From positions 521,497 to 585,496 of the forward strand of contig CAXXXD010000001.1 in assembly GCA_963663385.2 (NCBI GenBank): a stretch of 64,000 bases of DNA, read 5' to 3'. The translations under genes were made by a program, and so were the position numbers. This DNA comes from Oceanispirochaeta sp. GTDB lineage: Bacteria; Spirochaetota; Spirochaetia; DSM-2461. This document shows positions 1 through 64,000 of the stretch, piece after piece. The stretch's first letter is position 1. Each line of letters starts with the position of its first letter. The notes under the pieces are model-generated. The model ran no database searches. It was not told the origin of the DNA and worked only from the letters and a program-made list of their open reading frames with translations.

Positions 1-2
1 TC

Positions 3-1040
3 ATTGCCGGCGTATCGGGAAAGACCCTGACCAACGGTATCATAGCCGGAGCCCTGGGCCTTTTTGTGGCAACCATCGGACTTGATCCCATGACCAGCAA
101 CACCCGATTTATCTTTGATAACATCAACCTCTACTCCGGATTTGATCTTGTTATCTGCCTGATCGGTCTCTTTGCCCTGAGCGAAGTTCTGAACAAGAGC
201 AAAAAAATAAAAAAGGTAAAGGAAGTGAATCTCCATAAAGAGGAGAAAGAGCTGAACGCCATCACAAAGGCGGATTATAAAAAAATGGCCCGTCCGGCCA
301 TACTCTCCTCCCTGATTGGCGTACTCATCGGTATCGTTCCCGGAACAGGTGCTTCTATGGCCTCCTTTGTCAGCTACGACCGGGCTAAAAGAATGAGCAA
401 GACACCCGAAGAGTTCGGAAATGGTTCCATCGAGGGCATTGCAGCCACCGAAACAGCCAATAATGCGGTAACGGGGGCCACCCTGATTCCCCTTTTGACC
501 CTGGGGATCCCCGGCGACGCCTCGGTCGCCATTATGCTGGGAGCCTTGATGATCAACGGTCTGACTCCGGGGCCCAAGCTCTTCGCCGATCATGGGGTGA
601 CCATGTACGCCATCATGCTGGGGCTGATCTTCGTTAATATCTTTATGTTTCTGCAGGGTAAGTTTCTGACCCGGCTCTTCGCAAGAATTATAAAGATACC
701 CATTGCCGTACTGACACCGGTTATCGTTATTTTCTGCTTTGCTGGAGCCTACTCGGTCAAGTCTTCCCTGTTCGATATCCAGGTGGCTATCGTCTTCGCC
801 GTCCTGGCCTATATTCTGAATAAGCTGCAAATGCCGGTTATCCCGGTACTCCTGGGGCTGGTTCTGGGGCCCATCACCGAAGAGAACTTCCGGCGGGCCC
901 TGGTCCTTTCGGACGGAAGCTGGAAGATTTTCGCCTCCTCTCCTATCAGCATAGTCCTGCTGGCGGTTATCGCCCTCTCCCTGTTTGTCATTATCAAGGG
1001 AAAGATCAGTGAGGAGACAGCAGAGCCGGAAGTCCCTTGA
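3..1040 (+). CDS. tctA: Tripartite tricarboxylate transporter large permease TctA (5'-partial)
   Basis: Frame is open from base 3. Motifs GIVPGTGA, E(T)ANNA, IPLLTLGIPG, PGP and LGLVLG..EENFRRAL are typical of TctA; the protein is highly hydrophobic. Confidence 0.9.
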   Translation: MAGVSGKTLTNGIIAGALGLFVATIGLDPMTSNTRFIFDNINLYSGFDLVICLIGLFALSEVLNKSKKIKKVKEVNLHKEEKELNAITKADYKKMARPAILSSLIGVLIGIVPGTGASMASFVSYDRAKRMSKTPEEFGNGSIEGIAATETANNAVTGATLIPLLTLGIPGDASVAIMLGALMINGLTPGPKLFADHGVTMYAIMLGLIFVNIFMFLQGKFLTRLFARIIKIPIAVLTPVIVIFCFAGAYSVKSSLFDIQVAIVFAVLAYILNKLQMPVIPVLLGLVLGPITEENFRRALVLSDGSWKIFASSPISIVLLAVIALSLFVIIKGKISEETAEPEVP

Positions 1041-1091
1041 AGTTTGCAGCATCACATAAAGATATAAACTATATAGATAAGGATCAACAAA

Positions 1092-2483
1092 ATGCATAAG
1101 CCTAACATAATATTTTACTTCTCCGATCAGCAGAGAGCCGATACCTGCGGCTGCTATGGTCAGGAGCTGGAAATCACCCCCAATCTGGACCGCTTTGCCG
1201 ACGAGGGGATACGATTCGAACATGCCTTTACAGCCCAGCCTGTCTGCGGCCCCTGCCGCGCTCTTTTTCAAACGGGGCTTTATCCCACCTCTACAGGCTG
1301 TTTCCGGAATAATGTGGCCCTTCCTCTCGATGCGAAAACTCTGGGTCACTATTTTACCGATGCCGGCTATGAGACCGCCTATGTGGGTAAATGGCATCTT
1401 GCTTCAGACGGAGATCTGGAATCAAAGCCAACGGTAGATTATCACCACTCCGCCATCCCTCCCGAACGGCGGGGCGGATACACCGGTTACTGGCGTGTGT
1501 CGGATGTCCTGGAATTCACCTCCAACGGATACGGAGGCTACCTCTTTGATGAGAATATGGAACGTCACGAGTTTTCGGGCTATAGAGTGGACTGCATCAC
1601 CAGCTACGCCCTGGATTTTCTGAAAGGAAGAGCAAAGGACAAACCCTTCTTTCTGACAGTATCCCATATTGAGCCTCATCACCAGAATGATGCCGGACAC
1701 TACCAGGGTCCTGAAGGTTCTAAGGAAAAGTTCAAAAACTATAAAGCGCCCGGAGATCTTCAGGGTCTGGAGGGAGATTATCAGGAAGAATACCCTGACT
1801 ACCTGGGAGCCTGTGAAAGTGTGGACCGGAATTTCGGACGCATGATTAAATACCTGAAGGACGAAGGGATCTATGAGGACACGGTGATCATCTTCAGTTC
1901 CGATCATGGTTCCCACTTTCGCACCCGCAACCAGGATGAGCATCTGTCCGGCTATGATGACTATAAACGGACCGGCCACGACTCGGCTCTCCGGGTTCCT
2001 CTGGTCATCAGAGGCGGAGCTTTTAAGGGCGGAAAGGTCGTTCGGGATCTGGTCAGTACGGCGGGCATACCCAAAACTCTTCTCTCCATAGCAGGGATAC
2101 CGGAAGACGATAACAGGCCCATGGTGGGAGAAGATCTTCAGGAAGTAGCCGAAGGTCGTATCCCTGACAGGAAGAACGAAGTCTTCGCACAGATCTCAGA
2201 AAGCCGGGTGGGAAGGGTAATCCGAACCCCCGAATACACTTACGGTGTCTATGCCCCCGGAAAACATGGCGGAAAGGAGCAGAAGAGCGATGAATATGCC
2301 GATGACTACCTCTATAATCTGAAGGCTGATCCGCACCAGAAGAAGAACCTTGCTGCGGATCCGGACTACCGGGAGGCAAAGGCAGAACTGAGAGAACGCC
2401 TTTTAAACTGGATCGCAGAGACCGAATACGGCGGAGACAGAACGCAGGTCAGAATCATAGATGATATTTCCGTCAGGAGCTGA
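1092..2483 (+). CDS. Sulfatase (formylglycine-dependent, arylsulfatase A-like)
   Basis: N-terminal PNII..SDQ, CGPCRALFQTG (CxPxR motif), GKWHL and SSDHG. Confidence 0.92.
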   Translation: MHKPNIIFYFSDQQRADTCGCYGQELEITPNLDRFADEGIRFEHAFTAQPVCGPCRALFQTGLYPTSTGCFRNNVALPLDAKTLGHYFTDAGYETAYVGKWHLASDGDLESKPTVDYHHSAIPPERRGGYTGYWRVSDVLEFTSNGYGGYLFDENMERHEFSGYRVDCITSYALDFLKGRAKDKPFFLTVSHIEPHHQNDAGHYQGPEGSKEKFKNYKAPGDLQGLEGDYQEEYPDYLGACESVDRNFGRMIKYLKDEGIYEDTVIIFSSDHGSHFRTRNQDEHLSGYDDYKRTGHDSALRVPLVIRGGAFKGGKVVRDLVSTAGIPKTLLSIAGIPEDDNRPMVGEDLQEVAEGRIPDRKNEVFAQISESRVGRVIRTPEYTYGVYAPGKHGGKEQKSDEYADDYLYNLKADPHQKKNLAADPDYREAKAELRERLLNWIAETEYGGDRTQVRIIDDISVRS

Positions 2484-2574
2484 CGTTGATTCCGGCCCCA
2501 TATTACCCGGCCTGGTTATATGGGGGCGGAGTTGAAGCTCCCCGAAGCAGGACCAAAGGCGCAAATGATCGGAT

Positions 2575-2603
2575 TTGACATATGCTCCATTCCCCTGTAG
2601 CTT
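2575..2603 (+). promoter_or_regulatory. Putative sigma70 promoter of the regulator gene
   Basis: TTGACA-17 bp-TAGCTT just upstream of the 2622 start. Confidence 0.5.
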
Positions 2604-2621
2604 TGTAGTAAGGATCAGAAC

Positions 2622-3761
2622 TTGGCTGAAGTTGATGAATTGAAAGAGTTTCTCCCCCCACAGAAAAAATACCTCAAAGTTTACGAGTATCTGCTGGTCT
2701 ATATTGATCAGAATAAATTCTCAGAGAACAACAAGCTTCCCTCAGAGAATTTTCTCTGCCGAAAATTTTCAGTCAGCAGAGAGACCGTCCGCAATGCCGT
2801 AAGGCTCCTGAATGAGGAAGGACGGATTTCCTCGGTCAGGGGAAGCGGAAGCTATTTTGACAGGAACTTCGCCCTCAAGAAAAAGATGCAACATGACATA
2901 AGCAAAACACGCATAGGTTTTATAACACAGGGGCATGACTACAACACAAGTTCCAATCTGGCCAGGGGGATAAAGCATGCTTTGAATAAAGAGACAGTGG
3001 ATTTGAAGATCTTTATGACAGATAACAAACTGAGCAACGAAAGGCTTTGCCTTGAATCCTGCTCCACCGGTTTCGACGGCCTGATCATAGACGGGGTAAA
3101 GGCCAGTATAATGAATCCCAACCTCGACTGTTATCAGAAGATAGACCGTCACGAAACCCGTCTTCTATTCTTCAATAACTACTATATGGGAACCTCCTAT
3201 CCCCGGGTCATCATAGATGATGCTCTCTGTGCGGATGAACTTGTTCGCAGACTGACTGAAAAGGGTCATCGGCATATTGCCGGGATTTTCATGTACGATA
3301 ACTATCAGGGGCAGGAAAAGTATAACGGATTTATGAGATCCCTTTTAAAATACGGTGCGGTATTCAAGGATGAATATGTAAAGTGGTGTATTTCCGATGA
3401 AAGTTACGGAAAAAAGGCCTTTCCCCGCAGCCTCTGGAAGTTCATACATAATCTTCCCAAGGTTACAGCCGTGGTGTGCTGTAACTATATGATTCTCAAA
3501 ATGATTCAGGAGGTTTTCAGGGAAAGGAGTATTCGGGTACCGGAGGACTACTCGATTGTCTGTTTTGACTACTCAAGCACGGACTGGCAGAAAAGCCGGA
3601 TCACTGCTTCTGTCCATCCGGGCTTCGATATGGGGGTAAAAGTGGGACAGACTATTCTGCAAATGGTAGAGGACCCCGATTTCAGGAAGAGGGATTACTC
3701 CTATACGTTTCAACCGCGGATTCATGAAGGGTGTTCCATTATAGATATTGGTAAATATTAA
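2622..3761 (+). CDS. GntR-HTH / LacI-type sugar-binding domain regulator (AraR-like)
   Basis: N-terminal KLPSE..LC..FSVSRETVRNA...RGSGSY (GntR wHTH), followed by a periplasmic-binding-fold domain (GHRHIA, VPEDYSIVCFD). Confidence 0.88.
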   Translation: MAEVDELKEFLPPQKKYLKVYEYLLVYIDQNKFSENNKLPSENFLCRKFSVSRETVRNAVRLLNEEGRISSVRGSGSYFDRNFALKKKMQHDISKTRIGFITQGHDYNTSSNLARGIKHALNKETVDLKIFMTDNKLSNERLCLESCSTGFDGLIIDGVKASIMNPNLDCYQKIDRHETRLLFFNNYYMGTSYPRVIIDDALCADELVRRLTEKGHRHIAGIFMYDNYQGQEKYNGFMRSLLKYGAVFKDEYVKWCISDESYGKKAFPRSLWKFIHNLPKVTAVVCCNYMILKMIQEVFRERSIRVPEDYSIVCFDYSSTDWQKSRITASVHPGFDMGVKVGQTILQMVEDPDFRKRDYSYTFQPRIHEGCSIIDIGKY

Positions 3762-3853
3762 AACAATTAGTATTCTAATAAAATACATGAGTATAAAATC
3801 TTTACTTCCTTTTGCCTGGCCAATATGATAGAAATTATCAACCATGTTAGCTA

Positions 3854-3881
3854 TTGACATTTGTTTTGTGCACGATATAAT
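3854..3881 (+). promoter_or_regulatory. Consensus sigma70 promoter of rpsU
   Basis: Perfect TTGACA (3854-3859), 16-bp spacer, TATAAT (3876-3881); AAGGAG RBS before the TTG start. Confidence 0.75.
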
Positions 3882-3909
3882 TTCTACATTGTAAAGTAAG
3901 GAGTATTTT

Positions 3910-4119
3910 TTGGCACATATAGAAATTTATGATGATGAACCTCTTGAAAAAGCACTTAAAAGGTTTAAGAGAAAAGTTGAAAAAGAAGGTATCATTAGGG
4001 AATTTAAAAAAAGACAGTATTATCAGAAACCCTCAGCCAAACGCCATGAACAGGAGAAGTCAAGGCAAAGGAAAGAGTTAAAAAAGCTTAGAAAGCTTGA
4101 CCGGCGTAAGTTGTATTAA
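3910..4119 (+). CDS. rpsU: 30S ribosomal protein S21
   Basis: EPLEKALKRFKRKVEKEGIIREFKKRQYYQKPS is the S21 signature. Confidence 0.95.
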   Translation: MAHIEIYDDEPLEKALKRFKRKVEKEGIIREFKKRQYYQKPSAKRHEQEKSRQRKELKKLRKLDRRKLY

Positions 4120-4330
4120 GAATAATATTGGTTAAGTATCTCATCTTTTGCCAGTTTGGGGCTGTCTTGTGAGCTGTTGGGTAGACAGCCCTAATGTGTG
4201 TCATTATTTCTTGTTGACATCAATTCCAGGTGTTTTTCTCCATTTCACCTGCTTATTCTGAAACAAACTGTCAACAGCGGTGAAAAAGTTCCTCATTTCA
4301 ACGGTTTAAAAGTTCCGCTTCTGGGTAAAA

Positions 4331-5095
4331 TTAAACAGGATCAACGATCCCTATTTTCAACCGGTCTTTCATCCGGTATGAATCCCCTTTAAGACTCAGG
4401 ACATGTGCATGGTGAAGGAGCCTGTCTATAGTCGCTGTCGCAATGGCTTCATCATCCAGAATCTCAGCCCAACGACCGAAAGACTTGTTTGTGGTGATGA
4501 TCATACTGCCTTGTTCATAGCGGGTGTTTACAATCTGAAAAAACAAGTTGGCCTGTTCTTTCGTCAGGTTCTCGTAGCCAACTTCATCGATAAGGATGAG
4601 ATGAGGCTTTCTAAGCCAGGTAAGCCGTCGCTTCAACCGCCCCTGCTCCCGGGCATGGGTCAGATTCTCCATCAGATCGATGCAGCTTGTATACCATACA
4701 GTATAACCATTCTGACAGGCTTTATGAGCCAGAGCTAGCATCAAATGGGTTTTACCCAATCCACTTGGCCCCATCAGTACTAGATTTTCCTTTCTTTCAA
4801 TGAAAGCCAGACTAGAAAACTCTGCCAGTTGAGCAGCGGTCAATCCTCCCTTCAACCAGGATAGGTCGAAGTCCTCTAATAGCTTGATCGATGGCATTCC
4901 AGAGAGCTTCAGACGGCTTTTTGCAGCTCTCTCCTTACGGGGAACGTACTCCAGTTCCAATAGGTCTGCAATTGACTGAGAGAGAGTGTTTTCTGTGTGA
5001 GATTGAGCTTCAAGGAAGCTCTCCAACCCCGCCGCCATAAACTCCAGCCCTAAGTCGTTCATCCTGATCTCTATGGTCTCCTGCAGTACATTCAT
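4331..5095 (-). CDS. istB: IS21 helper ATPase IstB
   Basis: Walker A GPSGLGKT, Walker B LILIDEVGY, SMIITTNK and ATIDRLLHH..GDSYR. Confidence 0.95.
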   Translation of the reverse strand: MNVLQETIEIRMNDLGLEFMAAGLESFLEAQSHTENTLSQSIADLLELEYVPRKERAAKSRLKLSGMPSIKLLEDFDLSWLKGGLTAAQLAEFSSLAFIERKENLVLMGPSGLGKTHLMLALAHKACQNGYTVWYTSCIDLMENLTHAREQGRLKRRLTWLRKPHLILIDEVGYENLTKEQANLFFQIVNTRYEQGSMIITTNKSFGRWAEILDDEAIATATIDRLLHHAHVLSLKGDSYRMKDRLKIGIVDPV

Positions 5096-6375
5096 GCTGT
5101 TACCCCCATAAGCTTGTCGTAGCTTTCAGGATGGCGTGTATCAACCTCTGTATGCATCAATGATGACCTGGGAGTATTCTTTATTTCCGGGACACTGGCA
5201 ACGACATTCCTTTTTGTCATGCGATTCTCTTTCTTCCAGCGTTTAACCAGTGAGTCGGTATCAATCTTTCGGATAGATTCTAATTTCGCACCTTTTGTCA
5301 GAAGCTTGAAGGTTCTAACAGGGGCCCCATCAATGAAGATAGCGGCAGTTCTTGCCAGCGTATCTACTTTCAGTGTCGCAACTTGTCCTATGAAGTCCGC
5401 GGGAATGCTGTACTTGTTTGATTCAAAACGAATAAACCCTTCTCTGGAGACAAGCAGTTCTTTAACCAGCCTTACATCTGGAGCTGCCTCAGGGTTCCAA
5501 GGGTTCATAAACTGCCTTTCGTACTCAAATCTCTCTTTTCGAGTCTGTTTAAATTGGCTCATCTGCTGTTCCACTACTGTTTTGATCCATTTGGAGACAG
5601 TCAGGTTTAAATCGTTTATTGAGCGGCTCTTCATTGCTTCTTCACGGATCAAGAAGTTGTGGCCCAGGTAACCGATAAAACGCTCTACCTTTCCCTTAGT
5701 TTGCGGTCTACGAACTTGGCAGCGAAGAGGAGTGAAACCACAGGCTGAAGCAAAGGCCAGGAGCTTTGAGTTCACGTGCCAGACACCGCCGTTGTTGTAC
5801 CAGGCTGTTCTCATGTTGTCGTAAAGAATTTCCTTCGGAACAGCACCGAAGAACCGGAATGCCATCAGATGGGCTTGGAGCAATGTCGGCGAGGTCATAT
5901 CCAAGGAGAAAAGGACAAACGGGATCCTACTATATCCCAGCAGCATGACAAATGCATATACTTTCTGAAGTTTGCCATCAATCTCCATTTTTCCGCATTC
6001 TTTCCAGTCAACTTGGGCCTGTCTTCCCGGCTCTGTTTCAAAGCGGATTACTGCTTTCTCAATCAGTTTCTTCCTGTACTTCCGGGCATAGTCACGTAGG
6101 ATTGTCATTTTTCCAGAATAACCGGAGTTTTGTAGTCTCTCATGAAGATAAACGAGGTTGAAGTATGGATCATTTTCCAAGGTATCTTCTATTATGGGGT
6201 AGAATGGTTTAAGGATGCTTTCCCGGGATTTCCTGGGACGGGTTCTGAAGTCCGGATTCAGGTATTTCCTTACCATCCGGTCGCTGACACCAAGATACTC
6301 AGCGATATACTTTTGAGTATGGCCTTCGTTGGCCATGATGCGTGCTACATGCATGCGATCTTCCTTTTGACACAT
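5092..6375 (-). CDS. istA: IS21 DDE transposase IstA
   Basis: N-terminal HTH, RFETEPGRQAQVDW, ILYDNM and PQTKGKVER; stop overlaps the istB start (ATGA). Confidence 0.95.
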   Translation of the reverse strand: MCQKEDRMHVARIMANEGHTQKYIAEYLGVSDRMVRKYLNPDFRTRPRKSRESILKPFYPIIEDTLENDPYFNLVYLHERLQNSGYSGKMTILRDYARKYRKKLIEKAVIRFETEPGRQAQVDWKECGKMEIDGKLQKVYAFVMLLGYSRIPFVLFSLDMTSPTLLQAHLMAFRFFGAVPKEILYDNMRTAWYNNGGVWHVNSKLLAFASACGFTPLRCQVRRPQTKGKVERFIGYLGHNFLIREEAMKSRSINDLNLTVSKWIKTVVEQQMSQFKQTRKERFEYERQFMNPWNPEAAPDVRLVKELLVSREGFIRFESNKYSIPADFIGQVATLKVDTLARTAAIFIDGAPVRTFKLLTKGAKLESIRKIDTDSLVKRWKKENRMTKRNVVASVPEIKNTPRSSLMHTEVDTRHPESYDKLMGVTA

Positions 6376-6605
6376 AGGGGCAGGTTCCTTTTGTAGTAGG
6401 TGTGGTAATCTCTACTTTAGGATATTTGCCCCTTTTTATGTCAGTAAAAGCGGAACTTTTTCGCCGCTGAATGTAGGAACTCTAGCACCGTTGCTCACAC
6501 AAACCTGTTTGAAGCGAAAATATACCTTTCGGGCTATCGGGTTTTTCTGTATCCGGGACTATCAGTGGATAGTTAAGAGGATGTGTATTTAAGGACATAA
6601 AATTC

Positions 6606-6658
6606 TTGAAAGATAACAAATCAAGTGTTATATTCTTCAATATGCGAAAAAATATTCG
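6606..6658 (+). promoter_or_regulatory. Putative promoter with downstream palindromic operator
   Basis: TTGAAA-17 bp-TATATT (6606-6634, TG-extended), then CGAA-N6-TTCG at 6645-6658 just before the HTH gene. Confidence 0.45.
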
Positions 6659-6673
6659 TGAAAAGAGCTTCTT

Positions 6674-6979
6674 GTGAAAGAGGAGAAATGGACATTCTTT
6701 ACAAACTACTCACATATTCTGTTCTATGTTTACACTCATCCTGAGCTTCCCATGAGGGAGATAGCCTTGAAGGTGGGGATAACGGAGAGAGCCGTACAGA
6801 ATATTATCAGGGATTTAATCCAGGCCGGTATTCTGTCCATTGAAAAAGTGGGAAGAAACAACCGGTACAACGTGAACAAGGATATCCCGTTACGCCACCC
6901 GATAGAATCTCACAGAAGTATTTCAGATTTGCTTGAATTCATAAATAACAGGAAAGGAGGGGCAGATGGCTCATCTTAA
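6674..6979 (+). CDS. Winged-helix transcriptional regulator
   Basis: WTFFTNYSHIL...MREIALKVGITERAVQNIIRDL..AG...KVGRNNRY. Confidence 0.85.
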   Translation: MKEEKWTFFTNYSHILFYVYTHPELPMREIALKVGITERAVQNIIRDLIQAGILSIEKVGRNNRYNVNKDIPLRHPIESHRSISDLLEFINNRKGGADGSS

Positions 6980-8804
6980 GAGAGAAATCAGTGCCTTTGG
7001 TGTTTTCAGTATAGCAGGAGGAGCCATGATCAGCTCCGGGATTTTTATCCTGCCCGGATTGGCTTATTCCATGGTGGGGCCGGGACTGTTTATCTCCTAT
7101 CTTATCGCCGGGTTTCTGGGATTAATCGGTATATTGAGCATGATTGAACTGGCTACAGCTATGCCCAAGGCCGGAGGGGATTATTACTATATCAATAAAT
7201 CCTTCGGTCCCATGCTGGGGTCAGTATCAGGCTTTCTGGGATGGTTCGCCCTATCGCTGAAGAGCGCTTTCGCTATCTTCGGTATAACGGAAATCCTGTA
7301 CCTGTCAACAGGTTTTCCGCCTCTGTTAAGCGGGGTTATCCTCTGTATCCTGTTTGTTGTTCTTAACATTATAGGTGCGAAAGAAGCCGCCGTATTTCAG
7401 ATAGGCATGGTTCTTATGCTGCTGGGGTTGATGATCTTATACATTATAACGGGTCTTCCTCACCTGAACAGAGCGTATTTCGATCTGTCTCAGGGGGGCG
7501 ATTTTAATACCCTTTTTATAACATCAGGTTTTATCTTCATTTCCTTTGGAGGATTGCTGAAGGTTGCCAATATTTCAGAAGAGGTGAAAAATCCTAAAAG
7601 GAATCTCCCCCTGGGTATGATAAGCGCTATTATAGTTGTGACGGTTCTCTATGTTCTCATGATTATCGTTATGACTGGAACGCTGTCTCCCGAACTGTTT
7701 AAAACCAGTACGACACCTGTAGCGGACTCGGCCAGGATTACTTTGGGGAACCCCGGTTACCTGATTATCCTGGCGGCGTCCACTCTGGCTTTTTTTTCCA
7801 CAGCCAATGCGGGAATTATGGCGGCTTCGCGCTATCCCCTGGCCTTGAGCGCAGACAAACTCATACCGCCTTTTATGGGACGCATCAGTTCCCGGACGAA
7901 AACCCCGGTGCCGGCTATCATTATTACAGGAATATTGATTTTTATCGCTCTGCGGCTTCCTCTTGAGAGTCTGGTTAAAGCAGCCTCCACCGTTATTCTA
8001 AGTTCCTATGTGTTAACGAATCTGTCAGTGATTATCTTCAGAGAGAGCAAACTGACTAATTACTCTCCCAGCTACAAAGCCCCTTTATATCCCTGGCTTC
8101 AGATTTTTTCCGTTTTACTTTTTTCTTTTTTCATAGTTGATATGGGGCTTTCTGCCGTTGAAATCAGTATGTCTCTCTTACTGATCGGTTTCGGCTCTTA
8201 TGTTTTCTACGGTAGACATCGTGCCGATAAAGAGTCGGCTTTGATCCACCTCATGAGGCGGATTGCGGATGATCAGCTGGTAAAGGAAAGTTTCGAAGAC
8301 GACTTCAGGGAGATTATTATCGACAGGGATAATATCGAACAGGATAATTTTGATCATCTGCTGAAAAAAGCGAAGATTATTGATCTTGAGGGTCATTATG
8401 ACTATCCAACCATGCTTAAGATTGTAGTGAAGGATATAGCCGATGAAGCGGGGATGCCGAAAGAGGAGCTGATAAAGAGGTTTGAGGAAAAACAGAAACG
8501 GGACAATACGGCGCTGACCCCCTTTCTGGCCGTACCGCATATCATTATTGACGGAAAGGAAAAAATGTTTATGACCGTCGTAAGGGCGAAGGAAGGTGTA
8601 TGCTTTACAAAAGAGGAAGACTCGGTAAAGGCTATTTTCCTTATGGGCGGTTCCTCAGATGTCAGAATGCTTCATCTGAAGACGATTGCAGCTATTGCGT
8701 CTCTGGTCATTCAGCCGGATTTTGAAAAGAAATGGCTTGAGATAAAGAATCAGGTGAAGCTGAAAAACCTCCTCCTGATTAACGAAAGGAGAAGGTATTA
8801 TTGA
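6966..8804 (+). CDS. APC-family amino acid permease with C-terminal PTS EIIA-like domain
   Basis: GAMISSGIFILPG, ELATAMPKAGG and SEEVKNPKRNLP in a multi-TM region; soluble C-terminus with TALTPFLAVPH (EIIA type-2 His motif) and HLKTIAAIA. Confidence 0.88.
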   Translation: MAHLKREISAFGVFSIAGGAMISSGIFILPGLAYSMVGPGLFISYLIAGFLGLIGILSMIELATAMPKAGGDYYYINKSFGPMLGSVSGFLGWFALSLKSAFAIFGITEILYLSTGFPPLLSGVILCILFVVLNIIGAKEAAVFQIGMVLMLLGLMILYIITGLPHLNRAYFDLSQGGDFNTLFITSGFIFISFGGLLKVANISEEVKNPKRNLPLGMISAIIVVTVLYVLMIIVMTGTLSPELFKTSTTPVADSARITLGNPGYLIILAASTLAFFSTANAGIMAASRYPLALSADKLIPPFMGRISSRTKTPVPAIIITGILIFIALRLPLESLVKAASTVILSSYVLTNLSVIIFRESKLTNYSPSYKAPLYPWLQIFSVLLFSFFIVDMGLSAVEISMSLLLIGFGSYVFYGRHRADKESALIHLMRRIADDQLVKESFEDDFREIIIDRDNIEQDNFDHLLKKAKIIDLEGHYDYPTMLKIVVKDIADEAGMPKEELIKRFEEKQKRDNTALTPFLAVPHIIIDGKEKMFMTVVRAKEGVCFTKEEDSVKAIFLMGGSSDVRMLHLKTIAAIASLVIQPDFEKKWLEIKNQVKLKNLLLINERRRYY

Positions 8805-8919
8805 TGATATTCTACTTGAATGGGATATAGGTTATCAGACAGAGGATAAAAAATCGGAACTCAGATTTTTCATTATGAATCATAGGAGTTCCGATTGGAG
8901 GTGGACGTATGAACTTTTA

Positions 8920-9777
8920 TTACTGAGTAGATAATTCAGTATTTGTCCCGTTCTGAACTTTCGGGATATGACTGCTTATATTCGTCAGGGCATGCCCATT
9001 CTCCAGTAATGCTGTGGTGATATCCGGATTTGCTGCTTCCAGTCTCCCGACAGCTTTTTTAGCATCAAAAATATAATCCTTTTCTCCGCAAACATATGTC
9101 AGAGGGACTTTGAGGTTTTTCAGTTCCCTGTCAGTAAAAAGGGCCGGATTGTCCATCCGGTACCTGAAATGCCTGGTTAAAAGGACCTGGAATTGAACGA
9201 CTTCTTCCGGAACCGGAGCTCCGTCAAACATAATAGACAATAATTTTCTTATTCCCTTTTCCCCCTGTATGGAATAGAAGATGGTTTTTATCAGGAATGA
9301 TATTTTCGGCTTTACAATCCCGGTTGGAGCCAGAGCGATGACGCCGGCTGTTTTTTCCGGATAAGTCAGTGCATAGCGGATGACCGCCCACCCCCCAAGG
9401 GACAACCCTCCCAGTAAAGGTTTATCCAGAGCCAGTCTATTAATGACTTCATCGAGCCATAGACTGAAAGTATCGCCTTTTGTATCAAATCTTACAGCTT
9501 CGCTTTTTCCCGGTTCTCCCGGAATATCTAAACTGTATACCCTGTAGCTCTGACTGAGTTTTTCCATATCTCCCATCCACGCCAGTGAATTGGATCCTGA
9601 ACCATGCAGCAACAGAAGGGGGGGATTTTTTTCCTCTCCTGCCGAAACAATGAATGTAGTGCCGTATTTTGTTTCTATGAAGAAATGCTCAACCAGGGGG
9701 AATTGCTCCAGCATGTTATTGTAAAACCGGAGAATGCAGTCTTTTCCCTTTTCTGTTCTGAAAATCTCTTTGTTCAT
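8920..9777 (-). CDS. Alpha/beta-fold hydrolase
   Basis: LLLLHGSG, DIPGEPGKS, GLSLGG nucleophile elbow, GEKD and C-terminal GH. Confidence 0.9.
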   Translation of the reverse strand: MNKEIFRTEKGKDCILRFYNNMLEQFPLVEHFFIETKYGTTFIVSAGEEKNPPLLLLHGSGSNSLAWMGDMEKLSQSYRVYSLDIPGEPGKSEAVRFDTKGDTFSLWLDEVINRLALDKPLLGGLSLGGWAVIRYALTYPEKTAGVIALAPTGIVKPKISFLIKTIFYSIQGEKGIRKLLSIMFDGAPVPEEVVQFQVLLTRHFRYRMDNPALFTDRELKNLKVPLTYVCGEKDYIFDAKKAVGRLEAANPDITTALLENGHALTNISSHIPKVQNGTNTELSTQ

Positions 9778-9836
9778 ATTTCTCTCCTATAAAAAGTCAA
9801 TCATAAGCCTATTAACAAGCTTACAATTGAACCGGA

Positions 9837-10949
9837 TTACCCAGTTTTTACGGCATTGAATGCAGCCGCCTGCATCTTCAAGTACTTATCATCCGGAACC
9901 ATCTTCAACGGATCAAAGGGTTCACGGGTTTTCAATATGGAGTACACTACCGTACTCATCTTTCTTGCAGAGGCGATAATACTCGTGCCGCTGCCCTTGT
10001 TCTTCTTCATCGCTCTGTACTTCGTCATGATACGGTAATTGCCAGTCGTTTTCCGAGTTCTAACCATTCCCATAACACACTGAACAAATGCCGTTCTCAG
10101 TTCTACAGCCCCTCTCTTTGTTATATGCCCATGATGAATCGTCTCATTGGAGTTCTGCACCCATGGTACAAGACCGGCATAAGCCGAATACTTCTTGGCA
10201 CTGGCGTACCGCTTGATATCATCCGTATAGGCCCTAATAGTCGATGCCGTTATCAATCCGACTCCCGGGATCGTCTGCAATAACTGTACATCCTCATCTT
10301 CCTTTACAAGTTCCAGCAGGACTTTCTCTAACTGCTTGACCTGGTTCGAAACCTGATCTATCGTAGAAAGCAGCGGTTCTATCGCTTTGGCAGCGCTTCC
10401 GAAACTCCTATGGTCCACGAGACCGATGAGGATGCGCTGCCTTTCTTTTTTACTCTGCAGCGCAGCTCTTTTTGTTTCAATTCCATACCCTAGAAGCAGT
10501 CCGTGAACCTGATTCTTCAAAGATACGACTGATTTAACAAGGATAGTTCTGGATTTAAGAACTCTACGGATATCCTCACTCTCCTGAGAACAAAGCTGTG
10601 ATTCGGGAAGCATATCTTTTTCCAAGAACTCTGCTAGAGTTCTGGCATCATGCTTATCCGTCTTTTTCACTGATTCATTTACAACTTTGAATTTCAGTGT
10701 ATTCACAACCACCACCTCAATCCCTGCTAGCAATAGCTTGTTACGGAAGAACCGGGCATTTCCTGTTGATTCCACTGCAGCCCTAACATCAAGGCCCTCT
10801 TCTGTATAGGACACTGCTTTCTCAAGAAATGCTCTGTAACCGTCCTCAGAGGTCGGATACATTCCTGATTCACAAATGCTTCTATCATCACTCAGGAAAC
10901 AGACTGTTAACTGGGATTTGTGCAGATCCACTCCGATACTCATCTTCAT
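9837..10949 (-). CDS. IS110-family transposase/recombinase (370 aa)
   Basis: RuvC-like DEDD motifs IGVDLHK, AVESTG and KTDKHDA; C-terminal Tnp domain TIPGVG and SAYAGLVP..QNS..HHGHITKRG. Start placed at ATG 10949 behind an ATAGGAG RBS. Confidence 0.95.
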   Translation of the reverse strand: MKMSIGVDLHKSQLTVCFLSDDRSICESGMYPTSEDGYRAFLEKAVSYTEEGLDVRAAVESTGNARFFRNKLLLAGIEVVVVNTLKFKVVNESVKKTDKHDARTLAEFLEKDMLPESQLCSQESEDIRRVLKSRTILVKSVVSLKNQVHGLLLGYGIETKRAALQSKKERQRILIGLVDHRSFGSAAKAIEPLLSTIDQVSNQVKQLEKVLLELVKEDEDVQLLQTIPGVGLITASTIRAYTDDIKRYASAKKYSAYAGLVPWVQNSNETIHHGHITKRGAVELRTAFVQCVMGMVRTRKTTGNYRIMTKYRAMKKNKGSGTSIIASARKMSTVVYSILKTREPFDPLKMVPDDKYLKMQAAAFNAVKTG

Positions 10950-10964
10950 ACCTTCGCTCCTATT

Positions 10965-11149
10965 GCCTAAAACAGCGCCTGTACGGTGAATTGATTCCAT
11001 TCTCCTATCCGGTCTCGAAGACCATTGAATGTTTCGGTCACGGCTCTTCATTCTCCTGTACGGTCTCGGAGACCAGTAAAAATGGCGAACAGTAACCTGG
11101 CTGTTCTAAACGATGTTTAGAACATTGTATCAATCCACAAGCCTATGAA
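10965..11149 (-). ncRNA. Candidate bridge/seek RNA in the IS110 leader
   Basis: Perfect 10-bp hairpin TGTTCTAAAC-3 nt-GTTTAGAACA (11102-11124). Two 27-bp modules, 24/27 identical (10998-11024 and 11049-11075), carry ATAGGAG and ACAGGAG on the minus strand, matching the donor end and the target flank. Boundaries approximate. Confidence 0.65.
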
Positions 11150-11203
11150 GACTTTTTATCATTCCTCCTGTTAATGCCGAATAATTCTGGTAGGGGGCAT
11201 TTC

Positions 11204-11659
11204 CTATTCATTGGAATTGTCCTGCTTCAATAGCTGATCAATTATCAGCAGCAATCTGCTTACCAGCTGGGGAGATCCGTGAAATATAATTTTCCCCTTC
11301 AGCTCTTCTTCAAAATACATAAAATCAAATCTGCCTTGACCGTCTTCCGGGAGTTTAGAGTTCATTACTGCATTTATAGTATTGGAAATTCTCATAGCCT
11401 GATCCTTTCCTCCAATAAAACAATCAATAACCGCTGTTGTAAGAGGGGACTCCCTGATTTCAGAACTCTCCGGTGTATATTGTGGTGATTCCCTGATCTC
11501 TTCACCTGTATACACGCTTAAATCGTGTCCGCTTATCCTGTAACTTCTACCGACTTTTGTTGCCGTTAATTTGCCCTCCCGTATAAAACGCTGGACTGTT
11601 TTTTCATGAAGTTGCAGCAGTTCTGCTGCCTGTGCAACTGTATACCAGACTTCTTTCAT
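11204..11659 (-). CDS. Excisionase-like HTH (HTH_17) DNA-binding domain protein
   Basis: WYTVAQAAELLQLHEKTVQRFIREGKLTATKVGRSYRIS; TTGACA-17-TAATGT promoter-like signal upstream. Confidence 0.85.
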   Translation of the reverse strand: MKEVWYTVAQAAELLQLHEKTVQRFIREGKLTATKVGRSYRISGHDLSVYTGEEIRESPQYTPESSEIRESPLTTAVIDCFIGGKDQAMRISNTINAVMNSKLPEDGQGRFDFMYFEEELKGKIIFHGSPQLVSRLLLIIDQLLKQDNSNE

Positions 11660-11859
11660 TCCTTAAAACTCCTTAATGAGTTGCGATAAGTAACATTAGG
11701 ATGCATTAGCCTTCTTGTCAAGAAGTTTTGGGGAATCTTTTGGGGGAAATGAAAAATAATACCTGTTGTTTGTATCAAATCATTTGATCGGGTTTATTGA
11801 TCATCTGAGGGGTTAGGCAAACAACGGATCTGAGGTATTTCTTATGTGAGGAATTCGGA

Positions 11860-12525
11860 CTATCGTATCAGATGCCGGGTATATCCGGCATCAATAAGCA
11901 GCTTATAGGCATTAAATACCCTGTCCGGAACATCCTGGACGGTCTGAAAACCAAGGGACGGGTATTCAATTATCCTCTGTAAATCTCCTGTCATTAAATG
12001 GATCAGTTCATCCCGGCTTATTTCATCATTCGGATACTCATCGAAGCTCAGGGGAGGGGATGTAACAATCAGCTCCTTCTCCGGCCAGTGTATTTTAATG
12101 GTGGCATAGGCCCGACGTTCCATATAGGGTTTCTGAACGGCCAGTATTCTGTGATGGGGAATTCCCCTCTCTTTCAGGATCTTTTCGGAAAGCAGAACAT
12201 TCTCTCCTGTATTCTGAGCGTGGCATTCAAGGATCATCTTCTTCCGGGGAACTCCTGCGGCTGCGGCCCTGTCCGCAAACATCTCCGCTTCACTTTTCCT
12301 CCAGCCTGTCTCCAGTAAATCTCCGTGATGGGCCTCTCCCCCGGAAAACAGTATCCGGGGAGCCAGCCCGTTCAGGAACAGGGAGGCCCCATAATCCGCG
12401 ACTCTCAGGTCATGGCTGCACAGTACAAAAATCAGGTCGGCATTTTCTATCGTATGATTTATATGGTGGTAATCCCAGAGAGTCCAGGCGGCTGCTTCAA
12501 TTTTCATATCTTGTCTTTCTTTCAT
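11860..12525 (-). CDS. YdcF / DUF218 family protein
   Basis: LIFVLCSHD, ILFSGG, SEAEMFA, E..AQNTGENV and VQKPYMERRAYAT. Confidence 0.85.
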   Translation of the reverse strand: MKERQDMKIEAAAWTLWDYHHINHTIENADLIFVLCSHDLRVADYGASLFLNGLAPRILFSGGEAHHGDLLETGWRKSEAEMFADRAAAAGVPRKKMILECHAQNTGENVLLSEKILKERGIPHHRILAVQKPYMERRAYATIKIHWPEKELIVTSPPLSFDEYPNDEISRDELIHLMTGDLQRIIEYPSLGFQTVQDVPDRVFNAYKLLIDAGYTRHLIR

Positions 12526-12767
12526 AGGTAAATCTTATTGTAAAATCGTTTTTTTTGCATCATTTCGGTTTGACTATCCATTGGATTTGTCATCAGGCCT
12601 TATATATTCTGAAGAAGATAGGAATCATTCCAATGGTGTTTTTTCTAATCTTGTCTGCCGGCGGCAGGATGCCAGGTTCAGGGAATCCATATTGTGGTAT
12701 CTTTCAATAATTTTCGATACATCTGTCTGTTGTTCTTCTCAGGTCGGAATAAATGTTTTAAGCGGAA

Positions 12768-13090
12768 TCAGTTTTGCATTTTACCGGTTAATATCGACAG
12801 TCGGTCCAGAAGGCTGTTCCAATAATGTTTATGCAGATCACAGGCTGAAGAAGGATAAAGTAGCGCAAGCCTTTGACGGCTGTGGGGATAGTTGGCGTGG
12901 ATGAATGGATAAACATGGAGATAAAGAAAACAGGGAAGCTCTGCAGGACAATAAATACGATCATAGCAAAGCTTATGGATACCCTCGTTTCCATCACCAG
13001 GGAGTACTATTCTCATGTAGTTTTCGGTCAGACCCAGTACCTCGCTGTTGGCTCCAAAAAGGGTAAGAATACTAACTATAAGCAAGCAGG
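12768..13090 (-). pseudogene. Degraded MATE efflux transporter remnant
   Basis: Fragments ILTLFGANSEVLGLTENYMRIV and GLRYFILLQPVICINIIG in different frames resemble non-adjacent parts of MATE proteins; no full-length ORF. Confidence 0.5.
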
Positions 13091-13304
13091 ATAGTGATAA
13101 ATCTTACCAATATCAAGAGATTTGAAATCTAACTAATAATAACATCAGATTTATCCAATTGAACATTGTATTTCAGTTGAAAATGACTTGAGGAAGTATA
13201 TATGACTGTTTTAATAATAAACAAATATTCCATATTATTCCTGGTTTTTTTATATACGGAGAGTTTTTTCCCCGGTAATCTGCCTACAGAAAGAAGTTAC
13301 AATT

Positions 13305-13475
13305 TTATCCTTTCAATAGGATCCGTATGGATATTTTAATAAGTGATGTAAGGGAAACAGGTTGGAATCCTGTACAGCAGCCACTGCCGTAATTGCTTAC
13401 GATGATACGTTATAACATTGGGAAACCGAGAAGTCGTGTCGGAGAAAAAAGCATAAGTCGGAAGACCTATCACGT
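13305..13475 (+). ncRNA. Cobalamin riboswitch
   Basis: AAGGGAA-CAGG..GAATCCTG-ACAG..CC.CTGCCGTAA core, CATTGGGAAACCGAGAAG (B12 box-like) and AAGTCGGAAGACCT 3' motif; lies upstream of an ABC transporter and cbiK. Confidence 0.88.
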
Positions 13476-13524
13476 TTTGGTAATTTTTCGGGCAGTGGAA
13501 AATTTATTACCAAATCAAAAGAGT

Positions 13525-13549
13525 AATGCCCGAGAGGGCATTTTTTTTT
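13525..13549 (+). terminator. Intrinsic terminator (riboswitch attenuator)
   Basis: AATGCCC-GAGA-GGGCATT followed by a T run. TCGGGCA (13488-13494) is complementary to TGCCCGA (13527-13533) and is a candidate antiterminator. Confidence 0.8.
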
Positions 13550-13616
13550 AGTGCATATCATCAATATGGCTTAATTCCGCCATATCGGTTGAAAAATGTT
13601 TTATAAGGAGTTTTAA

Positions 13617-15128
13617 ATGAGAAAACTGACATTAATTCTATTATGTCTGTTTGTTTCAGGCGGTATGCTTATTGCCGGAGGACAGAAAGATGTCCCCGTA
13701 GCGGATACGGAGATAATTGCAGGGACTTATGAGGGCCTCAGCCATGGTTTTCACGGAGACCTTCCCGTAAGTGTTGACGTTGACAGTACGGGAAAAATTG
13801 TATCTGTTTCGGTTGGAAAAAACAGCGAAACAAAAAACATTGGAACTTTGGCCATAGACAGGATCCCCGGGCAAATTGTTGAAAATCAGTCCTTTGATGT
13901 TGACTCCATCTCCGGGGCGACAGTAACAACCAAAGCCATTCTTGCGGCAACGGCGCAGGCTGTTGAGCAGGCCGGGATGAATCCAGCAGATCTGGGGTAT
14001 GTGGCCCCTAAAGCACCTGCATTTGAAATGGTCAGATTTGATGCCGCTGCACTCCCTGTAAAGTCAGAAAAAACCGGGACGGTTACTGTTACCGATGCCA
14101 GAGGGCGGGAAGTTACCATCGAAACCCCCATTTCCTCCTATGGAATAAGTACTATGGATGTCATCGACTTTATTATCCCTTTTATGGGAGAAGAGGCATT
14201 TAAAATGCTTGTAGCTGCCGGTCAGGACGGAGGGGGTGGTATTCAGCGCTATGCCCGTCTGTATTCACCCATAGTAGGAAATTACAACGAACATGTGGGA
14301 CAGATCTCCGAGCATAACGCCCCCTTTGATCTCGAGATGATACTGGCAACCGATCCGGATGTAATATTTATCAATGCCGCCATGGGCGCCCACGGGCATG
14401 CCATGGATATTGAAGATCAGCTGGATGCGGCCGGAATCCCTTTTGTCTGTATCAGTATTCCCGGTAAGGATGTCAGCACAGCCTCTCAAAAGGCAATCGG
14501 TCTGATTGCAAAGGTTTTTCAGAAAGAAGAGGAAGCACAGGACGTTATCGGTTTTATTGATGATCAGTTTGCCGTCATCAATGAGAAAGATCTCCAGAAC
14601 CGGGACGATAAACCTCTGGTTTACTATGAAAAGGGGGGGCATGAAGAGATTTTCGGCAGAACAAGTACCAGCGCTCCCGGCGGGTGGGGGCATCTTGTGA
14701 CCTATTCCGGAGGGTTCAATATTGCCGATCCCCTGCTGTTTGATACCATAGCCTGTAAAGCAACGGGAAATACACTTGATCCTGAATATGTTCTTGAAAC
14801 CAATCCGGATTATGTTGTGATGTCCGCGGCAGGAGATGCCTGGATGACAAACTTTTCTGATGACCCCACTCCTGATATCAGTTTCGACATTGTTAAACGT
14901 ATCGGATGGAATGAGCTTAAGGCGGTACAGAATGATCAGGTGTATGACCTGTCTCATGCCATGTGGCGTTCTGTTTACAGTTTCAATGCCTGTCAGTTTA
15001 TGGCCAAAAAATTCTATCCGGATCTGTTTACGGATCTTGATCCCGACGCTGTCATGGATGAGTTCTTTGAACGGTTTATGCTTACCGACAGCAGTATTAC
15101 GCGATGGACTTTCAGTATTGACGAATGA
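13617..15128 (+). CDS. Secreted FMN-binding domain fused to a cobalamin/Fe-complex ABC substrate-binding domain
   Basis: Signal peptide ending AGGQKD; FMN_bind domain GTYEG..GFHGDLPVSV...DVDSISGATVTT; then VTDARGREV..., DLEMILATDPDVI and LKAVQNDQVY (BtuF/FecB fold). Confidence 0.85.
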   Translation: MRKLTLILLCLFVSGGMLIAGGQKDVPVADTEIIAGTYEGLSHGFHGDLPVSVDVDSTGKIVSVSVGKNSETKNIGTLAIDRIPGQIVENQSFDVDSISGATVTTKAILAATAQAVEQAGMNPADLGYVAPKAPAFEMVRFDAAALPVKSEKTGTVTVTDARGREVTIETPISSYGISTMDVIDFIIPFMGEEAFKMLVAAGQDGGGGIQRYARLYSPIVGNYNEHVGQISEHNAPFDLEMILATDPDVIFINAAMGAHGHAMDIEDQLDAAGIPFVCISIPGKDVSTASQKAIGLIAKVFQKEEEAQDVIGFIDDQFAVINEKDLQNRDDKPLVYYEKGGHEEIFGRTSTSAPGGWGHLVTYSGGFNIADPLLFDTIACKATGNTLDPEYVLETNPDYVVMSAAGDAWMTNFSDDPTPDISFDIVKRIGWNELKAVQNDQVYDLSHAMWRSVYSFNACQFMAKKFYPDLFTDLDPDAVMDEFFERFMLTDSSITRWTFSIDE

Positions 15129-16159
15129 ATGAAAATCGACTGATTTATAGTAAAATGATCAGCAGAAGGATCACTATGATAGTGGTCCTTCTTGTTGCAG
15201 TCTTCCTGCTTTTTCTGGTGAATATTTCCATAGGTTCATCCCGAATCCCGATGATGGAAATTTTACAGATTCTGTTTACCGGAGAAGGATCAGGTCATAA
15301 AGATATGATTGTTATTAATGTACGGCTTCCCATGGCGTTGATGACCATTGCCGTGGGGATCTGTCTGGGAATCGGAGGGTGTGAAATACAGACCATACTG
15401 CGCAATCCTATAGCCAGTCCCTATACACTGGGTATTACCAATGCTGCAACATTTGGAGCAGCCCTCGGACTGATAAACAATACAACGCTGCCCTGGATTC
15501 CGGAAAAACTGATGGTAACCGGGAATGCCTTCCTTTGTGCCGTTTTCGCCTCTGTCTGCATTTTTGCATTTTCCAGAAAGCGGGGAGCCAACAAGAATGC
15601 CATTATCCTTTTTGGAATGGCCATGAATTTTATGTTCAGCGCCCTGACAATGATTATGCAGTATATTGCGGATGATGAAGACCTGAAGAGTCTTGTCTTC
15701 TGGAGTATGGGAAGTATGCTGAAATCAACATGGGGTAAATTCTGGGTTGTTTTTGCTGTTCTTATTTTCAGTATCATTATTCTTGTTAAAAACAGCTGGA
15801 AGCTGACCGCCATGACCCTTGATGATACAAAGGCAAAGAGTCTTGGCGTAGATACGAATGTTCTGCGGCGAATGGTAATACTGATCTGCTCCCTGATTAC
15901 AGCTGTTGCGGTTAGCTTTGTGGGAACTATAGGGTTTGTGGGAATCATAGCGCCCCATATAGCCAGGCAGCTTGCGGGAGAAGATCAGCGTTTTTTCATG
16001 CCCCTGGCGGCACTTATCGGTGCACTTGTTCTGTCTGTGTCTTTCGCTGTGAGTAAAGTGATTATTCGGGGAGTTATCTTTCCGATCGGACTTGTAACGG
16101 CGGTAATAGGTATTCCTGTCTTTATGTTTATAGTGTTTAAAAAGGCAAGGTCATTCTGA
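15125..16159 (+). CDS. FecCD/BtuC-type ABC permease
   Basis: VRLPM, QTILRNPIASPYTLGI, AKSLGV and VGTIGFVGIIAPHIAR. Confidence 0.92.
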   Translation: MNENRLIYSKMISRRITMIVVLLVAVFLLFLVNISIGSSRIPMMEILQILFTGEGSGHKDMIVINVRLPMALMTIAVGICLGIGGCEIQTILRNPIASPYTLGITNAATFGAALGLINNTTLPWIPEKLMVTGNAFLCAVFASVCIFAFSRKRGANKNAIILFGMAMNFMFSALTMIMQYIADDEDLKSLVFWSMGSMLKSTWGKFWVVFAVLIFSIIILVKNSWKLTAMTLDDTKAKSLGVDTNVLRRMVILICSLITAVAVSFVGTIGFVGIIAPHIARQLAGEDQRFFMPLAALIGALVLSVSFAVSKVIIRGVIFPIGLVTAVIGIPVFMFIVFKKARSF

Positions 16160-17007
16160 TGATTAAGGTCGAAAAGCTTACATTTTCCTATACAGGTATA
16201 AAGAGTTCCCAGCCCGTATTCAATAATCTCAGTTTCAGTTTCAAAAGCGGGTTTAATACCATTCTCGGACCAAACGGAGCGGGGAAATCCACCCTTCTGA
16301 TGTCTCTGTTCGGCTTGTTGAATTACGAAGGAGAGATCTTTTACGGCAAGCGGAATCTTTCGGAAATGGGATCGGAAGAGAGGATCAGACAGATGTCCTA
16401 TCTTCCGCAGATGGATATCGATACGTCCATGCTTTCGGTTCTGGAGATGGTTCTTCTGGGTCGTCTGCCCGAGCTGAAAAGAAAAATCTCAGACAGAGAT
16501 CTGGATATTGTTATGCGTATTATGAGACAGCTGAATATAGACTCTCTTGCTCAAAGAACATTCAGTGAGCTCAGCGGGGGACAGCAGAAGCTGGTCTTTA
16601 TTGCCCAGACTCTTGTACGGGAACCAGGACTGATTCTTCTGGACGAGCCGATTAATTCACTTGACCTGCAAAAGCAGCTGGAACTCTGCCACCTGTTAAA
16701 ACAGATTGTAAGAAATGATTCTGTGGATATTATAACTGTATTGCATGATATTAATCTTGCTTCCAGATACTCGGATCACATTGTTATAATTGACAGAAAC
16801 GGAGAGTATTACAACAGCGGGACTCCCGGAGAAACAATAACGGAAACAATGCTGCGGGATGTTTACGGGGTCATTGCATCGGTAAATTATGATGAGCATC
16901 AGATCCCGATTGTGTCGCCCCTCCGGTCTGTCCGTATTGATGAGGAGGAAGTCCGGAAAAAAGAGATGGCCCGTGTTCCCGTGTTATTTTCAGGCCGTTC
17001 AATTTAA
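16159..17007 (+). CDS. ABC transporter ATP-binding protein (FepC/BtuD-like)
   Basis: GPNGAGKST, LSGGQQ, LLDEP and VLHDINLA. Confidence 0.93.
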   Translation: MIKVEKLTFSYTGIKSSQPVFNNLSFSFKSGFNTILGPNGAGKSTLLMSLFGLLNYEGEIFYGKRNLSEMGSEERIRQMSYLPQMDIDTSMLSVLEMVLLGRLPELKRKISDRDLDIVMRIMRQLNIDSLAQRTFSELSGGQQKLVFIAQTLVREPGLILLDEPINSLDLQKQLELCHLLKQIVRNDSVDIITVLHDINLASRYSDHIVIIDRNGEYYNSGTPGETITETMLRDVYGVIASVNYDEHQIPIVSPLRSVRIDEEEVRKKEMARVPVLFSGRSI

Positions 17008-17042
17008 CAGATAAATCAGAAAATATTCAGGAGATAAATAAC

Positions 17043-17822
17043 ATGATTAAGAAAGGAATACTGCTGGCCGCTTTCGGAACTACCTACAATGCGACGGAAG
17101 AGAAGTGTATTACCCCTATGATAAGACTTACGGAAAAAATGTTTCCGGACTATAAGGTTTCAATTGCCTACACCTCGACCATTGTTATTAAAAAACTGGT
17201 CCAAAGGAACCGGAATATCTCCCTTCCTCTGGAGGAAGCGGAGAAAATGCTGGCTGCCGGTATTAAAGAACTTATTGTCCAGCCTCTGCATTTTATGAAA
17301 GGCCATGAGTTTGATAAAAAGATTGTAGAACCACTTGAATCAGTCAGAACCCGATTTGAGAAATTTTCCATTGGGAATCCCCTGCTTTCGGAAGAGCAGG
17401 ATTTTTTGGAGACAGCAGAAGTCATCAGGAAACTTTCCCTGTCTGTGAACAATGAAAAGATACTTCTTATGGGGCATGGAACGGATCACCCGGAAGACCG
17501 GGTATACGGTTTGATGCAGGAGTCTCTGTACCGGAAAAAGGTTAATGCGGAAATTGCCACGGTGGAGGGGGGAATCACCTTTGAAGATGCTCTTGAACGA
17601 ATAAAAAAAACCGGAACAGAAAAGGTGCACCTTTTTCCCTTTATGCTGGTTGCTGGTGATCATGCCAGTAATGATATGGCGGGAGATGACGATGACAGCT
17701 GGAGGAACAGACTTCTTCAGGAAGGTATTCAAGGGGTTCCCCATCTTCAGGGTCTGGGTGAGTCCGAACAAATCCGTGAGATGTTTATCTGCCATATCAA
17801 GGCTTGTATGAAACAGCAGTAG
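17043..17822 (+). CDS. cbiK: Sirohydrochlorin cobaltochelatase CbiK
   Basis: GILLAAFGT, AYTS, VQPLH..GHEF, LMGHGT.H, ATVEG and PFMLVAGDHA.NDMAGD...SW. Confidence 0.92.
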   Translation: MIKKGILLAAFGTTYNATEEKCITPMIRLTEKMFPDYKVSIAYTSTIVIKKLVQRNRNISLPLEEAEKMLAAGIKELIVQPLHFMKGHEFDKKIVEPLESVRTRFEKFSIGNPLLSEEQDFLETAEVIRKLSLSVNNEKILLMGHGTDHPEDRVYGLMQESLYRKKVNAEIATVEGGITFEDALERIKKTGTEKVHLFPFMLVAGDHASNDMAGDDDDSWRNRLLQEGIQGVPHLQGLGESEQIREMFICHIKACMKQQ

Positions 17823-17833
17823 GGAGATGTAAT

Positions 17834-18247
17834 ATGGAAATAGTGTTCAAACCAATTGGCTTTATCCGGTCCCCTTATAAAGACAGGGCGGAAATCCCCA
17901 AACAGGGCGCACATACCGAAACGGAGGGAGAAGTGATTCTGCAGGATGAGCTTATCCGGGGATTGAAGGATCTCGACTCTTTTGAACATATTGTCATTCT
18001 CTTTAATTTTCATGGATCAGAAGGGTATGAACTGCTTCAGCACCGCAGGGGGGACAGAACAACAGAACCGGTAGGAGTCTTTGCGACCCGTTCTCCCTTC
18101 AGGCCTAATGGCATCGGAATGTCCATTGTTAAAGTTGTGGATATTGCTGAAAACAGAATCCGCTTTAAAGGTGTGGATATGCTGGATGGCACCCCTGTTC
18201 TGGATATCAAGCCGTATATAGAGGGGCTTAATCCGGGCAATGAATAG
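17834..18247 (+). CDS. TsaA/TrmO (YaeB/AF0241-like) SAM-binding protein, short form
   Basis: FKPIGFIRSPY, GVFATRSP.RPNGIG and GVDMLDGTPVLDIKPY; start at ATG 17834 after GGGAG. Confidence 0.88.
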   Translation: MEIVFKPIGFIRSPYKDRAEIPKQGAHTETEGEVILQDELIRGLKDLDSFEHIVILFNFHGSEGYELLQHRRGDRTTEPVGVFATRSPFRPNGIGMSIVKVVDIAENRIRFKGVDMLDGTPVLDIKPYIEGLNPGNE

Positions 18248-18481
18248 GGCGGGACTTGTTATAGCTGCCGTGTTATAATACAGCTGTGATTCTGCAACCC
18301 CCGGGGTGTAACGTAACCCGGATTATTATCCTTATTCCTTTTCTCCTGATTCTGAGTCTCCAACTGACTGCCCAGAGCGGCACAGATCATTCAGTATGGG
18401 TCTTAGTATTTCCCCCTATTACGATCAGTGATGTGTATCTGAAAAAAATGGGAACCTTGAAGGGTGAGAGGATTCCAGATC

Positions 18482-18949
18482 TTAACTGACAAATTCGGCC
18501 CCAAAGGCCTTAAAGCGATCTTCATCGGCCCGGGACAGGGACTTTCCCTTCGTTACGCTTGCAGGTGTTCCTGCCCTGCCTATAGGGCCATCCTTGTAAT
18601 TATCGCATCCTTTGCTGCTCAAAAGTCTTCTGATATGATCCAGGGTGTTTTTTCCACCCGCAAAAGCATGAACGGCAAATCCTCCACATTTCTTATGCTT
18701 GAGACATTCTTCGGGCAGTTCCTGAAGCACATTGACAATAGGCTTGGCCGCTGCGTCCTTGGCAATGACACCGGCCCAGCAGGGACTTCCAACAATAAAA
18801 GCATCGCAGTCTTCAATCATAGAGTCTTTGAAATCTTCTGTGGTAACGACTGTAACTTCCGCTCCTGAGGATTTCAGTCCTTCGGCCATGGAAGTCACTG
18901 CTTCGAGGGTATGTCCTGTTTTTGAATAATAGAGTACGAGTACTTTCAT
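18482..18949 (-). CDS. Flavodoxin-like protein
   Basis: VLVLYYSKTGHT FMN loop and FIVGSPCW. Confidence 0.85.
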   Translation of the reverse strand: MKVLVLYYSKTGHTLEAVTSMAEGLKSSGAEVTVVTTEDFKDSMIEDCDAFIVGSPCWAGVIAKDAAAKPIVNVLQELPEECLKHKKCGGFAVHAFAGGKNTLDHIRRLLSSKGCDNYKDGPIGRAGTPASVTKGKSLSRADEDRFKAFGAEFVS

Positions 18950-19023
18950 AATTTTATTCCTTTTCTGTATATAATTGTGTATGATTTAATAGAAACATAG
19001 TAAGTTATAAGTGTTTTGAATTT

Positions 19024-20130
19024 CTAACTTTTAAGTAAAACCCGTTCCGCCAGCACCGCAGCTCCCACCAGATTGGGGTTCATATTCTTTTCATCCAGTA
19101 TGGAGGGCCGGAGGTAACTCATAATCCCCATCTTTCCCAGCAGCCGCTGGCAGGAGGGACCAAAGTAGGGTAGGGCATAACTCGGCTTTCCTCCCAGAAA
19201 AATCGGGATGCCTTCAGGGATGTCGTCCCTGGCCGCGGCTTTCAGCATATGCTTTGTCGCCTCCGCCAGGATCTTTCCATAGAGCCTGTCAGTTAAAATA
19301 GCCGACTCTACACGCATGTTGGAAAGCTTGCTGATATGCTGCCCTGCTACAGAGGGGTCGTTGATCTGCTTTACCTCATGTATATCCAGAAAGCGTTCGT
19401 AGAAGGTATCATCCCCTACGATCGCCCGGAAAAGACGGCAGCGGCCGGGTCCGGACAGAATGACCTCCGCCCTCAGGGTGTCCGGGTTGCCTCCCGGTCC
19501 CAGAATAACCGATTCCGGAAGGTCGGGATCGTCCTTCAGGTACTCTTCAAACAGATCGTAGGAGGCTCCCACTTCCAGAAACAGCAGGCGCAGCCGGTGC
19601 TTCTGCAGGGGAATGGCATAGCCCGGTTCATTGGTGTAATGCAGGCTGGAATCCCGGCCGTCCCAGTCATGGGCGGGGAAACGGACCTCTCCCTCCCGGC
19701 TGATCCAGGCGCCGCCCCATCCGCCGCCGAAAACCCAGAAGAGGAGCTCCGTCTTCAGGATGCTCCACTCTGCCAGAGCGCCCGTATTGGCATCGTTATC
19801 GATGGCCGCGGGAACCTGGAACGCTTCCTCTAGAGCCTTGCGTATATTATGCCCGTTATACCGGGCGCAGTTGGCAAAGAGCTGAAAACCGCCGTCGGAA
19901 CTGAGTATCCCCGCAGAGGAGATCCCTATGGAAAGCACTTTGCCGTGCGGAGGCAGGGCCTTCCGGATGGTATCTGCCATATGAGAACTGAAGTCCTCGA
20001 AATCCAGAGAGTACTCCTCAATGCCCAGCAGCTCTTCAGATACCTTCTCCTGGTTTTTATTGAAACAGGCAATTTTGGCGCCCCGTCCGGCTCCTATATC
20101 CACCGCAGCATAGTAGTGATCATGACTCAT
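19024..20130 (-). CDS. Divergent ROK-family protein (sugar kinase/regulator)
   Basis: AAVDIGAG, IGISSAG, IDNDANTGALAE, GGGWGGA and LVGAA. Confidence 0.75.
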   Translation of the reverse strand: MSHDHYYAAVDIGAGRGAKIACFNKNQEKVSEELLGIEEYSLDFEDFSSHMADTIRKALPPHGKVLSIGISSAGILSSDGGFQLFANCARYNGHNIRKALEEAFQVPAAIDNDANTGALAEWSILKTELLFWVFGGGWGGAWISREGEVRFPAHDWDGRDSSLHYTNEPGYAIPLQKHRLRLLFLEVGASYDLFEEYLKDDPDLPESVILGPGGNPDTLRAEVILSGPGRCRLFRAIVGDDTFYERFLDIHEVKQINDPSVAGQHISKLSNMRVESAILTDRLYGKILAEATKHMLKAAARDDIPEGIPIFLGGKPSYALPYFGPSCQRLLGKMGIMSYLRPSILDEKNMNPNLVGAAVLAERVLLKS

Positions 20131-20163
20131 GGCAGTCTCCTTCCTGTAAGTATATCATGCTGA

Positions 20164-20880
20164 TTAGAATTGTATTTCCCTGAGTACCCTGTCCAGTTCG
20201 TCTGCCAGAAGAGCGGCTCCGTTTCTATTCAAATGAACCCCGTCTGTTGTAAGGTGCAGCCCCCTGGACTCGGATACTTCCTCCGGAGCTGCTGCAGCCA
20301 TATCAGCGGGAGAACTGAAAAGCCAGTCCGATCCGGGCTGCAGGGGAAGAAGCGCCGCTTCTGTGGCCTTTCCCATATCGGCCAGGTGGATGTGCAATTC
20401 ATCTCCTCCCGAGTTCTGCAAACTCCGGATCTCCCGGTTCAGATGGTGTCGTTGTCTGTTCAGAGGATGAGTCAGATTTTCTGTAAGGTTTGGAATTGTC
20501 ATCAGAATCAGATGTTTTATTCCGGCTTCCCTAATCAGATTCAGAATCTCCTCGAGACAGGCTCGGAATTCCTGCCTGTTTTCTACCGGGATACTCCCAT
20601 GCCGGGCCAGTTTGCGGAAAAAGGGTCCCCACTCCTTTTGGTGGTGTCTGGTCATATAGGGGATCAGCAGATCATTCCCGCCTCCGTCAAGGATCAGAAT
20701 ATCCGGAGTAGACTGTGATTCCAGATAGCTTTTCAGATTACGGAGGATTCCCTTCAGGGGTGCTCCGTCCTGCCCATGGTTGATCAGTTTGAACCTTTGG
20801 ATTTCCCGGGAGTATTCCAGAAAGGATTCTCCAATATTTCCGGCAATCAGGCTGTCCCCCAGGGCCAGTACTTTTTTCAT
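20164..20880 (-). CDS. SGNH/GDSL hydrolase
   Basis: ALGDSL, G..G, GGND and DGVHLN. Confidence 0.88.
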   Translation of the reverse strand: MKKVLALGDSLIAGNIGESFLEYSREIQRFKLINHGQDGAPLKGILRNLKSYLESQSTPDILILDGGGNDLLIPYMTRHHQKEWGPFFRKLARHGSIPVENRQEFRACLEEILNLIREAGIKHLILMTIPNLTENLTHPLNRQRHHLNREIRSLQNSGGDELHIHLADMGKATEAALLPLQPGSDWLFSSPADMAAAAPEEVSESRGLHLTTDGVHLNRNGAALLADELDRVLREIQF

Positions 20881-23800
20881 CTAACTTACTCCTCCCTCTT
20901 TCCAGCTGCAGTGGATCCGGCTGCCTTTCTCGGGCTGACGGCTGATTCCAAGCCATACATCCAGGTCCTGTCTCATCTCTTCCACATGGGATATAAGGCC
21001 TATGATGCGGCCTTCCCGGCTGATCTGCCTGAGGGTCTCCATAACGGTCTCCAGGGTGTCCTTATCAAGGGTTCCAAAGCCTTCATCCAGAAAGAAGAAG
21101 TGATCTTTTCCCTTCCCGGTCTGTTCTGCCAGAGCCAGGGCCAGAGAGAGGGCCGCCTGAAAAGTCTGTCCCCCCGAGAGGGTTTTGACAAACCGGGTTT
21201 TCCCCTCATTCAGATAGTCTCTTACCAGTATGACATTCTCTTCAAATACCAGTTCAAGGGTTCTTCCGCTGAGGGGGAAGAACCTTTCGTTGGCCCGGTG
21301 ACAAATTTCCTGAAGATAGATGGCGGCAATATACTCTGTAAATTTCTTCCCTTTAAACAAGCCGGTCAGCTCCTTGAGGTTCTCTTCCCGGATCAGTGTT
21401 TTCTTCAGGGCCTCTCCGGACCTGGCTTTTTCTTTCAGCCCAGAATTCAGATCCTCTCTCTGTTTTTCCATGGCTCCGCGGGAGGCTGTCAGCCTGTTTC
21501 TTTCAGCTTCTGCTTCTCCGATCAGGTTCCTGAGGGATAGAAGTTCCTCTTCCTTAAAAGGGCGGTCAGCCAGAAGAATCTCCAGCTGATTCAGACGATT
21601 CTCCAGGATAGTGCGTTCCTTTGTAAAATGCTCAATGGCTTTCTCTTCCTGTTCTATATTCAGATTCATGGTAAGGATCTGTTCAGCTTTCTGCAGCTCT
21701 TTCAATCCGCTTTTCTCCAGGGCTTTCCGGATGGATTCAGTCTGTTCGGCTCCTCTCCGATTCAGATCTTCCAGCAAAGCCTCTATGGTATTCAGTTCAT
21801 TCTCCGTTTTCCCAAGGGCTTTTTCCCTGATATCTTTCAGTTCAAGGGCCCGGGGATACTCCCGTTCGAGCCGGTTCAGATGATCCCGGAGTCGCTGCTG
21901 CTCCATTCCGGCATTTTCGGGAAGGATTGTTTTATGCTCTTTGGATAACTGTTCCCGCCAGGTTGCTTCTGCTGCGCTCAGCTTTCCCAGCTCCAGATTG
22001 ATCTCCTGTTCTCTTTTTTTGACAGATTCAGATGCTTCATGAAAATCTTTTAATTTCCCGTCAAGAATCTTGAGCTTCTGATAGTCCTCCCTGAGGTTTG
22101 CCTGAAGGGATTGGGCTTTTCTCTTATAGCGTTGAAATTCTTCCGGTTCATCAGCCTTATGGCCCTCCCAGAGAAAGGCGTTCAACTGCCCATTCAGGCG
22201 CTCTTCCATTTCTGCCAGCTGCTTTTCACAGTCAGGGAGCTTCCGGTTTATCCTGTCTCTGCCGTCGGTATAGCGGTTCCATATTTTCTGCAGGGCGGAT
22301 AGTTTCTGTTCTATTTCAAGGAGCTCCCGGTCTGATGAGGCAAGAGCCTCCTCCTGTTTATCGAACGCTCCCGCGGAAAGCGGCTGGGGATGATCCAGAG
22401 ACCCGCAGACAGGGCAGGCTTGTCCCTCTTTCAGTTCTCCTGACAGGGCAATCAGTCTCTTTTCAGTTTGCAGGCGAACCTCTTTTTCGTTCTGTTCCTG
22501 CTTCCGTATATTCAGATCTGCCGTTTTCTTTTCAATAAGATCCAGGAAGAGTTTCTCCATGCTCTCCGTATCGGGAGAGTGAGTCCCGGGTTTCAATTCA
22601 GATCTGAGGGATTCGGACAGCTCCAGTTTCTCTTTCTGAAATTCTTTCACCTCATTTTTATGAATATCCCTGTTTTTCTGAAGTCGTTCATTTGTTATGA
22701 ACCACTCTTCCATCTGATGAAGTTCCTCCCAGTCCGGAAGATCTTTCTCCTTTTCATCTATCTCTGATTGAATTTTCTCCCTCTGGCTGCCTAGTTCCTT
22801 TTCCTGCTGACGACAGGTCAACAGTTCATTCTCCAGAGAGGATTTCTCTTCTTTTATTGTTTCAGTCTTTGTCTGAATCCGGTAGATTTCACAGGCTGCA
22901 TTATAAGATCTGAGGAGCGTATTGAGTTTCTCTTTCTTCTCCCAGGAGGATTTGAGATTTTCCCAGGCCGGTTTGTTTTCACTCTCCTCTTTCAGGAGGG
23001 CAGCCTGTTTTAAAAGAAGCTGCTGTTTATGTTTCTCTTTTAATGAAACATCTTCTTCCAGAGACTTTTTCTGCTGAAGAAGCAGATGAAATCCGGCATG
23101 AATCTCCTTGTAGAGGTTCAGTCTTTCCTGCCGCTCTTTAAATTCCGGAATCCGCAGCTGAAGGGAATTCTGTTTCCGAAGCAGCTGTTTCCGCTCCAGA
23201 TAGAGTGCTGAACTCTCTTCCAGAACCTTGAATTCCTCTTTCTGCTGAATGAGTCGTGTTTCCAGAGTCTTCAGCTCGTTCCTGAGAATCTGCAGTTCCT
23301 GATCCAGCCGGGTCAGATCCTCTGTACGGAATTTTTCCAGCTCTTCCATCCGTCCCTGCTGAAAGGCTCTGTCGGAACGTACCTTGGAAAGAAGGGAGGC
23401 GCTTTTTCCGTATAGATTGAATTTTTCAAGATTAAAGAGGGATTCGATCATCCCCGTTCTCTGGGAAGGGGTTAACTGGATAAACTCCTGGAACTTTCCC
23501 TGGGGAATAATAACCGTACGGCGAAAATGTTCGTAGGAAAGCCCCAGCAGGGATTCGGCTGTTACGCCTCCGCGGATATTCTGATCTTCCAGGGGAATCC
23601 ATTCTTCCCCGTTCCGGCGGTATCCCTGCCGTTCCGGTGTGGATATCACGTCAAAGTTCTTTTTCTGTCTTTTTGCGGATACCGTAAAGCGGTAAAGGGA
23701 TTTTTCATGGGAAAACTCAAAGTCGATAAACATCCTGTCCGACTGGAGGTTCATCATATTGTATCCCCGCTGTTCCGTCTGACTCAGCCGCTCGATCTGC

Positions 23801-23961
23801 CCGTACAGGGCATAGGTCATGGATTCCAGAATGGCGGATTTTCCCGATCCCACAGGCCCGAAGATACCGAAGATCCCTCCTCCTGTGAGAGACTGAAAAT
23901 CGATAGTCTGTTTTTCCCGGTAGGAGTATACCCCCTCGAGGCTCAGTTTCCGGGGGATCAT
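20881..23961 (-). CDS. sbcC: SbcC (Rad50-like SMC ATPase)
   Basis: GPVGSGKS, IPQGKF, long coiled coil with CPVCGS zinc hook, TLSGGQTF, FLDEGFGTLD and ISHV. Confidence 0.95.
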   Translation of the reverse strand: MIPRKLSLEGVYSYREKQTIDFQSLTGGGIFGIFGPVGSGKSAILESMTYALYGQIERLSQTEQRGYNMMNLQSDRMFIDFEFSHEKSLYRFTVSAKRQKKNFDVISTPERQGYRRNGEEWIPLEDQNIRGGVTAESLLGLSYEHFRRTVIIPQGKFQEFIQLTPSQRTGMIESLFNLEKFNLYGKSASLLSKVRSDRAFQQGRMEELEKFRTEDLTRLDQELQILRNELKTLETRLIQQKEEFKVLEESSALYLERKQLLRKQNSLQLRIPEFKERQERLNLYKEIHAGFHLLLQQKKSLEEDVSLKEKHKQQLLLKQAALLKEESENKPAWENLKSSWEKKEKLNTLLRSYNAACEIYRIQTKTETIKEEKSSLENELLTCRQQEKELGSQREKIQSEIDEKEKDLPDWEELHQMEEWFITNERLQKNRDIHKNEVKEFQKEKLELSESLRSELKPGTHSPDTESMEKLFLDLIEKKTADLNIRKQEQNEKEVRLQTEKRLIALSGELKEGQACPVCGSLDHPQPLSAGAFDKQEEALASSDRELLEIEQKLSALQKIWNRYTDGRDRINRKLPDCEKQLAEMEERLNGQLNAFLWEGHKADEPEEFQRYKRKAQSLQANLREDYQKLKILDGKLKDFHEASESVKKREQEINLELGKLSAAEATWREQLSKEHKTILPENAGMEQQRLRDHLNRLEREYPRALELKDIREKALGKTENELNTIEALLEDLNRRGAEQTESIRKALEKSGLKELQKAEQILTMNLNIEQEEKAIEHFTKERTILENRLNQLEILLADRPFKEEELLSLRNLIGEAEAERNRLTASRGAMEKQREDLNSGLKEKARSGEALKKTLIREENLKELTGLFKGKKFTEYIAAIYLQEICHRANERFFPLSGRTLELVFEENVILVRDYLNEGKTRFVKTLSGGQTFQAALSLALALAEQTGKGKDHFFFLDEGFGTLDKDTLETVMETLRQISREGRIIGLISHVEEMRQDLDVWLGISRQPEKGSRIHCSWKEGGVS

Positions 23962-25184
23962 GATGGTTCCTCCCCGGCCAGTATTTCATCAAAAAGGGCC
24001 ATCAGTTCTTCGCTCGGTTCCAGATTCTGTCTGCAGTGACGGTAGTACTCTCTAAACAGCTCCTTTACCGGTTTGGACAGGATGGCTGCGCTTCTCTCCG
24101 TTGGAAAGGCATCTTCTTTTTCCAGAACGGGTATTACAGACAGGATCCGGGGATGAGAGTGGAGGAGCTTCTGCTTTTCCGAACCTGAAATATAGTCTCC
24201 GGTTTTCATAATCAGCTCTATGTAGCCTTCAGGATGATCCTTCAGCCACTCAACCGCTTCTTCGGTGCTCCGGAAGGTCTCTCGGTAGAGGGGCCAGGGG
24301 CTTTTCAGCTGATGGAAACGGAAAGAGGCTTTTTTCCCCGGTCTGATCTCTGTCAGAACAACGCATTTCTTCCCTTTCAGTTCGTTCATACTGTATACGG
24401 CAGGACTTCCCGAATAGACCGTCGGAATTTTCCCGGACAGGGGAAAACCCCTGTGCAGGTGTCCCAAGGCGGCATACTGGCAGTTTTCCGGAAGGTCTTC
24501 CGTATAGATCCTCTCCAGTCCCCCCGGATGGAGGATGGACTTTTCTCCCTCCGGCTCCTCTTCCTGCAGCAGTTCTCCTCTGCAGCCCATATAAAGATGG
24601 GCGGCCAGGAGGTTTACCGTGACAGGTGTATAATACTTTTCCGCCAGATCCTTCCACTGATCCCTTATCACCTGTCGAAGGGACTCTTCCCTGTCTTCCG
24701 TACCAAGAAATCGCCTCAGTCTTACCTCGTTGGCGTAGGGCGTGCAGATAACCCGGGCCGATTCCCCCGAAGCCAGACCGTCCAGGCAGATGATTCCGGG
24801 GGCGGGAAACCGGACTGTCAGTCCGCCGGAGAAGCCGATATCTCCGGGACGGCTTTCGGGGTAACCCATAAAAAATATCCCGCACTCCCGGGCCAGTGGG
24901 TCCGGGGCTTCTATATGATCCGGCGCATCATGGTTTCCCGCCAGAGCTATCACAGGGGTCGGACCGTCTCCGGCCAGGCGTTTCAGGGTTTTATAGAGGA
25001 GCTCAATGGCTTCATGAGGCGGATTCCATGTGTCATACAGATCTCCCGACAGGATAATCAGGTCCGGTTTCTCACTCTCTTTCAGGGCTATAATCTCCTG
25101 AAGGATCTCCTCCTGCTCCTTCAGACGGGAGAAGGGTCCGAGTTTTTTGCCGAGATGCCAGTCTGAGCTGTGGAGTATTTTCAT
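23958..25184 (-). CDS. sbcD: SbcD (Mre11-like) exonuclease
   Basis: ILHSSDWHLG, SGDLYD, AGNHD and YAALGHLH. Confidence 0.95.
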   Translation of the reverse strand: MKILHSSDWHLGKKLGPFSRLKEQEEILQEIIALKESEKPDLIILSGDLYDTWNPPHEAIELLYKTLKRLAGDGPTPVIALAGNHDAPDHIEAPDPLARECGIFFMGYPESRPGDIGFSGGLTVRFPAPGIICLDGLASGESARVICTPYANEVRLRRFLGTEDREESLRQVIRDQWKDLAEKYYTPVTVNLLAAHLYMGCRGELLQEEEPEGEKSILHPGGLERIYTEDLPENCQYAALGHLHRGFPLSGKIPTVYSGSPAVYSMNELKGKKCVVLTEIRPGKKASFRFHQLKSPWPLYRETFRSTEEAVEWLKDHPEGYIELIMKTGDYISGSEKQKLLHSHPRILSVIPVLEKEDAFPTERSAAILSKPVKELFREYYRHCRQNLEPSEELMALFDEILAGEEPS

Positions 25185-25185
25185 C

Positions 25186-25860
25186 TTATGTCAATGTAAG
25201 GGTATTCGCCTGATCCATCAACTGCCCGGCAATTTCATACATATTGGAAACCGTACCGATTTTTTTCTCTCCGCTGAGTTTCAGATAGTCCAGGCAGGTT
25301 CCGCAAACCAGAATACGGCAACCATCCTTCTCCAGTGTTTCCAGATCTTTTAAACTTTCCGAACCGGAGCAGGCCAGAGAGACTCCCCCATTCATAAAAA
25401 TAAGACATTCCGGTTTGCTGTCCAGCTGAGTCAGGGTATAGATAAACCCTTTCATCAGCAGTTTTCCCAATTCCCCGTTTCCCCGGCCGATTTCCGGAGC
25501 TCCGATCATAATGGTTTTGGGAGCCTCCCCCATCCCCTCCAGAGGAGGGGTGCAACTTTCCAATCGCATCTCCCCTTTGGGGAGATTGAGAGGGGTCTCT
25601 CTGCGGGTTCCATCGGAACTGCTTTCGAAATTACCCGGTTCCGCTGTAATGATCCATGAGCTGTTTTCTTCCGGATTATCCTGCCATTGTATATTTTCGA
25701 CTCCGGCTTTATTCAGAAAACGGCAGACATTTTCCCGGGCGGCGCTGTTATTAACCAGAATCTCCAGTATCTGGAAATTTTCCTTTTCAAGGGCTTCCTT
25801 TGTTTTTAGAAGAGGGCGGGGGCAGGGGAGATTACGGGCATCCACTGTAAATTTTTTCAT
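25186..25860 (-). CDS. yedF: Selenium metabolism protein YedF (TusA/SirA domain + DsrE-like domain)
   Basis: VDARNLPCPRPLLKTK (TusA); IGRG..ELG..LMKGFIYTL, MNGGV and ILVCGTCLDY..IG.VSNMYEI. Confidence 0.88.
   Translation of the reverse strand: MKKFTVDARNLPCPRPLLKTKEALEKENFQILEILVNNSAARENVCRFLNKAGVENIQWQDNPEENSSWIITAEPGNFESSSDGTRRETPLNLPKGEMRLESCTPPLEGMGEAPKTIMIGAPEIGRGNGELGKLLMKGFIYTLTQLDSKPECLIFMNGGVSLACSGSESLKDLETLEKDGCRILVCGTCLDYLKLSGEKKIGTVSNMYEIAGQLMDQANTLTLT
25524..25598. repeat. 75-bp double-hairpin REP-like element (family A), in-frame within yedF
   Basis: 64/75 identical, ungapped, to 53806-53880; hairpins CCCCTCC-3-GGAGGGG and TCTCCCC-3-GGGGAGA. Confidence 0.85.
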
Positions 25861-26107
25861 AAAGAGTACTCCTGTTTTCAGATTTTACTATAAGATAGCA
25901 TTCGGCATAGGGAAACAGTTCTCCCCTGGCGATCTGTTCGATCTGTTCTTCATCCATAGTCAGTTCCAGACTGAAACCGCACTCAGCAAAAATCTCTGTG
26001 GGGGTCGGGATCAGTCGACTGGATACGGGCTCTTTCTTCATCTTCTTCTCGGCGGATAGGGCCTGATGGGTGGTCTGAAAGGTAAATAGAAAATTATGCA
26101 TCGGCAA
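25832..26107 (-). CDS. DUF3343 (Se/S carrier-like) small protein
   Basis: LFTFQTTHQALSAEK...LIPTPTEI.AECGFSL; typical neighbour of selD/yedF. Confidence 0.8.
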   Translation of the reverse strand: MPMHNFLFTFQTTHQALSAEKKMKKEPVSSRLIPTPTEIFAECGFSLELTMDEEQIEQIARGELFPYAECYLIVKSENRSTLYEKIYSGCP

Positions 26108-27134
26108 TAATCCTTCCGCTTCCGGCTTCCACTCGTCCTATTACCGCGGGATTCTGTCCGGCTGCTTCAAGTTCGGCCCGTACAACCTCGGCGTCTTCTT
26201 CCGGGAGGGCGGCCAGCAGACCGCCTGATGTCTGGGGATCAAAGAGCAGATCCACCAGTTCGGGATCGAGCTTCTCCCCGTCTTTCAGCCAGGGAAAGCG
26301 GAACTCTCTGTTTGTAAATGTACCCTCCGGTACCAAACCCATCCCGATATACTCTTTCACCCCCGGCAGAAGAGGCAGTCTTTGCGTCTCAATCCGGAAG
26401 TCGACATTTCCCTCCTGGACCATCTCTGCCGCGTGGCCGACCAGCCCGAAACCGGTTATATCTGTCATAGCTGAAACCCGGTGTTTCATAAGCAGTTCCG
26501 ATGCTTTTCTGTTAAGGGTTGTCATGGATTTTTCTGCTGCCCGGACCGCTTCGGCAGAAGCCAGCTCCGCTTTCAGGGCTGTGTTGACAGTGCCGGTTCC
26601 CAGTGGCTTGGTCAGGAGCAGTACATCCCCCACGCGGGGTGTGTTGTTTCGGACCGCCTGATCAGGATGTATAATCCCGTTAACGGAAAAGCCGAATTTC
26701 AACTCCTCATCCTTAACGCTGTGTCCTCCCAGAAGAGCGGTTTCCGCTTCTGCCAGGATGTCCAGCCCTCCCTGCATGATTTGCCGGAGCCAGGAAATAT
26801 CCAGTTCCTGCTCCGGGAAACAGACGACGCTGACGGCCGTAATGGGGGTTCCTCCCATAGCGTAGATATCCGACAGGGCATTGGCTGCCGCTATTTTGCC
26901 AAACAGATAGGGGTCGTCCGAGATAGGCGGGAAAAAGTCAATTGTCTGTACCAGAGCTATTTGATCATTCAATCTGTAGACACCTGCATCCTCACTCCCG
27001 TGAAAATCAGAAATCACATTGGGATAATGGGGCTGGCTCATCTGGCAAAGGGCTTTATCCAGCAGAGCAGGCCCCAGTTTGGCTCCGCAGCCGGAAAAAC
27101 GGGAATAGCGGGTTAGTTTAACAGATTCATTCAT
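26094..27134 (-). CDS. selD: Selenide, water dikinase (Cys-type)
   Basis: LT..S..SGCGAKL, EDAGVY, QTIDFFPP, ANALSDIYAMGG, TDITGFGL.GH and DPQTSGGLL. Confidence 0.96.
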   Translation of the reverse strand: MNESVKLTRYSRFSGCGAKLGPALLDKALCQMSQPHYPNVISDFHGSEDAGVYRLNDQIALVQTIDFFPPISDDPYLFGKIAAANALSDIYAMGGTPITAVSVVCFPEQELDISWLRQIMQGGLDILAEAETALLGGHSVKDEELKFGFSVNGIIHPDQAVRNNTPRVGDVLLLTKPLGTGTVNTALKAELASAEAVRAAEKSMTTLNRKASELLMKHRVSAMTDITGFGLVGHAAEMVQEGNVDFRIETQRLPLLPGVKEYIGMGLVPEGTFTNREFRFPWLKDGEKLDPELVDLLFDPQTSGGLLAALPEEDAEVVRAELEAAGQNPAVIGRVEAGSGRIIADA

Positions 27135-28282
27135 AGACTCTCCTTCAGAAGTTCAATTACCTTGCTGATTTCATGGTTGGTGTTAAAAGGTCCTGATGAA
27201 AAGCGTATGGTACCGCCTCCGTCAAAACTCCTCAGGGTCTGATGAGCCCCCGGAGCGCATTGCAGGCCTGCCCGGACAGCTATATCGTTCTCGTTAAGAA
27301 TCCCTGTTAAATCGGACAGGCTCCTGTTCAGGGGATACAGGGAGAGGACTTTTGTGTAGGACAACTGTTCTGTGTTCTGTGGGTGTCCGATTATCTTCAG
27401 CTTCCCCTCCTCTTCCAGCATACGGACTTTATTCAGGAAAAGGGTGAAGGTTTCGTCAGGACCTTCTTCGGTATCCCTGTTTATCAGATAGGCCATACTA
27501 TGAAGCCAGCCGGCCAGACCCGGGATATTGGGCGTTCCGCTTTCGAACTTGTCCGGAAGAAAATCCGGCTGGAATTCTTCGTTGGACCGGCTTCCCGTTC
27601 CCCCCCTTTTCAGAGGAGTCAGGGTTTCCGGATCTCTTATATACAAGCCCCCCGTACCGGCTGGAGCCAGAAGTCCCTTATGCCCAGAGAAACAGAAGTA
27701 ATCGGCCCCCCATGCCTGGGGATAGAGAGGTGTCTCTCCTGCCGCCTGTGCGGCATCGATACAGATCGGCGTGTTGTAACGGGCGGCAATCCGGCACATC
27801 TCCTCAACGGGAAAAACAATCCCGTTTACATTGGATGCGGCGGTAGTCACAATCAGGCGGGGTTTCTGTTCCCGGATCATCTTTTCGTAGATTTTCAGAT
27901 CGGGGAAACCTGTTTCCGGACTGCAGGGAAACTGGTAGAGCGCCAGGTCGTTTCTCTGCTCCAGGTAGCGGAGCGGGCGCATAACCGCGTTATGTTCCAT
28001 CCGGGATGTAATAACTCTGTCTCCCCGGTTCAACAGACCGGAGAATACCGTATTCAGGGATTCTGTCGTTCCGTTTGTGAAGACAATACCGGAACTGTCC
28101 TCTATGCGAAAATACTCTGCCAGACTTTCCCGTAAATCGAAAAGCAGGCGATCCGAGGCTATTCCCGCCTTATGGGAGCTGCGGCCGGGATTCCCTATGG
28201 GGTGGAGGATGGCCATGCTGACGGCATCGGCTGTTCCCGGTGCTTTGGGCCAGGATGTGGCGGCATTGTCCAGGTATATCAC
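27131..28282 (-). CDS. Class V aminotransferase / cysteine desulfurase-like (selenium-cluster type)
   Basis: IYLDNAATSWPK, SNVNG, DAAQ, SGHKGL and RAGLQCAP. Confidence 0.9.
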   Translation of the reverse strand: MIYLDNAATSWPKAPGTADAVSMAILHPIGNPGRSSHKAGIASDRLLFDLRESLAEYFRIEDSSGIVFTNGTTESLNTVFSGLLNRGDRVITSRMEHNAVMRPLRYLEQRNDLALYQFPCSPETGFPDLKIYEKMIREQKPRLIVTTAASNVNGIVFPVEEMCRIAARYNTPICIDAAQAAGETPLYPQAWGADYFCFSGHKGLLAPAGTGGLYIRDPETLTPLKRGGTGSRSNEEFQPDFLPDKFESGTPNIPGLAGWLHSMAYLINRDTEEGPDETFTLFLNKVRMLEEEGKLKIIGHPQNTEQLSYTKVLSLYPLNRSLSDLTGILNENDIAVRAGLQCAPGAHQTLRSFDGGGTIRFSSGPFNTNHEISKVIELLKESL

Positions 28283-28298
28283 GTTTCTGCTTCCTGTC

Positions 28299-29918
28299 TC
28301 ACTTTGACAGGAGCGAAGGGTTCAGGATCAGGATGGCTTCCAGAACGCCCCCTGCAATAGCCCGGGCTTTATCCGAAATAATTCTGCAGTAGGAATCGTC
28401 CCCTCTGGGGTCTACATCAGCAATCTTGAATCCTGTCGTAACGGGCGTTCCATCAGCAATCATCCCCCGGACAACTCCGTCCAGAGGACTGTAGACAGCC
28501 GTCTCTCCCGACCGGGCAATAAGATCGCCTTTTCTGACAAGACTGCCGATATCCTTAACAACTTCCATAATCCCGTCCGATGGAGCCCGCACAACCCTTT
28601 CCGCTGTAAATCCGGCTATATTGCCGGGAACTCCCGTGTTTGCTTCCGCCTGCCCTTCCCGTATAATTTTACCAAGGTTATGGCCCCGGTTTGTTTCAAT
28701 AACCGCATGAACATCCGTCCCTGCCGTAAAGCCCGGCCCCAGACCGATTACGACAGGAGCCATATCCATTCGGGTCCCTCCGCAATTACTTTTGGCTATT
28801 ATGGCATCTACAACAATTTCCGGTTTGAGTCGCTTAATCCATTCCCCGTCGGGATCCGGCAGAACAGGGATATTCCCTTTCTCCCATGCCGTATGGATAT
28901 CTTCTTCACTCAGAGCTTTTACCGCTTTTATATCTTCTACCGTATACTCTCCTTCAACCAGGGACTGGGCAAAGGCAACGGTCCGGCGGATAACGGTCGG
29001 TTTTTCCATATCAAGAGCCGCGACCCGGAAGCCGCAGCGGTGCAGTTTGCTGATGGTTCCTGTAGCCAGGTCTCCTGCTCCCCGTATAATAGCCAGAGGT
29101 GCCGTCCTGTTTTGATTACTGAGAGAAAGTGATTTCCCGGAGGTCCTGCTCTGCTGCTGCATAATTTCAGCCAGAATACTGAGGGAAATTTCCTCCGGAG
29201 TTTCTGTTCCTATGTCCAGACCGACAGGAGCATAGACCCTGTCCAGATCCTTATGAGTGAATCCCGCCTCAATCATTTTTTCAAAAAAGAGTTTAACCTT
29301 TTTTTTACTGCCCAGGAGTCCAATATACTCTGTGGAAGTTCCCAGGGCTTCCCTGAGCGCGCTGACATCGTGTTCGTGAGTAGCAATAAGCAGAGCTGTC
29401 TTATTGCTGATCCATTCTCTTTCAATGCCGGTTTTAAGCAGGCTCTCGGCACTGGTTCCCGTGATACGATCCAGGGCTCCCGGAAAGCGCTCTGCTGAAA
29501 CCATCTCCGGTCTGGTATCGGCTACCACATAGGGGTAACCGAGGTAGTCCGCCAGCCGGGATACAGCCAGGTTCACATGTCCGCCGCCGGTCAGGAAGAG
29601 GGAGGGCTTGGGCAGGAAAACCTCAATAAAAAACTCCATATCCCCGCCGCATACCATACCGATGCTCTTTTCGGATTTTCCGCTGTCCAGTTTATAGGAA
29701 ACAGAACGGGATTCCCCCTCTTTCAGGCATTCCACAGCTGAGCGGATCAGCATCTCTTCCGCTTTTCCACCGCCGATGGTACCGAAGCTTGTACGGTCCG
29801 GAAGGACAATCATTCTGCCCTGACTGCGGGGGGCAGAGCCCTTTGAAGATGTTATGGTAACCAGGGCAAACGCCTTATTGCTGTTTTCAAGGGCAGCGGC
29901 TTTTTCAAAGAGGGACAT
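28299..29918 (-). CDS. yqeB: YqeB, selenium-dependent molybdenum cofactor protein (XdhC domains + YqeB domain)
   Basis: GSAPR, GTIGGG, GMVCGG and APVGLDIG..TPEEI (XdhC), then IIRGAGDLATG, DAIIAK, GLGPGF, ETNRGHNLG and SDKARAIAGGVLEA; start at ATG 29918 behind ACAGGAG. Confidence 0.9.
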   Translation of the reverse strand: MSLFEKAAALENSNKAFALVTITSSKGSAPRSQGRMIVLPDRTSFGTIGGGKAEEMLIRSAVECLKEGESRSVSYKLDSGKSEKSIGMVCGGDMEFFIEVFLPKPSLFLTGGGHVNLAVSRLADYLGYPYVVADTRPEMVSAERFPGALDRITGTSAESLLKTGIEREWISNKTALLIATHEHDVSALREALGTSTEYIGLLGSKKKVKLFFEKMIEAGFTHKDLDRVYAPVGLDIGTETPEEISLSILAEIMQQQSRTSGKSLSLSNQNRTAPLAIIRGAGDLATGTISKLHRCGFRVAALDMEKPTVIRRTVAFAQSLVEGEYTVEDIKAVKALSEEDIHTAWEKGNIPVLPDPDGEWIKRLKPEIVVDAIIAKSNCGGTRMDMAPVVIGLGPGFTAGTDVHAVIETNRGHNLGKIIREGQAEANTGVPGNIAGFTAERVVRAPSDGIMEVVKDIGSLVRKGDLIARSGETAVYSPLDGVVRGMIADGTPVTTGFKIADVDPRGDDSYCRIISDKARAIAGGVLEAILILNPSLLSK

Positions 29919-30696
29919 GGCAACTCCTGTATTCACTGTGTTTTTCTATATAAGGATTTGTATAATCCGATAGTTTCGTTATCAGTACCGTATCAATTCC
30001 CGATTTCCGGTTTTGAACACTGCGGCAGAGATCCATTACCCGGGAAAGGAGGTCCGGATCATCCTTCAGGCAGTCGGATTTGTTCAGGACAAGTACCCGG
30101 CGGGATCCGGAGGGTGTTCCCTTGAAGAGCCCTTCGGGATGCCGGATTATTCTGACGAGATGGTCCGTCGAAACCGGGTCGCCTTCGTTCAGATCTATCC
30201 TCTCCCGTACCAGGGGAAAGCGGTGAATGGTTTGGGAGGATGCCCTCTGTCCCAGTATATCGAGCCCTATGACACCGATGGTTACGGATGTTTTCCGTGG
30301 TATCTGAGGCTCATGGTCAGCCGGCATTTTAAGGGCCCTTTCCGATGCGCCATCCGCCTCAATCAGGGTCAGAGGCCATCTTTCCCCCTGCCATTGGTCC
30401 AGTTCTCCGGGGAGGAACCCGCGAATCTTCTCTTTTACACCCGAAACCATAGATACGGCTATCAGGCAGGGGGAGTGTACGGTAAGAGATGGCCAGTCTG
30501 ACTGCGGCATTATCTGTATGGATCTGAAAGGGTGTTTCCCAATCCGGGGGTGACGCATCATTGTTGTAGTTGTAGAAAGGGTTTTTCCCAGGCGGCGTTC
30601 CTCCGCCAGGGCATAAAGAAGAGATGTTTTTCCTCCGGCTCCTACAATACTGCAAATATCACCGCTCTGTAACTGCAGTTCTTCTGTCAGGGACAT
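29905..30696 (-). CDS. yqeC: YqeC, selenium cofactor biosynthesis protein
   Basis: IVGAGGKTS, TTTT, LIEADGA...LK.PADHEP.IP, HR and GLFK...VLNK. Confidence 0.9.
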   Translation of the reverse strand: MSLTEELQLQSGDICSIVGAGGKTSLLYALAEERRLGKTLSTTTTMMRHPRIGKHPFRSIQIMPQSDWPSLTVHSPCLIAVSMVSGVKEKIRGFLPGELDQWQGERWPLTLIEADGASERALKMPADHEPQIPRKTSVTIGVIGLDILGQRASSQTIHRFPLVRERIDLNEGDPVSTDHLVRIIRHPEGLFKGTPSGSRRVLVLNKSDCLKDDPDLLSRVMDLCRSVQNRKSGIDTVLITKLSDYTNPYIEKHSEYRSCHVPL

Positions 30697-30773
30697 AGCA
30701 GTATTCTAAATCCATTGGTAATCCGGGGCAATCCCCATTCAAACCTGTCGGACCAATTTATTATTGGGTCGTT

Positions 30774-31328
30774 TTATGGTGAGTAGGGGATCGTAAGATC
30801 GAAAAGGAAGAGCGATGGAATTTCCTCCGGAAATTCCCGGCTTAAGCGGGAGAGACGGAGGTAGTACAGCTTTTCCTTTTCAAGTTCATCTTTCCGTTCC
30901 TGTCTTACCATCTCTGTATCAACATCTTCTCCTTTTCCGCAGCCCGGGCAATCCGGGTGAGGAGGGACGAAGCCGAATGAATCTTCTCCGCTCTCCAGAT
31001 CCAGTTCTCGGGTTATAGGAGCCAGATAGCAAACCAGCGGCTTATGATCAGGGTGAAGGGAACAGCGGCCCCGAAGGCCGTCCTCCTCGTTGAAATCGTT
31101 TATCAGGAAAGGACAGAAGGAAAAGGGATAGGTTTTAAAGAGAATCCTGGGCAGGGTGATGCCGTTCTGCCCCTGATCCCAGGTTATCAGTTTTCTTTCT
31201 AATAGTTCTTCCGTATGGGAGAGTTTGAGATAACGTCCCATCTTGTAGAGATCATAGGGGTTCAGAAAAACTTTCATGCTGCCGCTGCAGCACTCCCCGC
31301 AGAGGGTGCAGGTAAACTTATTGTCCAT
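30774..31328 (-). CDS. YkgJ family cysteine-cluster protein
   Basis: CTLCGECC, CPFL, CSLH..KPLVC and CPGCG. Confidence 0.85.
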   Translation of the reverse strand: MDNKFTCTLCGECCSGSMKVFLNPYDLYKMGRYLKLSHTEELLERKLITWDQGQNGITLPRILFKTYPFSFCPFLINDFNEEDGLRGRCSLHPDHKPLVCYLAPITRELDLESGEDSFGFVPPHPDCPGCGKGEDVDTEMVRQERKDELEKEKLYYLRLSRLSREFPEEIPSLFLFDLTIPYSP

Positions 31329-31332
31329 ATTT

Positions 31333-32118
31333 TCAGGGCCTCGGACAGATTGCCAGGCTGTAAAAATTGCCTTTGCTGTCAATCCAGCGTGAGAGAATAT
31401 AGGCCTGTTGTATGGAGCCGGCAGCCTTTTCTACAACGCTTGACTGACCGGTGGATCCATAATTACTCTGCCAGTCGCTCTGGGTGGCATTAAACTGCCC
31501 CTTTCTCTGTTCCAGCAGGGTTGCCAGGGCGTTCTTGTCCGCCTGCTGCAGGGTCCGTTCAAGAAAACGCTTTTTTCCGGTAAATCCGACGGCTGTCTGA
31601 TACCCCGGTATTTCTATGGACTGGCTGATCCAGTCCGGTTCAGAGTGTTGACCCGCCGGTTTATAAGAGAGTTTAAACAGCCTATCTGAAGATACTGAGA
31701 AAAGAGCTGCTGTACCTTCTTCGGTTTCTATTTCCTTTACAAGTTCCAGGTTCTCCGCCAGTCTTTCGGCCAGGTCATCATTAAAAGCAATACCGCTTGC
31801 TTCTGTTACGATTGTTCCTCTGGTATTTTCACTGGTCTTGCTGTAGGTCGCGCCGTTTATCTGATGAAACCGGGAGTACTGCCGGGCTGCTTCCATTCGG
31901 CAGCTTTCAATCTCCCTGTCCCTGTACTGTTCCCTTGTAACGGCTGTAAAAAAGAAAAGCTTCCCCTCCGAAGGTGAAAGATCAAACATAAGGGAGGAGA
32001 TTTCTTCCATCTGTTCCTCTGCAGAAGAGGGGGATACAGGCTCTTTCTTCGCTGTAGTCTGGCAGGAGACAGACAACAGCAATATAAAAACCGCACCAAG
32101 GCAAAAAGGGTATTTCAT
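31333..32118 (-). CDS. Lipoprotein (LPP20-like), unknown function
   Basis: Signal peptide with lipobox LLSVSC; PDWI..AVG...QQA..NA motif. Confidence 0.65.
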   Translation of the reverse strand: MKYPFCLGAVFILLLSVSCQTTAKKEPVSPSSAEEQMEEISSLMFDLSPSEGKLFFFTAVTREQYRDREIESCRMEAARQYSRFHQINGATYSKTSENTRGTIVTEASGIAFNDDLAERLAENLELVKEIETEEGTAALFSVSSDRLFKLSYKPAGQHSEPDWISQSIEIPGYQTAVGFTGKKRFLERTLQQADKNALATLLEQRKGQFNATQSDWQSNYGSTGQSSVVEKAAGSIQQAYILSRWIDSKGNFYSLAICPRP

Positions 32119-32178
32119 AAAATAACACTCCTATGCAGTGAGTATTATGAAATTTTCTGGAATTTGCAACTATTCAGC

Positions 32179-33309
32179 CTATTCCGGACCGTAGGAGTGG
32201 TAGAGTTTATCCAGAGGGTTCTTCTCCAGAATTTCAGAGTAATCGTCCAGCCAGTAGGCATTGGAATTCCGTTTCAGAATCAGGAAACTGCCGCTATCCG
32301 CGTCATCGGCTGCCCTGTGATACTTCATGTAGATCTTCTCTTCATCAATTCCGACAACTTCAATCTTTCCCGTCATATGGGACATGACAAAGCGGGCTCT
32401 TTTGCCCAGACCGGAAACCCTGGTTCTTGCCAGCTCGAATATTTCATAACCCCTTTCGATAGGAACGGCATAGTCCGAATTCCCTGATGCCGGGCGGCAC
32501 TGAAAAATATAGTAGGGGGGGACTCCCTGAAAAGAGAGCTCTCTGAACAGGTCACCCAGGGCTTCCTCAGAATCGTTGACCCCCTTGATAATAGGTGTCT
32601 GATTAGCCAGTTCCGCGCCGGTCTGTCTCAGGAGACGGATGGCATCCTTTGCCTGGGGAGTCAGTTCCCTTATATGATTGAAGTGGGTCATAATATAAAT
32701 CTGCTTCCCCTTTTCCACAATTTCTCTGAGGAGAGATAAAAGCTCTCTGTCTTCCAGGATCCTGAAAGGATCAAATGCGGGAATTTTTGATCCAATCCTG
32801 ATTATACGTACATGTTTAATCGGGAGGAGTGCTTCCAGGTAAACCCTCAGCTTATGGGTGCTGAGAACAAGGGGGTCTCCGCCGGTCAGCAGGACATTTG
32901 TAATCTCCTTATGGTTCTCAATATACTCCACCGCGCCGTCAATATCTCTGAGAACGGCATCGTTTCCTTTCATAAAGACCCTTTTCCGGAAGCAGTAGCG
33001 GCAGATCCCTCCGCAGACATTGCTGATCAGCATTAATGCGGTTGAGTTGTATTTGTGTTCCAGGCCGGGAAGGATTGTAAAGTTCTTTTCTTCTGAGGGG
33101 TCGAGTTTTCCCCACTCATTCAGTTCCTTGATTGAGGGAATAATCAATCGGCGGATGGGATCATCCGGATCATCCCAATTAATAAGAGAGTTGTAGTAAC
33201 TGTTTGTTCTGAACTGGTAAGTCTCAGATACTTTTTTTATTTCCTCCACAACGGAGGTGGGGGTATTTTCCGGAAGATGATCCGGGTTATTGATGAATTT
33301 TATATTCAC
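32179..33309 (-). CDS. KamA-family radical SAM protein
   Basis: GLEHKY, CGGICRYCFRK, VLLTGGDPL, THFNH, NQTP..KGVND and PPYYIFQC; GTG start at 33309 behind ACAGGAG. Confidence 0.9.
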   Translation of the reverse strand: MNIKFINNPDHLPENTPTSVVEEIKKVSETYQFRTNSYYNSLINWDDPDDPIRRLIIPSIKELNEWGKLDPSEEKNFTILPGLEHKYNSTALMLISNVCGGICRYCFRKRVFMKGNDAVLRDIDGAVEYIENHKEITNVLLTGGDPLVLSTHKLRVYLEALLPIKHVRIIRIGSKIPAFDPFRILEDRELLSLLREIVEKGKQIYIMTHFNHIRELTPQAKDAIRLLRQTGAELANQTPIIKGVNDSEEALGDLFRELSFQGVPPYYIFQCRPASGNSDYAVPIERGYEIFELARTRVSGLGKRARFVMSHMTGKIEVVGIDEEKIYMKYHRAADDADSGSFLILKRNSNAYWLDDYSEILEKNPLDKLYHSYGPE

Positions 33310-33475
33310 GAGAGACTCCTGTGTTTTGAATTGGAAGCTATCCATTATATCACAGAAGTATCCGGTTTCACTGAAAAATCTGCTGTATGCTATCGCAAAA
33401 GAGGGATCAAAAGGGTTATATTTGGTATTCTTAAGTAAGAAGAACGTAATATCAGGGGATGCAGGAGGTCTTCCT

Positions 33476-33682
33476 ATGGAGAAAAACTGGAGATGCCCGA
33501 AGTGCGGCAATACAAGTTATGAAACAGATCAGTTTGCGGCTACAGGCGGCGGCTTTTCCAAGGTTTTTGATGTGCAGAACAAGAAATTTACTACAGTAAC
33601 GTGCTCCCGCTGCCGGTTTACCGAATTGTATAAGGCGGAAACCAGCGCTCTGGGAAATATTTTCGATTTTTTTACCAACTGA
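33476..33682 (+). CDS. Small zinc-ribbon protein (DUF2082-like)
   Basis: CPKCG...ATGGGFSKVFDVQNKKF..VTC..C.FTELY; GGAGG RBS. Confidence 0.8.
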   Translation: MEKNWRCPKCGNTSYETDQFAATGGGFSKVFDVQNKKFTTVTCSRCRFTELYKAETSALGNIFDFFTN

Positions 33683-34009
33683 TTATTCGGTTTCGGCTGC
33701 CGGATCTTCTTTCCTGTTGCGGGCGGCGTAATGAAGGAACTCCCGATACTCTTTTTCGGCCATATTTACGGCATCGTTTCTCAGGTCTTCAAAGTTTTCT
33801 CTGAACCCTCTATCCGCCGAAGGGGATTTTACGGGCATGAACAGGGCTGCCAGGATATAGGCTGCCAGAACATACCAGCCCCGGAACAGGACTGCTGCCA
33901 GAATAAGGATTATTCTGGTGTATCTGGCAGGAAACCCTGTCGATTCTTCAACCCCTTTACAGACACCGAATACCTGTCCGTCTCTTGATCTGTATACTTT
34001 CATGATCAT
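33683..34009 (-). CDS. PspC domain protein
   Basis: VYRSRDGQVFGVCKG...RII...AYI.AALFMP. Confidence 0.8.
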   Translation of the reverse strand: MIMKVYRSRDGQVFGVCKGVEESTGFPARYTRIILILAAVLFRGWYVLAAYILAALFMPVKSPSADRGFRENFEDLRNDAVNMAEKEYREFLHYAARNRKEDPAAETE

Positions 34010-34207
34010 CCTCTCTTTTATTATGATATCCATATACATTATTGCAATTTATATGCCATTTGAAATTATCAGGTTTACGGGGGGCTTTACAGGTAATATA
34101 GACCCTTTTCCGGTATAAAATACCTGAGGGGAGGCAAGCAAAAAGGGCATGAATATGTTATTCTCCTGTCATGATTTTAACAGATTCTCTATTATCGGGA
34201 AATCTTT

Positions 34208-35443
34208 ATGGGTAAAGACAAATTTGACTTGATAATAATAGGAGCAGGGCCTGCCGGTTTGTTTGCGGCATTAACAGCGGCCTCCGCCGGTATGCATGTG
34301 GCCGTTCTGGAAAAAAACGCCCAGCCCGGCAAGAAGCTCCTGGTTTCCGGTTCGGGGCAATGTAATGTTACCCATACCGGCGAAGTCCGTGACCTCCCTC
34401 TGCTTTTCGGTAAGGCTAAACGCTTTGTTCAGCCTTCCTTTCTGAACTACAGCAACGAACAGCTGGTCCGTTTTTTTTCGGACAGGGGAGTTCCCCTTGA
34501 AGACCGGGGGGATGGCAAAATCTTTCCTGTGTCCAGACGCAGCCGGGATATTCTGGAGGCTCTATTGAAGGAGTGCCATCTGCATAAGGTGCGTTTTCTC
34601 TATAAATCCCCAGTATCGGCTGTAAAAAAATCCGGAGAATCTTTTCTTGTGACGGCGGATCGGCAGTATTCCTCGGATCTGCTTCTGATTGCCTGCGGAG
34701 GGAAATCCTATCCGTCTACAGGTTCCGCAGGAGACGGATATCATCTGGCAGAATCCCTGGGGCATACAATTGTATCACCCGTTCCGGCGTTGACTCCGGT
34801 CTTCCTTCAGGATAATCCTTTTGTCAGTTGTTCGGGTATCTCCTTTTGCTCCACTGTGCAGGTGTTCCGGGAGAAGAAAAAGAAAGGAGAGTTTGAAGGA
34901 GACCTTCTGCTGACCCACAAAGGATTGTCCGGGCCGGTAATTCTGAATAACAGCAGGGATATTTGTCCGGGAGACAGTCTGAAGATCCGGATTATAGACA
35001 GGCAGAACCGGATGGATTTTCAGGAGGAACTGCTGCAAAGTGCAGCTGCATCCGGGAAAAAATCCTTAAGACGTTATCTGAATGCTTCTGGTATACCGGA
35101 GCGGCTTGTTGATGTCCTGCTGAAAAGCTGCGGTATCCGGGAGGACACGGTTCTGTCTCAATTGAGTCGCAAGGGGCGGATGCAACTGCTGGATTGCCTT
35201 TACAGTTTTCCTGTTAAGGTTCAGGGGATGGGCGGATTCAGCATTGCCATGGTGACCGCCGGGGGGGTCTCTCTGGATGAAGTCGCTCCCAAAAGCATGG
35301 AGTCAAAAACTGTGAGAGGTCTTTTTTTTGCAGGAGAGGTCCTGGATGCGGATGGCGATACGGGGGGATACAATCTGCAGTTCGCCTTCTCTTCCGGAAA
35401 ACTGGCTGCGGATAATATTGTGAAAAGCTGGAAGAAGAAGTGA
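34208..35443 (+). CDS. HI0933/YhiN-family flavoprotein
   Basis: IIGAGPAGL, GKKLLVSGSGQCNVT, GGKSYP.TGS.GDG, TH.GLSGP, VTAGGV and GGYNLQ.AFSSG. Confidence 0.92.
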   Translation: MGKDKFDLIIIGAGPAGLFAALTAASAGMHVAVLEKNAQPGKKLLVSGSGQCNVTHTGEVRDLPLLFGKAKRFVQPSFLNYSNEQLVRFFSDRGVPLEDRGDGKIFPVSRRSRDILEALLKECHLHKVRFLYKSPVSAVKKSGESFLVTADRQYSSDLLLIACGGKSYPSTGSAGDGYHLAESLGHTIVSPVPALTPVFLQDNPFVSCSGISFCSTVQVFREKKKKGEFEGDLLLTHKGLSGPVILNNSRDICPGDSLKIRIIDRQNRMDFQEELLQSAAASGKKSLRRYLNASGIPERLVDVLLKSCGIREDTVLSQLSRKGRMQLLDCLYSFPVKVQGMGGFSIAMVTAGGVSLDEVAPKSMESKTVRGLFFAGEVLDADGDTGGYNLQFAFSSGKLAADNIVKSWKKK

Positions 35444-35457
35444 GAAGGCGTTTACGA

Positions 35458-35492
35458 CTGCACCCCTCCTGAGGAGGGGTTGGGGGAGGTCT
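35458..35492 (-). repeat. Half copy of REP-like family A at the pyk stop codon
   Basis: Minus strand AGACCTCCCCCAACCCCTCCTCAGGAGGGGTGCAG matches the left hairpin of the 25524 and 53806 copies; lies between convergent genes. Confidence 0.8.
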
Positions 35493-36954
35493 ACTCTCTT
35501 CCTCCCAGGAACTGTGACGCCTCGCCTACTTCCAGGAAGTTTGTTACATAGGCATGTTTGGGTGACGAACCCACCATCATGACCAGATCGGTATCTCTGA
35601 TAACATCTGCATCCAGAAGGGTTTTAATGGATTCGCTTACCATCTCATCAAGGGTTTCCTGACTCTTCAGAATATAGGCATCCACACCGAAGCTCAGGGA
35701 CAGCTGACGGACAACCGTCGGATCGGGAGACAGGGCCATTACGGGAATTTTGCCTCTGAAGGCCGAGAGCAGTCTGGCTGACCGGCCGGTATCGGTCTGA
35801 ATTATAATGGCCTGGGTCTTAAGGATCTTTGCTGTGTTGACAGCCGATTTGATCAGCTGAAAACGGACCGGATGCATCTCTACAAGCTTGCTCTCCTTCA
35901 GGTTGGGTTTCATCTGATCTTCCATTTTCCGGGCAATGGCAGCCATGGTCTGAACCGATTCCAGTGGGTAGTCCCCGTAGGCTGTCTCTCCCGAAAGCAT
36001 GACCGCATCGGTCCCGTCCATTACCGCATTGGCCACATCGCTGACCTCCGCTCTGGTCGGTCTGGGGTTCTTAATCATACTGTGCAGCATCTGAGTGGCT
36101 GTAATAACAACTTTCCGTCTCTTCACACACTTGCGGATCATCTTTTTCTGGGCAATGGGTACATCCTCGGCAGGCAGTTCTATTCCAAGGTCCCCTCTGG
36201 CAACCATTACGCCGTGGCAGTGATCCAGGATTTCATCCAGGTTGTTGATCCCCTCATTGTTTTCAATTTTCGCTATGATTTTAATCGGGCTGTTATATTT
36301 GTCCAGAATCTTCTGAACCGCTATAACATCTTCCTTGTTCCGGACAAAGGAGTGGGCAATAAAATCCAGCCCCTTCTTTGCGGCAAAGTGTATAAACTCT
36401 TCATCTTTCTCTGTCAGAGGCGGGAGGGGTATGGGAATCCGGGGAACGTTGACACTTTTCTTATTGGCAATTTTCCCGTCGTTATTAACAATGCAGCGCA
36501 GTGAATCATCCTTACGGTCGATGATAACCATGGAGAGTTCTCCGTCGTCAATGAGAACTTCCGTTCCCCTTTTCATTTCTGAACAGAAACGGTTATAGCT
36601 GACCGAAAAATGTTTCCCTTTACAGTCGCTGCCTGGAGGAACAATAAAAACTTCCTCTCCCTCTTTGACCGGGAGGGGTTCTTCAATATTGATCGTTCTG
36701 ATTTCAGGTCCTTTCGTATCGATTAAAATGGCGGCTTTTTCGGAGACTTCTCTTATTCTCTCAATTATCAGAGAGGATTCATCCGGTGTCTGATGCGCCG
36801 TGTTCAGACGGAATGTCCCGGCTCCGGCATTGAATAAGTTTCGGATGAATTCGGTATCATTGTGCACTCCGATTGTTGCGACAATTTTGGTTCTCGGTTT
36901 TTTCAAACTAATTTCCTTTATCTGCCGTCCCTCTGACGGTAAAATTTTTCCCAC
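35491..36954 (-). CDS. pyk: Pyruvate kinase
   Basis: RTKIVATIG, DTKGPEIRT, IIAKIEN, MVARGDLG.E, TATQML.SM..NPRPTRAE and DAVMLSGETA.G. Confidence 0.97.
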   Translation of the reverse strand: MGKILPSEGRQIKEISLKKPRTKIVATIGVHNDTEFIRNLFNAGAGTFRLNTAHQTPDESSLIIERIREVSEKAAILIDTKGPEIRTINIEEPLPVKEGEEVFIVPPGSDCKGKHFSVSYNRFCSEMKRGTEVLIDDGELSMVIIDRKDDSLRCIVNNDGKIANKKSVNVPRIPIPLPPLTEKDEEFIHFAAKKGLDFIAHSFVRNKEDVIAVQKILDKYNSPIKIIAKIENNEGINNLDEILDHCHGVMVARGDLGIELPAEDVPIAQKKMIRKCVKRRKVVITATQMLHSMIKNPRPTRAEVSDVANAVMDGTDAVMLSGETAYGDYPLESVQTMAAIARKMEDQMKPNLKESKLVEMHPVRFQLIKSAVNTAKILKTQAIIIQTDTGRSARLLSAFRGKIPVMALSPDPTVVRQLSLSFGVDAYILKSQETLDEMVSESIKTLLDADVIRDTDLVMMVGSSPKHAYVTNFLEVGEASQFLGGRE

Positions 36955-37138
36955 AGGATAGATAATTTCTGCAGGAATGGATAGGTAGAAATCCTATATA
37001 TCCTAAAATCCATTCTCTTACAGCTTTTAATTATAGGACCCTATCCCGCAGAGTTCCTCAATAATAGTATATTTTCTGATTAAATCATATTTTCAGCTCT
37101 TCCGCTGAAATTGTAAGAGCGCAGACAAGGGTTAAGGG

Positions 37139-37852
37139 CTAGAAAGTACAGCTGTTCAATTCTTTTTTAAGATGCCGCCAGACCGGCAGATGCCGGTCCA
37201 TCAGCTTTCTGAAACGAGGCCCGTGATTTCCTTCCAGAAGGTGAACCATCTCGTGTACAACCACATATTCCAGGCAGGAGTCGGATACCATGGCCAGATC
37301 CAGATTCAGCCAAATCCTTTTTTTTAAGGTGTGGCAGCTTCCCCATCTGGTTTTCATTTTTCTGATATTCCAGAAGGAGGGCGATTCTCCGATTTCTCCG
37401 GACCAGCGGCAGATAAGAGGAGCCGTTCTGGTCTTCAGGTCCTGCCGCATCCACTCCTTCAGCAGGGCTTCTCTTTTTGAGGAATCGTACTCCTTTTGGA
37501 CGGGCAGGAAGATTGTATCACCGCTAATATAAACAGATTTACTGTTGCTGCTGGTTTCCAGTTGCAGGGTATAAGTGTTTCCTCTGAACTTTATTTCCTC
37601 ACCCGAAACATAAAATCGGGGGATTTCAGGTCTTCGGGTTCTGATCCGTTCCGCATGTTTTCGGATCCACTCCAGTCTGGATAGGACAAAACGCCGGACT
37701 TCCTGTTCGTTCAAATAGTTAGGAGCCGAAATTCTGACCTCTCCCGCAGGGGGCCGGACAGTCAGGCGAAGGTTTTTGATTTCTTTGAATGTTACCTGAA
37801 TAGGGAACTCTCCGACTTGCAGGGTGATGATCCTGTTCCGTTTTTTTTTCAT
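37139..37852 (-). CDS. YgjP/DUF45 family zinc-dependent hydrolase
   Basis: MKTRWGSC and YVVVHEMVHLLE.NH...F. Confidence 0.9.
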   Translation of the reverse strand: MKKKRNRIITLQVGEFPIQVTFKEIKNLRLTVRPPAGEVRISAPNYLNEQEVRRFVLSRLEWIRKHAERIRTRRPEIPRFYVSGEEIKFRGNTYTLQLETSSNSKSVYISGDTIFLPVQKEYDSSKREALLKEWMRQDLKTRTAPLICRWSGEIGESPSFWNIRKMKTRWGSCHTLKKRIWLNLDLAMVSDSCLEYVVVHEMVHLLEGNHGPRFRKLMDRHLPVWRHLKKELNSCTF

Positions 37853-37866
37853 TTATGCAGATTGTA

Positions 37867-39324
37867 CTAGAGACGGCATTCTCTGTTCAATCTGTCATTT
37901 AGCATGACTCCCAGCTTTTCAATCGCTTTCCGTGTCCCCTCTTCAACAGGAGATGCTATGCTGATGCGCAGGCAGTTGGTATACCTTCCGTTTACTCCGA
38001 AAGCGGATCCCGGTACGAAGCTGATGCCTTCCTTCAATGCCTGTTCAAACAGGTTGAGACAATCCAGTTCATAAGGAAGCTCAACCCACAGGTATAACCC
38101 CCCTTTCGGTTTGCTGACGGCTGTCCCCCGTGGAAAGTGCTGGATGACAAGCTGTTTTATTTCACGAGTCTGTCTCTCGAGGGCTTTCTGCAGTTTATAA
38201 ATATTCGCTGTATACCGCGGGCTTTGCAGGTACTCTGCAACGGTTGCCTGTATAACCGGGTTTCCTCCCAGAGTCAGGCCCATCTTCAGTTTCCGGCAGA
38301 CTTCATGCTTTTGTCCTCCCGCCAGCCACCCTACCCGGAAACCCGGGGAGAGGGTCTTTGAAAAGGATGAGCAGTAAATAACCTGTCCCGCTGTATCGAA
38401 ACTTTTAATCGGCCTTTCTTCGCTGTGATCAAAGGAGCACTGATTATATATATCATCTTCAATAATGGTCATATTGTATTTTTCTGCCAGACCGATTACA
38501 TCCCGTCTGTTTTTTTCCGGCATTACAAATCCGAGGGGATTCTGGTATAAGGCTGTCAGGATAACCGCCTTCACCTCCTCTCGTGAAAGGACCGCCTCCA
38601 GTTGGTTCAGATCCATTCCCTCTTCCGGTGAGGTTGGCATGGGTATAATCCTGCGTTTTAACTGATTCAGGATCTGTATGATACCCATGAAAACGGGGCT
38701 TTCTGCAACAATAATATCTCCCGGAGAGGAGCAGCTCTGTACAGCCAGAGAGAGGGCTTCCGTACAGCCGTTGGTAATCAGGATATCGTCGGAGCTGACA
38801 GCAATCCCCCTCTGGAGCATGATTTTTCCGATTTCCCGCCTGAGTACCGGCAGGCCGGACTCCCCGGCATATTCTCCCAGCAGATTGTTTTCCTCTTTTA
38901 ATATCCGGAAAAGATACTGCTTCAGATTTTTCAGGGGCAGAAGGCTTTCATGAGGCAGTCCGGCTCCCAGGGGGACAATTGTTCTGTCGTTTCCTGCTTC
39001 GATTATCCGTCCGATCATACTCAGAGGCCTGGCTTCTTCCGATGTGAGCAGATGTTTCTCCCTGTAGGGAGCGGGGCTGGGACTTGAGCCCGGAAGAGAG
39101 GCAAAGTAACCGGATTTCTCTACAGCAACGGTCATCCCGTTTCTCTCCAGCAGTTCATATGCCTGTATAACAACAGAAATAGCACAGTCGTACCGTCGGC
39201 TCATCTTTCTGAGAGATGGAAGTTTTTCCCCGGGGAGTATTGTCCCTTCCTTGATTCCCGCGGCAATATGCCCGGCAATTTCTTCATAACGGTGGATTGT
39301 TTTTGCCATAGAGTCCATAAACAC
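37867..39324 (-). CDS. MocR/GabR-family PLP-dependent transcriptional regulator
   Basis: GEKLPSLR GntR HTH plus aminotransferase domain (QNPLG, IEDDIY, SFSKTLSPGFRVGW); the start may be ATG 39309. Confidence 0.92.
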   Translation of the reverse strand: MFMDSMAKTIHRYEEIAGHIAAGIKEGTILPGEKLPSLRKMSRRYDCAISVVIQAYELLERNGMTVAVEKSGYFASLPGSSPSPAPYREKHLLTSEEARPLSMIGRIIEAGNDRTIVPLGAGLPHESLLPLKNLKQYLFRILKEENNLLGEYAGESGLPVLRREIGKIMLQRGIAVSSDDILITNGCTEALSLAVQSCSSPGDIIVAESPVFMGIIQILNQLKRRIIPMPTSPEEGMDLNQLEAVLSREEVKAVILTALYQNPLGFVMPEKNRRDVIGLAEKYNMTIIEDDIYNQCSFDHSEERPIKSFDTAGQVIYCSSFSKTLSPGFRVGWLAGGQKHEVCRKLKMGLTLGGNPVIQATVAEYLQSPRYTANIYKLQKALERQTREIKQLVIQHFPRGTAVSKPKGGLYLWVELPYELDCLNLFEQALKEGISFVPGSAFGVNGRYTNCLRISIASPVEEGTRKAIEKLGVMLNDRLNRECRL

Positions 39325-39426
39325 AGAATAAAACTGTTATGGTTGAAAAGTCAAGAAACTGTATCTGTTGTGGTTAGGGTGCCTTTTGTTAGGATGGAAG
39401 CAGATTTAAACAATTGGAGGAATCCA

Positions 39427-40023
39427 GTGAATAGTATTTTAATACCTGTTCTCCTTTTTGCCGTGACAATGACCATTACTCCGGGACCCAATAATATGCT
39501 TCTGACCGCTTCGGGTGCCCGATTCGGGTATAAAAAGACTCTACCTTTTCTGGTGGGTATCGTATTGGGTCTTCAAACGCAGCTGCTCCTGTGTGCTCTT
39601 GGCCTGGGGGTGCTTTTCCGTTCCTATCCCCAGGTCCAGATCTTTTTGAAATGGGCAGGCAGCGGCTATATTCTGTATCTCGGGTATAAAATAGCCTTTT
39701 CGGAAGGAAGCGGTTCAAAGAGCAATACCCAAAGTAAACCCATGACACTCCTGCAGGGCGCCCTGTTTCAGTATCTCAATCCTAAAGCGTATATTATGTC
39801 TCTTACGGCTATGTCCGTTTACCCCTTGCAGGGGGAGAAGTATATCCTTTCATCCGTTTTTATACTGTTTTGTTTTCTGATGATTACTCCGTTCTGTATC
39901 TCCCTCTGGGCCGGTTTCGGGACAATTTTGAGGAAGGTCCTGAAAAGCGGACGGCAGGGGCGTCTGGTGAATCTGTCACTGGGTCTGATAACAGCGGCCT
40001 CGGTCGTATTCATTCTGATTTAA
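39427..40023 (+). CDS. LysE/RhtB-family amino acid exporter
   Basis: ITPGPNN, LKWAGSGYILYLG and FQYLNPKA; divergent from the MocR regulator; GTG start after GGAGG. Confidence 0.9.
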   Translation: MNSILIPVLLFAVTMTITPGPNNMLLTASGARFGYKKTLPFLVGIVLGLQTQLLLCALGLGVLFRSYPQVQIFLKWAGSGYILYLGYKIAFSEGSGSKSNTQSKPMTLLQGALFQYLNPKAYIMSLTAMSVYPLQGEKYILSSVFILFCFLMITPFCISLWAGFGTILRKVLKSGRQGRLVNLSLGLITAASVVFILI

Positions 40024-40052
40024 ACAGTTCTAATATATTTCAGATTGTTTGA

Positions 40053-40081
40053 TTGACAGGAGTTATATCTTTACCTATCAT
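40053..40081 (+). promoter_or_regulatory. Putative sigma70 promoter of the Wzi-like operon
   Basis: TTGACA-17 bp-TATCAT. Confidence 0.55.
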
Positions 40082-40152
40082 TTGATTTTCTTTCGGGGGA
40101 ATTCTCAATCCCGGAGCCTTCGACAGTAAATATGAAAACATAGGAAGATCAG

Positions 40153-41706
40153 ATGAAAAAACTAATACTACCATGTCTGACACTGATAATCATCTTTGGC
40201 CTGAACGCCGGCGAGTATATTATTGGTTCAACCAATGACTATTATAGATACCTGGACCTGACAGGAGTTTCCAAGTCTCCTTCTCTGGGCTTTCACAGCT
40301 ATTCGGAAAATGAACGCAATCTGCCGGAAAGCGGGCGGCCCTGGTCAGAGCTGAAAGAAAAGGACCCTATTTTAAGTATTAATGATTTCAGTCTGATGGC
40401 TGCGGATACCAGGGTCTTCTCTTCCTGGAACAGTACTTTTGCGCGTACCATGCTGAGCGACGGTGCTCTCTGGCAGGGAAAAGGGTTGAATACTAGTATT
40501 GTAACCGGGATCGAAATTGAAAATTCATGGTTGCGAGTAGCTTTCTTACCGGAATTTGTCTACTCACAGAACCGGAGTTTCGATATTGTAGAATCTGCTA
40601 CAACTAATGAATACGGCTATTTCTATGGAGGCGTGGATGCTCCCCAGATTATGGGGAAGGAAGCCTCCTGTGATTTTTCCTGGGGACAGAGTGAGATCCG
40701 GGCGGATTACGGTCCCCTGACCCTGGCCCTCTCTGCGGAGAATATGGTGTGGGGCCCGGCTATTTATAATCCCCTTATTATGAGTGCCAATGGAGAAGGC
40801 TTTCTTCATTTGGATTTCGGATTGAGAAAGACAGAAACCCGGATGGGAGATGTGGAAGCCCGGGTGGTATACGGGCGACTGGAGGAGTCGGATTTTTTTA
40901 ACGAAGACGACGATGATGATTATACTCTCTTCAGCGGTTATACCCTATCCTGGTCCCCCTTCTGGGCTCCCTATTTTACGATGGGGCTGAACAGGAGCCT
41001 TATTATCAACTGGGAGCAGATTAATAACTCGGCTCTTTTAAAACTGTACAATCCCTTTATCTCTTCCAATGAATATGCCTTTGATGAAACGGATCAGAGG
41101 GTTTCCTTCTGGCTGGACTGGAAGATCGTTCAGTCGGGAACCGCTTTCTACCTGGAACTTTTCAAGGAAGACCACAACAGGCAATTCACTTCCTTTCTTA
41201 TGTATCCGGAGCATACCCTGGGTTTTACCTTCGGGGGGGAACAGGTTCTTCCGGTGGATAAGAACCGGGGGGTCCAGTTTAATGCGGAAGTTACCTGGCT
41301 GCAGGTAAGCCGTACCTATGACTTGAAAGATCGCAGCGGCGGAACCTATTACATCCACGGGGTTGTCTATCACGGTTATACCAACAGAGGCCAGTGGCTG
41401 GGATCCCCCACGGGTCCCGGAGCGGATGCGCAGAATGTTTCCCTGTCCTGGTACGATACCTGGGGCATGGTAAAACTGTATGGAAGCAGAACCAATAAAA
41501 ACAAGGACTATGTCTATCAGCACGATCTGGTTACCTACAATCAGGATGTAGAGATGACAGGCGGGATCGATTGCCTGTATATTATTAATGATAATTTTAC
41601 CGTAGATGGCGGTATCGCCTATACCTACAACTTTAACAGAAACTACGAATACAAGAACAATGCGGATAATTTTTACCTGTCCGCCGGAATGACATACAGA
41701 TATTAG
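40153..41706 (+). CDS. Wzi (capsule assembly)-like outer-membrane beta-barrel protein
   Basis: Signal peptide; ENMVWGPA..NPLIMSAN..GF and GYTNRGQWLGSPTGPG; C-terminal alternating strand ending in Tyr. Confidence 0.72.
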   Translation: MKKLILPCLTLIIIFGLNAGEYIIGSTNDYYRYLDLTGVSKSPSLGFHSYSENERNLPESGRPWSELKEKDPILSINDFSLMAADTRVFSSWNSTFARTMLSDGALWQGKGLNTSIVTGIEIENSWLRVAFLPEFVYSQNRSFDIVESATTNEYGYFYGGVDAPQIMGKEASCDFSWGQSEIRADYGPLTLALSAENMVWGPAIYNPLIMSANGEGFLHLDFGLRKTETRMGDVEARVVYGRLEESDFFNEDDDDDYTLFSGYTLSWSPFWAPYFTMGLNRSLIINWEQINNSALLKLYNPFISSNEYAFDETDQRVSFWLDWKIVQSGTAFYLELFKEDHNRQFTSFLMYPEHTLGFTFGGEQVLPVDKNRGVQFNAEVTWLQVSRTYDLKDRSGGTYYIHGVVYHGYTNRGQWLGSPTGPGADAQNVSLSWYDTWGMVKLYGSRTNKNKDYVYQHDLVTYNQDVEMTGGIDCLYIINDNFTVDGGIAYTYNFNRNYEYKNNADNFYLSAGMTYRY

Positions 41707-41715
41707 GAAGAAACA

Positions 41716-43386
41716 ATGAAAAAGAAACTGCTGCAGTTTTGCCTGCTTTTTATGACAATAACAACACTATCGGCACTGGACCAGTTATCCGTGTCTCTTA
41801 CCGATCCGGTCTACCATCTGATAGAGCAGGGACGAATCCGGAAGCTCTTCCCTTCTCCCGCTTATGTAAAGCCCTACTCCTACAATCAGGTAAAGGACCT
41901 GCTGAACAGCATGCTTGTAAGCGGAGGGTTGAACTCTCAGGAGAAAGTCCTGGTAAAAGAGCATCTGCTCAGGCTTGACCCCCGTAAAGATGAACCGCTT
42001 CTGAAGACAGGTCGGCTTGCTCTGTCCGGTAGTGAAAGATCGGAAGTACAGATCGGGGCATCCTTTGCAACCTCTTTTAATGCATCTACCGATGATCCGG
42101 ATAATTACGATCAGAGAAACCTGCTGACATTTATACTGGAGGGCGGGCTGACACAGGACTTTTCATACAGAATGAACGCCGGGGGCCGTTATGATAAACT
42201 GAGTTCAACCGCCTGGGCTCCCTATGAATTCAGCTGTCCCGGAGAAGGGTTTTATATCAGTTATAATGAGGATTCCCCCATTGGTTATTCCAATGGAGAG
42301 AACAGCGATCACTCCTCCAGTTATTATACAACCCCCGAAATGGCGGCCTCTCTTATTGATGATCACATTTTTCTCCGCTGGGGTATGATCGAAAGGGACT
42401 GGGGTATGGGAGAAGGCAATATCCATCTTTCGGATACGGCCCGTTCCTTTGACGCCCTGGAAGGAACTCTGACCCTCTCTCCCATGTTCAATCTGTCCTT
42501 TTTAACAGGGACCCTGACAGACTGGGAAGAGGATGATGAGTTTCAGAATATGTTTTCAACAAAGAGGATGGAGTTTCACCTCCCCTGGGGGCTTGAGCTT
42601 GCCGTCGCAGAGAGCGTTGTATGGGTAAAGCGGTTTGAAATGGGCTACCTTAACCCATTTATGATTACAACCATTTATCAGAATACACTGGGTAATTACG
42701 ATAATATGTATATGGGGCTGGATTTCGCCTGGAATTTTATGGAGGGGTATCAGGTTTACGGCAGTTATACCGCCGATGAAATGCGAAACTATGAACCTGA
42801 AAAGTGGTTCAGGGAGGTTCGGAATATTTTCGCTCTCCAGGGGGGATTCAGGGGAAGCATCCCTGTTCTGCCCTTTACCTCCGTGAATGTTCAGTACACT
42901 CGTCTGGAGCCTTTTTTCTACACCCATTATCCTCAGAAGTACCCCTCCTACAGTGATGACGATGACGATATCGAAACACGTATGCTGACCTACTACTCCA
43001 ACAAGGGGGAGAATCTGGGATATAAACTGGCACCGGACAGTGATGAGCTGCTTCTGAAAGTCACATCCTCAGCCATCAGCAATCTCTTTCTGGAATTTTC
43101 CTGGAGTTATATTACCCATAGTGATCAGTACGGCACTTCCATTACCGATTCCATCGACTACGATCTTTACGAAGAGGGCGGATACGAACAGAAGAACAGG
43201 TCGGAATATCTGATTGAGAAAGTCCACACCCTGGCATTGGACAGCAGGTGGACTCTGGATAATTTCCCCGTAACCCTGACAGGCGGTTATGCTCTGGTTA
43301 CCGGTAGAGTCCGGGAGAGTTCATCAGAAGGCTGGGATAACTACTTTAACAATATATTCAGCATAGGCGCTGAGTTCTATTACTAG
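41716..43386 (+). CDS. Wzi-like outer-membrane protein (paralog 2)
   Basis: Signal peptide; RDWGMG..NIHLSDTARSF, YLNPF, DN and GENLGYKLAPDSD; ends SIGAEFYY. Confidence 0.6.
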   Translation: MKKKLLQFCLLFMTITTLSALDQLSVSLTDPVYHLIEQGRIRKLFPSPAYVKPYSYNQVKDLLNSMLVSGGLNSQEKVLVKEHLLRLDPRKDEPLLKTGRLALSGSERSEVQIGASFATSFNASTDDPDNYDQRNLLTFILEGGLTQDFSYRMNAGGRYDKLSSTAWAPYEFSCPGEGFYISYNEDSPIGYSNGENSDHSSSYYTTPEMAASLIDDHIFLRWGMIERDWGMGEGNIHLSDTARSFDALEGTLTLSPMFNLSFLTGTLTDWEEDDEFQNMFSTKRMEFHLPWGLELAVAESVVWVKRFEMGYLNPFMITTIYQNTLGNYDNMYMGLDFAWNFMEGYQVYGSYTADEMRNYEPEKWFREVRNIFALQGGFRGSIPVLPFTSVNVQYTRLEPFFYTHYPQKYPSYSDDDDDIETRMLTYYSNKGENLGYKLAPDSDELLLKVTSSAISNLFLEFSWSYITHSDQYGTSITDSIDYDLYEEGGYEQKNRSEYLIEKVHTLALDSRWTLDNFPVTLTGGYALVTGRVRESSSEGWDNYFNNIFSIGAEFYY

Positions 43387-43410
43387 GAAATCAATCAGGG
43401 TTATAGCGGA

Positions 43411-44796
43411 ATGAAAAAAATAATTAAAGTCGGCCTCTATCTTTTTGTTGCCAGTTTTTCATCAAATCTTTTTGCAGAGCTGGGGATGGAGTTTTCTCCT
43501 TTTCTGACCTTGAACGACATGACGGACAAGTCACAGAAACGCCCTGAACTGACTCAGCTTTATGACTGGTACGAGCAGCCGTCCCTGTTCAAATTGTATC
43601 TGGATCTGGAAGAGGGCAATCTGCACGCCTACACCCATATGGATCTTCATACGGATCTTATGGCGGATATACATCACCAGACCTGGTCCAATCTTCCCTA
43701 TATGGGATCGGATGGATTCTATGCGGATCCTAATATCCCGGATGTCGGTTATGTCGAGTGGGAAAGCGATTCTGCTTTCCTTTCGGGAGGCCGGCGTAAA
43801 CTGCATATCGGACCGGGGGACTACGCTCTCGGTTTGGCGGGCAGTTCTCCCTACTTTGATCATGTTCTTTTTCAGAAGACCTTCCCCGGGGAGAAGTCCC
43901 ATTGGCAGTACTCCTTTACTGCAATTACGGCAGACCGGAAGGCAATGGAGAAACTGGCAGATACGGAGTATAAAACCCTTTTTACCCACCGTCTCTCCTG
44001 GCAGACGGAAAAGCTGATACTGGCGGTTACGGAGTATAACCTGATTTACGAACAGGTTCCGACCATTCAGGATGCGGGGTTTATCGTGTTTTATCACGGT
44101 ATGTATCAGGATTATCAGAATGTAATGGATGAAATCTCTTTCGAATACCTTCCCAGAGAGGATTTCAGGGTTTTCGGATCCCTTGTCAGCGATGACTATC
44201 AGATGTCCATTGAGTCTGAAGACAGCAAACCCGGTGCCATGGGGGTTACCGGAGGGCTTTCCTGGAAGGTTTTTGATGCGGCTCCTCTGGAGAATCCCTT
44301 TCAGGATAGTACAACCCATATGTGGCAGACGGACCGGCTGGCGGATTTTGCCGGGGGACTTGTTCTTTCTGCCGAGTATATGTGGGCCAGCAAATATCTT
44401 TACAACAGGGAAGTGGAATCGGGTAAATTCACCAATCCCATGTATTACTCCTGGGAGTATGAGAGAGAAACAGTTAATACATTTTACGGTGCCCTGTACG
44501 GTCCCGATACTATAACAGGAAAACTCACAGCCCAGTGGAACAGCGATCCCTGGAGGGTGAAGGTTTCGGGAGAACTGCTGGCCGCCGGTGCCGAAGGGAT
44601 CGATATCAACTATGCGCCTCCCTATGAAAACTGGGTAACCATGAAAGACCCTGTTTCCTATACCTTTATGTTTGACGTGGAAGCGGAATGGGCCCTGTCT
44701 GAGGATGTTCGTCTTTTTGCCGCGTCCGGACTGGATTTCGGTGAAGATGATATCAACTACACTCTGGAGCTGGGTTACAGACGAGTCCTTTTTTAA
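43411..44796 (+). CDS. Wzi-like outer-membrane protein (paralog 3)
   Basis: Signal peptide; GRRKLHIGPG..LGLAGSSPYFD and FYGALYGPDT; ends LGYRRVLF. Confidence 0.55.
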   Translation: MKKIIKVGLYLFVASFSSNLFAELGMEFSPFLTLNDMTDKSQKRPELTQLYDWYEQPSLFKLYLDLEEGNLHAYTHMDLHTDLMADIHHQTWSNLPYMGSDGFYADPNIPDVGYVEWESDSAFLSGGRRKLHIGPGDYALGLAGSSPYFDHVLFQKTFPGEKSHWQYSFTAITADRKAMEKLADTEYKTLFTHRLSWQTEKLILAVTEYNLIYEQVPTIQDAGFIVFYHGMYQDYQNVMDEISFEYLPREDFRVFGSLVSDDYQMSIESEDSKPGAMGVTGGLSWKVFDAAPLENPFQDSTTHMWQTDRLADFAGGLVLSAEYMWASKYLYNREVESGKFTNPMYYSWEYERETVNTFYGALYGPDTITGKLTAQWNSDPWRVKVSGELLAAGAEGIDINYAPPYENWVTMKDPVSYTFMFDVEAEWALSEDVRLFAASGLDFGEDDINYTLELGYRRVLF

Positions 44797-46259
44797 TTCC
44801 GGACCGGGAGCCTTTTACGAATTATCTTTGCGATCATGGGTACAAAAACACTTTCTTTTACCAGTATCAGGAAGAGGGCATATACCAAAGCTCCTGCCGC
44901 TGAAGAAATCAATAAAACCGGCAGTGCAGATAGATCTGAGAGAAAAGTCGTTTTCAGGAAATAAACAAATACACTCATAATGAAACTTGCCAGTATATAG
45001 ATAAAGATCGGTTTGATCTTTAATTCTACTCTCTTGAGATACTGCCATCCCCAGATTAATTCCACAGCAAAAATGAAAAGTTCTGCTGCAACGGAAGCCG
45101 CCGCTGCACCATTCTGCTGAAACCGGGGTATAAGAAAAGCATTCAGAAGGATATTTAAAAGCAGAGAGGCAAAAATAGTTGATAAAACTATTCGGTCCTT
45201 ATTCATTGAAATAAGAAGCTGTTTTCCTATAAAACTGGACAGGGGAAGGATTACCATTATAGGAAGCAGGACCCGCATGGTCATAACGGCAGAAAGGTAC
45301 TTTTCGCCTCCAAATACCATAATAATTTCATAGGACAGCAGGTACAGACCAATCATGGCGGGAAAGGGCAGAAAAAATATAACCTGCAGAGATTTCTGGG
45401 CAATCGGTTTCAATTTGTCCCACTTTCCCCGGTAAACCAGGTTGGTAAAGCGGGGAATCAGTACGGCTGTAAAGGAAATAAATACAGTTTTGATGATATT
45501 AATCAGTTTATTGGCTGTTACATAAAAACCAACGGACGTATGGCCGCTCATAAAACCCAGCATAATCTTGTCAACATTATGATAGAGTTTGGTGGAGAAA
45601 TAGAGAAGAAAGAAGTAGGATGCTTTGGCAAAATGTTCAGAGGGGTTAAGCTCTTTCAATGGGACTTTGACAATCAGTTTCTTTAAATTCCAGTAGTTGA
45701 GCATCCTTGAAATCATCAGTGTTATTACGGAAACGGAGCCGTATAGAATATAGTCATCCGGAGTTTTAATGAAGGTGAAAATGAGGATAATTCCGACAAC
45801 TTTGGCTGTCAGTTTACGGAAGGCCATGAACTTATATTCTTCCATGCCTTTGAAAAACCATTCAAAACCGAAAATCTTTAATATAATTCTGGTTCCCATA
45901 ATCATGTAGAGGACTATTTCACGGTTGAATTCTTCCACATAAAACAGGGAAAGGAGAAATATCGCATACACAGCAACAGTCGCCACTATTTCAATAGAAA
46001 GAAGCTCCCGGAATACGCGGCTTCTTTTTTCCATATCATCCCTGACCTGGGCGATTCGCCGGACCCCGTAGAAGGGAATACCGAGGCTGGCAAAATAGGT
46101 GAAAACGGTGATGATGGAGGCAGCAAACTGAACTTTTCCAAGGTTGTCTGGCATCAGAACTCGGGTTACATAGGGGAAGGTGATAAAGGGTGCTGCAATA
46201 TCTAAAAATTCCTTCATGCTGTTAAAGAACGCATTGGATTTAATGGATCGTTTTTTCAT
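44793..46259 (-). CDS. Wzx-type polysaccharide flippase
   Basis: ITFPYVTRVL, LGIPFYG.R.IA, WFFKGMEEY, DKIMLG, VGFY.TA and LIP.F...GAA.A; about 12-14 TMs. Confidence 0.9.
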   Translation of the reverse strand: MKKRSIKSNAFFNSMKEFLDIAAPFITFPYVTRVLMPDNLGKVQFAASIITVFTYFASLGIPFYGVRRIAQVRDDMEKRSRVFRELLSIEIVATVAVYAIFLLSLFYVEEFNREIVLYMIMGTRIILKIFGFEWFFKGMEEYKFMAFRKLTAKVVGIILIFTFIKTPDDYILYGSVSVITLMISRMLNYWNLKKLIVKVPLKELNPSEHFAKASYFFLLYFSTKLYHNVDKIMLGFMSGHTSVGFYVTANKLINIIKTVFISFTAVLIPRFTNLVYRGKWDKLKPIAQKSLQVIFFLPFPAMIGLYLLSYEIIMVFGGEKYLSAVMTMRVLLPIMVILPLSSFIGKQLLISMNKDRIVLSTIFASLLLNILLNAFLIPRFQQNGAAAASVAAELFIFAVELIWGWQYLKRVELKIKPIFIYILASFIMSVFVYFLKTTFLSDLSALPVLLISSAAGALVYALFLILVKESVFVPMIAKIIRKRLPVRN

Positions 46260-46327
46260 AGAAATACAAGCTATTTCAGGGGCGATTTATTGTCAATACA
46301 TTCAGTCTCATGTATTCTTCAAATATT

Positions 46328-46714
46328 ATGAAACGAGTCATTACATACGGAACCTACGACCTCCTTCACTGGGGACACGTCAATCTGTTGAAACGGGCAA
46401 AAGAATTGGGAGATTACCTGATCGTTGCCTTGTCTGTGGATGAATTCAACAGAATCAAGCATAAGGAATCCTATCACTCCTATGAAGAGAGAAAGATGGT
46501 TCTGGAATCGATCCGCTATGTGGATCTTGTCATTCCCGAAACCTGCTGGGAGCAGAAAGTCGAGGATGTTAAAAAATATAATGTGGACGTCTTTGTTATA
46601 GGAGAGGACTGGAAGGGGGAGTTTGACTTCCTGAAAGATCACTGTGAAGTTGTTTATCTCCCACGGACAGAAGGAATCTCTTCCTCAAAAATAAAAAATG
46701 ATCTTAAAAAATGA
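46328..46714 (+). CDS. tagD: Glycerol-3-phosphate cytidylyltransferase
   Basis: MKRVITYGTYDLLHWGH..LLKRAK, DEFN, WEQK and YLPRTEGISSS.IK. Confidence 0.95.
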   Translation: MKRVITYGTYDLLHWGHVNLLKRAKELGDYLIVALSVDEFNRIKHKESYHSYEERKMVLESIRYVDLVIPETCWEQKVEDVKKYNVDVFVIGEDWKGEFDFLKDHCEVVYLPRTEGISSSKIKNDLKK

Positions 46715-46729
46715 AAAAGGAACAGCATC

Positions 46730-47929
46730 TTGAAAGGTAACTCCAAACAGTCCGGTTATAACAAGCAGAGGTTCCTGCTGATTCTGAAGGGACTTCTTCC
46801 CTCCTTTCTGACTCTTTTTACAAAGCGGGATAAGAGGCATATTGTCTTCTGTTCCTCCTATACGACCAAATTCCAGTTTAACTCCCGCTATCTCTTTCTA
46901 TATTTTCTGGAACATTATCCGGACTGGAAAGTTGAATTCGTTATTAATGACGAAGAGCAGAGGCAGAAACTTATTTCTGAGATAGGACCCTATTTCATTG
47001 AAACGAACACTGTCAAAGGTAAGATGCATGCCCTCAACGCGGCTGTCTGGGTTCCGGCCACCCTGGAAACGCCCGTTTCGGGTTTTTTCCTTTCTTTCAG
47101 GAGACTGGTTTATCATGTAGGGCACGGTGTTCCATTCAAGTGTTTCGGTGGAAATGAAAAGGAATTAAGCCTTGTAAAAAGGGTGTATATCAATTTGATC
47201 AGAACGAACTTTTCAAAGATGGTGGCAAATAATGAGGACTATGTTCCTGTTATGGCTGGATATATAAACAGTTCCCAAAGCAAGATTGTTATAAACGGTC
47301 TGCCCCGGAATGACATGATGTATGTAAAACAGGATATTTCCGTTCTTCGGGAGGTCCTGCCCGAAATGCCCCCCTGTAAAAAAGCTATCCTCTATGCTCC
47401 CACCTGGCGTCCCTATGCGGAGCTGGAACTCTTTCCTTTTGCGGATCTGGATATTGATGAGCTGGACAGGTTTCTGGAAGAAAAAGAGTATGTCATTTTT
47501 ATGCGGCCCCATCCATCCTACCCGGGAATCATGCCCGAGGGAATAGAGAAAATTAAACGGATCATTATGCTTGACGCCACTCTTGTTCCCGAGATTATGG
47601 AAGTGGTTACAGCCTTTGATCTGCTTGTGACAGATTATTCCAGTCTTTTTATTGACTGGCTGATTACAGGAAAGCCCATGGCGTTTATTCCCTATGATCT
47701 GGATCTTTACGATACGAAAATCGGCTTCTCCGTTCCATTTGATCAGCATACACCGGGCCCCCGGATCAGCAGCAGCAAAGAGTTTATGAGGGAGACAGAG
47801 AGACTTCTCGAAGATGAAACATATTACCGGGATGAACGAAATCGGGAGAATGACTATTTTAATCCGATCAGAACTGATAACTGTCGCAGAAATGCGGAAA
47901 TGATTGAAGAACTGCTGACGGATTATTGA
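46730..47929 (+). CDS. CDP-glycerol glycerophosphotransferase (TagF/TagB family)
   Basis: HG.PFK, GLPRND, ILYAPTWR, RPHP and DLLVTDYSS. Confidence 0.9.
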   Translation: MKGNSKQSGYNKQRFLLILKGLLPSFLTLFTKRDKRHIVFCSSYTTKFQFNSRYLFLYFLEHYPDWKVEFVINDEEQRQKLISEIGPYFIETNTVKGKMHALNAAVWVPATLETPVSGFFLSFRRLVYHVGHGVPFKCFGGNEKELSLVKRVYINLIRTNFSKMVANNEDYVPVMAGYINSSQSKIVINGLPRNDMMYVKQDISVLREVLPEMPPCKKAILYAPTWRPYAELELFPFADLDIDELDRFLEEKEYVIFMRPHPSYPGIMPEGIEKIKRIIMLDATLVPEIMEVVTAFDLLVTDYSSLFIDWLITGKPMAFIPYDLDLYDTKIGFSVPFDQHTPGPRISSSKEFMRETERLLEDETYYRDERNRENDYFNPIRTDNCRRNAEMIEELLTDY

Positions 47930-47984
47930 CCCCTCAGCAATGCTCGGGTTTCAGAGGGTGTCCCGCTGAAACCCTCATCCCTTA

Positions 47985-48033
47985 ACCCCCTGGTTATAAC
48001 CTGCGGTTGTTGACCGGGATGCAGCCTGCCTCT
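47985..48033. repeat. REP-like element (family B) between convergent TagF-like genes
   Basis: 36/50 identical (one gap) to the reverse complement of 53889-53938; central hairpin. Confidence 0.55.
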
Positions 48034-48056
48034 CCCCGCGGGAGGGGAGGTATATT

Positions 48057-49286
48057 TTAAAGAACCTTCTGAATCTCGTCCCAGATTCTTTTGGAAGAGT
48101 TTCCGTCCACAATATCGTAGAACTTTTTAAGGACTTCGGTCCGTTCTTCCCTGTAGTCGTCCAGGTTATCCACAAGCTGTCTTTTGATCTCGTCGGTCAG
48201 TTCTTTGGTGCTGAAACACTTCCTGCCGGGGGTAACCGTTTCGTAGTCGAACTGGAGGGGCCTCTCCGTATTGACGTAGTGGTCATAATCAAAGGGGAAG
48301 AACACGACCGGTTTATCCTGAAGGATATAATCCACAAAGATGGAAGAGTAATCCGTGATCATCAGATCGATATGGGCGAATAGGGGATAGACATCGCGGC
48401 CTTTGTGGTATTCGATGATATGATCGGCGCCGCTGATATCATACATATGTTCCTTTCGGGTTTTCTGGTGATATTTAAAAATAAAGATCATCTTGTTTTC
48501 ACGGGCGAATTCATTCAGGGCTGCGACATCCAGAGTATCCTTAACCGCATCATATTCCGCCGAAAGGTGTCTGTGAGTGGGCGAATATATGACCAGTTTA
48601 TACCCCTCTTTTTTATAGGCGACGGCTTTTTCGTAGGTTTTTACATCGGCCCCGGAAAGGTAAGGGCTCATATCCTCTACAAAAAGGACATCGTTTCGGG
48701 GTTGTCCGTTTATCAGTATCTTTCCGTAGTTAAAGCCGTGGCCCCGGGTTTTTACCTGGAGTTCCGAATTCATGGAGAGGATGTCATAGTAGGGGTGCTG
48801 GCCGATCATATCGGACAGTTTCCTGATAAAACTGTTCTGCTTCTGTATCCGGGGTTTCAGCATCCCGACCGTCTTCATTCCGCTGCCATGCCATAGCTGG
48901 AACTTGGCGGCTTTATACAGCATCTGGTACCGCAGCTTTCTGGTCCACTCGTTCCCGTCAACAACGACAGCTTTTGTCTGAAGGAGTTTGACGATTGTGG
49001 ACGGATTGTAGAAATACAGTACAGGAAGATTGTTCTTTTTCAGCTCATTCCTGATTTTTCGACTCTCAGTCAGAAAATAGATTTTACAGTCGTCCATTTT
49101 CTTGGAATTGAGATAGAGGTAGAGGTATTTCAGGTTCCCTTCAAAGGTATTTCCGAAACGGGTAATGAAGACAACTGTATCTTTCTTGGGAAGCATTTTA
49201 GAGAGAGGCAGGAAAATCCCGTTTCCGATAGTCAGTTTGATAAATGTACCGATGGCTTTTTTGGTCAACATTATGTATTTGCGCAT
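48057..49286 (-). CDS. CDP-glycerol glycerophosphotransferase (TagF/TagB family)
   Basis: QLWHG, GQPRND, IYSPTHR, KYH and DLMITDYSS. Confidence 0.9.
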   Translation of the reverse strand: MRKYIMLTKKAIGTFIKLTIGNGIFLPLSKMLPKKDTVVFITRFGNTFEGNLKYLYLYLNSKKMDDCKIYFLTESRKIRNELKKNNLPVLYFYNPSTIVKLLQTKAVVVDGNEWTRKLRYQMLYKAAKFQLWHGSGMKTVGMLKPRIQKQNSFIRKLSDMIGQHPYYDILSMNSELQVKTRGHGFNYGKILINGQPRNDVLFVEDMSPYLSGADVKTYEKAVAYKKEGYKLVIYSPTHRHLSAEYDAVKDTLDVAALNEFARENKMIFIFKYHQKTRKEHMYDISGADHIIEYHKGRDVYPLFAHIDLMITDYSSIFVDYILQDKPVVFFPFDYDHYVNTERPLQFDYETVTPGRKCFSTKELTDEIKRQLVDNLDDYREERTEVLKKFYDIVDGNSSKRIWDEIQKVL

Positions 49287-49303
49287 TATAAAATCTCCGG
49301 GTA

Positions 49304-50071
49304 TTAAAATTGAGTGTGCTGTACTTTGTCTTTGATCATATTCTGCAAAGCAGTCAGTTCATAATGGATGTCTATTTCAACCCATTCGGAGTTTGCCACT
49401 TCGATAGGCTTAACTTCAATACCCTTATCGGCCAGATCATTTAAAAAGCTGTGCCAGGTCTTGTTGTACTGAAGGAAATCCTCGGTTCTTGAAATGGCCT
49501 CCAGGGTATTCCTGAAACTCTTTCTGACGGATTCTCCCTTAACAATAGTCAGGCCGGCCGAAATATGATCGGCATTTTCTATATTTTTACCGGCTTTTAT
49601 GACATGATTCTTATCATCAAGCAGTACTTTCACATCATCATCGCCTTTATCGTCGTGGCGGGAACAGAGCAGGAATATTCCCTCCTCGTCTGATTCAAGG
49701 ATTTCCTGAAGCCGGTCATAGATCGCCGAGCTGAATATGGTATCCCCGTTCATAAACATGAAATCCGTATCGGCCATTTTATTCAGAACAACCCACAGGG
49801 TAACAAGAGGTCCGGAAACCCCATAGAAGGGGTTATAGACAACATCCAGGTGATTCTTATGCTCCGAGGATTCGATAAACTCATCTATTTTCCCTACGCA
49901 GTGACCGCCCCCTATTACAATATCACCCAGAACGGAGCGTTCAAGCAGGCTGTTACACTGGCGGGACAGAAGGGTTGTACCGTCTCCCAGGCTTACCAGT
50001 ATCTTCGGTCTGTCCTTGGTCAGAGGAAGTAACCGTTCGCCTTTTCCGGCGGAGAGTATAATAGTTTTCAT
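49304..50071 (-). CDS. Nucleotidyltransferase (LicC-like)
   Basis: MKTIILSAGKGERLLPLT..PK, YNPFY, NGD and WVEID. Confidence 0.8.
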   Translation of the reverse strand: MKTIILSAGKGERLLPLTKDRPKILVSLGDGTTLLSRQCNSLLERSVLGDIVIGGGHCVGKIDEFIESSEHKNHLDVVYNPFYGVSGPLVTLWVVLNKMADTDFMFMNGDTIFSSAIYDRLQEILESDEEGIFLLCSRHDDKGDDDVKVLLDDKNHVIKAGKNIENADHISAGLTIVKGESVRKSFRNTLEAISRTEDFLQYNKTWHSFLNDLADKGIEVKPIEVANSEWVEIDIHYELTALQNMIKDKVQHTQF

Positions 50072-50072
50072 A

Positions 50073-50879
50073 TTATTCGCTTTCCTTTATTCTTCTTTCG
50101 TAATCGGCTGTATTGAAGTGGGGATTCCTTTTAAAGGAATTCATTTTAAAGTGGTCTACAGCATAACTGCCGCCGTCGTCCTCGTACCATACCCAGCCCT
50201 TATTCGGTTCACGCCATTTTTCACCATATTTAAGAGCGATATATTTTTCAGGATCTTCGGGCATCATTGTCTTCAGTCCGTATACGTCCCGGCTTTCCAG
50301 ATTCAGAAAGTACTTTTCATCCACTCTGAATACGACCCGTCTTGTTTTAAGGGCTTCCCTTAGGTGAAGGAGAAACTGAAAAAACAGCTTGTTCAGCAGG
50401 TAAACGGGAAAGAGCAGGTATTTCGTTGCCGGTTTTCTTATCAACCTTTTATGAAGGTTGGTGGACTTCTTCATTTTCCTGAGATAGTTCTTGTTCCGCT
50501 TGATCAGTTTCTCGTCTTTGGACAGAAAAGACCAGAACTCGGAATAAGCATAGCCCTGCTCCCTGTGATAGAGGCGGATATTGACGGGGATACTCTTTTT
50601 ACTGCCTATGTAATAGCGCATCTTTGTCACATAGGGAAGGTAGGTAATACGGACCCCTTTGTCCTGAAGGATCTTATGAATTTTCCTTTTGTTGGCGATA
50701 TAATCCTCCTTCCAGATGCCGAGGTCCACGTCATGGTCCCAGGGGAGGAACCGGTTCTCTCTGACAACTCCCAGGAGGGAGCCCTGATCAAGCCAGTAGG
50801 GTACGGAAATTCCATTTAGAAGCTCTATGACAAATTTATATAAATCCAGGTGTTCATCAGTAATTATTTCTTCTTTCAT
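50073..50879 (-). CDS. LicD-family phosphotransferase
   Basis: YWLDQGSLLGVVRE..FLPWDHDVDL and P...EKY...KYG..W..P. Confidence 0.88.
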   Translation of the reverse strand: MKEEIITDEHLDLYKFVIELLNGISVPYWLDQGSLLGVVRENRFLPWDHDVDLGIWKEDYIANKRKIHKILQDKGVRITYLPYVTKMRYYIGSKKSIPVNIRLYHREQGYAYSEFWSFLSKDEKLIKRNKNYLRKMKKSTNLHKRLIRKPATKYLLFPVYLLNKLFFQFLLHLREALKTRRVVFRVDEKYFLNLESRDVYGLKTMMPEDPEKYIALKYGEKWREPNKGWVWYEDDGGSYAVDHFKMNSFKRNPHFNTADYERRIKESE

Positions 50880-51051
50880 ATATATAGTCCTGTTTATTGT
50901 AATAAAGTGAGGAAGTTAACCAGATTAAAGATAATATATTATCATAATTCAAGTGAAGCGGAATATCCGGATTTACCTAATATTTCTTATATCGTTCAGG
51001 ATTGCGGGAAAACAGTTATATTCCACGAATTAAATTGTTATACTCAATGGC

Positions 51052-51753
51052 ATGATGATTTTTGAGATATGGCGGGAAGCCAAACAGGTGGACAGGCAGA
51101 TTTCCTTTCTGCATAAACTGATTTCGGTCTGGTTGAAGAAAACCCAGAAGCCTCTTGAAGGACGGGTACTGAAAAAAACCTTGAAACTGACCGACCGGGT
51201 TATAGATTTTTTTGACAAAAAAAAGGTGGATTACTGGCTGGAAAGCGGAACGCTTCTGGGTGTAATAAGAGAAAACAGACTGCTCCCCTGGGATCATGAT
51301 GTGGACATTACCATCAGGATGGAAGACCTTCCCAAAATCGAGAAAGAGCTGAGGTCCTTCCGCTTTAAATACGGTTACAGGGTAGAGTATGTCAGAAACC
51401 GGGCGGATGCCTTTCCCCTTAAAAAAGGGGATCTCCGCTTGATCAAGGTTCAGAGCCGCAAGTACGGGATTCTCCCCCTGCCGGGACTGGCTCAGCTGGA
51501 TATTTTCGTCAAGGTACGGCATCAGGAGAAAATGTACTGGGCCATCCGTAATCGTGCCCTGAAATCCGCCCCGGCTCACTTTACGGATAATCTGGGAGAA
51601 GTCGAGTTTAATAACAGAACCTACAGGGTGCCTTCCGACAGCAGGGGCTATCTGGCCTACCGTTTCGGGGATGACTGGGAAACGCCGAAGAAGGATTATG
51701 ATAATATCCGGGATGACAAGGCGGTGGAGCAGATGCTGGATCCTCTGTATTGA
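51052..51753 (+). CDS. LicD-family phosphotransferase
   Basis: YWLESGTLLGVIRE..LLPWDHDVDI, LDIF and YL..RFG.DW.TP. Confidence 0.88.
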   Translation: MMIFEIWREAKQVDRQISFLHKLISVWLKKTQKPLEGRVLKKTLKLTDRVIDFFDKKKVDYWLESGTLLGVIRENRLLPWDHDVDITIRMEDLPKIEKELRSFRFKYGYRVEYVRNRADAFPLKKGDLRLIKVQSRKYGILPLPGLAQLDIFVKVRHQEKMYWAIRNRALKSAPAHFTDNLGEVEFNNRTYRVPSDSRGYLAYRFGDDWETPKKDYDNIRDDKAVEQMLDPLY

Positions 51754-52023
51754 AGTATTATTCCCCCTTTCCGGATACCCGAGCGAAGTCGAGGGTGGAG
51801 GGGGATAAACCCGAATGTACGACTGGTGTTAACTGGTTGTTTTCTTCGGGAACGTGGGACTTCTCTCCGGTCATGGGCGTCCTGCCCATTCCCTGCGAGC
51901 CGACCCCGGTTGCACGGGCGAGCAGTAAACAAAGTTTACGACCAGCCTACAATCCTAACTCCGCATCCTGCGGAGTTGCGCTCCATGTATTCGCGCCGGA
52001 TTTCCGTTTCAACTCCCATCACC

Positions 52024-52064
52024 AAAAAAAAGAAGAGACCCGAATAGGATCTCTTCTTTTTTTT
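52024..52064. terminator. Bidirectional intrinsic terminator after tRNA-Leu
   Basis: A-run, GAAGAGACC-CGAATA-GGATCTCTTC imperfect stem-loop, T-run. Confidence 0.75.
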
Positions 52065-52148
52065 TACCGGCGATGGGACTTGAACCCATACGGCCGTGAA
52101 GCCAGTAGATTTTGAGTCTACCGTGTATACCAATTTCACCACGCCGGC
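52065..52148 (-). tRNA. tRNA-Leu (anticodon CAA)
   Basis: GCCGGCGTGGTGAAATTGGTATACACG-GTAGA-CTCAAAA-TCTAC-long variable arm-GGGTTCAAGTCCC-ATCGCCGGTA; CCA not encoded; TTGACA-17-TATCTT upstream. Confidence 0.95.
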
Positions 52149-52232
52149 AAATACTTCCAGAAAGATAGCCCAATGATTTTGACTTGTCAAGCCGATGATT
52201 ATTTTGTAAACCTTTTAGAGGAGGATTAGGCT

Positions 52233-52958
52233 ATGTTTCTTGCAGGTTCTGTGCTGTTCTGGGTGTTTTTTAGCATTACCATGGTGGTTTTGTTTTTTCC
52301 GGCTCTGCTTATCTGGCTGATTACTCTGCCGTTTGACAGGAATAAAAGAATCCTGCATCAGTACTCCTGTTTCTGGGGATCCCTCTACACCTGGTTCAAC
52401 CCTTTTCTGAAGGTGACGATTGAAGGGAAGGAGAAACTTGAAAAAGGGCGGTCCTATGTGTACTGCGCCAATCACCAGTCCATGATGGATATAGTCATCC
52501 TCTACCGCCTGTTTCTGCATTTTAAATGGGTTTCAAAGAAGGAGATTTTCAAGGTTCCCTTCCTGGGATGGAATATGTACCTGAATAACTACCTCTATCT
52601 GGACCGGTCCAGTCCCTCCAGTCAGATCCGTATGATGAAGGACGGAGAAAAATTCCTGAATACCGGAAGCTCCCTAATGATCTTTCCCGAAGGGACACGG
52701 TCCATGGACGGGAAAGTGGGGAAATTCCGGGATGGCGCTTTTGTCCTGTCCCGGAAAACCGGAGCCCCGGTTGTTCCTGTGGTAATTAAAGGGTCCCGGG
52801 ATGTTTTTTCGGATGGAACCATTTTCTACCGGCGGTTCTACCCCATGACCATTCAGCTGCTGGATCCTGTCCCTTCCGATACAGCAGAAAATCCCAAGGC
52901 CCTGGGGCGGCTGGTTCGCAGCCGAATCTGTGAGGAACTCGGTCAGAGCGGTGAGTAG
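52233..52958 (+). CDS. plsC: 1-acyl-sn-glycerol-3-phosphate acyltransferase
   Basis: ANHQSMMD and IFPEGTRS. Confidence 0.9.
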   Translation: MFLAGSVLFWVFFSITMVVLFFPALLIWLITLPFDRNKRILHQYSCFWGSLYTWFNPFLKVTIEGKEKLEKGRSYVYCANHQSMMDIVILYRLFLHFKWVSKKEIFKVPFLGWNMYLNNYLYLDRSSPSSQIRMMKDGEKFLNTGSSLMIFPEGTRSMDGKVGKFRDGAFVLSRKTGAPVVPVVIKGSRDVFSDGTIFYRRFYPMTIQLLDPVPSDTAENPKALGRLVRSRICEELGQSGE

Positions 52959-53871
52959 AAAAATCCTGCACCTGTTACTGGGGGCAGGCAGTCTTCTGTT
53001 TCTCCTTTCCTGTGCCACCACTTCTCTGGAAATCCCGGGAGATACCCTTCTGTCTCCTCCCCTTGAGAATCCTGACTGGAAGCTTACACCCGTCCCGGGG
53101 GTACAAATAATAACCTATAACGGGGGCGGTATCCCCGTACAGCTTTATGCCCTGTCTTTTAACCGAAGCCAGGCTGATTTCGATATTATCCTGACAGATC
53201 CGGATACATCCGGGAAAGGGGAAACCAGAAGCGCCCGGGTCTCCCGTTTTGCTGAGGAGCAGAGCGTACTGGCCGCGATGAACGGGGCTCCCTATGCTCC
53301 GGTAGATATTCTGAACAGGCAGAACAGACCCTGTGATATTGCCGGGATCTATATCTATGAGGGGGAGGAAATCTCCCGGCCAATACCCTCCTATGATGCT
53401 CTTTATGTACTGGAGGACGGATCTTTCCGGATCGGATCTCAGCAGGATATCCCGGCTGATGTGCAAACCGGAATCGGGGGATTCCATATTGTACTGAAAG
53501 ACGGAATTCCCCTTGGAAAAAAGGGAGACCGGCATCCCAGGAGCGTTATCGGCCTGTCCGGCGGGGGAGAAACGCTCTATCTGGCCGTTTTCGACGGACG
53601 TCAGCCCGACTGTGCCGGGATGACCGGTCTGGAACTGGGGCTCTGGATGGCCTGGCTGGGAGCGGCGGATGCCTTGAATATGGATGGAGGAGGATCCTCC
53701 TGTCTTGTTTTCCGGGCGGAAGAAGGCCTTGAAATCTTAAATTCTCCCATTCATAGAGGCAGACCCGGGCTGGAAAGGGCGGTAGCCAGCCATATCGGTA
53801 TCAGACCTCCCCCGTCCCCTCCTCAGGAGGGGGGCAACCTTCCTGCTGCATCTCCCCTTCGGGGAGACTGA
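52951..53871 (+). CDS. Phosphodiester glycosidase (NAGPA/DUF2233) family lipoprotein
   Basis: Lipobox FLLSC, AAMNG, HPRSVIG, DGRQ...GMT and ALNMDGGGSS; the last ~21 codons come from a repeat element. Confidence 0.85.
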   Translation: MSRKILHLLLGAGSLLFLLSCATTSLEIPGDTLLSPPLENPDWKLTPVPGVQIITYNGGGIPVQLYALSFNRSQADFDIILTDPDTSGKGETRSARVSRFAEEQSVLAAMNGAPYAPVDILNRQNRPCDIAGIYIYEGEEISRPIPSYDALYVLEDGSFRIGSQQDIPADVQTGIGGFHIVLKDGIPLGKKGDRHPRSVIGLSGGGETLYLAVFDGRQPDCAGMTGLELGLWMAWLGAADALNMDGGGSSCLVFRAEEGLEILNSPIHRGRPGLERAVASHIGIRPPPSPPQEGGNLPAASPLRGD

Positions 53872-53880
53872 GAGGGGTCT
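53806..53880. repeat. 75-bp REP-like element (family A) overlapping a CDS 3' end
   Basis: 64/75 identical to 25524-25598; contains the TGA stop at 53869-53871. Confidence 0.85.
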
Positions 53881-53888
53881 GGAAACTA

Positions 53889-53938
53889 AGAGGTCGGATG
53901 CATGTCTGAGCCACAAACGAAGTTTGTGACCAGGGGGT
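53889..53938. repeat. REP-like element (family B)
   Basis: CACAAAC-GAA-GTTTGTG hairpin; reverse complement aligns with 47985-48033. Confidence 0.55.
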
Positions 53939-53995
53939 GAGAGGTTGTATTGATCCATCCCCGAAGATCCTCGAGCGTAGTCGAGAGGCCGAGGG

Positions 53996-55741
53996 TTAAA
54001 TCAGAAAACCCGTATCTTCCTGAGTCTTCAGCCATTCGATAACCCTGGGGCGTTTTATTTTTTTGGTGGTAGTCATCTCCATTGGGTCATCCAGGATCCT
54101 CACTTTGGAAATCCTCTTGTAGGAGAGCAGTTCCCGGTTTACAGATTTTACCGCTTCCAGCAGATCCGCCCTGATTTCATCACTGTTGCTGATACTCTGG
54201 GATTCGAAGTGTTCCTTATTGGGGTAGATCAGGGCTTCTATCCCTTCTCCCCGGGTTGTTTCGTTTGCCAGGTACCCGACAATCAGAATCTGTTCTATCT
54301 GCTGAAACAGCTGAAAGTGGTCTTCAATCTCCTCGGGGAATACATTCTTGCCTCCCTCGGTTACGATAAGAGATTTAGCCCGACCCGTCAGGTAGAGGTA
54401 GTTTGCCCTGTCCAGGTAACCCAGGTCTCCTGTCCGGAGGTAGCCGTCATCCGTAAAAAGCTCGGCCGTAGCTTCTTCATTCTTATAGTAGCCCTTACAG
54501 CAGATGGGTCCTTTGATAATAATCTCACCAATCCCCTCTTCATCGGGATTGAGTATCTTCATATCGATAAGGGGGAAGACTTTTCCCACTGATTTGACAT
54601 TAAAGGCATGGGCGGGATTGAGAGTGGAAATGGGCGCAGTTTCTGTCATTCCGTAGCCTTGAACAAAGTCCAGTCCCAGCTCCTGGTAGCGTTGAAAGGT
54701 TTCCGGCGCCAGAGGTCCGCCCCCGCAGATCATGTATTTTACAGTATAGAGGTTTGCTTTCTTAAGCAGCAGGTTTCCGAAGATCTTTTTTCCCAGATTA
54801 ATATTGAATGCTTTTTTGATCAACCCGCTTATCCGCATGAGAAGGCCGATAAGCAGGTGAGTGGCCAGACCCTTGGACCGGACCTGTTTCATCATCCCTT
54901 TGAGAATCTTGTTGTAAAGCAGGGGAATTCCCATAATGACGGTTATACGTCCCCGTTTCAGGTCATTCATCATCTGGGCAACCGATAAGCCCCCGGCAAA
55001 TACCAGTTCACAGCCGATTGAGATGGCTTCCAGAAATACCGCGGTCATACAGTAGCTGTGGTGCAGAGGCAGCAGGGCATAGAGGATGTCCTCCGGGATA
55101 ACGTGCAGGAACATGGGGTGATTCGCCTGAAGGGCATCGGTTGAGAAATTGCTGTGGCTGAGCATAACCCCTTTTTCGTTTCCTGTCGTTCCGGATGTAA
55201 ACAGTATGGCCGCCAGGTCATCCTCTGAAGGGGCTGTCGTAATTTCCGCATCCGTTTCCGGAAGGTTCAGAATATAGTTATCCTTTTCGGGAGAGAGGGA
55301 TATCCGGGTTTTAACGGTAGAATCCTCAGTTGCAAGGGTCTCGTATTTTTCTTTATCAACAAACAGGACTTTCGCTTCAACGAAATTCAGGATCCTTTCA
55401 CAGGTCTCTTTTTCCATCTGATAATCGATGGGGACAATAACCGCTCCAAACTCGACTACCCCCAGGTATGCCATAGCCCAGGCCGGGGAGTTTTTTCCTG
55501 TCAGGGCCACACGGTCGCCTTTCTTCACTCCCAGACTCAAAAGATAGGAAGAGATCCGCCGAATAATCAACTGGGCTTCCTGAAAAGTATAATGCACTTC
55601 TTCCGGGGAGAACGCGGTAAAGCATACTTTATCGGGAAAGCGGTGTACCGACAGGTTGAACATTTCCGGAATCGTCGGCCATTCTCCCCTGATAAACTCT
55701 CCCCTGTACTGATTCATCCATGAATAGGCTTCGTCTTTCAT
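53996..55741 (-). CDS. Long-chain fatty-acid-CoA ligase (AMP-binding)
   Basis: FTSGTTGNEKG, QGYGMTE, RTGDLG and GRAK...GKNVFPEEIE; start at ATG 55741 after AGGAGAG. Confidence 0.92.
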   Translation of the reverse strand: MKDEAYSWMNQYRGEFIRGEWPTIPEMFNLSVHRFPDKVCFTAFSPEEVHYTFQEAQLIIRRISSYLLSLGVKKGDRVALTGKNSPAWAMAYLGVVEFGAVIVPIDYQMEKETCERILNFVEAKVLFVDKEKYETLATEDSTVKTRISLSPEKDNYILNLPETDAEITTAPSEDDLAAILFTSGTTGNEKGVMLSHSNFSTDALQANHPMFLHVIPEDILYALLPLHHSYCMTAVFLEAISIGCELVFAGGLSVAQMMNDLKRGRITVIMGIPLLYNKILKGMMKQVRSKGLATHLLIGLLMRISGLIKKAFNINLGKKIFGNLLLKKANLYTVKYMICGGGPLAPETFQRYQELGLDFVQGYGMTETAPISTLNPAHAFNVKSVGKVFPLIDMKILNPDEEGIGEIIIKGPICCKGYYKNEEATAELFTDDGYLRTGDLGYLDRANYLYLTGRAKSLIVTEGGKNVFPEEIEDHFQLFQQIEQILIVGYLANETTRGEGIEALIYPNKEHFESQSISNSDEIRADLLEAVKSVNRELLSYKRISKVRILDDPMEMTTTKKIKRPRVIEWLKTQEDTGFLI

Positions 55742-55868
55742 CGTGTGTGCTCTCCTGGTTTGTCGATACAATACTGACCATTATAACAAGATTCCGTAAT
55801 TTGTATAGAAAAAGCTGGAGGATTGGAAATCCTTGCAGGAGTCTGTTTTTTCCGATTATGCTAGGGGC

Positions 55869-57260
55869 ATGAAAAAAATGGGATTTGGACTGGATTTCGG
55901 TAACTCAAACACCACCCTTGCAGTATTTGACGGTCGGGAAATCTGTTACATCAAAATAGATGATCATCTGACAATGGGGACGGTTATGCCCTCTGCCCTG
56001 TATCTGGACCGTGAATTTAAAGGATGTACGGGGAGTCAGGCATTGACCCGGTATCTGGAGGATAATACAAACAGAAAGATTCGCCTTTCTGAGGTAAAAG
56101 TCGGAACTATAGAGGTTCATATGGGCGAAATGGACCGGGATTATTTTATAGAACGGGACCGGAGTTTTACAGCGCAGCTTCATGCCCGTGTGGATCAGGA
56201 CCTGCCGGGACGGCTCTTCCGGGGGCTGAAGGCTTATCTAGGAAGTGAATCGGATACGCGTTTTAAGGTTTTTGATAAAACATTCAAACTGGAGGCTCTT
56301 CTGAATATGCTCCTTCGAACCATTCGGACAAGGGCAGAAGAGGAAGGTGTCGTTTTTCCCTCTCTTCATATCGGCCGGCCTGTCCGCTATGAGGGGAGCC
56401 GGGATGACAGGAGCGGAATGGCTGTTCGCAGGATGAGCGCTGCTTTGAAGCATGCCGGTTTTCCCTCTCCCGTCTTTATGGAGGAACCTGTCGGCGCCGC
56501 CTGGAGTTACAGAGAAGAGCATTCTATGCAGGATGGTGAGACTATTCTGGTTTTTGACTTCGGGGGAGGGACCCTGGATCTGGCTGTTGCCCGGTTTCAC
56601 AAGGACCAGTATGAAATCCTCGGGATAAAAGGATTGACTAAAGCGGGCGACTGGATTGACCGGGAGCTCTTCAAGGTCATACTGTTTCCCCTGCTTGGGA
56701 AAGGGGAGGAGATCTCACACCGGAGAGATGATGGCGTGATGACATCTTATCCCTTCCCCTTTTCCGATTTTGAAGAGATGCTGCTGAACTGGCAGAGCAC
56801 TTTCCTCCTGAATCAGGCCAAGTACATTGAAGAGATCAACAGGGCTGTTAAAGAGGGGGGTGATACGGCTGTAAAAATGAACCGTCTGAGCAAACTGATC
56901 CGCTGTAACGGGAGTTTTCCCCTGTTGAAGCTGATGGAGCAGGCAAAGAAGGATTTAACCGATTCTCCCCTGACCCGTATTGACTTTGAAGAAGCGGATA
57001 TACATGTAGAGGTAACCAGGGGTCAGCTGGAAGAGGTCATCTCCCCGCTGATTGCTGATATCCATATACTGATTGAGGACCTGCTGAAAGAAGCCGGCAG
57101 CCCTGAAGTTGACCGGGTTGTTTGTGCCGGAGGCTCATCCCTTATTCCGGCAGTAAGAACCGTTCTGGAATATCATTTTCCGGGAAAGGTGGAAGAATGG
57201 GATCCCTTCCGCAGTATTGCGGCGGGTCTGGCCATGGCAGACTATTATACAAAAAGCTGA
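55869..57260 (+). CDS. Hsp70-family protein (YegD-like)
   Basis: GLDFGNSNT, IGRPVRY, EEPVGAA, DFGGGTLD and AGGSS.IP; lacks a DnaK substrate-binding domain. Confidence 0.85.
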   Translation: MKKMGFGLDFGNSNTTLAVFDGREICYIKIDDHLTMGTVMPSALYLDREFKGCTGSQALTRYLEDNTNRKIRLSEVKVGTIEVHMGEMDRDYFIERDRSFTAQLHARVDQDLPGRLFRGLKAYLGSESDTRFKVFDKTFKLEALLNMLLRTIRTRAEEEGVVFPSLHIGRPVRYEGSRDDRSGMAVRRMSAALKHAGFPSPVFMEEPVGAAWSYREEHSMQDGETILVFDFGGGTLDLAVARFHKDQYEILGIKGLTKAGDWIDRELFKVILFPLLGKGEEISHRRDDGVMTSYPFPFSDFEEMLLNWQSTFLLNQAKYIEEINRAVKEGGDTAVKMNRLSKLIRCNGSFPLLKLMEQAKKDLTDSPLTRIDFEEADIHVEVTRGQLEEVISPLIADIHILIEDLLKEAGSPEVDRVVCAGGSSLIPAVRTVLEYHFPGKVEEWDPFRSIAAGLAMADYYTKS

Positions 57261-57270
57261 AATCAGAGCC

Positions 57271-58308
57271 TTATGAGCTTTGATTTTTTCCCTGAATCTG
57301 TTCCAGAGTGGAAAGAAGACCACAGGCTGCCTGAATATCCAGCCCCCGGGACCTCCGGATAGTCGTGGTAACACCCTTATTCTGCAGTTCCTTCTGAAAC
57401 TGTTCCATCCGTTCGCGGGATGATCCCTTCCAGGGCATACCGGGAACGGGGTGCCAGGCAATCAGGTTCACCCTGGCTTTAAGGCCATTAAGAATTCGTA
57501 CCAGTTCCCTGGCATGCTTAATGTCATCGTTGAAACCGTCCAGAAGAATATACTCGACAGAAAAGCGCCTCTGCCCTTTGAACTGTCCCGATTCCCGGAT
57601 GAGTTTCAGAACATCCATCAGGGGATACTTCAGTTCTACCGGCATTATCCGGGCCCTTTCCTCAGGAATGGGATTATGCAGGCTCAGTGCCAGATGGCAC
57701 TCGGATCTACTGATAAATTCTTCCAGTCCCGGAATAATTCCGACAGTTGAAACGGTGATTCGCCGGGGGCTCCAGGCCAGTCCCTTCCCGGATGTCAGAA
57801 TATCCAGGGAGCTTAAGACGTTCTCCGTATTATCCAGAGGTTCCCCCATACCCATATAGACCAGGTTCGTCAGGGATTTCCACTCGGGGATACTGTATAT
57901 CTGATTAAGGATTTCTCCGCTTGTCAGATCCGCCTGCAGTCCCTGCTTTCCTGTCATACAGAACTTGCACTGCCGGCGGCAACCGGCCTGGGAGGAGACA
58001 CACAGGGTGGCTCTGTCTTTGTCCGGAATATAGGCTGCTTCTATAAAATTCCCCGCAGCTTCAAACAGGTACTTCTTTGTTCCGTCCCTGCTGGTCGAGA
58101 CATTGGCAGGAGCTCTTTTTGTCAGGGTATACCCTTCTTCCAGAAGGGTACGGTTTTTTTTGGAGAGGTTTGTCATTTCTCCGATGGAACTGACATTCTT
58201 CTTATATAGCCAGTCTGCTATCTGACCGGCTGTAAAAACCGGGAATCCTTCAGCTGTTACAATCTTCTGCAATTCTTCGTAGGTTCTTCCCCACAGTTCT
58301 TTAATCAT
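57271..58308 (-). CDS. rlmN: 23S rRNA m2A2503 / tRNA methyltransferase RlmN
   Basis: CVSSQAGCRRQCKFCMTG, MGMGEP, SLH, EY, VNLI and DIQAACG. Confidence 0.95.
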   Translation of the reverse strand: MIKELWGRTYEELQKIVTAEGFPVFTAGQIADWLYKKNVSSIGEMTNLSKKNRTLLEEGYTLTKRAPANVSTSRDGTKKYLFEAAGNFIEAAYIPDKDRATLCVSSQAGCRRQCKFCMTGKQGLQADLTSGEILNQIYSIPEWKSLTNLVYMGMGEPLDNTENVLSSLDILTSGKGLAWSPRRITVSTVGIIPGLEEFISRSECHLALSLHNPIPEERARIMPVELKYPLMDVLKLIRESGQFKGQRRFSVEYILLDGFNDDIKHARELVRILNGLKARVNLIAWHPVPGMPWKGSSRERMEQFQKELQNKGVTTTIRRSRGLDIQAACGLLSTLEQIQGKNQSS

Positions 58309-58350
58309 GGAGCTAACCTACACCCCTGTCGTAAATTATGCAATATCAGA

Positions 58351-59283
58351 TTACTTCTGTCTGATAAGTCCTGACGTGTCTTCCGGAAGAATCCCGGCTT
58401 CTTTCAGATCATTCAGGAAACGTTTTCCGTCGCTGTAATAACCTGCCGTTTTCTTTATACCGGGCAGGCGGGTCTGCCAGTACCGGTTGAAACCGCACAT
58501 ACAGAGTTCCCGGAGGTATTTGGCAATCATGGATGCCAGAGCTGTTTCGAAACAGAAGGCGTCTCCTCCCACAAGAAAAGAAACCTCCGAGCCTCCCACA
58601 TCATAGAGGGAGCATTTTGCCGTTTCCTGCCTGGCTGTCAGCATTTTTCCCGGGAACAATTCAATCAGCCATTCTCCGTAATAACGTCGGCCGCCCTGAC
58701 GGTCCACTGTCAGCTTGCCTTTCGGGTAGAGTCCCTTTTCCATCAGGGGAGAGAGGATCTTCTGGCAGACTGCCGCTTTGTTTGTACTGTTGTCCAGGAG
58801 CCTGTTAAAGGCGGAAGGCGTGATTCTGCGGGCCTCAAACTCCTTCAGGATCAGCTGCTTTTTTTCGAGCTGACTATGCAGTTTATCACTTAATCGTTCA
58901 ATAACATCACGGCTTGCAGCAAGGGGAAGATCGAGACTGGAAATAAAGGGCTCCCAGGGGGAAGGTTCCTTATCCGGACCGTCCTGAGGGTGTTCTTTCA
59001 GAATCTCTTTCAGAAGGTCCCGACCCTTATCCGGCAGGCTGCCGTATTTTAGGCGGAAAAAACAGAGAACGGTCTGTTCCAGTTGGGTCAGTTTCCCCGG
59101 GGAGTAGATCTGCTTGCTGTCTCCTACAGCCAGTTTCCCCGGTTCCGGTGTCTCTCTCAGAACGGCATAGCAGAGTTTCCTTGGATCTCGTGGATCGCCC
59201 TTATACTCTATTGCCGCCAGACCGGCACAATAGGGGCCGAGTAGAGGCCCCAGTCCGGCCTCATCTACTCCTGATACAATCAA
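58351..59283 (-). CDS. Ribonuclease HII-like protein
   Basis: GVDEAGLGP..GP, DSK, VD, ALASMIAK..RE and GY. Confidence 0.75.
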   Translation of the reverse strand: MIVSGVDEAGLGPLLGPYCAGLAAIEYKGDPRDPRKLCYAVLRETPEPGKLAVGDSKQIYSPGKLTQLEQTVLCFFRLKYGSLPDKGRDLLKEILKEHPQDGPDKEPSPWEPFISSLDLPLAASRDVIERLSDKLHSQLEKKQLILKEFEARRITPSAFNRLLDNSTNKAAVCQKILSPLMEKGLYPKGKLTVDRQGGRRYYGEWLIELFPGKMLTARQETAKCSLYDVGGSEVSFLVGGDAFCFETALASMIAKYLRELCMCGFNRYWQTRLPGIKKTAGYYSDGKRFLNDLKEAGILPEDTSGLIRQK

Positions 59284-60950
59284 AAGTGAAAAATCCTTGA
59301 ACCATAGGGAGGCAGAATCAGATCCAGGGTCCCTGTCTTCATACCGGTCTTGCCCTCTTTGATGAAAGTCGCGCTGCGAACCATCCCGATCTGCTTCTGA
59401 ATATCAGAAAGATCCAGTGAAATGGTCTGTCTTTTTCTGGATAGATTGAATACTCCCAGGCGGCCTATGGTATTGAAAATCAGAGCCGGTGTTTTCTTTC
59501 CCGTATAACTCAGGGGAATCAGATCTCCTTTACAGAAGGGGCGAAAGGCATCCATGGTATGACGGATGTTTTCAAGTTCCTCAGTATCCAGGCTGGAATG
59601 ATCAATCCTGAGAGGCAGTATTCCTCCGGTAATTAGAATTAACTGCCGTATGGATTCCCGTATTTGAACAGGCAGGTTTTTCGCCTGGCTGCCCAGGGGA
59701 TAAAAACCCGGCTCATTCAGCCAGAGTCTTCTCTGGAAGGCTGCATTTTGGAGTCCTCTGCCCAGAACCTGATTAAAAAATTCCGTGTATTTTAATTCAG
59801 CTGCATTACCAGGGACGGTTGTAAGACTGGTGACAAATCCGAATCCGGGCAGGCAGGGGATCCCTTCACAACTGAGGGTTTCATTTTTCCCAATGATTTC
59901 TTTAAAAAAATGCAGGGTTTTTGTAAGAAGAAGGCCTGTCTCAATTGAATTATTTTTCCTGAAATGGGCCTGGTCCAGACAGGAAAGACCTTTCAGATGG
60001 AAACCTTTAAACCCCCATTGGTTCCGGAAGGTCTCCATTACATCCTCCAGATACGATCGGACTTCCGGGTTGGTAATATCCAGAAAAGGAAGGGGGTCTC
60101 CTTTCAGTGATTCCGCCAACCATTCCGGATGCTGTCTGTAAATCTCGGAATCTCTTGAGGTATTCAGAGGTGAAAAAGCCAGACAGGGGACCATCCCGCT
60201 GTGTTCAATCCTTCTGGTAAGGAAGCCCATCTTCCCTCTGAAATCCTTATGGACATTAAGGAGATCCCCCTCTACAGGATGCAGCCCATCCAGACGTACC
60301 TGATCATAGAAGAGTTTCTCCTGTTCCATAATCGCCAGGTTGCTTTCAACTGTTTTGAAACGGATCCCCCGGTTGAACTCATAGGGCAGGGACCAGACCA
60401 CTCTCTCGCTCTTCTCAAAGTTTAACGGATCCTTTTTTGAAATATCACTGGTCAGACGGTTGAGCAGTTCTTTTTTCGGACCGGTTCGTATATAGACTTT
60501 ATCCAGGGTTATGGGGTTCTCCGGAGTTAAGAGACAGTTAAAGGTCCATTTTATCTTTATTTGTCTGCGTCCCGGTTTATGAGAAAAGACAAGGATCTGT
60601 TTATAAGGTAACTTTCTGGCAATTATAGCAGATTCATCAGACTCCATGTCATAAATTGCCAGATAGGGAGATTCCGGCAATCCTGAATGAACGTGATTCC
60701 TTTTCTGTTTTTCCTTCAGATGAAACCGCAGGGTCAGGGTGCGGACAAATTCCTGCTCCCGTGTCAGAAGCTGCCCATTCAGGGTATCTTTCAGCCCGTT
60801 CAAGAGAAGATTAAAAGGAGGGATGTCAATATTTGATATGGAATTCCCTTTTGGCCAGGGGCAGCTTATTCGAGTGGTTCTTTCTCTTTCCGTCCCATAT
60901 TTCATGGTAAGATGAATTTTATTCTTTTCAATTCTGAAACTGCTTTTCAT
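59280..60950 (-). CDS. GH36/GH27-like TIM-barrel protein with degenerate catalytic motifs
   Basis: GD......F..KM, G..P.L.F.P, S.IYRQHPEWL, LDITNPEVR.Y, WGF.GF and WLNEP, which resemble alpha-galactosidases. Confidence 0.55.
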   Translation of the reverse strand: MKSSFRIEKNKIHLTMKYGTERERTTRISCPWPKGNSISNIDIPPFNLLLNGLKDTLNGQLLTREQEFVRTLTLRFHLKEKQKRNHVHSGLPESPYLAIYDMESDESAIIARKLPYKQILVFSHKPGRRQIKIKWTFNCLLTPENPITLDKVYIRTGPKKELLNRLTSDISKKDPLNFEKSERVVWSLPYEFNRGIRFKTVESNLAIMEQEKLFYDQVRLDGLHPVEGDLLNVHKDFRGKMGFLTRRIEHSGMVPCLAFSPLNTSRDSEIYRQHPEWLAESLKGDPLPFLDITNPEVRSYLEDVMETFRNQWGFKGFHLKGLSCLDQAHFRKNNSIETGLLLTKTLHFFKEIIGKNETLSCEGIPCLPGFGFVTSLTTVPGNAAELKYTEFFNQVLGRGLQNAAFQRRLWLNEPGFYPLGSQAKNLPVQIRESIRQLILITGGILPLRIDHSSLDTEELENIRHTMDAFRPFCKGDLIPLSYTGKKTPALIFNTIGRLGVFNLSRKRQTISLDLSDIQKQIGMVRSATFIKEGKTGMKTGTLDLILPPYGSRIFHF

Positions 60951-61045
60951 TGATTTTCTCTTCCGGTTCAGTTGTCAAATTTTAAACATCTTTAAACAAA
61001 TATAAACTTTTATTATCAATTTTAACAGAAATCTTCTTTTCCGGT

Positions 61046-63028
61046 TTATTTCTTTTTTCTTCTATCCTGGGAAACCTTGATCATATCCGCCAGCGTAACC
61101 GTATCTTTCGAGTCATCACTGTACTGTTTTATCAGTTTGTGGTTTAAAGCCTTTTCCTTCCGGGAGGGGCGCCGTGAATCATAAGGGTTTTTTTCCCCCT
61201 CCTGTTCTTCTTCATATCCGCAGGACAGGGCCAGGCAGGCTTGAATTATCTGACCTTTTTTCCCTTTTGTCTGAATCATGGGGCGCCCGCAGAAGGGGCA
61301 GGGGGTGCCTTCCGATTCTTTTGCTTCATACAGGAGAGAGCTGTTTTTTATATCGTCTACCAGACGGCATGTATGCTCCCTTATCTCTTTTCTGAAGGGG
61401 CCGCTTTTTCTTTTGCCTTCCGCAATAGCAGAGAACTCCTCCTCCCACCGGGCTGTAAGGTCAGGGGAATGGAGGATCCCCGGTGCCAGGTCCATCAGCT
61501 CTTCGCCTCTGCCGGTCGGATGGAGCTCTCTTCCCTTCCTTTCAATATAGTAGTGTTTTATCAGTTTCTCGATAATGTCAGCTCTGGTCGCAGGTGTACC
61601 CAGGCCGCCTTTCTTCAGGCTTTCCTGAAGAGTTTTATCTTTCAGATAGGGAGAAGGATTCTCCATCGCCGTAAGGAGGGACGCCTCCGTATACCGGGAG
61701 GGAGGAGCAGTCATCCCTTTTCTGGCCTGCAGGGATTTCAGTTCCAGCAGACTCCCCTTTTCCGGAAGGGTCTTTCCGAAATAAACGTTCCTGTTTTCCC
61801 CGTTTTCTTCATTATTCCGGGATTGCTCCACTTCCTTCCAGCCTCTCGATAGGGAACGTTTACCCTTTGCGGAGAACTTCTGATTCCCTGCTTCTATGGC
61901 AAGAGTAATGGATTCCGAGAGAGAGGGGGGGGACAGGACGGCCAGAAAACGGCGGGTTATCAGGTCCCACAGCATCTTCTCTTCAGGGTTTAGTCTTTCC
62001 AGCTGCACCGTTTCTTCTGTGGGAATGATGGCGTGGTGGTCTGTTACCCCTGCATCATTGATCAAGCGCTTTCCCGGATTGAGGGGACCGGCAGCAAGTC
62101 GGGAAGCGGTCTTGTTCCAGTGGGTATGCCTTAATGCATTCAGCCGGTCCGGCAGTGTCGATTGCATGTCTGAAGTGATATACCGGGAGTCTGTCCGGGG
62201 GTATGTGACAATTTTATGCCGTTCGTATAACCCCTGAAGAACCTGAAGGGTTTTCCGGGCTGAAAATCCCATTTGCTTATTGGCCTCCCGCTGGAGTTCT
62301 GTCAGATCATAAGCCAGAGGGGGAGCTTCCTTTACTTCCTTAATCGTGATATCGGAGACCTTATGTTCTATCCCCTTGAGCTTTTCCAGAACCGCCTCGG
62401 CTTTTTCATGGTCAATAAACCGGTTCTGTCCATTCTTTCCCTGCCACCAGGCCTGTAAACTGCCGTAGTCGGATTCGATTGTCCAGTAGGGTTCGGGGGT
62501 GAACCGGCGGATTTTCTTTTCCCGGTCTATGATAAGGGCCAGGGTTGGAGTCTGAACCCGTCCGGCCGTCAGTTTTGTATCGTATCTGCAGCTTAAGGCC
62601 CGGGAAACATTCAAACCGATCAGCCAGTCCGCTTCCGCCCGGCACTCTGCCGCATGCGAGAGGTTTTCATAATCTTTTCCCGGTTTCAGGTTTTTGAACC
62701 CCTCCCGGATGGCTTTATCGGTCTGGGAGCTGATCCACAGGCGTCTGATACTCCCCTTCCAGCCCCCGATCCGGAGGATCCAGCGGGCAACAAGCTCACC
62801 CTCCCGTCCGGCATCCGTGGCAATAATAACTTCCTGAACATCCTTTCTTTTGAGAAAAGTATGGATCTGCCGGAACTGTCCGGAGCTTTTACGGATAACC
62901 TGATGCTTCATCCGGTCCGGCAGCATGGGGAGGAGGTTCAGATCCCATTTCTGAAATTTTTCATCGTAAACGGAGGGTTCTGCCAGTTCAATCAGATGAC
63001 CCATCGCCCAGGTAACAATGTAGTCCTT
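61046..63028 (-). CDS. topB: DNA topoisomerase III, 5'-truncated
   Basis: DYIVTWAMGHL, ATDAGREGE, GRVQTPTL, TYPRTDS, DHHAIIPT and GLGTPATRA; the N-terminal AEKP segment is missing where the sequence switches at ~63030. Confidence 0.9.
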   Translation of the reverse strand, partial: KDYIVTWAMGHLIELAEPSVYDEKFQKWDLNLLPMLPDRMKHQVIRKSSGQFRQIHTFLKRKDVQEVIIATDAGREGELVARWILRIGGWKGSIRRLWISSQTDKAIREGFKNLKPGKDYENLSHAAECRAEADWLIGLNVSRALSCRYDTKLTAGRVQTPTLALIIDREKKIRRFTPEPYWTIESDYGSLQAWWQGKNGQNRFIDHEKAEAVLEKLKGIEHKVSDITIKEVKEAPPLAYDLTELQREANKQMGFSARKTLQVLQGLYERHKIVTYPRTDSRYITSDMQSTLPDRLNALRHTHWNKTASRLAAGPLNPGKRLINDAGVTDHHAIIPTEETVQLERLNPEEKMLWDLITRRFLAVLSPPSLSESITLAIEAGNQKFSAKGKRSLSRGWKEVEQSRNNEENGENRNVYFGKTLPEKGSLLELKSLQARKGMTAPPSRYTEASLLTAMENPSPYLKDKTLQESLKKGGLGTPATRADIIEKLIKHYYIERKGRELHPTGRGEELMDLAPGILHSPDLTARWEEEFSAIAEGKRKSGPFRKEIREHTCRLVDDIKNSSLLYEAKESEGTPCPFCGRPMIQTKGKKGQIIQACLALSCGYEEEQEGEKNPYDSRRPSRKEKALNHKLIKQYSDDSKDTVTLADMIKVSQDRRKKK

Positions 63029-63030
63029 AG

Positions 63031-64000
63031 GCTGAGAAGGACAATATGAAATACACTCGGGACTATAAACGGATTTCCCAGCAATTCAGTGTTCTGCAGA
63101 AAAAATTTCAACACTTCCAGAAGGCAGACCAACTCCGATACGAAGAAATAAAGGCTATGAACGAAGCTGAAGTCAAATCCATGATGCAAAAAATAATTAA
63201 GGCCGACAAAGTTATACACATGCAGCAATTGGGAATTTCCTATACACACCCTCCAGAATATATTGTAAATTATTTGGAAGGTCACGGCTCTGCAATGGGG
63301 ATGACTGGAGGTATACATGAAACTTCTTCCATTATTGAAGGAAGTCGAGCTGCAGGAAGAAGTGAAGGAGGGGAAGATCAGTCTGTGATGACCAGGAATC
63401 TAGAAGAGAGGGTTCCGATTGCCAGAATTAATGCAGTTTTCCAGGTGATTATTCAGGAAACCGGTTTTCTGATTGACTCCCAAATGAGAGAGCAAATCCG
63501 AAACGCTTCTTCCAAGGAAAGATATGCGTTGCAAGTGGAAGCAATGTGCAGTGCATTGAGCATAGAAAAAGGGGATATTGAATTGTTGGTCAATACATTT
63601 TATGAAAGTGCAATCCAGCCCTCTTTTATGGACTCTCAGTTGAAATTGGATGAAGAGCTGAAAGAAGAAGAGAAAAAAGAGGATCTGGAGGAGAAGAAAG
63701 ATCCAGACATGATGGATATCGAAGACCCCGAAGACAAACTAACTATTGACCCAGACAGTGTAATTGAAATTTTGGATAAATTCATGACCAAGAGAAGACA
63801 GAGAATGGAGCTGCCCGAGATGGGCACTGGAGTTCAGAAACGGAAGAAGAAGAATATGGAAAGCGAAACAGAGCAGATTGAGAAAGCGCGAAAAAGAGAT
63901 AGAGAACACTGGGAAAAACTCTCATTGGTATTGGACGAAGCCAAGCTCAATTTGTGGAATGCTCTGTATAATTCTTTAAGCAAATACTATGGACTACTGC
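63031..64000 (+). CDS. Fragment of eukaryotic-type dynein regulatory complex subunit DRC1 (CCDC164)-like coiled-coil protein; open to the window end
   Basis: 323 stop-free codons: DNMKYTRDYKRISQQFSVLQKKFQHFQKAD..YEEIKAMNEAEVK..QKIIKADKVIHMQQLG..P, ETGFLID and HWEKLSLVLDE.KLNLWNALYNSLSKYYGLL. Confidence 0.75.

Follow-up and report, generated by a model that had tools for sequence, protein, structure and literature searches.

An IS110-family insertion sequence with IS1111-type hallmarks, very probably RNA-guided to translation-initiation regions, in Oceanispirochaeta sp.

Insertion sequences of the IS1111 family are targeted to attC sites, REP elements and transposon ends, whereas the element studied here is targeted to a functional class of site, the starts of genes. 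The targeting of ribosome-binding sites (RBSs) by an insertion sequence is itself already known, and the explanation at the level of the guide RNA is what is newly given here. In the available accounts of IS900 and IS901 of Mycobacterium avium, both members of the IS110 family, RBS targeting has been described since the 1990s, and the IS900 target motif, CATGNNNNNNTCTCCTT, is the complement of SD-N6-CATG (SD, Shine–Dalgarno). Read antisense, the target of the present element is built alike, CAT-N5-7-CTCCTGT; both combine an SD-like word with an ATG across a spacer of 4-7 nt, the likeness to IS900 being one of target motif. In other respects the two elements differ. IS900 was described in these accounts without terminal inverted repeats, whereas the present element has 10-bp subterminal ones. 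Furthermore, IS900 carries hed, an ORF relying on host signals, on the strand complementary to its transposase, whereas the transposase gene of the present element runs in the same direction as the target gene. Unlike IS900 as described there, the right end of the present element supplies TATAGG, and the full AGGAG is rebuilt.

The window (the whole 64,000-nt stretch of an Oceanispirochaeta sp. contig that was analysed) contained a 1381-bp IS110-family element at 9784-11164 on the minus strand. The features of the locus, in window coordinates, were as follows.

8920-9777, minus strand: target gene, alpha/beta hydrolase; its ATG (9777-9775) lies 6 nt past the right AGGAG
9784-9788, minus strand: right-junction AGGAG, the post-insertion Shine–Dalgarno sequence of the downstream gene
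9789-9798, minus strand: right subterminal inverted repeat GACTTTTTAT, a 10-nt perfect repeat
9797-9830, minus strand: right end, a terminator-like hairpin followed by CTTTTTAT, overlapping the right inverted repeat
9837-10949 (stop codon included), minus strand: transposase/recombinase gene, 370 aa, with Pfam and NCBIfam matches
10960-11149, minus strand: non-coding bridge/seek RNA region, a 5' hairpin (11124-11102) and then an outer stem enclosing two loop modules
11002-11031, minus strand: donor loop, with 5' strand CAUUC (11031-11027), distal stem (11023-11011) and 3' strand GGAUAGGAG (11010-11002)
11053-11060, minus strand: 3' strand of the target loop, UACAGGAG, with the same sequence as the left flank
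11075-11084, minus strand: target loop 5' strand CAUUUUUACU, complementary to AG + TAAAA + ATG on the sense strand of the gene
11150-11159, minus strand: left subterminal inverted repeat ATAAAAAGTC, 10 nt, pairing at 100%
11160-11164, minus strand: GAATG, a terminal extension on the left, beyond the inverted repeat; donor half, presumably read by the donor loop 5' strand
11165-11169, minus strand: AGGAG of the left junction, closing the left target half and including the core; the same pentamer stands at the right end
11204-11659, minus strand: upstream HTH_17 gene, with its stop at 11204-11206

On the minus strand, the junctions read as in an earlier sequence-only reading of this DNA: ..cattaAC-AGGAG-GAATG-ATAAAAAGTC on the left and GACTTTTTAT-AGGAG-agaaat-ATG on the right. 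The HTH stop, placed there about 35 bp before the left AGGAG, was measured at 34 nt. The extent of 9784-11169 was not borne out, as it counted AGGAG twice. In an empty-site contig of a related strain, position 9783 was joined directly to 11165, and the true insert was set at 1381 bp because this contig skips 1381 nt, with five letters that fit either side. The empty allele predicted earlier was found in this contig, reading acAGGAG directly followed by agaaatATG, with a single AGGAG before insertion. The contig was 1027 nt long, with a depth of 2, no differing letters and only 32 nt on one side; among the joints listed for the sequencing runs, none was a go-back joint. Moreover, the two flanking genes were adjacent in a more distant relative (G017), 52 nt apart and with the element absent between them. 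As in other IS110-family elements, insertion occurred without target duplication beyond the short shared segment (the empty contig and 10/10 copies). A 10-codon ORF at the left junction (AGGAGG-A-ATG) was dismissed, its spacing being too short for a working RBS.

The genome contained ten copies of the element. One could regard them as fixed, inactive relics, the pattern being that of an old transposition burst, the evidence of activity being indirect. However, the copies were 99.57-100% identical with intact reading frames, and the present locus was empty in a sequencing run that held the same element elsewhere and shared at least one other insertion with this genome. The relic explanation was considered very improbable. 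It is far more likely, and in our judgement highly probable, that the element is an insertion sequence of the IS110 family bearing IS1111-type hallmarks, that it is active now or was so until very recently, and that it is RNA-guided to translation-initiation regions.

The recombinase possessed both domains typical of the family, an N-terminal RuvC-like DEDD domain (DEDD_Tnp_IS110, PF01548, 8.7e-21) and a C-terminal Transposase_20 domain (PF02371, 4.6e-19). In addition, it matched NCBIfam NF033542 with 228 bits against a cut-off of 140. Residues D8, E60, D98, D101 and S267 were invariant in nine relatives, and we take them by analogy to be catalytic. The match to the IS621 recombinase was confined to residues 202-349 (E = 9e-16).

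The IS110 domains, the guide RNA region and the IS1111-like end repeats and guide order agreed with the earlier assignment as an IS110/IS1111-type element. As described in the accessible parts of Siddiquee 2024, the IS1111 seekRNA elements (ISEc11, ISKpn4 and ISPa11) have subterminal inverted repeats, usually of 11-13 bp, and those of the present element were 10 bp. In the joined ends 10 bp separate the repeats, a length compatible with the extensions given for IS1111, 7 bp on the left and 3 bp on the right. A 7/3 split results when the core AG is assigned to the left end, a choice that the sequence leaves free. The guide order was also IS1111-like, the top-strand-complementary RNA segment standing 5' of the bottom-strand one (Siddiquee 2024). 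According to the same portions of that paper, IS1111 seekRNA elements gain a promoter where their ends join in the circle; here the computed junction contains a candidate promoter. In contrast, the non-coding region of IS1111 elements lies downstream of the transposase, whereas here about 210 nt lie upstream and only about 50 nt follow the stop. This upstream position is the IS110-type arrangement and was presented as a rare exception among IS1111 relatives (Siddiquee 2024, in the part available). The narrow IS110 type (IS621 and ISEc21), as characterised in the available text, lacks subterminal repeats and has the bottom-strand match 5', which differs from the present element. The element therefore appears to mix hallmarks, IS1111-like repeats and guide order with an RNA gene upstream of the transposase, and it is by these hallmarks that it was classed.

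IS621 was a further point of comparison (Durrant 2024; PDB 8wt6), again from the accessible parts of the source. Both have a two-loop RNA upstream of the recombinase in which the strands of each loop pair with both DNA strands, or would do so here. In both, the longer guide stands 5' and the other guide, of up to 7 nt, stands 3', and donor and target have a CT core dinucleotide in common, a likely one in the present element. However, the guide order was reversed relative to the orientation of the element, donor and target share 2 bp in IS621 and 5 bp here, and pairing is contiguous in IS621 whereas that on the ATG side may be non-contiguous here. An IS621-type element with flipped cargo was considered for the reversed order and rejected, the same order being the IS1111-type rule in the available text of Siddiquee 2024.

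All ten genomic copies lay between NNAGGAG and N6-8-ATG with an identical junction layout, and the left flank was ACAGGAG in eight of them. The downstream frames were open for 98-689 codons and were co-directional with the element. The earlier expectation that other copies would sit in AGGAG RBSs held in this genome (10/10) and in those of two relatives (6/6 and 1/1). It also held among the unique flanks of RBS-type relatives, 79 of 88 of which were an AGGAG RBS. An ATG was found 5-8 nt past the junction in 79/88 RBS-type flanks compared with 0/19 non-RBS flanks. Among ACAGGAG sites of the genome outside the element, only 140 of 1444 (9.7%) had an ATG at 5-8 nt downstream, whereas 10/10 copies precede one; the association with start codons was thus far beyond chance. 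The unoccupied ACAGGAG sites named in the sequence-only reading were present at 25858-25875 (yedF), 29916-29930 (yqeB) and 33322-33316 (KamA, then a GTG start). As targets they fit poorly, because at occupied sites the spacer is rich in A as well and an ATG follows, in most cases at a distance of 6 nt. Over the 7 nt next to AGGAG, occupied sites contained 4.7 A, compared with 2.4 in unoccupied ACAGGAG sites with ATG. ACAGGAG by itself does not define the target; an A-rich spacer and ATG accompany the occupied sites.

The guide RNA region folded over 211 nt with -62.9 kcal/mol (z -3.21), and none of 200 shuffles was equally stable. The consensus fold of 21 relatives contained 26 pairs, eight of them with compensatory changes. 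An Rfam scan of 9500-11500 with E up to 1 matched no family. The 3' strand of the donor loop, GGAUAGGAG, was identical to the right end TATAGGAG, and that of the target loop, UACAGGAG, equals the left flank and therefore would pair with the bottom strand. A structured RNA with loops matching both target and donor, as in the IS110 family, was indicated by sequence and by covariation.

For the covariation of guide and DNA, loops were delimited in relatives by a structure-based parser with fixed patterns; 41 of 173 loci remained unparsed and were left out. This parser replaced a narrower one that had matched 43 of 80 metagenome loci and with which the counts of CAU and AGGAG would be circular, because it required AGGAG and CA[TG]. 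The left flank matched the 3' guide in 92% of cases at -1 and in 79% at -2 across 18 guide families, compared with 59% and 38% in permutations, none of 5000 of which reached the observed match at -1 or at -2; the permutation tests, here and below, shuffled guide families and were uncorrected for phylogeny. Among 74 unique guide-flank pairs, metagenome relatives included, identity was 72-73/74 at -1 to -5 from the junction, 66/74 at -6 and 60/74 at -7, and it fell to the chance level (19/74) at -8, with at least one counted mismatch (L153) being a parsing error. The target loop 3' strand thus covaried with the left flank across 7 nt. Likewise, the donor loop covaried with both element ends. Of 30 unique combinations, 23 had the reverse complement of the left 5-mer in the 5' strand of this loop, among them those with the variants GAACG, GCACG, GCATG, GTACG and GTATG, and the right-end variants AGAAG, GGGAG and AGGAG went with matching donor guides. 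In a nested sister group the guides were reprogrammed to non-SD words and the sites were away from start codons (0/19 flanks); at 22 loci with the guides CACGGAG, CGCAGAG, CGCAAAG, TGGTCAG and similar, the flanks matched their own guides.

These results bear on the possibility that the recombinase protein chooses the target, the likeness of the loops to ends and flanks having arisen by duplication of end sequences. The two internal-loop modules are indeed near-duplicates (84% alike), and AGGAG occurs in both of them and in the ends. However, guide and flank changed together at -1 and -2, and over the whole heptamer in the sister group, with recombinases 49-79% identical, and the AGAAG and GGGAG right ends were accompanied by donor guides to match. 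Moreover, RNA guidance has been shown by experiment for IS110 and IS1111 types, as stated in the accessible parts of the two reports (Durrant 2024; Siddiquee 2024). We give almost no credence to choice by the protein. The claim of RNA-guided targeting of RBSs was supported both by the guide-flank covariation among relatives and by the survey of sites.

The other half of the target loop was less clear. CAU was present in its 5' strand in 54 of 59 distinct RBS-type guides, compared with 0/22 non-RBS guides. For sites with a 6-8-nt spacer, the 5' guide covaried with the flank when the register was anchored on the ATG (0.435 against 0.349, p = 0.001), whereas covariation was absent in the SD-anchored register (0.330 against 0.318, p = 0.34). 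No covariation was seen at the second-to-last base of the 5' strand, which in 23 of 45 guides would be mismatched with the core G. The guide encodes an ATG 5 nt past AGGAG and most real sites have it at 6 nt, so pairing to ATG would need a 1-nt gap. The evidence that the 5' strand (CAU + 5 nt) varies with the spacer, aligned on the ATG, is suggestive only.

Alternatively, the RNA may specify only about 7 nt (NN-AGGAG) and a loosely A/U-rich neighbour, with selection removing insertions inside genes, CAU being structural and ATG unread. A structural role for CAU is possible because, in the consensus fold of the free RNA, its CA is paired with a UG that is invariant. The difference between the encoded and the commonest real ATG distance, the modest match rates of the right, ATG-side flank (43% against 35%) and the position of most ACAGGAG sites away from start codons, probably inside genes, would also agree with such selection. 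However, among ACAGGAG sites with at least four A in the next 7 nt, ATG followed in only 31/195, yet in 8/8 of the occupied ones. The spacer peaked sharply at 6 nt (32 of 51 occupied sites, compared with 22% of 1334 background sites), and no occupied site had a spacer of 9 nt or more, compared with 27% of the background. Furthermore, none of the 22 non-RBS guides had CAU, even though the UG partner was retained in their RNAs, AGGAG was regained in a subgroup nested within the non-RBS clade together with CAU in 5/6 guides, and the 5' covariation was confined to the ATG-anchored register. Selection as the main cause was judged unlikely.

In a more far-reaching reading, which is possible but rather less likely than not, the target loop would read the whole initiation region as a two-part address. 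One strand would be read as NN-AGGAG and the other as five spacer bases and ATG, by means of a CAU resembling the initiator anticodon. Because the second guide part would be anchored on the start codon, 0-3 bases (usually 1) would remain unpaired before the crossover. The right end would imitate a terminator and an SD sequence. The lineage may have been programmed in nature for gene starts as a functional class and not for a single sequence, tolerating non-contiguous pairing, and may have switched to 8-nt tandem repeats and back.

AGGAG had been proposed earlier as the shared core. It stood as the stretch of identity common to donor and target, but not as the crossover core. The latter is most likely the terminal AG of AGGAG (CT on the complementary strand), because every target and donor of the clade, non-SD ones included, ends in AG, although the position within AGGAG is not fixed by the sequence. 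A GG core at the symmetry centre of the inverted repeats was rejected, since the base after AGGAG varies among targets and all targets and donors, non-SD ones too, end in AG.

From these features we infer the following cycle. The element would excise as a circle, and its joined right and left ends would form a sigma-70-type promoter. In the computed junction, the -35 box TTGACT, given by the right inverted repeat GACTTTTTAT and the TT upstream of it, was followed after 17 nt by TG-n-TAAAAA, with 9 of 12 consensus positions; the left inverted repeat (11150-11159) contains this -10 part (TGaTAAAAA). An outward promoter from the right end was rejected, as its -10 would overlie the start codon and ATGAAC was a poor match by eye. 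The junction promoter would drive the two-loop RNA of about 190 nt and then the DEDD/serine recombinase gene. Of the donor loop, AUAGGAG would pair with the right end and CAUUC with the GAATG of the left end, once these ends are joined. The 3' strand of the target loop (NN-AGGAG) would read the bottom strand on the Shine–Dalgarno side, and the spacer and start codon would be read on their top strand by its 5' strand (CAU + 5 nt + NU). Strand exchange would then occur at the AG ending AGGAG (CT on the other strand), and the element would come to lie in the 5' leader of the host gene, in the same direction as the gene. Since the right end finishes in TATAGG, AGGAG-spacer-ATG would stay intact before the host gene.

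The earlier statement that the downstream gene keeps an intact RBS was accurate as to sequence, AGGAG lying 6 nt before ATG, but an intact RBS is no proof of continued expression. A terminator-like hairpin and a T-run lie in the right end, just upstream of the gene. Right-end hairpins at the equivalent place in relatives differed in sequence, as judged by eye.

Full-text literature searches returned no paper linking bridge or seek RNAs to Shine–Dalgarno targeting, and in the available text of the preprint 10.64898/2026.10.21.760802 the sole mention of Shine–Dalgarno concerns a riboswitch. The guide RNA offers an explanation at the sequence level of how an insertion sequence homes on RBSs. The clade is widespread, occurring in Spirochaetia, Desulfobacterales, Treponema, Leptospira, Lentisphaeria and candidate-phyla assemblies. 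Among its members are dozens of guides reprogrammed in nature, together with the sites cognate to them, and these provide material at hand for learning the guide rules of the IS1111-type geometry, which has been studied less. If true, ATG-anchored pairing with a variable gap would relax the rule of contiguous pairing in the design of bridge recombinases. In addition, the elements mark true start codons for genome annotation, and they may silence or rewire the gene behind them.

The element lies on the minus strand between an HTH_17 gene and an alpha/beta-hydrolase gene, and the parts of the locus, from 5' to 3', are as follows.

11659-11204, minus strand: HTH_17 gene, the upstream neighbour, with 34 nt on to the left AGGAG
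11169-11165, minus strand: left AGGAG, then GAATG and the 10-nt word ATAAAAAGTC
between ATAAAAAGTC and the 370-codon frame, minus strand: non-coding stretch of about 200 nt
10949-9837, minus strand: 370-codon transposase frame, then a hairpin
9798-9789, minus strand: 10-nt word GACTTTTTAT, after the hairpin and before the right AGGAG
9788-9784, minus strand: right AGGAG, with six bases on to the hydrolase ATG
9777, minus strand: ATG of the alpha/beta-hydrolase gene, downstream of the right AGGAG

The words ATAAAAAGTC and GACTTTTTAT were perfect 10-nt inverted repeats of each other. The 370-codon frame contained the DEDD_Tnp_IS110 and Transposase_20 domains and scored 228 bits against NCBIfam NF033542 ("IS110 family RNA-guided transposase"), above the cut-off of 140, and its match to the solved IS621 recombinase covered the C-terminal part only. 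The window end (64000) was the end of contig C1, on which the window spans 521,497-585,496 of 585,496 bases.

The genome of the window (4 contigs, 5.3 Mb, 46.5% G+C) contained 10 copies of the element with 99.57-100% identity. In all ten, the similarity began at AGGAG-GAATG and stopped at TTTTTAT-AGGAG. The two bases 5' of the left AGGAG were AC in eight copies and GC and AA in one copy each, and the right AGGAG was followed after 6, 7 or 8 bases by an ATG opening a frame of 98-689 codons. Thus, the observation of the sequence-only reading, an element between AGGAG junctions at a ribosome-binding site (RBS), was borne out, with 10/10 copies ahead of an ATG. A same-strand frame of at least 80 codons ended 8-121 nt upstream in five of the ten.

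The empty site was searched by comparing Logan contigs of four sequencing runs with window 9300-11700. One contig of run X6 linked 9783 directly to 11165; the 1381 nt between them were missing, and five letters could be assigned to either side. It was a single contig of 1027 nt at depth 2, with no differing letters and a shorter side of only 32 nt. Therefore, the empty allele is acAGGAG joined to agaaatATG, as had been predicted, and the element has a length of 1381 bp. The same run also had the element on a separate, higher-depth contig with other flanks. Furthermore, G017, a relative in the same family but a different genus, had both flanking genes adjacent, 52 nt apart, without the element; AAGGAGG preceded the ATG, and the flanks were 70-74% identical to those of the window.

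Related elements were found in other genomes. Another species of the genus (G009) had one copy with 75% DNA identity and another genus (G013) had six with 71%, all seven with the same junctions ahead of ATG. Scanning species-representative genomes yielded 76 loci, most from Spirochaetia assemblies and others from Desulfobacterales, Treponema, Leptospira, Dysgonomonadaceae and candidate-phyla assemblies. In metagenomes, a scan based on a nine-protein alignment gave 80 further loci with 49-79% identity. Among the Lentisphaeria copies (33% protein identity), 9/11 kept the element plan: AGGAG, five bases and an 8-nt inverted repeat at one end, and at the other the partner repeat and AGGAG, followed after 6-9 nt by ATG. 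At loci L132 and L155, another left end (GAATGATAAAA..) lay within 0-8 nt of the right end, and such tandem copies are expected if the right junction is still usable as a target. At L058, two tandem right ends (..GACTTTTTATAGGAG, 16 nt, ..GACTTTTTATAGGAG) and then ATG were located 3' of the transposase; this could represent a solo right end left beside a complete copy. In addition, the left flanks of six loci of one Spirochaetia assembly (L034, L035, L040, L041, L043, L048) shared a conserved, roughly 60-nt leader that closed with a hairpin and a T-rich stretch ending (T/A)A(T/A)AGGAG. In L035 and L041, this stretch was CTTTTTATAGGAG, near-identical to the element's own right end. This shared sequence could be either a regulatory leader that is repeated or the footprint of earlier copies.

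The 211 nt 5' of the transposase folded at -62.9 kcal/mol (z-score -3.21), and 0/200 shuffles were as stable. A consensus over 21 relatives retained the outer stem, the first loop's basal stem and the distal hairpin of each loop, with compensatory changes in 8/26 pairs. The two loop modules, corresponding to the target and donor loops of a predicted bridge/seek RNA, were 84% alike and were read from the sequence on the minus strand as follows.

First loop, minus strand: 5' strand CAUUUUUACU; hairpin; 3' strand G-UACAGGAG-AAUG
Second loop, minus strand: 5' strand ACAUUCAAU; hairpin; 3' strand GGAUAGGAG-AAUGG

The first loop's UACAGGAG is identical to the left flank; in the second loop, AUAGGAG matches the right end TATAGGAG exactly, and CAUUC is complementary to GAATG of the left end. 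A 23-nt stretch in the transposase gene (window 10410-10432) was 77-78% complementary to both modules, which may be chance, a palindromic stem giving much of the match.

Guide and flank were compared across the relatives. For 18 guide families from genomes, the first-loop and left-flank bases before AGGAG were equal in 92% (-1) and 79% (-2), against 59% and 38% in permutations, 0/5000 of which reached either observed value; positions -3 and -4 gave no covariation signal in these families. The two-module region was recognised by a structure-based parser in 132/173 loci; the 41 left out were truncated, belonged to the distant Lentisphaeria elements or, in a few cases, were decayed copies. Over 74 unique pairs, counted back from the junction, guide and flank agreed in 72-73 at -1 to -5, 66 at -6, 60 at -7, and, at -8, 19, as expected by chance; a parsing error accounts for at least one mismatching pair (L153). 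Most tellingly, the first-loop guide of 22 loci was not AGGAG (CACGGAG, CGCAGAG, CGCAAAG, CACAAAG, CGCGGAG, AGGGGAG, TGGTCAG), and their left flanks bore the same words. In L152, the right flank GCGCAGA was exactly complementary to the 5' strand, with the terminal CU opposite the junction AG. For the second loop, AUAGAAG and AUGGGAG accompanied right ends AGAAG and GGGAG, and the complement of the left-end 5-mer was present in the 5' strand in 23/30 unique combinations, five variant 5-mers included. AG ended every target and every donor, which points to AG, CT on the other strand, as the likely core; the core reported for IS621 is CT.

An ATG lay 5-8 nt past the junction in 79/88 unique right flanks of AGGAG-type elements versus 0/19 of the other type (the sister group plus L080), and thus the RBS association tracks the guide rather than the protein family. 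Together with the covariation of guide and flank, this supported the earlier interpretation of RNA-guided insertion into Shine-Dalgarno (SD) sites. In a FastTree of 82 recombinases, made without bootstrap and with a very long branch as the root, 21/22 non-AGGAG elements formed one clade (support 99), nested among AGGAG types and itself including a supported subgroup of six AGGAG types; three changes of type are required altogether. The sister group, with CRCRRAG-type guides and 49-56% protein identity, comprised the metagenome loci L132, L135, L136, L140, L141, L145, L146, L149, L150, L152-L154, L159, L161, L162, L164-L168 and L185, with flanks resembling tandem 8-nt repeats (e.g., GCGCAAAG GCGCGAAG). 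L080, from a Leptospira assembly (52% identity), had the guide GUUGAGAG without CAU, and a left flank with a terminator-like hairpin and then the end TTAGAG; no ATG followed its right end. Either this copy was retargeted on its own or it has decayed.

The genome contained 1462 ACAGGAG sites, 1444 of them outside the element, and only 140 of the latter (9.7%) had ATG 5-8 nt downstream. The mean A count in the seven bases after AGGAG was 4.7 at occupied sites, 2.4 at unoccupied ACAGGAG sites with ATG and 2.0 at the rest; among ACAGGAG sites with at least four A in these bases, only 31/195 had ATG. Across relatives, 32/51 occupied sites had 6 nt between AGGAG and ATG and none had 9 nt or more; among the 1334 AGGAG-ATG sites with a long frame in this genome, the shares were 22% and 27%, respectively.

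CAU occupied a fixed place of the first-loop 5' strand in 54/59 distinct AGGAG-type guides, the other five being parser shifts, and in 0/22 non-AGGAG guides; it was back in 5/6 AGGAG-type guides nested within the non-AGGAG clade. The five guide bases beside CAU were compared with the spacer (45 guides, 82 unique right flanks) for spacers of 6-8 nt, where the two registers differ, the AGGAG-anchored register doubling as a base-composition control.

Register counted from AGGAG: observed match 0.330, permuted 0.318, p 0.34
Register counted back from ATG: observed match 0.435, permuted 0.349, p 0.001

With all spacer lengths, 0/3000 permutations reached the ATG-anchored value. Four points speak against a reading of the ATG: the match rates were modest; the guide encodes an ideal ATG distance of 5 nt from AGGAG, yet 6 nt is the spacing at most sites; the second-to-last base of the 5' strand showed no covariation; and in the consensus fold of the free RNA, the CA of CAU is paired with an invariant UG. 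On balance, the start codon is probably read by the first loop. Possibly, the address read by the target loop has two parts and is anchored on the start codon, a testable and more novel idea.

The downstream gene had been expected to keep an intact RBS, and indeed the SD-spacer-ATG unit survives insertion. Immediately upstream of this unit, in the right end, is a terminator-like hairpin with a T-run; the hairpin plus CTTTTTAT (window 9797-9830, minus strand) scored as an intrinsic terminator with 15 pairs and a loop of 4. This putative terminator could keep transcription that runs through the element from reaching the host gene. Integration separates the two parts of the predicted junction promoter, and host transcription entering from upstream may supply the RNA and recombinase.

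In IS621, the 5' loop strand is described as pairing with the bottom strand over 8-9 nt and the 3' strand with the top strand over 4-7 nt, both including the core (Durrant et al. 2024). IS1111-type elements are described with subterminal inverted repeats of usually 11-13 bp, 7-bp and 3-bp extensions, a usually downstream non-coding region, and an order of the two matches reverse to that of the IS110-type (Siddiquee et al. 2024). The present element resembles them in its subterminal inverted repeats, here 10 bp, in the 10 bp between the repeats at the computed junction of the joined ends, and in its match order. However, its RNA gene is upstream, which the same account gives as a rare exception. 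The target motif given for IS900 is CATGNNNNNNTCTCCTT; targeting of initiation signals is already known from that element and is not new. New here are the co-directional orientation, the right end that rebuilds AGGAG, the 5-bp donor-target identity, the proposed guide-level explanation of targeting and the natural retargeting.

Follow-up and report, generated by a model that had tools for sequence, protein, structure and literature searches.

A candidate two-module bridge RNA in the leader of an IS110-family insertion sequence of Oceanispirochaeta, with putative guides for Shine-Dalgarno and start-codon sites

Bridge and seek RNAs have been known only since 2024, and to our knowledge there are few natural elements in which the assignment covers all four guides and the choice of target makes clear biological sense. 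In the bridge RNA of IS621, the order within a loop is described as stem, left guide, stem-loop and right guide, with the left guides pairing with the bottom strand (PMC11208158, PMC11208160). The account given of the seekRNAs places the match to the top strand 5' of the match to the bottom strand in the IS1111-type elements, and 3' of it in ISEc21, which is of IS110 type (bioRxiv 10.1101/2024.04.26.591405). According to the same account the non-coding region upstream of the ISEc21 transposase gene is needed for the formation of the circle and for transposition, natural reprogramming is found in a relative, and ISMtsp17 is a relative of IS1111 which carries an upstream non-coding region (bioRxiv 10.1101/2024.04.26.591405). 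Subterminal inverted repeats of 7-17 bp are reported for the IS1111 group (PMC11208160). A 2026 preprint describes 86 covariance models of diverse bridge RNAs, and the structural diversity of these RNAs is as such therefore already known.

The element studied here lies in a stretch of 64,000 nucleotides of the genome of Oceanispirochaeta sp. (contig CAXXXD010000001.1), which we call the window and to which all coordinates refer. Its 215-nt leader very probably encodes a two-module bridge (seek) RNA with four readable guides, directed at the Shine-Dalgarno (SD) sequence and the ATG of host genes. Insertion between the ribosome-binding site (RBS) and the start codon is known from the IS900 group, mycobacterial members of the IS110 family; their transposase is oriented away from the gene that is targeted, and in the present element the two are co-oriented. 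IS900 is described as an element that seldom disrupts coding sequences, and its complementary-strand ORF hed as one that, in the account cited, has neither an RBS nor a start codon of its own (PMC8141618). A search of the literature on IS110 and IS900 insertion at SD sequences, RBS or start codons found no paper tying a bridge RNA to SD/ATG targeting.

The insertion sequence, its transposase and its relatives

The IS110-family insertion sequence occupies positions 9784-11164 of the minus strand, on which all the features given below are also located, and its length is 1381 bp if the AG core is included once. Ten copies of the element were found by a DNA search of the genome; over the 1381 bp eight of them are identical and two have one SNP each. 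Moreover, a contig of run X6 joins position 9783 to position 11165, skipping exactly 1381 bases with five ambiguous letters, and represents a natural empty site. It follows from this contig that AGGAG is common to the target and the element and that there is no duplication, and at the element junctions none was seen beyond the shared AGGAG. The left junction reads ACAGGAG/GAATG and the right junction ATAGGAG/AGAAATATG. The host left target half with the core, ACAGGAG (11165-11171), is the original SD of the downstream gene, and the left flank of the ten own copies is ACAGGAG in eight cases, GCAGGAG in one and AAAGGAG in one. The host right target half, AGAAATATG (9775-9783), ends in the start codon (9777-9775) of an alpha/beta-hydrolase gene (8920-9777). 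What the left and right junctions share is AGGAG, except in locus L061 where only GAG is shared, and because of this single locus the exchanged dinucleotide would be the last AG (CT on the other strand).

Two subterminal arms of 10 bp, each 5 nt away from the end of the element, form an inverted repeat with 100% complementarity. The left arm, ATAAAAAGTC (11150-11159), overlaps an extended -10-like sequence, TGATAAAAA, at 11153-11161, and the right arm, GACTTTTTAT (9789-9798), overlaps the -35-like sequence TTGACT at 9795-9800. The right end, finishing in ...TTGACTTTTTATAGGAG, is kept across orthologues. It also contains a hairpin followed by CTTTTTAT, a terminator-like arrangement at 9797-9830; read by eye, the right ends of orthologues have hairpins at the equivalent place.

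The transposase gene (9837-10949) encodes 370 amino acids from a conserved MKMSIGVD start, is preceded by its own AGGAG at 10957-10961, and after its stop codon only 53 bp of the element remain. The protein contains the domains PF01548, DEDD_Tnp_IS110 (E 8.7e-21), and PF02371, Transposase_20 (E 4.6e-19), and obtains 228 bits with the NCBIfam model NF033542, 'IS110 family RNA-guided transposase', for which the cut-off is 140. Along with the presence of both domains, the site-specific insertion without target duplication and the short core common to the ends and the target are those of the IS110 family. Over 237 amino acids the protein shares 31% identity with the IS4321 transposase, and its serine motif, GLVPWVQNSN, has the spacing of IS1111 (GL-P----S(t)G) but N, and not G, after the serine.

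Relatives of this transposase are abundant in environmental metagenomes (at least 3236 proteins at E <=1e-20 among the 8000 candidates scored), and the best match in the plasmid collection is a Thiospirochaeta plasmid with 74.9% identity. The source names that accompany the relatives are generic only. The loci compared comprise 76 from a scan of the genome collection and 80 metagenome loci kept from 259 matches. A pattern parser run on 148 loci delivered the target guide with the left flank in 105, the donor guide with the left end in 112 and the start-side loop with the right flank in 105, loci lacking an end or a module and degenerate loci being excluded from these counts. The alignment used for fold and covariation consists of 28 distinct orthologous leaders.

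The leader and its predicted fold

A preliminary description, made from the letters of the window, had proposed that the non-coding region 5' of the transposase gene is a bridge-RNA-like leader in which a perfect 10-bp hairpin is followed by two 27-nt modules. The hairpin (SL1, 11102-11124) was found as described, with its stem formed by 11102-11111 and 11115-11124, and all 28 orthologues have a hairpin of their own at this position, each with a different sequence. The two modules also came up independently, as a direct repeat of 32 nt (10998-11029 and 11049-11080) with 84% identity and a spacing of 51, and their 27-nt cores (11075-11049 and 11024-10998) differ, as had been reported, at 3 positions (24/27 identical, 89%). 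The same two modules occur in the same order in 28/28 aligned orthologous leaders, which argues against chance. A third partial copy had been noticed as well and is an exact 10-nt match, 10978-10987 being equal to 11055-11064. As a guide this copy was discarded, being part of a conserved CCGnAnAGG motif which stays constant in orthologues with a different target guide. The suggestion that the modules arose by a still-visible tandem duplication is not supported: the similarity between modules is conserved family-wide (on average 0.77 inside one element and 0.74 across elements) and is no demonstration of a recent duplication.

Five helices are supported in the 28 leaders by RNAalifold and by an explicit count of pairs, namely P1, P3, the hairpins H-a and H-b, and a 2-bp CA:UG closure of module 2. 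P1 (helix 1) pairs GUGGA (11134-11138) with UUCAC (10986-10990), encloses the 5' hairpin as well as the whole two-module domain and has four of its five pairs changed on both sides; in the window sequence it is longer, extending over 11129-11138 and 10986-10995. P3 (helix 2) is the basal stem of module 1 and joins GGUUAC-U-GUUC (11087-11097) to GAGC-C-GUGACC (11036-11046), with 96.4% of the cells paired. Hairpin H-a (helix 3, 11061-11075) belongs to module 1 and hairpin H-b (helix 5, 11010-11024) to module 2, the latter being 100% paired with 3 pairs changed on both sides. Altogether 96.7% of the 809 helix cells are paired, compared with 90.4% in shuffles (0/500 as high), and when the helix partners are slid the pairing drops to 22-41%. 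Compensatory changes alter 12 pairs on both sides, and G-U accounts for 106 of the 809 cells. On the transposase-sense strand 782/809 cells pair, against 680/809 on the opposite strand, and the lower number on the latter indicates that the folded molecule is an RNA of transposase sense. An Rfam scan of positions 9500-11700, on both strands and up to E = 10, returned three chance-level matches only, the best with an E of 5.5.

The leader is in this way predicted to fold into a 5' hairpin and two homologous modules, each of them a hairpin with a guide on either side. The bridge-RNA-like nature claimed for it agrees both with this fold and its compensatory changes and with guides that match or co-vary with the DNA, as set out below. 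The strands could also be arranged in the style of IS621, with the left guides 5' in each loop and the two palindromic hairpins forming a long basal stem between them. IS621 itself has that order, and the centroid fold of the window sequence does pair the H-a region with the H-b region. Nevertheless, the hairpins of the orthologues differ mutually and each is compensated locally (AGCC/GGCU against GACC/GGUC, for example), H-a co-varying within itself and not with H-b, so that the long stem between the modules is not conserved and was rejected. Moreover, co-variation with the top strands is seen in the stretches 5' of the hairpins, and we consider the IS621-style layout highly improbable.

Guides, target sites and expression

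In module 1 the stretch 3' of the hairpin, ACAGGAG (11053-11059), has the sense of the left flank with the core and would pair with the bottom strand; its general form across the elements is NNAGGAG. The preliminary description had regarded it as the left target guide and had pointed to orthologues as the place to see whether it follows the target sites. Among 20 guide variants and 95 distinct sites it does follow them: agreement with the left flank is 0.77 at guide position -7 (0.29 with guides permuted among elements) and 0.88 at position -6 (0.53 permuted), and 0/5000 permutations were as high. In addition, exact 8-mers are common to the guide and the flank in loci L027, L032 and L060. Position -8 gave no signal (0.28 against 0.27 permuted), and for this reason the U preceding ACAGGAG is not counted as part of the guide.

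The right-hand guides, which had been left unassigned, are located 5' of each hairpin, an order which is the reverse of that in IS621. The IS621-like scheme given in the preliminary description consequently stands as regards the succession of 5' hairpin, target module and donor module, and fails as regards the order of the guides, which is reversed in both modules. In module 1 the putative 5'-side guide is CAUUUU (11079-11084), that is CAU and three nucleotides, complementary in the top strand of the target to the ATG and the three nucleotides preceding it; positions 11076-11078 are the linker in this loop. An initial test of the start side, with fixed registers and 19 variants, was unconvincing (at best 87/2000 permutations as high), and the signal emerged after the 80 metagenome loci had been added and the nucleotides beside the ATG examined. 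With 37 variants and 100 sites the complementarity is 0.52 against 0.365 for permuted guides (0/5000), and it is confined to the positions n1-n3 beside CAU, the next three variable nucleotides showing none.

At these three positions no more than about half of the nucleotides are complementary. Where the occupying element has the loop of the window (25 sites), A stands at positions +3 to +7 in 64-84%, followed by T and G at +8 and +9; at the free SD-like CAGGAG sites of the genome (n=413) A makes up 32-36%, and A-rich spacers are common upstream of start codons in general. The spacing from GGAG to ATG in 100 sites is 6 in 51, 5 in 17, 7 in 12 and 8 in 10. These data give weak but significant support to the start-codon guide as a real but tolerant second half-site, which would be anchored on the ATG and reached by a short linker from the core. 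About 3 unpaired nucleotides are predicted between this guide stretch and the core.

Module 2 presents the corresponding pair of putative donor guides. The right donor guide, CAUUC (11027-11031) on the 5' side, is complementary to the left end of the element, GAATG, directly beside the core. Among 27 guide sets the complementarity to the left end is perfect in 22, depends on wobble only in 2 and has one mismatch in 3, and in the permutation test with 8 variants 0/5000 were as high. In the enlarged set of loci seven guide/end pairs change together cleanly (CATAC/GTATG, CGTGC/GCACG, CATGC/GCATG, CATCC/GGATG, CACTC/GAGTG, CGTTC/GAACG and CATTC/GAATG), and the eighth, CGAAC/GTCTG, found in one clade, is imperfect. 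On the 3' side AUAGGAG (11002-11008) has the sense of the right end with the core. Its earlier reading as the left donor guide is upheld: in 119 of the 122 loci that were parsed, the right end finishes in the same 7 nt. As both the guide and the right end are invariant, the argument for this pairing is identity and not co-variation. Behind the donor guide, the leaders of the L035 group carry a sequence that resembles the left end (GGCACGAU); a conserved RNA mimic of this end was considered and dropped, for it is inconsistent across orthologues.

The site might alternatively be chosen by the protein only, the transposase recognising AGGAG while the modules are DNA-level subterminal binding sites or have no function. 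A protein could indeed read the invariant AGGAG, the ATG and the ends, and a 10-bp subterminal inverted repeat is present. However, positions -7 and -6 of the flank and +2 to +4 of the left end change along with segments of the leader, which a fixed protein surface does not explain. The 106 G-U cells and the difference between the two strands in pairing cells (680 against 782 of 809) point moreover to a folded RNA, and the transposase belongs to a family which NCBI names RNA-guided. We give hardly any credence to a protein-only choice.

With the four guides assigned as above, the leader RNA would read a split target made of an SD sequence, about 6 nt and an ATG. All 10 own copies separate an SD from the start codon of a gene that runs in the same direction, and on their right side 6-8 nt are followed by an ATG opening an ORF of at least 98 amino acids (10/10). 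In all 36 right ends inspected among the genome loci a host ATG follows within a few nucleotides wherever the flank is present, and these include a Lentisphaeria family whose transposase is just 33% identical. ACAGGAG occurs 1462 times in the genome; 1454 of these sites are free, and among the free ones no more than 161 are placed like an SD. That the insertions are confined to SD sites might be due in part to the loss of harmful ones instead of to recognition.

By analogy with IS621 and the IS1111-type elements, the DEDD transposase would bind the leader RNA, which would pair with both the circle junction and the target. Strand exchange would then take place at the AG/CT core without duplication, and the element would land between the SD and the start codon in the orientation of the gene. 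The right end would hand the gene a replacement SD (ATAGGAG); as this end always finishes in ...TTGACTTTTTATAGGAG, an SD is restored after the insertion at the same distance from the ATG. The layout of the insertion should thus leave the host gene translatable.

In a promoter scan the minus strand of the leader, in its integrated state, gave no sigma-70-like site. Expression would then depend on read-through from the host or on a promoter rebuilt at the circle junction, where TTGACT and TGATAAAAA would stand 17 nt apart (the distance was counted, and the promoter was read by eye). Just upstream of the transposase RBS, segment a2, GCUGUUUUAGGC (10965-10976), overlaps the end of the third 10-nt copy and is complementary to the 3' strand of SL1 (11100-11111). 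The complementarity of this SL1 strand to the pre-RBS segment is found in 28/28 orthologues, and the mean duplex energy is -17.5 kcal/mol when the segment is the element's own and -9.75 kcal/mol when it is taken from other elements (0/5000 permutations as stable). The alternative pairing crosses P1. Nested folds in which it was forced are on average 6.3 kcal/mol less stable, being more stable in 1/28, and a simple two-state switch is for this reason not shown. Candidate roles for the conserved complementarity are a switch, a pseudoknot or a processing site.

These features could also belong to a leader that is mainly a regulatory 5' UTR of the transposase gene, in which the SD-like AGGAGAAUG repeats would be decoy ribosome sites, the three-strand element an attenuator and the resemblance to the flank a by-product of insertion. 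Both modules do contain AGGAG followed by a close AUG, the SL1 3' strand has its alternative partner before the transposase RBS in 28/28 orthologues, and a terminator-like hairpin was flagged by the scan at 11087-11106. Nevertheless, decoys need not track positions -7 and -6 of the element's own flank, nor need CAUUC track the left end. The flagged terminator was abandoned because the variable guide loop makes up its U-run, which is not conserved. A leader of mainly regulatory function is in our judgement very unlikely, and a regulatory role of the three-strand element can coexist with the guide function of the bridge RNA.

All these observations can be brought together in a single, more tentative reading of the bridge RNA. 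The element would belong to a widespread lineage hard-wired to translation starts through invariant CAU and AGGAG guide cores, its right end would serve as a replacement SD, and having no promoter of its own it would ride on the host operon. A three-strand conformational switch, composed of the 5' strand of SL1, its 3' strand and the pre-RBS mimic of the 5' strand, would couple the folding or processing of the guide RNA to the expression of the transposase. The element would moreover be a living intermediate of the IS110 and IS1111 layouts, with the polarity and terminal repeats of IS1111 and the RNA upstream. We regard this combination as possible rather than probable.

Comparison with described bridge and seek RNAs

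The guide map presented here is complete and was obtained from sequence and orthologues alone, and the target it predicts is a functional signal, a ribosome-binding site with its start codon, and not a repeat. The features in which the predicted RNA is a variant are the guide order combined with the position of the RNA, the split SD-plus-ATG target and the additional three-strand element. The tolerant split half-site and the conserved alternative pairing could inform work on the control of recombination by guide spacing and RNA folding.

As in the published descriptions of IS621, the RNA would be encoded upstream of a DEDD transposase, in the non-coding end of the element, and would consist of a 5' stem-loop, a target loop and a donor loop (PMC11208160, PMC11208158). 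The two loops are mutually similar as they are in IS621, each made up of a stem and a stem-loop with one guide before and one after the latter, and in each loop there is one guide per DNA strand flanking a core of 2 nt, with CT on one of the strands and, in the present element, AG on the transposase-sense strand. In other respects the two differ. The predicted bottom-strand guides are 3' of their hairpins here and 5' in IS621, the long guides (7 nt including the core) are on the 3' side, those on the 5' side leave the core unpaired, and about 3 unpaired nt intervene between the core and the second target half-site. In addition, a long-range helix encloses both modules, and the closing stem of the donor module itself has just 2 bp. 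As the guide order is opposite to that of the sole bridge RNA solved structurally, the structural analogy assumes that the DNA as a whole is bound the other way round.

With the IS1111-type seekRNAs (ISEc11, ISKpn4 and ISPa11) the predicted RNA has in common a top-strand match on the 5' side, if the top strand of that paper is taken to be the transposase-sense strand, as we assume. The subterminal inverted repeat of 10 bp falls within the 7-17 bp of the IS1111 group, unlike the 2-3 bp reported for the IS110 group (PMC11208160), and the spacing of the serine motif is also that of IS1111. Unlike the IS1111 elements as they are described, the present one has its RNA upstream and not downstream of the transposase (bioRxiv 10.1101/2024.04.26.591405), and its transposase is longer (370 amino acids against 330-350) and has N instead of G after the serine. 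ISEc21 resembles it in the upstream non-coding region, in the lack of a duplication on insertion and in a promoter at the circle junction, which for the present element is our inference (bioRxiv 10.1101/2024.04.26.591405), and a promoter arrangement across the circle junction is reported for IS621 too (PMC11208158). The top-strand match is nevertheless 3' of the bottom-strand match in ISEc21 and 5' of it here. Judged by these traits and the identity to IS4321, the element may belong to either group; it mixes traits of the IS110 and the IS1111 type, and this mixture bears on how the RNA gene has moved between the ends of such elements.

The insertion site and its neighbouring genes

The insertion sequence lies between a gene encoding an excisionase-type helix-turn-helix protein (HTH_17, window 11204-11659), which is its upstream neighbour, and the gene encoding an alpha/beta hydrolase (8920-9777), which is its downstream neighbour and whose start site was hit by the insertion. 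The left junction (11153-11166) reads AGGAGGAATGATAA, that is, the old Shine-Dalgarno sequence followed almost immediately by an ATG which starts a frame of 10 codons ending in TGA. The spacing between the two looks too short for efficient initiation. The locus without the element (9783 joined to 11165) was found in a contig of depth 2 in the sequencing run X6 of a related isolate, and the element itself is present in this run at depth 8.5.

The right end contains a hairpin of 15 pairs on the minus strand (9797-9830) followed by CTTTTTAT, which gives it a terminator-like appearance. Its 3' arm is also the extended inverted-repeat partner of a left-end segment (11136-11149). If this hairpin is a functional terminator, the host gene downstream would have to be transcribed from a different promoter.

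Alternative pairings of the leader

In the leader, the first hairpin has a 3' strand (11100-11111, minus strand) that is complementary both to its 5' partner and to a segment (10965-10976) shortly ahead of the ribosome binding site of the transposase, and the latter pairing crosses the helix P1. This dual complementarity is kept in all 28 aligned orthologous leaders despite their diverged sequences. Gene callers often place the start of the transposase 17 amino acids upstream (387 amino acids), which is within the leader. Both modules of the leader, each comprising a hairpin and a guide, are 77-78% complementary to a stretch of 22-23 nt inside the transposase coding region (10410-10432), partly because the module hairpins are palindromic.

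Related elements and the age of the targeting

Many of the closest relatives of the transposase found by protein search are on contigs of only 1.2-2 kb, approximately the size of the element, which is consistent with assemblies breaking at a multi-copy repeat. Several copies of a 79%-identical relative (L015, L016, L022 and L029, in OY776510.1) are located behind a repeated host hairpin in the left flank, and this hairpin is followed by a stretch matching the right end of the relative itself over up to 14 nt (ACTTTTTATAGGAG in L016 and L022). The target and donor guides of this relative are identical apart from one or two letters. Another locus (L039, 2330-2378) has two tandem copies of its right end spaced by about 29 nt, and in the leader of L064 the target-guide segment is doubled in tandem; both may be traces of aberrant recombination.

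In a family from Lentisphaeria and relatives (L067-L085), with transposases only 32-35% identical, the element terminus ATCATAGGAG is found shortly 5' of a host ATG, and the left flanks are of the GAAAGGAG type with a matching GGAAAGGAG within the leader. Since this family shares the placement of the end before the ATG and the match between flank and leader, translation-start targeting must be older than the clade of the window element.
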